Assembly (NCBI GenBank): GCA_048939465.1
Contig: JBHLPL010000030.1
Span: forward strand, 1-18,930
Direction: 5' to 3'
Length of the DNA: 18,930 nucleotides
DNA from: Promethearchaeota archaeon
GTDB lineage: Archaea > Asgardarchaeota > Odinarchaeia > Odinarchaeales > JBHLKK01
A model generated the notes under the pieces. It did not search any database. It had not been told where the DNA came from and saw only the letters and a list, made by a program, of their open reading frames with translations. Shown here piece by piece: positions 1-18,930 of the stretch (the first letter of the stretch is position 1; each line of letters starts with the position of its first letter). Both the position numbers and the translations under genes were made by a program.

Positions 1-1
1 A

Positions 2-520
2 TCTTGTACTTTGTCCTGGATTTGCTTCATACTGACAGACTCTTTAATAGTGGCTCTTCTTGCCGCGGCCACAGGAGTCCTCGTTGACGCAGACCACCTT
101 GTGGATTATTTACTGTTCAACGGCAGACTCGATAAAGACAGTTTCAGGAAGCTTCTTTCAGGAGGCCATTTCCAAGAATCAAGAAAGCTCTATTTGCCTT
201 TGCACTCGTATGAAGTGCTTATACCAATTTGGATATTTGCATCAATATTCAATGCCTCAGTAGCTGCCACATGGATTAGCATCTCATTTGTCATACACCT
301 TGTTCTTGATCAAGCGGCCTACGCTCCCAGAGCTCTTACATATTTTGCCATATACCGAGCCATCAATTCTTTTGACCTCACCTTTCTCAATCCTGCCAGC
401 CTGATAGCATTGAGTCCCAATCAAATGTCAATAGGAATTGCGATTATTGGACCTCTTGCCCCAATCAGACCTCAAAGAATGACCTTAAACGTGGTCAATT
501 GCAGACCCAATTTGTTGTGA
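2..520 (+). CDS. Membrane protein, putative metal-dependent hydrolase (YdjM/LexA-binding inner-membrane hydrolase-like); 5' end lies outside the window
   Basis: The frame is open from position 2 (tct tgt act ttg...), so the gene is probably truncated. Hydrophobic helices carry the metal-ligand-like motifs DADH, LHSYE and HLVLD, followed by YFAIYR. The last ~40 aa look unconserved. Confidence 0.6.
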   Translation, partial: SCTLSWICFILTDSLIVALLAAATGVLVDADHLVDYLLFNGRLDKDSFRKLLSGGHFQESRKLYLPLHSYEVLIPIWIFASIFNASVAATWISISFVIHLVLDQAAYAPRALTYFAIYRAINSFDLTFLNPASLIALSPNQMSIGIAIIGPLAPIRPQRMTLNVVNCRPNLL

Positions 521-961
521 TCAACCCTGCAGGATTCCTTTTCTTTTCGGTTGAATGACTTTCCTCAGTCTGGATTCATGCAAAATGTTTGAGTCGGAAT
601 TCCCGCGTTTTTTCCCCTTGTCTTGGCGGAGCCCGATCCTCATAGGAGATGAGACATTTGGGATGGCAGATTCCTGATAAGATAATTCCACAGTCTGCAT
701 GTCGAATATGATGGCCATGCCAAAAATACCAACACCGAATTCGCCTTAGTTTCGTCAAAGAGCGTAAATCTTGATGAAGGGTGACCCTTTTATGGGGAAG
801 GGGCGTCGGTGCTTTGCAACTTTTGATGTTAGCGCCGAACAAGAATTCATTTGAAAGAAATGGGGCCAATCCGATGCGATTTTCAGAGAAGTAAGCACTT
901 AGATAGCGGAAGAGATCAAATATCAGTCTAGACGTACGAAAAGAGTAAGGGGACGATTAGA

Positions 962-1252
962 ATGCTTACAATAGAAGAAATATCAAGGATGATTTCTAGA
1001 TTAAGAGAACCTAATCTACAGATGAAGTTTGTTAAGGCATTTCAGATTTTGGCGGAAATAAGAAGAGAACTGAAGGCGCATCAACGCATATTGGATTTAA
1101 CACAGGATTATTTGAACGCCTTTTTAGAGGAACTCACGGAGAAAGTCACGATAGAAAGACTGAAGTCTATGAAGGAAGACTTCAGCCTTGCAAAGGTAGA
1201 CAGACTTGTGAAGACAGCTGATGACAGAATAAGAATAGTGAGCGGTAATTGA
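962..1252 (+). CDS. Hypothetical 96-aa all-helical protein
   Basis: ATG preceded by a purine-rich SD-like AAGGGGA. E/K/R/L-rich amphipathic helical composition. A pyrimidine-rich tract follows the stop. No family recognised. Confidence 0.7.
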   Translation: MLTIEEISRMISRLREPNLQMKFVKAFQILAEIRRELKAHQRILDLTQDYLNAFLEELTEKVTIERLKSMKEDFSLAKVDRLVKTADDRIRIVSGN

Positions 1253-1376
1253 AAAACTTCCTTCTATTCTTTTGGTGATATAAACAGTCTATTATAATAT
1301 ACCTCTTGTAATAGCAGCTTGCATTTAGCTCTTAGGATTTCTAAAGGAATGGTAGGACTACGGGACTGTAAGATAA

Positions 1377-1386
1377 GTTATATAAC
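1377..1386 (+). promoter_or_regulatory. Probable TATA box (palindromic GTTATATAAC) for the SDR-OYE pair
   Basis: TTATATAA preceded by purine-rich AGATAAG (BRE-like), about 80 nt upstream of the SDR start. Confidence 0.4.
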
Positions 1387-1464
1387 CTTGGTCCAACGAG
1401 AATCACCAGCAATATTGCATATCAAGGAAATTTAAGTTTCAAACTCTATAGGAGGGCAGTAATA

Positions 1465-2256
1465 TTGAGACTTAAGAATAAGATAGCCGTAATTACAGGA
1501 GCTGCCTCAGGCATAGGAGCAGCCACGGCCAAGTTGTTCGCGAAGGAAGGGGCAAAAGTTGTGGTGGCAGACATAAATGAGGAACTCGGACAGAAAGTAA
1601 CAGAAGAGATCAGACAAATGGGAGGAGAGTCCGTTTTTGTCAAGACAGACGTGACAGTATGGAATGACGCTCAAAACCTCATGGAGAGCACTGTCAAGGC
1701 TTTTGGTCGAATCGATGTTCTTCATAATAACGCAGGGATTGGACTGATCGGAACAGTGCCGGAGACCACTGAGGAGATGTGGGACAAAACAATAAGCATC
1801 AATTTAAAGGGCGTATTCCTGTGTTCCAAGGCAGCAATTCCTTATATGAAGAAGCAGGCCGGAGGAGTAATCATAAACACAGCATCCAACTGGGGGCTGG
1901 TGGCCCAACCCGGATGGGCAGCATACTGTGCTTCCAAGGGAGGTGTGGTTATGTTAACAAAGGCCATGTCCATAGACCATGCCAAAGACAATATTAGAAT
2001 AAATGCACTGTGCCCGGGGTATGTAGACACACCGCTTCTAAGAAAAGCAGTTGCACAATCGAAAAACCCAGAAAAGGAATGGGAAGATATGGGCAGGCTA
2101 GCGCAACCTGAGGAAATGGCGTACGGTGCTTTGTTCCTGGCAAGTGATGAATCGTCTCACGCAGTCGGTAACCTATTGGTAATTGACAACGGTGAGACCG
2201 CCAGAGGGGGGCAGGTGAAAGACCACTTGCCCAAAAAAGCTTCCAGGGCTCAATAA
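1465..2256 (+). CDS. Short-chain dehydrogenase/reductase (classical SDR, probably NAD-preferring)
   Basis: TGAASGIG Rossmann motif, Asp36 at the end of beta2, NNAG, Ser141, Y154-CAS-K158, and the PG motif. TTG start after SD GGAGGG. Confidence 0.95.
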   Translation: MRLKNKIAVITGAASGIGAATAKLFAKEGAKVVVADINEELGQKVTEEIRQMGGESVFVKTDVTVWNDAQNLMESTVKAFGRIDVLHNNAGIGLIGTVPETTEEMWDKTISINLKGVFLCSKAAIPYMKKQAGGVIINTASNWGLVAQPGWAAYCASKGGVVMLTKAMSIDHAKDNIRINALCPGYVDTPLLRKAVAQSKNPEKEWEDMGRLAQPEEMAYGALFLASDESSHAVGNLLVIDNGETARGGQVKDHLPKKASRAQ

Positions 2257-2269
2257 GAAGAGGAGCGAG

Positions 2270-3241
2270 TTGATGATATTGATTGGTCTTCTGGACCCTT
2301 TGGATATAAAGGGAATAAGGCTTAAGAACCGAATTGTGATGCCTCCCATGGCTACGGAATTAGCAACCACGAGAGGAGCTGTGACCGACAGTCTTATCGA
2401 CCATTATATCAGAAGGTCTAAGGCTCTGGGCTTGTTAATAGTAGAGCACAGCTACGTATCCTTGGGTGGGAAGCTCAGCGAAAGGCAACTGGGGATATAC
2501 GATGACATCCTCATCCCAGGATTAAAAAAACTCTCAGACGGTATCCATGCCATGGGTACTCCAGTCGTGATTCAAATCAATCACGCAGGAATGGCGGGGA
2601 CGGAACCGGTTTCTCCTTCGTTGAATGAAAGAGCTAGAGAACTTCAAGAACAAGAGATTGGCATTCTGGCTGAAAGCTTTGCCGCAGCAGCCAAGAGAAG
2701 CATCACAGCCGGTTTTGATGGAGTTGAAATTCATGGAGCTCACGGTTTTCTCCTGTGCCAATTCTTTTCTCCTCTGACCAACAAACGCCATGACTTGTAT
2801 GGAGGTTCTCTAGAAAATAGAATGAGATTCCCGATGGAGATTGTTAGAGAAGTTAAGAAAGCCATAGGAGAAAAGATACTCCTTTACCGTTTGGGTTCAA
2901 CAGACCTGGATCCTGCAGGAATCCAAATCGAGGAGTCACAGAGGTTTGTCAAGGAGTTGCAGAGGGCGGGCGTAGACATAATTGATGTGTCTGGAGGTAT
3001 GTGTGGCAGTAGGCCGACTCAAATACAGGACAGACAAGGTTACTTTGTCCCTCAAGCACAGCAAATCAAGGACGTAGTAGATGTACCAGTTATCGGTGTT
3101 GGTGGAATTAGGGATCCCGAATATGCTAATGAGCTTATACAGAAAGGTCAGATCGATTTGGTAGCGGTCGGTAGATCACTTCTAAGAGACCCGGATTGGG
3201 CTGTGAAGGCCGTTAGAACCTTGGAAAAAGACTTACTCTGA
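2270..3241 (+). CDS. NADH:flavin oxidoreductase, old yellow enzyme family
   Basis: LKNRIVMPPM, QINHAG, GFDGVEIHGAHG, NKRHDLYGGSLENRMRF, GVGGI and VAVGRSLLRDPDW. SD GAGGAG lies 13 nt after the SDR stop region. Confidence 0.93.
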   Translation: MMILIGLLDPLDIKGIRLKNRIVMPPMATELATTRGAVTDSLIDHYIRRSKALGLLIVEHSYVSLGGKLSERQLGIYDDILIPGLKKLSDGIHAMGTPVVIQINHAGMAGTEPVSPSLNERARELQEQEIGILAESFAAAAKRSITAGFDGVEIHGAHGFLLCQFFSPLTNKRHDLYGGSLENRMRFPMEIVREVKKAIGEKILLYRLGSTDLDPAGIQIEESQRFVKELQRAGVDIIDVSGGMCGSRPTQIQDRQGYFVPQAQQIKDVVDVPVIGVGGIRDPEYANELIQKGQIDLVAVGRSLLRDPDWAVKAVRTLEKDLL

Positions 3242-3281
3242 ACTCTAGAAGTCATGAAAAGACCCTTTAGATTATTTCTTC

Positions 3282-3624
3282 TTAGCCAGAGTGAACAAGT
3301 CTGGCTTTATTGTAGCATCCAACAGTCTTCCTGTTATCGCCCAGTTTCTTGTACGTAGTTCCCATATTGTGCCAGACTGGCCCATGCTTAGTTTCGATTC
3401 TCACAATCTTCCTAGAGCAATCAAAAGCCTTCTGGTATTCACCCAGTCTCCCGTAAACAACTCCCAGGTTGCCCCCATGTCGAGTATCCTTTTGGATCGA
3501 TCTTTAATGCCCTTCTATAATCTTTGATAGCTTCTTTGTATTTCCCTTGCCTGTAACTCATGTTTCTTCTCTGGAAATAACCTTTTGCCGAGATTCTTCC
3601 ATTCATTTTTGTCACAGGTGTCAC
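3282..3624 (-). pseudogene. TPR-repeat protein (about 3 TPRs) with a single-base frameshift
   Basis: Frame 1 gives AKGYFQRRNMSYRQGKYKEAIKDYRRALKIDPK. Removing one G from the G5 run at 3472-3476 continues as TWGNLGVVYGRLGEYQKAFD...PVWHNMGTTYKKLGDNRKTVGCYNKA to TAA at 3284-3282. Confidence 0.8.
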
Positions 3625-3737
3625 AATGATTCTTCAAAACCAACCAAGTATTCTTTGTGGGTCTAATTTAAAAGGAAAAGGAGGTATTCAGAATTTGGTA
3701 GCAATCTAGGAATTGCTACATGTTGGGAGGTGTACTA

Positions 3738-4886
3738 TTGCCCGGAAGAGCTGGGGGTCGTGTAGATTTCCTGGAAGGAAATGAAGCTTGTGCAGAGGGG
3801 GCAATCGCTGCGAACTGTAAGTTTTTTGCATTTTATCCAATTACTCCTGCAAGGGAGATTGGTCGTATAATGGCTACAAAGATGCCAAAGAACGGTGGGA
3901 TATCAATTCAGATGGAGGATGAGATAGCGTCATTATCCACGGTCATAGGCGCATCTTGGGCAGGTCTTAAATCAATGACTGCAACAGCAGGTCCTGGATT
4001 CAGCCTGATGCAAGAAAATATAGGATACGCTGTTCAAACCGAAACACCTTGTGTCATAGTGGATATTCAGCGAGGAGGGCCGAGTACAGGGCAGGTAGGT
4101 GTTCCTCTCCAGGGAGACGTAATTCAGTCAAGACGGGGATCTCATGGAGAATATCCGATTGTTGTGCTCGCACCGTCTTCACCACAAGATATGTTTGATC
4201 TGACCATCGAGGCGTTCAATTTGTCAGAGCTTTTGAGAATGCCAGTAGTCTTACTGGCAGACGCCTATGTCGGATTCATGAGAGAGAAGGTTATCATCCC
4301 GCCCAAGAGCAAAATCCGACTGATCAATAGAAAGAAACCAAAAGAAGCCAATGAAACAGCTTTTTTTCTTAGTGAGGATGTAGCCCCTATGCCTGAATTC
4401 GGCACTGGATATAGAACTCATGTCACCGGTTCATGTCACGATACTATGGGCTATCGAAAAACAAGCGACCCCAAGGATCTCGACTATTTGATTAAGACGA
4501 TTTATCGAAAGATCGAGAAGCGTTTTGATGAAATAACCAGGGTCGACCTAGTCAACGTGGAGGATGCTAAAACCGTACTACTTACATACGGCACTTCATT
4601 TAGATCTGCCTTGTGGGCAATAAAAAAGGCAAGAGAAGAAGGAATTAGGATCGGCGGTATACGACTGGTTACCCTGTGGCCCTTTCCCAGAAAGAAAATT
4701 GCAGAAATTGCCGAGCAGGTTGACAGCATTATAGTTTTGGAGAATAATATGGGCCAGATATTAGATTATGTAAGAAGTGTTGCTTGTAAGATGACAGAGA
4801 TCAAATTCCTCCCGCCAGAAATCCTGGGAAGTGTTCATAATCCAAAGCACGTGTTAGATTTCGTGAGAAGGGAGACAGGAAGATGA
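3738..4886 (+). CDS. korA: 2-oxoacid:ferredoxin oxidoreductase alpha subunit (KorA-like)
   Basis: GNEA, YPITP, MEDEIA, GPGFSLMQE and QRGGPSTG motifs. The likely start is TTG at 3738, 5 nt after a strong SD GGAGGTG (3726-3732). The ORF track starts at 3720. Confidence 0.92.
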   Translation: MPGRAGGRVDFLEGNEACAEGAIAANCKFFAFYPITPAREIGRIMATKMPKNGGISIQMEDEIASLSTVIGASWAGLKSMTATAGPGFSLMQENIGYAVQTETPCVIVDIQRGGPSTGQVGVPLQGDVIQSRRGSHGEYPIVVLAPSSPQDMFDLTIEAFNLSELLRMPVVLLADAYVGFMREKVIIPPKSKIRLINRKKPKEANETAFFLSEDVAPMPEFGTGYRTHVTGSCHDTMGYRKTSDPKDLDYLIKTIYRKIEKRFDEITRVDLVNVEDAKTVLLTYGTSFRSALWAIKKAREEGIRIGGIRLVTLWPFPRKKIAEIAEQVDSIIVLENNMGQILDYVRSVACKMTEIKFLPPEILGSVHNPKHVLDFVRRETGR

Positions 4887-5716
4887 CTCGTAAGTTTCAA
4901 CATCCCTTGATCAAGTATATTCGACCAAGAGCTCTGCCTTCCCCCCATTGCCCGGGTTGCGGCGATGGGGTTATCGCCCAGTGCATTCTTAGAGCAATAG
5001 ACGAACTGAAACTGGATTTTAAGAAGATCGTCTTTGCTTCCGGGATAGGATGTGCTGGGTGGATTCCAAGTCCTCTTTTTAATTCTGATGTGATTCATAC
5101 ACCTCATGGAAGGCCGATCGCCTTTGCTACAGGCGTGAAGCTTGCGAAACCAGAGCTGAACTTGGTCGTTGTTTCCGGAGACGGAGACCTAACAGCAATT
5201 GGAGGCAACCACCTTATTCACGCCGCCAGAAGAAACATAGGGCTTATGGTAATCTGTGTGAATAACTTCATCTACGCCATGACTGGAGCGCAAGCTGCTC
5301 CAACAACGCCCTTTGGACTTAAGACCGACACAACCCCCTACGGGAATCCAGAACATCCCTTTGATTTATGCAAGCTTGTCGAGGGGGCGGGGGGATCTTA
5401 TGTGGCAAGATGGGCGACAATCCACGTAAGACAGCTCGTAAGATCCATTAAGAAAGGACTTCAGAGGAAGGGTTTCGCGTTTATTGAAGTGATTTCACCA
5501 TGTCCTGTTCGATATGGCCCGCTACTCGATATGAGGAAGCCCACTGAGATGATAGAATGGCTACGTAATATTACCGTTACCAGAGAGAAAGCCAGAAATC
5601 TAACACCGCAAGAGCTTGGTCAAAGGATTACAGTGGGAGAGTTTGCTGATAGGAGGATCCCAGAATTGACTGAGCAACACAGATTGACAGGAGAAGGCGA
5701 AAATGGTCAGAGCTGA
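4883..5716 (+). CDS. korB: 2-oxoacid:ferredoxin oxidoreductase beta subunit (TPP-binding)
   Basis: CPGCG, GIGC, HTPHGR, GDGD...N TPP motif, YAMTGAQ and SPCP. ATGA overlap with the alpha stop. Confidence 0.93.
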   Translation: MTRKFQHPLIKYIRPRALPSPHCPGCGDGVIAQCILRAIDELKLDFKKIVFASGIGCAGWIPSPLFNSDVIHTPHGRPIAFATGVKLAKPELNLVVVSGDGDLTAIGGNHLIHAARRNIGLMVICVNNFIYAMTGAQAAPTTPFGLKTDTTPYGNPEHPFDLCKLVEGAGGSYVARWATIHVRQLVRSIKKGLQRKGFAFIEVISPCPVRYGPLLDMRKPTEMIEWLRNITVTREKARNLTPQELGQRITVGEFADRRIPELTEQHRLTGEGENGQS

Positions 5717-6311
5717 AATTCGAATTGTGGGGTCCGGGGGACAGGGAGCCATTACAATAGGAAGTCTACTGGGAAGAGTGGCTACACTCTATGAGAGAAA
5801 GGTTGCGGCACAAACACACTCTTACGGAGCTGCGGTGAGAGGCGGGATTATTTGGACAGAAGTAGTGATATCTGACGAAGAGATTGATTATCCGGGTGTG
5901 ATAGAAACAGATGCTATCATCGTAATGTCACAAGAGGCTGCTGACAGATACGCTAGCGATATTAGAGAGGGTAGTACGGTAATAATTGATTCAAGTTTAG
6001 TACAGAAACCTTCAACTGGAGGTGTAGAGCCCTATCAGATACCAGCGTCCGAACTCGCAGAAAGAAAGCTGGGGAATGGTCTTTTTGCCAATATGATTCT
6101 GCTGGGGTTCCTGGTCGGACTAACAGGAGTCGTCAATAAGAGCAGTCTTACGAAAGCTGTGAAGGAAGGTATGAGATTATCTGACCTGAATATTAGGGCT
6201 CTTGAAATTGGTTTTACTCTTTCAGAAAGCAAGGAAAGCTCGGAGGGACGGATTAATGGGCAAGAACCAGCAAGCAGTGAAGAGGAAAAGGTTCGACATC
6301 GTCATAGATAG
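5703..6311 (+). CDS. korC: 2-oxoacid:ferredoxin oxidoreductase gamma subunit
   Basis: EIRIVGSGGQG, SYGAAVRGG, EIDYP and ANMILLG. Overlaps the beta gene by 14 nt. Confidence 0.92.
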   Translation: MVRAEIRIVGSGGQGAITIGSLLGRVATLYERKVAAQTHSYGAAVRGGIIWTEVVISDEEIDYPGVIETDAIIVMSQEAADRYASDIREGSTVIIDSSLVQKPSTGGVEPYQIPASELAERKLGNGLFANMILLGFLVGLTGVVNKSSLTKAVKEGMRLSDLNIRALEIGFTLSESKESSEGRINGQEPASSEEEKVRHRHR

Positions 6312-6501
6312 AGAACTCTGCAAAGGATGCAATATTTGCGTCTATATGTGCCCTACAGGTGTGTTGAAGATGTCCGATAGTCCAACTGATAAGGGAGTCC
6401 ATGTTGCAGAGGTCAAATACCCAGATCAATGCACAGGGTGTTTGGCGTGTGAGTTGAATTGCCCTGATTTTGCGATTTATGTTCGCAAGAAAAAAAAGTG
6501 A
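6256..6501 (+). CDS. korD: 2[4Fe-4S] ferredoxin-type delta subunit of the oxidoreductase
   Basis: CKGCNICVYMCP and CTGCLACELNCP. ATG at 6256 follows SD GGAGGG. The ORF track start at 6202 is probably too long. Confidence 0.9.
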   Translation: MGKNQQAVKRKRFDIVIDRELCKGCNICVYMCPTGVLKMSDSPTDKGVHVAEVKYPDQCTGCLACELNCPDFAIYVRKKKK

Positions 6502-6505
6502 ATAT

Positions 6506-7006
6506 CTACCAACGATCCTTGCTCGAAATCTCGTGAATGGATTTTCTGCCCCGAGGCTCTGGCTCCTCATCAGGATATCCTAGAGGGGTCAATGCAACAA
6601 CCTTTATGTTATCCGGAATTCCCAAGACCTTTTTCACTCTGTCCTCTTCATAATGCTTCCCTATCCAGCAAGTTCCCAGCCCTAATTCAGCTGCGGCCAA
6701 CATCAAGTGTTCCATGCTAATCGCCAAATCAACTGCATAGTAGGGTATATCATGGCTATGGCCGGATTGCTCTGGATCGGCACAGCCGACTATGATCAAT
6801 GGTGCTTCAGCAACCCAATCGCGGACCCCAAGCTTCTTCTTTGTATTCTCATCCTTGATTACAATGTATCTCCAGCATTGTTTGTTTGCCCATGACGGGG
6901 CAAGACGGGCAGCTTCCATCACGTACCTAAGCTTCTCTTCCGGAACGGGGTCTGTTTTATACTTCCTGATGCTTAATCTCTTGCGAACCACATCCATGAA
7001 CTTCAT
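6506..7006 (-). CDS. Nitroreductase family protein
   Basis: RLSIRKY, AARLAPSWANKQCW, MEHLMLAAAELGLGTCWIG and LGYPDE. Confidence 0.93.
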   Translation of the reverse strand: MKFMDVVRKRLSIRKYKTDPVPEEKLRYVMEAARLAPSWANKQCWRYIVIKDENTKKKLGVRDWVAEAPLIIVGCADPEQSGHSHDIPYYAVDLAISMEHLMLAAAELGLGTCWIGKHYEEDRVKKVLGIPDNIKVVALTPLGYPDEEPEPRGRKSIHEISSKDRW

Positions 7007-7174
7007 TCACTCATTCCCTCCCAGAACACTACTATAGGAGTGAGTCAAATATAATGCTACCTGCACGGCTGTTTGCTGTGGAAAGTTACTTAAGGAATTA
7101 TAGCCAAATATCTGTTTCCGAGCCTCGAAAGAGAGCCTGATGAATGATATCACGGTCGCTGAGGAGTTGATTGA

Positions 7175-8467
7175 GTGAGTGTCGTAGATAGGATATTGGG
7201 GAGAGGCCCCGAAGACATAGCAAAGAAGCATGTAAGGAAGGGAAGGGAATACGTTTCCAAGAACAAGTGGGATAAGGCACTCATTGAATTTGAGAAAGCA
7301 GCAGAACAATTCCTCAAGGCAGGGCAATTCGAGGAAGTAGAGAGGAACTATTCGAGAGCAACTAAGTGCAGCCTGCGGGAAAAGAATTTCAAGAAAGCCT
7401 TGGAGAATAAGCATAGAGCTGCAATTCTAAGGCTGTCTTTGGATGATCTTATAGGCGCAGCCAAGTACTACGCCGCAAATGAAAAACTCGCTTCGCAGAT
7501 TAGATTATACCAATTCGCACTTCTTTATCTCAACTTGAACGGATTATGCTATCTTGTTGCTGGCAACTACACGAAGTTCTCTAAATGTGAGGAGAAAACG
7601 AGGAAGTATCGCTCTCTTCTAAATGAAAGGACCGAAGATCACAACGTAATCTCGAAAATCTGGAACAGCATTACAAAGCGTGATGCTGATGAGCTTGGGA
7701 TGGCAAAGAAAGTATTCAGAGAACTGAAACTGAGCCCACAGGAAAGAAGACTTGTTGAAAACGGGATTACATTAGCGGAGAAGGCACTGAGAGTGAATCT
7801 AAGTCTTACGGTTGAGAGAAAGGAAGTAGGTGTTGGAGAACATTTTGGCTTGGTGGCCAGCTTGAACTCGCCTGAAAAACTCTCGTTGATGGAATTCACT
7901 ATGAAGTATCCTAGGAACATGGCCATGGTTACTGATTTCGCTTTGCCCAGAGATTCGGTTTCAAAGGTCAAGATCGATGCAAAAGCAAAAGGGAGCTTAC
8001 CTGGAAAGATTCTGATCGGGCCAATGAAACTTTTATGCAAGGACAGAGCTGAAAGAGTTCTCATGGTTGTATCAGATCAGATAGAGCTGAGTATTCACCC
8101 GCCTGAATCGATCGTTGAGATACAGTTCTCATTACACGCCAATATCGTTTCTGTGGGCGAAGAAGTTGAAGCTACCATGGATTTAAGTAACATGAGTAAA
8201 GGCGAAGCGACCAACATTGTCGCCCGATTGGATATTCCTGAAGAAATCGAAATTATCCAAGGCACTATTGAAAAGAGAATACATGCTTTGGCCCCTGGCG
8301 AGAGAATGAGTTTTCTCATGGTGCTGCAGCCGAACAATGTCGGAGATTTTCAGATTGATGGTAAGGTCACGTTTGATGGTCCCAAAAAGAGTAATCAAAC
8401 GAATCAGGCGATCCCTGTAGAACTAAAAGTTGAACGAAGATCAATAGAGTCTTCACCGAAAGGCTAA
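7175..8467 (+). CDS. SNAP/TPR-like helical domain fused to two Ig-like beta-sandwich domains (BatD/CARDB-like); no signal peptide
   Basis: aa 1-205 are helical with repeated A..F..AA..F..AG patterns. aa ~206-309 and ~311-420 have alternating beta strands with the VGE, LSN..GEA.N and LAPGE motifs. GTG start after SD GAGGAG. Confidence 0.75.
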   Translation: MSVVDRILGRGPEDIAKKHVRKGREYVSKNKWDKALIEFEKAAEQFLKAGQFEEVERNYSRATKCSLREKNFKKALENKHRAAILRLSLDDLIGAAKYYAANEKLASQIRLYQFALLYLNLNGLCYLVAGNYTKFSKCEEKTRKYRSLLNERTEDHNVISKIWNSITKRDADELGMAKKVFRELKLSPQERRLVENGITLAEKALRVNLSLTVERKEVGVGEHFGLVASLNSPEKLSLMEFTMKYPRNMAMVTDFALPRDSVSKVKIDAKAKGSLPGKILIGPMKLLCKDRAERVLMVVSDQIELSIHPPESIVEIQFSLHANIVSVGEEVEATMDLSNMSKGEATNIVARLDIPEEIEIIQGTIEKRIHALAPGERMSFLMVLQPNNVGDFQIDGKVTFDGPKKSNQTNQAIPVELKVERRSIESSPKG

Positions 8468-8518
8468 AAGGTAGAATTCAAGGGAGGGCGATTTCAGCCT
8501 CACGTAATGTGACAAGAA

Positions 8519-8535
8519 TATTCCCCACGGGAATA
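8519..8535. promoter_or_regulatory. Inverted repeat TATTCCC-CAC-GGGAATA upstream of SAM synthetase (candidate operator)
   Basis: Perfect 7-bp arms in the intergenic region, just upstream of a TATA-like TTATAT at 8552-8557. Confidence 0.35.
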
Positions 8536-8639
8536 AAATTCACAGTAAGACTTATATGATAACGCTTCTGTGCATAAATATCGTTTGGAAATGGATCAGC
8601 GATGTAGGGTATCTGTCAATCGAAAAGAAGGGAAGAGAA

Positions 8640-9848
8640 TTGAAGAATATCTTGGTGGGAGAATTAAAACAACCGGCTCTAGAAGATCAAAGAATGGAAA
8701 TCTGCGAAAGGAAGGGTATAGGGCATCCAGATACTATATGCGATGCCATAATGAATGATGTTTCGATAGAGCTTTCCAAAGTATATCTGAGGCGATTCAA
8801 TGACGTCTTACACCACAACATAGACAAAGGACTACTTGCAGCCGGAGAAACAGAAACGGATTTTGGGGGAGGCAAAGTCACAAAACCCATGCTTCTGGTT
8901 TTTGGCGATAGAGCTACGTTTGAGGTCGGAACTGAGAAAATCCCAGTTGAAGAGATAACCCTGAGAACTGCCAAAGATTGGTTTAGAAATAATATTAGAT
9001 TTGTAGATCCGGAGAAACATGTGAACTATCAGATTGAGCTGAAGAGGGGTTCTGAAGCACTGACAGACATATTCAAGAGAAAAGGTAAATTCAAAGGAGC
9101 CAATGATACATCAGCAGCTGTCGGTTTTGCGCCGATGACTGAAACAGAGAATATTGTTTTGGAACTGGAACGATTCCTGAACTCGGCAAAATTCAAAAAG
9201 GACCATCCGGAGTCCGGAGAAGATATAAAGGTTATGGGGTTGAGGAAGAACAATGAGCTCTTTCTCACCGTCGCTATGGCATTTGTTGATAGGTTTGTTG
9301 GAAGCGAGGATTCCTATTTCAAGAGAAAAGACGAAATCCTCGAAGAAATAAAGGAATTCGTTCCACCAAAGATAAGCCTAGAAAAGGTCAACTACTTCCT
9401 TAACACCTTGGATCAACGAGGCAGAGGAAAAAGCGGAGTCTATTTAACAGTTCTCGGTACCTCTGCCGATGGTGCAGACTGTGGACAGGTCGGAAGAGGG
9501 AATAGACCGAACGGCGTAATTGCACTGAACAGACCTTCTTCTGCCGAGGCCGCAGCAGGTAAGAATCCGGTCAGCCATGTTGGCAAAATTTACAACGTGG
9601 TAAGCTATAGAATAGCCGACCAGATATACCAGAGAGTCCCTGGCATAAAAGAAGCGTACGTATGGCTCCTAAGCCAGATAGGTAACCCCATCAATGAGCC
9701 ACTAATAGCGTCTGCCCAGATCATACTAGAAGAGGGAGGCGCTCTCGACAGTATTTCGAAAGAAGTCGCTAATGTAGTTGAGGATGAGCTGGATAATATA
9801 GATAAATTCTGCGACGATTTGGCATATGGTAGGGTTTCAGTATACTAG
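8640..9848 (+). CDS. mat: Archaeal-type S-adenosylmethionine synthetase
   Basis: [36 protein letters not shown] and [17 protein letters not shown]. The likely start is TTG at 8640 (MKNILV...), matching the usual N-terminus. The track start at 8556 is probably too long. Confidence 0.95.
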
Positions 9849-9875
9849 ACCGCTGAGACAGTTGGATTCGCACAT

Positions 9876-10322
9876 TCAATCGCTAATCCTAATTGTCTCC
9901 CACTTGATTCGTTTGCTCTCTAGTGCCCGCTTTATCTTCTTCTGTTCTACAGTAAGTGCTGAATCTCCGGTCTTTATATCCATCAAAACAACCGTAATTG
10001 GTCTGTCTTTTCTATTATCCTTTATATCGGTATAACCATCAAAAATCACGTAATCAATGGGAGATCCTATGAATCTCGCGTCAGCAGGATTGTACTTAAA
10101 TTCTGCGAAGAATGGGATCATCTGTTCCACAATCCTACCCTTAAGACTTGCTCTACTTCTCCTCAACACATCGTCTCTCAGTTGGGCCTCCATTTCCATG
10201 AATCTTTTCTCGGCTCTGATTTCAATCTCTCGCTTTGCCAATCCTCGCTCTCGAACTAGGAACACGACGACTAGAGCGAGAATTATGATAGTTGAAACGA
10301 GGGCAATTGTCAGGACATCCAT
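9876..10322 (-). CDS. Membrane-anchored endonuclease related to archaeal Holliday junction resolvase (PD-(D/E)XK, Endonuc_Holl-like)
   Basis: N-terminal TM helix and coiled linker, then SRASLKGRIVEQMIP, ARFIGSPIDYVIFDG and DIKTG. The likely start is ATG at 10322. Confidence 0.88.
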   Translation of the reverse strand: MDVLTIALVSTIIILALVVVFLVRERGLAKREIEIRAEKRFMEMEAQLRDDVLRRSRASLKGRIVEQMIPFFAEFKYNPADARFIGSPIDYVIFDGYTDIKDNRKDRPITVVLMDIKTGDSALTVEQKKIKRALESKRIKWETIRISD

Positions 10323-10478
10323 AAAGGCACCCCATTTGGTAGTAGCAAAGAGTTGCATTTAAGCCTAGTGGAATTGATAACGATGACTGAGTCCCGGCTC
10401 CGTTTTACCCCCTTTCTGAGCAAAAGATATATGGAGAAGTAAGCTAATACTTGAATAATATAATTAGAGGGGGCATCA

Positions 10479-12848
10479 GTGGAAATAGAGTTCTGGGCTT
10501 TTGATGTCGGGCAGATAACCAGAGATAGATCTCCTCAAATCCTACTTTGGGGTATTGATCCAGGAGGGCAGAGGCTGTTAATCATCGATGATACGTTTAG
10601 ACCATACTTCTATGTTCTGCCAAGAGACGGAGTTGACCCACGTTCATTAATGGAAGCTATTAGGACTCTGTCGGAGCCTGAGTCTCAAATAGTGGGCATT
10701 GAGGTTGTAAACCGAAAGCTTTTTGGCAGGCTTTTAAGGGTTCTAAAGGTTACGTGTCAGAATCACGAAGGATTACAGACCCTTGCTTCTAAGATTTCCG
10801 AAGAGAGATCAGTGAAGAATTGCTACGAGGCAGACATAAGGTTCTACATCAGATACCTAATCGATAAGGCGATTGTCCCATGCCAATGGTACAGAGCTCA
10901 TGTAGAAAGAGTGAAAGAACCTTCAGGAATCATGGTGGATGCGATTTATAGGCTTTTGAAAAGCCCCGTACCGTCTACCAGAGATGAGCTTCCCAGCTTA
11001 AGGATCTTGGTTTTTGATATGCGAGACTATGTCTCAACCGGTATCGTGAATCCTGAAAAAGATCCGGTGATTGTAGTAACCGCCGCAACAAACACCGGAG
11101 AGCTGAAACAGTTTGCAGCAAAGGATCATAATGACAACCTTCTCTTAAATGATTTTGTAGGTTATGTCAGGCAGTTTGATCCAGATTTTATGCTTGGATA
11201 TTATTCCAACTTCCACGACTTGCCCTTCATTACAAGAAGGGCAAGAATACTGAAGGCCAATCTTGCCATTGGCAGAGACAGCTCTGAGCCGCACCCTAGC
11301 GTTTACGGTCATTATTCTATTGCAGGCAGGGCCAATATTGATTTGTATGATGCCACAGAATTGATAGCTGCAGTAAAGCTGAAAACCCTAGAGAATATAG
11401 CAGACTTCCTGAAAGTCTCGCCTCGAAAAGACCGTACCATTATTGATGACATCCAAATAGCAGAGCACTGGGACGACGAAAAGCTGAGACCCAAACTCTT
11501 GAGATACTCCAAAGAGAATTCTGAGTCCATTAAGGGAATAGCTGAGAGATTGCTGCCATCTATTATATCAATGGCTCAGGTCACTGGTATGCCTCCGGAT
11601 CAGGTTATGCGCGCAGGCGCAGGCTTTAGGGTAGAAAATATACTCCTTCGAGAGGCTTATCAAGCGGGAGAATTGGCACCGAGCAGAGTCGAGCACCCCC
11701 CGACCACATATGTCGGAGGTTTCGTTCTAGAGCCTAAGGAAGGCATATACAGTAATATAGCGGTCTTTGACTTCAGCTCTATGTATCCAAGTCTTATGAT
11801 AAAATATAATCTGTCTCCCGACACTTACGTATCGCCCAAAGAGAAATTCTCTGGGGAAGAGATTACCACGCCAGAAGTTGGGCATAGGTTCAGAAGAGAA
11901 CCGCCAGGCTTCTATAAGCGTGTTTTAGAGAGGCTTCTGAGAGTTAGAAAAGAGATAAGAGCCAAAATGAAGAACTTGGGTCGGGACAGCACGGATTATA
12001 CAATGCTCAACGAAAGGCAGAAAGCTGTAAAGATCATTACGAATGCCACCTACGGCTATTGCGGTTGGAGGGGAGCGCGGTGGTATCTAAGGCCTGTTGC
12101 TGAAGCAACAGCTGCTTGGGGGCGAAACATAATAAAAAGGACTGTTGAGATCGCCGAAGAGACCGGATTAACCGTTATATATGGTGATACTGACAGCATT
12201 TTCATTTCTCATGATCCTAAGAAAATGAAGAGGTTTGCAAAGAGAGTCGAGAGTGAGCTTAGACTTAGGATCAAACCTGATAAGATATTTTCACGTATTC
12301 TTTTCACAAAGGCTAAGAAGAAGTATGCAGGGCTTCTCAAGGACGGGGCCCTAGACATCACCGGTTTTGAAGTGGTTAGAGGAGATTGGCCCGCAATAGC
12401 AAGAGAAGTTCAAGAGGAAGTAATCCGGCTTCTGCTGAAAGGCAAGGCGGTCAGTAAGGCTGTAAGATACGTAAGAGGTGTAATCAAGAAGATCCAATCA
12501 TACGAGATTCCCTATGAGAAGTTTGTGATATGGGAGACTTTAACGAAACACCCCTCTGAGTACAAAGTCAGGGCTCCTCATGTTAGCGCTGCAACTAAAT
12601 TGATAGAAGCCGGAGGAAGGCTTGAAGAAGGATCTAAAATTGGTTACGTTGTTCTAAAAGGGACAGGTCGATTATCTGACCGTGTAGCTCCCTACAATCT
12701 TGCAGCTAAGGAGGAGCTAGACGTCGGCTATTACGTAAACAATCAAATTGCCCCGGTTGCCTTGAGAGTACTGGAAGTCTTTGGTGTGACGAAAGAACAG
12801 CTTATCGAAACGCCCCAAAGATCGTTAGATGAGATTCTTGGTGATTAA
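10479..12848 (+). CDS. polB3: Family B DNA polymerase, crenarchaeal PolB3 type, with degenerate exonuclease motifs
   Basis: DFSSMYPS, KIITNATYGY, YGDTDS, KKKY and GFEVVRGDW, plus PolB3-typical segments (SVYGHYSIAGR, PEVGHRFRR). GTG start after SD GAGGGG. No intein. Confidence 0.93.
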   Translation: MEIEFWAFDVGQITRDRSPQILLWGIDPGGQRLLIIDDTFRPYFYVLPRDGVDPRSLMEAIRTLSEPESQIVGIEVVNRKLFGRLLRVLKVTCQNHEGLQTLASKISEERSVKNCYEADIRFYIRYLIDKAIVPCQWYRAHVERVKEPSGIMVDAIYRLLKSPVPSTRDELPSLRILVFDMRDYVSTGIVNPEKDPVIVVTAATNTGELKQFAAKDHNDNLLLNDFVGYVRQFDPDFMLGYYSNFHDLPFITRRARILKANLAIGRDSSEPHPSVYGHYSIAGRANIDLYDATELIAAVKLKTLENIADFLKVSPRKDRTIIDDIQIAEHWDDEKLRPKLLRYSKENSESIKGIAERLLPSIISMAQVTGMPPDQVMRAGAGFRVENILLREAYQAGELAPSRVEHPPTTYVGGFVLEPKEGIYSNIAVFDFSSMYPSLMIKYNLSPDTYVSPKEKFSGEEITTPEVGHRFRREPPGFYKRVLERLLRVRKEIRAKMKNLGRDSTDYTMLNERQKAVKIITNATYGYCGWRGARWYLRPVAEATAAWGRNIIKRTVEIAEETGLTVIYGDTDSIFISHDPKKMKRFAKRVESELRLRIKPDKIFSRILFTKAKKKYAGLLKDGALDITGFEVVRGDWPAIAREVQEEVIRLLLKGKAVSKAVRYVRGVIKKIQSYEIPYEKFVIWETLTKHPSEYKVRAPHVSAATKLIEAGGRLEEGSKIGYVVLKGTGRLSDRVAPYNLAAKEELDVGYYVNNQIAPVALRVLEVFGVTKEQLIETPQRSLDEILGD

Positions 12849-12936
12849 AGTACTCAACATCAGCGGAAGCCCAACTGGTCAAGCCTCGACTCCATTAAGA
12901 ATGAACGAAAGCTTATTTGATTGGAAGAGCGCATAA
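12841..12936 (+). pseudogene. Probable 5' remnant of a flavodoxin-like / NADPH-dependent FMN reductase gene
   Basis: GTG overlaps the polB stop (GTGATTAA) and reads MIKVLNISGSPTGQAST, which fits the family N-terminus MKVL.ISGSP...G[NS]T. The frame stops after 31 codons. Confidence 0.45.
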
Positions 12937-13219
12937 TCGGAAAATTGCATTTTTCGATTATATAATCGAAAGACACCCTAAGTATCGCGAGGGAAAGCAA
13001 GAGACTGGCATCGAGGAAACCAAGAAAAACCCGGCTGTCAAAAGCGATCTTTTCGAAGATAGAATCAAAGAACGTGCGAAATGCCATAGCGAGAAAGAGG
13101 GAGATTGTTCCGCCTCCGAGGAAGAAACAGAATGTTGAAAGCCAAGCTATTGGATATTCTTCTCAATTTAGAATAAGATTTCAAAAAGCTCGACACAAAC
13201 GGAGTTTTGGGGTGAGATT

Positions 13220-14149
13220 GTGGTCCGTAAGCCATATAGCGAATTAATGAGAAGGTTTTTCGACGGAAGATTTACATTTACAGGAGAGATTGAGCCTGGA
13301 AAAACGGCAGATCTGACAGGTGTTATCGAAGCGGGAAGACTGTATAAGGGAAGCGTTGCAGCAGTAAATATTACAGACTGCCCCATGGCTTCCGCCTATA
13401 TGAATAGTCTGGTTCCTTCTTTTATTGTTCAGAAGGAAGTGGGAATTGAGACGATATATCAAGTTACCTGCCGCGATAGAAATAGAATAGCCATTTTTGC
13501 CGACTTGCTGGCTGCAGGAGCCCTCGAAATTGTCAATATCTTGGCATTAACAGGAGATCACACAACTCGTGGAGATTCTCCAGAGGCCAAACCCGTGTTT
13601 GATCTCAACTCTGTAAGTCTTATCCGCATGATAAGAAAGATGACAGATGAGGGGAAAGATCTTAATGACAACGAAATAGAACGGCCTCCTAGATTCCATG
13701 TAGGTGCTGTGGCCAATCCCTGCGCAAATCCGATGGAGCCAGAAATACTCAAGATTGAAAAGAAAGTGAATGCTGGTGCCGAATTCATCCAGACACAGGT
13801 CGTCTATGATATAGAAAGAGCGAGGCAATTCTTGAATAATGTTGAACATCTGGATGTTCCTGTCTTAATAGGTATTTTTCCTCTCAAATCGTCCAAAGCA
13901 GCGTCGTGGATGAGTCGATACTGTTCTGCGGTCAACATACCAGTTGAGCTAATGGATAAGCTGTATAAGGTCGAGAAGATAAGTGATAAAAATCTTCAAG
14001 AGTCTCACTACAAGGAGATTAACGCAGATTACTTCGGGGATTTTGTTCGCGAGCTGAGGAAAACCACGAAAGCTGCAGGCTGTCATATCATGGCGGCTGG
14101 ATTTGAGGAGATAGCCAAGCACATAGTAGAAGCGTCCGGAGTAGAATAA
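13220..14149 (+). CDS. metF: Methylenetetrahydrofolate reductase (MetF-like, FAD-dependent TIM barrel)
   Basis: TGEIEP, NITD, TCRDRNR, LALTGD and KKVNAGAEFIQTQ. GTG start after SD GGGGTGA. Confidence 0.9.
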   Translation: MVRKPYSELMRRFFDGRFTFTGEIEPGKTADLTGVIEAGRLYKGSVAAVNITDCPMASAYMNSLVPSFIVQKEVGIETIYQVTCRDRNRIAIFADLLAAGALEIVNILALTGDHTTRGDSPEAKPVFDLNSVSLIRMIRKMTDEGKDLNDNEIERPPRFHVGAVANPCANPMEPEILKIEKKVNAGAEFIQTQVVYDIERARQFLNNVEHLDVPVLIGIFPLKSSKAASWMSRYCSAVNIPVELMDKLYKVEKISDKNLQESHYKEINADYFGDFVRELRKTTKAAGCHIMAAGFEEIAKHIVEASGVE

Positions 14150-14201
14150 ATTTATAAAATGCTTGGTTATCATTATTCTATTCATCAAGGGGATTTTGAT
14201 T

Positions 14202-15245
14202 GTGACAGTACGAAAGGATATGCCGCTATCCCCAATTGAATTGGCGCTGCTGACAGAGTGCCCACGCGAAATACTACTGTGGGCACCATTATCTAATTTA
14301 GAACGGCTTGGTATTGTGGGAAGAAAGGAAATAGAGTATACGTTAGAGGCCAAAATTGAAGGGAAGAAAGAGACTCACACCTTCTCTGAAATAACGTATG
14401 TGTTTTCAGATGGGTTCGTCAGACTGCTGCAGGAAGCTCTGAATGAGAAAAAGGCCAAGAAAATTGTTAAGCTAATGTACCGCAAAGACTGGACTTGCTT
14501 TGACAATATTGAAGATAGGAATGCGGGAAGAATCGACTGCTATTGCACAATCAAAGACAAGAAGAAAGGACCAATCATAGGGGGAGTCATTAAGAGTATG
14601 ATTGGTGACAGCATTGTGACGCCATGTGAGGCAGTCTTGATTATGGCACTGGCCCGTCCAATCCTGCCGATAGGTGATGATAAGATTGGAAGGAGATATA
14701 CGGCAGGAGGAGACCTTTATGCAAGTGTTTTGACGAAGTTCCTTGAGTTTATGCCTGGAGAGTGGATCGATAAAAGAGCGGTAAGCTTCGAGAATGCTAT
14801 TAATCGGGTTGCTGAGTGGCTATGTGTTCGAGGTCTTCTTGATGATGACTCCTTGAAGGCTACAAAAAAAGGCTCCAGAATTAAGACTGATATTTTGGGA
14901 AGACTAGAAGGTGTTGCCAAATCAAAGGATACACAGCTGATTGATCGATATAGGCCTTGGATCCTGGCTGCGGGACTCATACCATCAGACGTCATGCGGG
15001 AGAGGGTGCCGATAGACTGGTTTATGCTTGCATATGCAACCCTGTATATGGAATTCTGTTCAAGAAACAAAGATGGAGAGTGGTTCATAATTCAGAGAAA
15101 CTTTGGAAGTGGATCCGGTCAGCCCCCCTACATGAACAGGCTATACGGGGTTCAAAATCGGAAAAAATGCCTTAAACTGATAAAACCATTGGACGAGGAG
15201 ACTGAAGCAAGGGTATATGAAAGAATGGGAATCAAAATCAGATAG
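14202..15245 (+). CDS. Uncharacterised soluble protein with weak GPP34/GOLPH3- or DUF2207-like motif pattern
   Basis: Long open frame. The likely start is GTG at 14202, 8 nt after AAGGGGA (the track gives 14163). It contains LSPIELALL, LLQEAL and RVAEWLCVRGLL. The family call is tentative. Confidence 0.7.
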   Translation: MTVRKDMPLSPIELALLTECPREILLWAPLSNLERLGIVGRKEIEYTLEAKIEGKKETHTFSEITYVFSDGFVRLLQEALNEKKAKKIVKLMYRKDWTCFDNIEDRNAGRIDCYCTIKDKKKGPIIGGVIKSMIGDSIVTPCEAVLIMALARPILPIGDDKIGRRYTAGGDLYASVLTKFLEFMPGEWIDKRAVSFENAINRVAEWLCVRGLLDDDSLKATKKGSRIKTDILGRLEGVAKSKDTQLIDRYRPWILAAGLIPSDVMRERVPIDWFMLAYATLYMEFCSRNKDGEWFIIQRNFGSGSGQPPYMNRLYGVQNRKKCLKLIKPLDEETEARVYERMGIKIR

Positions 15246-15248
15246 GTG

Positions 15249-16160
15249 TTAGATTCTTGATTTGAGTTTCCATAATCTCTGCGCAAGTGTCTTTATATAT
15301 TCTCCATTCTCGAGTCTGCCAACCCATCCAGTGGGTATGCCTTTGAAACCATGATATGCCCCAGCTATTGCTCCTGTCATTGCCCCTATTGTGTCTGTAT
15401 CGCCTCCCAGGCTGACGGCATAGACCACAGCTGATTTAAAGCTGTCGAGATGAGACAGGAAAGAGTAGATTGCAGTGGGAACCGAACGGAACGCCTCAAT
15501 GCCGTTTCCCAGTTCTACGATAACATCCTTCTTCCGCGGGGATCCGTTCAGAAGGTCTTGGATCATTCCAAGCTTCCGTTGATAGATTGTTTCTTCGGTT
15601 AGTCTGCTGAGTTCTGTTATAATCCTTAAGGGCTCCAGTGACGGGGGTATTTCGGGCAAGGCCAAAGCGATAGCACAGGCCTGCAGAGCAGCTCCTTCTT
15701 TTCCCAGTTTGTGGGAGTGAGTAATCTGACTAGAGGAATATGAAATGGATCTCAATCGATTGAAATCACCGTGATACAACAGCCCGATGGGGGCAATCCT
15801 CATGGAGGCTCCGTTCCCAAATGAGCCGTTTCCATCGAATAATCTCTTGCTTGCCTCGTTCCACTTCTCTCCAGACATTATCAGACCAAAAACGCGTGGT
15901 GGACCTAAACCATAGCCCCTTGTCGGATCAAAATTCCTTATGAAAGTATGAGCCATATGCTTTCCATCGAATCCCCTCTTTTCAATAAGGGATTCAGCTA
16001 TCCCTATCATCATCTCAGTGTCGTCTGTATAGCTTCCTTCAAATTCAAAATCCTCGTTTCTTGATATTCCTGATCCCTCTCGGGGTCTTCCCAGAGCGTC
16101 TCCTATGGCAGAACCTAACATACATCCGAGGAATTTCGATTCCAGAATTTCATCATTCAA
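15249..16160 (-). CDS. ADP-ribosylglycohydrolase (ARH/DraG family)
   Basis: GDALG, YTDDTEM, GNGASMRIAP, SSQITH and GGDTDTIGAMTGAIAGA metal-binding motifs. TTG at 16160 lies 5 nt after SD GAGGTGA (16172-16166). Confidence 0.93.
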   Translation of the reverse strand: MNDEILESKFLGCMLGSAIGDALGRPREGSGISRNEDFEFEGSYTDDTEMMIGIAESLIEKRGFDGKHMAHTFIRNFDPTRGYGLGPPRVFGLIMSGEKWNEASKRLFDGNGSFGNGASMRIAPIGLLYHGDFNRLRSISYSSSQITHSHKLGKEGAALQACAIALALPEIPPSLEPLRIITELSRLTEETIYQRKLGMIQDLLNGSPRKKDVIVELGNGIEAFRSVPTAIYSFLSHLDSFKSAVVYAVSLGGDTDTIGAMTGAIAGAYHGFKGIPTGWVGRLENGEYIKTLAQRLWKLKSRI

Positions 16161-16177
16161 ATGAATCACCTCAAAGC

Positions 16178-16960
16178 TTAGGATAAATCTCCGCAGGCAC
16201 AGAATACTTCATGGATAATATTGTATAACTCATCCAGTCCTTCTCCCGTTTTGGCGGACACCTTGACTGTGCGCGAGCTTCCTTTCACGGAGGAGCTTGC
16301 TTTAAGAATACTGAAAATCAGATCCTTCATTAGACCCTCACTCTCAGATTTGATGACTGCTTCGAAGTAATTGGGATCATTGATCAATCTATCCAAATCA
16401 TCTCTGACTTCCATATCTGACTTATTTAGAGCAGTGATTGTGGGGATGGCAAGGTATAACTCTATTGCATTTGCGAGTAGTTCAGCAACAACTAGCCCTG
16501 ATGGTTTTGATGCAAAAGTGGCATCGAGTATGAAAACAGCAATTACTCGCCCCAGCTTCTCTAGCTTTCTTAATAATTCAGGCCCAGCCTCGTGAAAGAG
16601 AAAAACATCCATCTGCCCCGGAGTATCAACAAGTATATGTTCTTCTTCCAAATTGGATATGTTCCTTATTACTTCATCCGATTTTTCTTTCATGAGTCGA
16701 ACTGCCTCTATTATTGCCGCATTTGGGCCTATTTGCTCTTCTTTCATGATTTGTCCGGTAGTGAACATAGTTCTAATATCGAAATCAGGTTGATAAGGGA
16801 GATTCTCGCACCCAGGATCGAAATTAACGTAATTGACCCCATATCCCGATTCCCTTAACCATCTGCCTAGAGAATTCGTAAGGGATGTTTTTCCCGAGCC
16901 TGCCGGACCAATGAAAACTACGTAAAGTGAAGGCCGTTTCAATTTATTCAAGGTTATCAC
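16178..16960 (-). CDS. GPN-loop GTPase
   Basis: G1 GPAGSGKTS, NFDPG, GPN loop (IGPNAAI), G3 DTPGQ, G4 NKSD, G5 VSAKTGEG, and C-terminal CACGDLS. Confidence 0.93.
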   Translation of the reverse strand: MITLNKLKRPSLYVVFIGPAGSGKTSLTNSLGRWLRESGYGVNYVNFDPGCENLPYQPDFDIRTMFTTGQIMKEEQIGPNAAIIEAVRLMKEKSDEVIRNISNLEEEHILVDTPGQMDVFLFHEAGPELLRKLEKLGRVIAVFILDATFASKPSGLVVAELLANAIELYLAIPTITALNKSDMEVRDDLDRLINDPNYFEAVIKSESEGLMKDLIFSILKASSSVKGSSRTVKVSAKTGEGLDELYNIIHEVFCACGDLS

Positions 16961-17033
16961 TCACAGAGCAATCTGAAAAATAATATATCTACAGGCATTA
17001 TAATTTTTCCAAAGAAACGATCCCCGTCCTTTC

Positions 17034-17501
17034 TTATTCGAAGTAAGCTCCACACTTTATACAAAATCTAGCCTCAGCAGGATTGCTGGTGTTACAGTTT
17101 TCACAGGTTTTGCCACCTTTTATCTTAGGATAAGCTTCTGACGGAGGTCGTACTACCCCCCTTCTTGAGGGTCTTGGCGGCGGCTTGAATGATTCTGGCT
17201 GTATTTGCATTCCGCACTGAAGACAGAATTTCGAGTAAGCGTCATTCAGTGTACCGCACCTGGGACATCTTCTGCTTGAATATTCTTCTAGAAGGCTTCT
17301 TGAGGGCTTTTGCTCCCAGTATGCAAATACCCCGAAAAGCGTAAGTCCTGCCCCGGGGATCAGTAAGACTACACCGACGCCTAGGAGAATGAAGTTCGTG
17401 GGGAAAGTGACTCCTAGGAAGGGAAATAGCGATAATGCGATACAAGCAAAACCAGCAATGACCAGAATAACTCCGTAGGGAAGTACATCTTTCGGATCCA
17501 T
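17034..17501 (-). CDS. Membrane-anchored double zinc-ribbon protein
   Basis: Two N-terminal hydrophobic helices, then CPRCG..N...SKFCLQCG and CENC...N...ARFCIKCG. The likely start is ATG at 17501 after GAGGGA. Confidence 0.82.
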   Translation of the reverse strand: MDPKDVLPYGVILVIAGFACIALSLFPFLGVTFPTNFILLGVGVVLLIPGAGLTLFGVFAYWEQKPSRSLLEEYSSRRCPRCGTLNDAYSKFCLQCGMQIQPESFKPPPRPSRRGVVRPPSEAYPKIKGGKTCENCNTSNPAEARFCIKCGAYFE

Positions 17502-17801
17502 GTTCTTTCCCTCTCGAATTAATACTAGCTTGAGCCTCGAGATATTTAACACTATTGATTTTCCTTAAAGGATGAGCAGAAGCACACCTGCTCCTCTAGG
17601 ATTTGTGTCCAAAAGATTTCAGTCGGTATTTAGAAATCGAAGCGTCTGGTTAAGAAGGATGCCGGTAATGGAGTAGCTCGGAACCCAAAGGACCGAACGT
17701 AGGCAGCAAAAGCAGAGAAGGAAGTAAAAATCGTCTTAGTATAAAGGAATAACTTGAACCACTTACGCATCAAAAGATAAGGGAGATCCGGCAGGTTTTT
17801 G

Positions 17802-18515
17802 TTATAGGCTTTTGTTTCCGAATTGGTTATGATGGGTGAAATCTTCCACATTGCGGCGGACTCTAAGATACTTCGTAGGGGAAGTAGGGTATCCTAAACG
17901 GCAGGTATAGGCGATCTTCATGTATTCGGGGATGTCTAGAAGCTGCTTTATCTCTCTTTCTACGGATACAGCAGCGAAGGAGCTGAGAATCTGAAGGCTA
18001 ACACCCAAGGTCTGCGCCATGAGCCACATATTCTCCATGACACAGCCGAGGCTCATAAAACCTAAAACATCCCCTCTTGAAGCAGGTGCCCTCTTCCTAG
18101 AATCATAGATGACAATCAGGAGCGTTGGACTGCCTCGGACGGACTGGTTCAGCGGCATAGGTGCCGTTTCCCGGGCAACTTCAGCCATTTTCGAAGGATC
18201 AACCCAGGCTCGCGGAAACATTGTGCCCAGAATTCCAGTTTTCTTTTCCAAAAATTCCTCTTTTGAGAAAGATAGCTGTTCATAATTCTCGCGTAGGAAC
18301 TCCCCGGAGATACGTGATTTGATGTTGCCTATCTTTTCGAGAATCGACTTATCGTCAACGATAATTACCTGGAAGTTCTGCATGTTATGCGCGGTAGGTG
18401 CCCACCTTCCAGCTTCTAAAATCTGCTTCAAGGTCTCTTTTGATACTGGACGGTTCGGATCAAAGGGCACTCTTGCGGATTGTCGTTCTCGGATAACTCT
18501 CAGAATTTCACTCAT
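17802..18515 (-). CDS. Nitroreductase family protein (long variant with central insertion)
   Basis: RERQSAR, EAGRWAPTAHNMQNF, MENMWLMAQTLG and RLGYP. Confidence 0.9.
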   Translation of the reverse strand: MSEILRVIRERQSARVPFDPNRPVSKETLKQILEAGRWAPTAHNMQNFQVIIVDDKSILEKIGNIKSRISGEFLRENYEQLSFSKEEFLEKKTGILGTMFPRAWVDPSKMAEVARETAPMPLNQSVRGSPTLLIVIYDSRKRAPASRGDVLGFMSLGCVMENMWLMAQTLGVSLQILSSFAAVSVEREIKQLLDIPEYMKIAYTCRLGYPTSPTKYLRVRRNVEDFTHHNQFGNKSL

Positions 18516-18781
18516 TCTTGACCCTCACTTATCTAGGGCTGCTTGGACTAAGTCTTAGTTAAACTTGATTTAGTATTTATTAGTTAATAAGGAGTCAGAT
18601 TTGAGTCTTTCCTCCGATTCAGCGATATCCTGACTTGTTTCAAGTGGTATAATCAAAAGATCAAAGGCAGTCCTTCAGATTATTAGCGGTACTGGACCAG
18701 GGACCTTGGTTGCAGTTCACCCCGGTCTGAAAAGGAAATTCTTATTATCCTGATGCTTACTTAGTCATCCAGGGGAGTTCA

Positions 18782-18930
18782 ATGGAGGAAGGTGTTTCAG
18801 ATCTTATCGGACGTTATATGTTTCTGATTACTAATGATAAGAAAATGGTCGGTCAGATAGTGGACGTATGTCCTGAGGCAGGCATGTTTTCAGCAACAAT
18901 CACAATTGAGCCGGTCAGTAGGGATAATCT
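18782..18930 (+). CDS. Hypothetical protein, 3' end beyond the window
   Basis: ATG after SD AGGGGAG. The frame is open to the window edge: MEEGVSDLIGRYMFLITNDKKMVGQIVDVCPEAGMFSATITIEPVSRDN. Confidence 0.55.
   Translation, partial: MEEGVSDLIGRYMFLITNDKKMVGQIVDVCPEAGMFSATITIEPVSRDN

Follow-up and report, generated by a model that had tools for sequence, protein, structure and literature searches.

An Asgard archaeal protein family that joins a SNAP-like helical domain to two Ig-like domains

A 430-residue protein of a Hodarchaeota-type Asgard archaeon, encoded in the 18,930 nt stretch of DNA analyzed here (the window), was found to consist of an N-terminal helical domain with its best matches among eukaryotic SNAP proteins, followed by two Ig-like beta-sandwiches. 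We read the product, with moderate confidence, as a soluble, non-enzymatic three-domain scaffold or adaptor in which a SNAP-related N-domain is combined with an Ig pair of the CARDB/DUF11 type, and not as a SNAP orthologue. SNAP and NSF are central to membrane fusion in eukaryotes, and the SNAP-related domain, found in most Asgard genomes, is a concrete candidate for the origin of SNAP's fold. No description of this family, or of any archaeal SNAP relative, was found in the literature searched on Asgard and SNAP.

Gene and domain organization

The gene is located on the plus strand, and the following features were assigned (positions in the window):

7161..7166, plus strand: GAGGAG, a motif resembling a ribosome-binding site, 8 nt upstream of the GTG start (read from the sequence)
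7175..8467, plus strand: whole open reading frame (ORF), 430 aa and a stop codon, member of an Asgard-wide family with the order SNAP-like domain, Ig, Ig
7175..7213, plus strand: aa 1–13, short hydrophobic N-terminal segment, then G-R-G-P-E (50 N-termini compared)
7175..7792, plus strand: aa 1–206, SNAP/Sec17-like helical-hairpin domain (profile, Pfam, model and structure searches)
7793..8107, plus strand: aa 207–311, Ig-like beta-sandwich 1, with G282-P283 nearly invariant (model, conservation)
8108..8434, plus strand: aa 312–420, Ig-like beta-sandwich 2 of the CARDB/DUF11/TRAP-beta type (Pfam, structure matches)
8435..8467, plus strand: C-terminal tail of ten residues, plus the stop codon (alignment, model)

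The start codon is GTG at position 7175. This start is supported by the alignment, since close homologues also begin with MSVVD. Comparison of 50 loci gave M-(F/S)-x-F-(L/F)-(K/R)-x-D-P as the N-terminal pattern of the family, and the AF2 model had a helix of lower confidence at residues 3–8. The ten-residue C-terminal tail was absent from the closest homologues, and its pLDDT was low. Two ORFs on the opposite strand (7007–7414 and 7639–8064) were interpreted as shadows of the conserved gene on the plus strand.

The AF2 model of the full protein, based on an alignment of 38 sequences, had a pLDDT of 94.9 and a pTM of 0.84, and superseded an earlier run on five close homologues only (pLDDT 62). 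Helices extended over residues 3–206 and the two sandwiches over residues 208–420. A sequence-only reading of this DNA had proposed an archaeal SNAP-like domain at 7175–7789, i.e., aa 1–205. In the model, this segment was indeed a single all-helical domain, with helices running to residue 206 and beta strands starting at 208, in agreement with the proposed domain end.

Relationship of the helical domain to SNAP

We compared a profile of 38 family members with PDB sequences. The SNAPs retrieved were Sec17 (E 2.2e-14), alpha-SNAP (E 5e-13 to 1.6e-12) and gamma-SNAP (E 1e-10), whereas the best natural non-SNAP TPR protein was found at E 2.5e-6; all natural TPR proteins thus trailed the SNAPs by at least four orders of magnitude. 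Designed consensus TPR proteins equaled or outranked the SNAPs in the same search. The latter result fits an alternative explanation, in which the domain is an ordinary TPR-clan solenoid, its SNAP likeness is convergent or due to shared clan ancestry only, and the protein is a generic TPR and Ig scaffold. We regard this explanation as unlikely. It is at odds with the lag of the natural TPR proteins and with the HMMER alignment, which placed the family profile on residues 130–266 of Sec17, with the LC..L segment of the family over GLCQL of Sec17 and the helices after it over the SRE...L...D.E.L stretch. This alignment continued in one register through the C-terminal helices of Sec17, which are not of the TPR type. 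It agreed with the register proposed by eye in the sequence-only reading, and all strings quoted there were present in the protein: WDKALIEFEKAAEQFLKAGQFEEVERNYSRATKC (aa 32–65), AAKYY (aa 95–99), LCYLVAGNYTKFSKC (aa 124–138), TEDHNVISKIWNSITKRDADEL (aa 153–174) and LSPQERRLV (aa 186–194).

Matches to the Pfam SNAP family were less decisive. PF14938 scored 17.4 bits against the whole protein and 21.1 bits against aa 1–205, both below the gathering threshold of 25, and TPR_1 and TPR_2 also gave weak matches. The same Pfam family matched 27 of the 38 family members at E < 0.01 (best E 9e-8), some of them above the cut-off. PF14938 also matched proteins in four of 14 prokaryotic control genomes, exceeding the cut-off in two. 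Both the low scores and the matches in controls favor an ordinary TPR solenoid. The domain does not by itself count as a eukaryote signature, since TPR proteins positive for PF14938 are also present in bacteria and in archaea outside Asgard.

A profile of the C-terminal sub-bundle (aa 105–206) retrieved consensus TPR proteins and TTC21B from the PDB and no SNAP, which again suits an ordinary TPR solenoid; the alignment of this fragment had been remade with MAFFT and was possibly poorer than the full one. Searching PDB sequences with phmmer and the single sequence gave nothing useful, and a profile of five close homologues gave TRAP-beta (E 0.1) and gamma-SNAP (E 6) and nothing else. Word-indexed protein searches with the N-domain and full profiles returned only a few TPR proteins and close homologues. 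Such searches show eukaryotic SNAPs only if 5-residue words are shared, and their blanks are uninformative.

In the model, the helical domain comprised six regular 17-residue helices, after which come four or five shorter ones that form a C-terminal bundle. Conserved alanines occupied packing positions 16, 35, 42, 82, 83 and 95. The domain thus had both the repeats of paired antiparallel helices, packed at small residues, that mark the TPR clan and, on the model, the hairpin sheet with a C-terminal helical bundle that marks the SNAP fold. We compared it with known structures in a search of 48,161 chains that was independent of Foldseek. The first match was gamma-SNAP (Z 19.1, rmsd 3.3 Å over 195 residues) and the second was Sec17 (Z 17.3 over 204 residues). 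Further Sec17 chains had Z 16–18.5, and the Sec17 matches spanned 202–207 residues, taking in the irregular C-terminal helices up to model residue 207. Pins/LGN came after the SNAPs with Z 16, but with an rmsd of 6 Å over 155 residues. Its score, together with the observation that a best Z of about 14 is commonly reached by models of helical repeats through arrangement alone, could be explained by an ordinary TPR solenoid. That the SNAPs led by 2–3 Z units and covered the full domain (195–207 residues at 3.3–4.1 Å) could not be explained as readily, nor could the presence within the top six matches of HAP40 (Z 14.8 over 203 residues), which is a derivative of SNAP. The ESM Atlas, an independent model and search, produced the same ranking: a eukaryotic alpha-SNAP cluster reached TM 0.69 over 201 residues, exceeded only by the protein's own family, and generic TPR clusters reached TM 0.46–0.60.

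SNAP, Sec17 and gamma-SNAP therefore ranked above generic natural TPR proteins in the PDB profile search, the 48,161-chain structure search and the ESM Atlas, and the match to SNAP included the C-terminal bundle. The sequence-only reading had anticipated both results, and the outcome that it had named as refuting, generic TPR hits only and no such bundle, did not occur. Because the gene is conserved at full length across Asgard archaea and the SNAPs stand out in both sequence ranking and structure, the likeness is more than chance. We consider it probable that the domain is homologous to SNAP and did not converge on it within the TPR clan.

Relationship to SNAP function

The protein is not a SNAP orthologue. 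Its alignments to SNAP began at SNAP residue 50–53 or 84–95, and thus it does not correspond to a full-length SNAP of ~290 aa. In SNAP, the C-terminal 10 residues and Leu294 are required for stimulation of NSF (PMC2139964), and here this end is fused to an Ig domain. Since the parts that SNAP uses for the purpose are missing or blocked, the protein cannot act on an NSF-type ATPase the way SNAP does.

We also considered a functional analogue or precursor of SNAP, in which the N-terminus would sit at the membrane, the groove would hold a SNARE-like or ESCRT-III-like bundle, and a Cdc48-type AAA ATPase would be recruited to dismantle the bundle. The relatedness to SNAP in fold and sequence is consistent with such a role, and so is the basic helical domain, as the SNARE-binding face of SNAP is basic. 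Moreover, the short hydrophobic N-terminal motif, kept in several lineages, is at the solenoid end that, in SNAP within the 20S complex, faces the membrane. The absence of SNAP's first 50–85 residues and the blocked C-terminal end argue against it. The SNARE domain PF05739 had no match at E <= 0.1 in this 91%-complete genome, where divergent SNARE-like proteins could escape such a search. Synaptobrevin (PF00957) had chance-level matches only (E 0.035), similar to those in seven of 14 control genomes. The only NSF-like ATPases of the genome were two Cdc48-type proteins, as archaea generally carry; while they would suit a SNAP analogue, Cdc48 is, to our knowledge, universal in archaea, so their presence is uninformative. 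Across 23 loci from ten lineages, the gene had no linkage to those for Cdc48 or any other AAA ATPase. Overall, a functional SNAP analogue is very improbable.

A prediction of the complex between the helical domain and the N-domain of one Cdc48 of the same genome scored 0.00; it was run without controls and weighs neither way.

An evolutionary extension of the same idea, which we hold to be very improbable, is that the family represents a pre-eukaryotic state of the SNAP adaptor, membrane-proximal and groove-binding, that passed helical bundles to a Cdc48-type AAA ATPase. Eukaryotic SNAP would then have been derived by losing the Ig domains and gaining the N-terminal helices and a free tail. 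As no link to membranes, SNAREs or ATPases was found, the protein alone does not show SNARE-type traffic in archaea. The proposal that it is a true archaeal SNAP marking eukaryote-type membrane traffic was not upheld, given a PF14938 score below the cut-off, the missing N-terminal residues and the lack of a free tail. Its status as a eukaryotic-signature protein fared no better in view of the PF14938-positive proteins of other archaea and bacteria and the genome search for SNARE domains.

Ig-like pair

Domains 2 and 3 (aa 207–420) are tandem prokaryotic Ig sandwiches of the CARDB/DUF11 type, of which the second most resembles the TRAP-beta type. The pair superposed on bacterial and archaeal CARDB/DUF11 tandems with TM 0.72–0.76 over 203–209 residues. 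The lumenal domain of TRAP-beta matched Ig domain 2 with Z 15.4–16.1 and an rmsd of 1.6–2.1 Å over 113–117 residues. Structure searches also matched the pair to transglutaminase C-terminal barrels and macroglobulin-type domains. Pfam TRAP_beta (PF05753) passed its cut-off of 22.4 marginally, with 22.5 bits (whole protein) and 24.1 bits (aa 206–430), and matches to DUF11, BatD and NPCBM_assoc were all below thresholds. A profile of the Ig part found only TRAP-beta among PDB sequences (E 0.01). In Ig domain 2, N339 was invariant, and G363 and K367 were nearly so.

CARDB/DUF11 domains are extracellular as a rule, and the TRAP-beta domain is lumenal. The likeness of the Ig pair to these surface-type tandems and to TRAP-beta would be accounted for if the protein were exported by an unrecognized route and its Ig domains acted at the cell surface. 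We give this only a slight chance. A signal peptide or convincing hydrophobic segment was found in none of the 38 members, the N-terminus consists of a short motif that leads directly into the solenoid, and TPR domains of the SNAP type are found in the cytosol.

The large TRAPP subunits (TRAPPC8/9/10/11/13) likewise place Ig-like domains, there of the ASH type, after an N-terminal TPR solenoid. An archaeal relative of these subunits might serve as a tether or as a GEF accessory working with small GTPases. Several leads pointed in this direction: TRAPPC11, TRAPPC8 and Trs120 clusters were feature neighbors in the ESM Atlas at 0.75–0.80 (leads only), Foldseek matched the yeast TRAPPII chain 7u06_A (E 5e-9), TRAPPC13_C matched six of the 38 members weakly, and Roadblock-Ras GTPase genes adjoined the gene in one lineage and lay 3 kb away in another. 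Other comparisons argue against it. The 7u06_A match had a TM of 0.26 over 626 columns, i.e., no global superposition, and no TRAPP chain was among the 50 best of the second structure comparison. The TRAPP matches in Pfam were all weak and belonged to the general Ig clan, and the CARDB/DUF11 tandems of bacteria and archaea fitted the Ig pair much better. A small GTPase gene lay within 7 kb in three of ten lineages, which is probably close to chance because such genes are very common in Asgard genomes. Kinship with TRAPP is thus highly improbable.

Family distribution and gene neighborhoods

The family was detected at E <= 1e-10 in 236 of the 301 Asgard genomes that were sampled, and in 75 of the 90 high-quality ones. 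An exhaustive HMMER search gave ~30 full-length representatives of 410–450 aa. The named members were all Asgard (Thor-, Hel-, Hod-, Prometh- and Ranarchaeia), and close homologues with 74–82% identity came from Hodarchaeota and Promethearchaeota MAGs. DNA of this gene was present in mangrove and sediment metagenomes; no RNA carrying it was listed among public runs.

Within the window, the neighboring genes encode POR subunits, a nitroreductase, an archaeal SAM synthetase, an Hjc-like nuclease, PolB, MTHFR and an ADP-ribosylglycohydrolase. As noted in the sequence-only reading, none is an NSF-like ATPase or a SNARE. No neighbor was conserved across the 23 loci from ten lineages. Neighbors were kept only within lineages, namely an AMP-phosphorylase-like gene in f9/f23 and an AlaX-like gene with one for a 244-aa helical protein in f6. 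Since neighbors differ between lineages, the context gives no functional lead. The two uncharacterized genes flanking the Helarchaeota copy had no detectable homologue in the genome of this gene.

A prenyltransferase-like gene upstream in one lineage prompted us to consider a role like that of a prenyltransferase alpha subunit. This was rejected because SNAPs, and not prenyltransferase alpha subunits, topped the structure searches.

Proposed role

The most likely role of the protein is that of a protein-binding scaffold and not of a working SNAP. No enzyme family was matched that would indicate a catalytic site, and the conserved columns comprise the packing alanines and the glycine, proline and asparagine of the Ig folds. 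The N-domain is positively charged (family mean +6.7, +15 in this protein) and the Ig part negatively (mean -4.8). Few surface residues of the helical domain were well conserved, the best being K22, K34, E190 and the basic pair at 140–141, which lends weak support to a single conserved ligand.

Domain 1 (aa 1–206) would be a remote homologue of the C-terminal ~200–240 residues of eukaryotic SNAP/Sec17, and the protein a putative cytoplasmic scaffold or adaptor. The cytoplasmic location is suggested by one sequence feature, the lack of a detectable signal peptide. By analogy with SNAP and HAP40, the groove of the basic solenoid may hold a partner that is acidic or helical. The Ig pair, mostly acidic and rigidly joined to the solenoid, is a second candidate binding surface, and contact with a membrane or a partner may be made by the short hydrophobic N-terminus. 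Cultured Asgard strains offer a setting in which the protein can be expressed and its partners sought.

Comparison with known systems

The closest known systems are the SNAP family (alpha-, beta- and gamma-SNAP and Sec17; PF14938; PDB 1qqe, 2ifu, 3j96 and 9cru) and HAP40 (6x9o_B), which share with domain 1 the twisted stack of TPR-like hairpins and the small helical bundle. Over the full 206 residues of the domain, SNAPs were the best matches in both profile and structure, and the solenoid is basic here as in the SNAP family. The N-terminus is ~85 residues shorter than that of SNAP, or ~50 if internal gaps are allowed. The N-terminal helices of SNAP carry a membrane-inserting hydrophobic loop; in their place, this family carries a short hydrophobic N-terminus of its own. 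Unlike SNAP, the protein has no free C-terminal tail with a penultimate leucine, as its helices stop at residue 206 and the chain passes straight into Ig domain 1.

Standalone SNAP-like helical proteins of ~245–252 aa occur in archaea, with two examples in the same genome (L008:1330-2088 and L054:8258-8992). They are all-helical, TPR-like and partly PF14938-positive, and those of Asgard and other archaea lack Ig domains, unlike this family. The 252-aa protein of the same genome aligned with the family profile over aa 49–183 (hhalign, 95% probability). The two examples had no pairwise BLASTP similarity. The nearest named Atlas cluster by features was a Thorarchaeota cluster of 245 aa, with PF14938 in 43% of its members.

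The large TRAPP subunits are cytosolic proteins with the same solenoid-then-Ig order, but they are several times larger, show no significant match in sequence and fit poorly in global structure. The Ig pair has the fold of the CARDB/DUF11 tandems of prokaryotic surface proteins and of TRAP-beta (PF05753; PDB 8rjc_6 and 8b5l_v), and shares with them the pattern N-x-S/G-x-A ... P-E ... G-T-x-x-K ... L-x-P-G-E. In contrast to those proteins, it occurs here without a signal peptide or membrane anchor and is joined to a solenoid of cytosolic type.

Open reading frame and genomic surroundings

The open reading frame (ORF) encoding the SNAP-Ig protein starts with GTG at 7175, with a GAGGAG motif 8 bases ahead of this start, and the same residues follow the initiator in its closest homologues. 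Its neighbours in the window, listed below together with the ORF itself, were all housekeeping or metabolic genes:

Pyruvate:ferredoxin oxidoreductase subunits (three)
Nitroreductase, opposite strand
7175–8467, + strand, SNAP-Ig family ORF, 430 codons
7175–7789, + strand, SNAP-like domain of the sequence-only reading, codons 1–205 of the 430-codon ORF
8556–9848, + strand, archaeal S-adenosylmethionine synthetase, 430 aa as listed
Hjc-like nuclease
10479–12848, + strand, family-B DNA polymerase (PolB) by its Pfam domains (exonuclease domain, 1.9e-21)
MTHFR
14163–15245, + strand, 360-aa ORF, no Pfam match at E ≤ 0.1
ADP-ribosylglycohydrolase

The true start of the S-adenosylmethionine synthetase probably lies further downstream than listed, because the relative at locus L001, from a related genome, has 402 aa compared to 430 aa here; approximately 29 residues precede the Pfam domain. 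In related genomes, a 509-aa canonical TPR protein (L001:13793–15322, +) is encoded between PolB and MTHFR, and no ORF of its size was present at the corresponding place in the window.

Family and distribution

The closest homologues shared 74–82% identity with the window protein; the MAGs that encode them carry the labels Hodarchaeota and Promethearchaeota, which places the organism among the Asgard archaea. When 1.84 billion representatives were searched exhaustively with HMMER, about 30 full-length relatives of 410–450 aa emerged, with the remaining matches covering the Ig part only. All members with a named source were Asgard archaea (Helarchaeota, Ranarchaeia, Thorarchaeota, Promethearchaeota, and Hodarchaeota), and they are currently annotated as hypothetical or TPR proteins. 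A family match (E ≤ 1e-10) was detected in 236 of 301 genomes sampled across the phylum, including 75 of the 90 high-quality ones, usually with one to three copies per matching genome; in some families, these matches were weak and may cover one domain only. The genome of origin (1.96 Mb, 152 contigs, 91% complete) carried a single full-length copy.

Predicted structure

The AlphaFold2 model, built on an alignment of 38 family members, was confident (pLDDT 94.9, pTM 0.84) and contained the following elements:

Residues 3–8, short helix
Between residues 12 and 128, six regular 17-residue helices
After these six, to residue 206, shorter and irregular helices
Residues 208–310 and 313–420, two beta-sandwiches

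Neither a signal peptide nor a convincing membrane segment was found in any family member. The helical domain carries a positive net charge (+15 in the window protein; family mean, +6.7), and the average charge of the Ig part is negative. A short hydrophobic N-terminus leading into D-P is common to several lineages (pattern M-(F/S)-x-F-(L/F)-(K/R)-x-D-P); it reads SVVDRILGRGPE in the window protein and is reduced to MGKDP in one large lineage.

SNAP likeness of the helical domain

The sequence-only reading held that the helical domain resembles SNAP beyond generic TPR character. All the peptide strings it quoted were found in place. For the window protein alone, SNAP (PF14938) was the best helical Pfam family, but it stayed below the cut-off of 25 bits (17.4 for the whole protein, 21.1 for aa 1–205). 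The signal was much stronger at the family level, with PF14938 matching 27 of 38 members (best E 9e-8). When the family profile was compared to all PDB sequences, Sec17 (2.2e-14), alpha-SNAP (~1e-12), and gamma-SNAP (1e-10) all outscored the highest-placed natural TPR protein outside the SNAPs (2.5e-6). Designed consensus TPR proteins alone scored on par with SNAPs, because their many repeats add up. The best stretch placed profile positions 48–188 on Sec17 130–266, crossing the non-TPR C-terminal helices and reproducing the alignment register proposed earlier. A profile of aa 105–206 alone retrieved no SNAPs, and thus the sequence signal is distributed along the whole domain and does not reside mainly in its terminal bundle.

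Structure comparisons likewise favoured SNAPs. In a Foldseek-independent search of 48,161 representative chains, the top match was gamma-SNAP (Z 19.1, rmsd 3.3 Å, 195 residues), with Sec17 in second place (Z 17.3, 204 residues). Next came Pins/LGN (Z 16), yet with an rmsd of 6 Å over 155 residues; HAP40, itself derived from SNAP, matched with Z 14.8 over 203 residues. In a second comparison, further Sec17 chains reached Z 16–18.5, and alpha-SNAP in the 20S complex reached 15.5. In the ESM Atlas, searched with its own model of the window protein, the eukaryotic alpha-SNAP cluster (TM 0.69 over 201 residues) followed directly after the protein's own family and preceded generic TPR clusters (0.46–0.60). 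As SNAPs led all natural TPR proteins in both sequence and structure searches, the outcome that would have spoken against the likeness, generic TPR matches only and a model lacking the SNAP-type C-terminal bundle, did not occur.

The Ig pair

The second sandwich scored narrowly over the Pfam TRAP_beta cut-off and superposed on the TRAP-beta lumenal domain with Z 15.4–16.1 and an rmsd of 1.6–2.1 Å; other CARDB, pilin, and macroglobulin domains fitted less well (Z 12–13.4). For the two sandwiches together, the closest superpositions were with CARDB/DUF11 tandems from bacteria and archaea (TM 0.72–0.76) and with the two transglutaminase barrels at the C-terminus. Conservation across the protein is highest in the Ig pair, at G282-P283, N339, G363, and K367; these residues are typical of the fold and do not make up a catalytic set.

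The order of domains resembles that of TRAPP subunits, which raised the alternative of a TRAPP-like tether subunit. Its ESM Atlas feature scores were weak, the Foldseek match had a low TM, and the Pfam matches were weak and of the Ig clan. This alternative had no positive support and is possible but unlikely.

Gene context and related genes

Across 23 loci from ten lineages, no neighbouring gene was common beyond close relatives. Roadblock/LC7-Ras fusion GTPase genes (L065:5827–6873, −; L064:3176–4159, +) occur near family members, divergently adjacent in one lineage and 3 kb off in another, probably by chance. In a Helarchaeota contig, a 687-aa protein that combines an adaptor mu-homology domain (PF00928) with a CLIPPER/DUF11 match (L003:1–1711, −) is encoded next to an Arf-like GTPase, both 6–7 kb upstream of the family member. 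Asgard genomes encode so many small GTPases that their proximity overall would be at about chance level. The same helarchaeal member is tightly flanked on its strand by genes for a 273-aa protein (L003:7126–7947, +) and a 793-aa protein (L003:9243–11624, +), the latter beginning directly at its stop; Pfam gave no match for either protein, and no homologue of either was detected in the genome of origin of the window.

Two standalone helical proteins were also observed. The genome of origin encodes an all-helical 252-aa protein (L008:1330–2088, +, on contig C135 of G000) that is related to family aa 49–183 (hhalign probability 95%) and has TPR_12 as its only Pfam match. The second, a helical protein of 244 aa that matches PF14938 weakly (E 1.5e-4), is encoded convergently beside the SNAP-Ig gene in one Asgard family, f6 (L054:8258–8992, −; same position in L055–L059). 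BLASTP detected no similarity between these two proteins.

Proposed role and comparison with SNAP

Beyond the fold and architecture themselves, the best-supported role would be that of a scaffold in the cytoplasm with no enzymatic activity. A partner may bind along the groove of the basic SNAP-like solenoid, the Ig pair could provide a second binding surface, and the hydrophobic N-terminus might make a small contact with a membrane or partner. Among the papers covered by our literature search, none described an Asgard SNAP-like protein or a SNAP-Ig architecture, and a 2026 preprint on Asgard–eukaryote structural clusters does not mention SNAP. The family shows a SNAP-type TPR domain, itself of a known kind, in an apparently new fusion, and it bears moderately on how the eukaryotic fusion machinery arose.

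The family protein is not a SNAP, and the stronger reading of a true archaeal SNAP in membrane trafficking of the eukaryotic kind was not supported. PF14938 is not eukaryote-specific: it scored over the cut-off in two of 14 prokaryotic control genomes, and PF14938-positive TPR clusters are present in Bathyarchaeota, Methanobacteriota, and other archaea in the ESM Atlas. The 91% complete genome of origin yielded no match to a SNARE domain, and a synaptobrevin model gave chance-level matches only. Action as a SNAP together with Cdc48, a possible but unlikely role, likewise gained no positive support; the genome encodes two Cdc48-type ATPases, as expected of any archaeon. Alignments begin at SNAP residue 50–53, or 84–95 in gapless versions, and the first helices of SNAP, which carry its membrane-inserting loop, are missing. 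At the other end, stimulation of NSF requires the last ten residues of SNAP and Leu294 (PMC2139964), whereas the last helix of the window protein leads straight into the Ig domain in the AlphaFold2 model, leaving no free C-terminal end.
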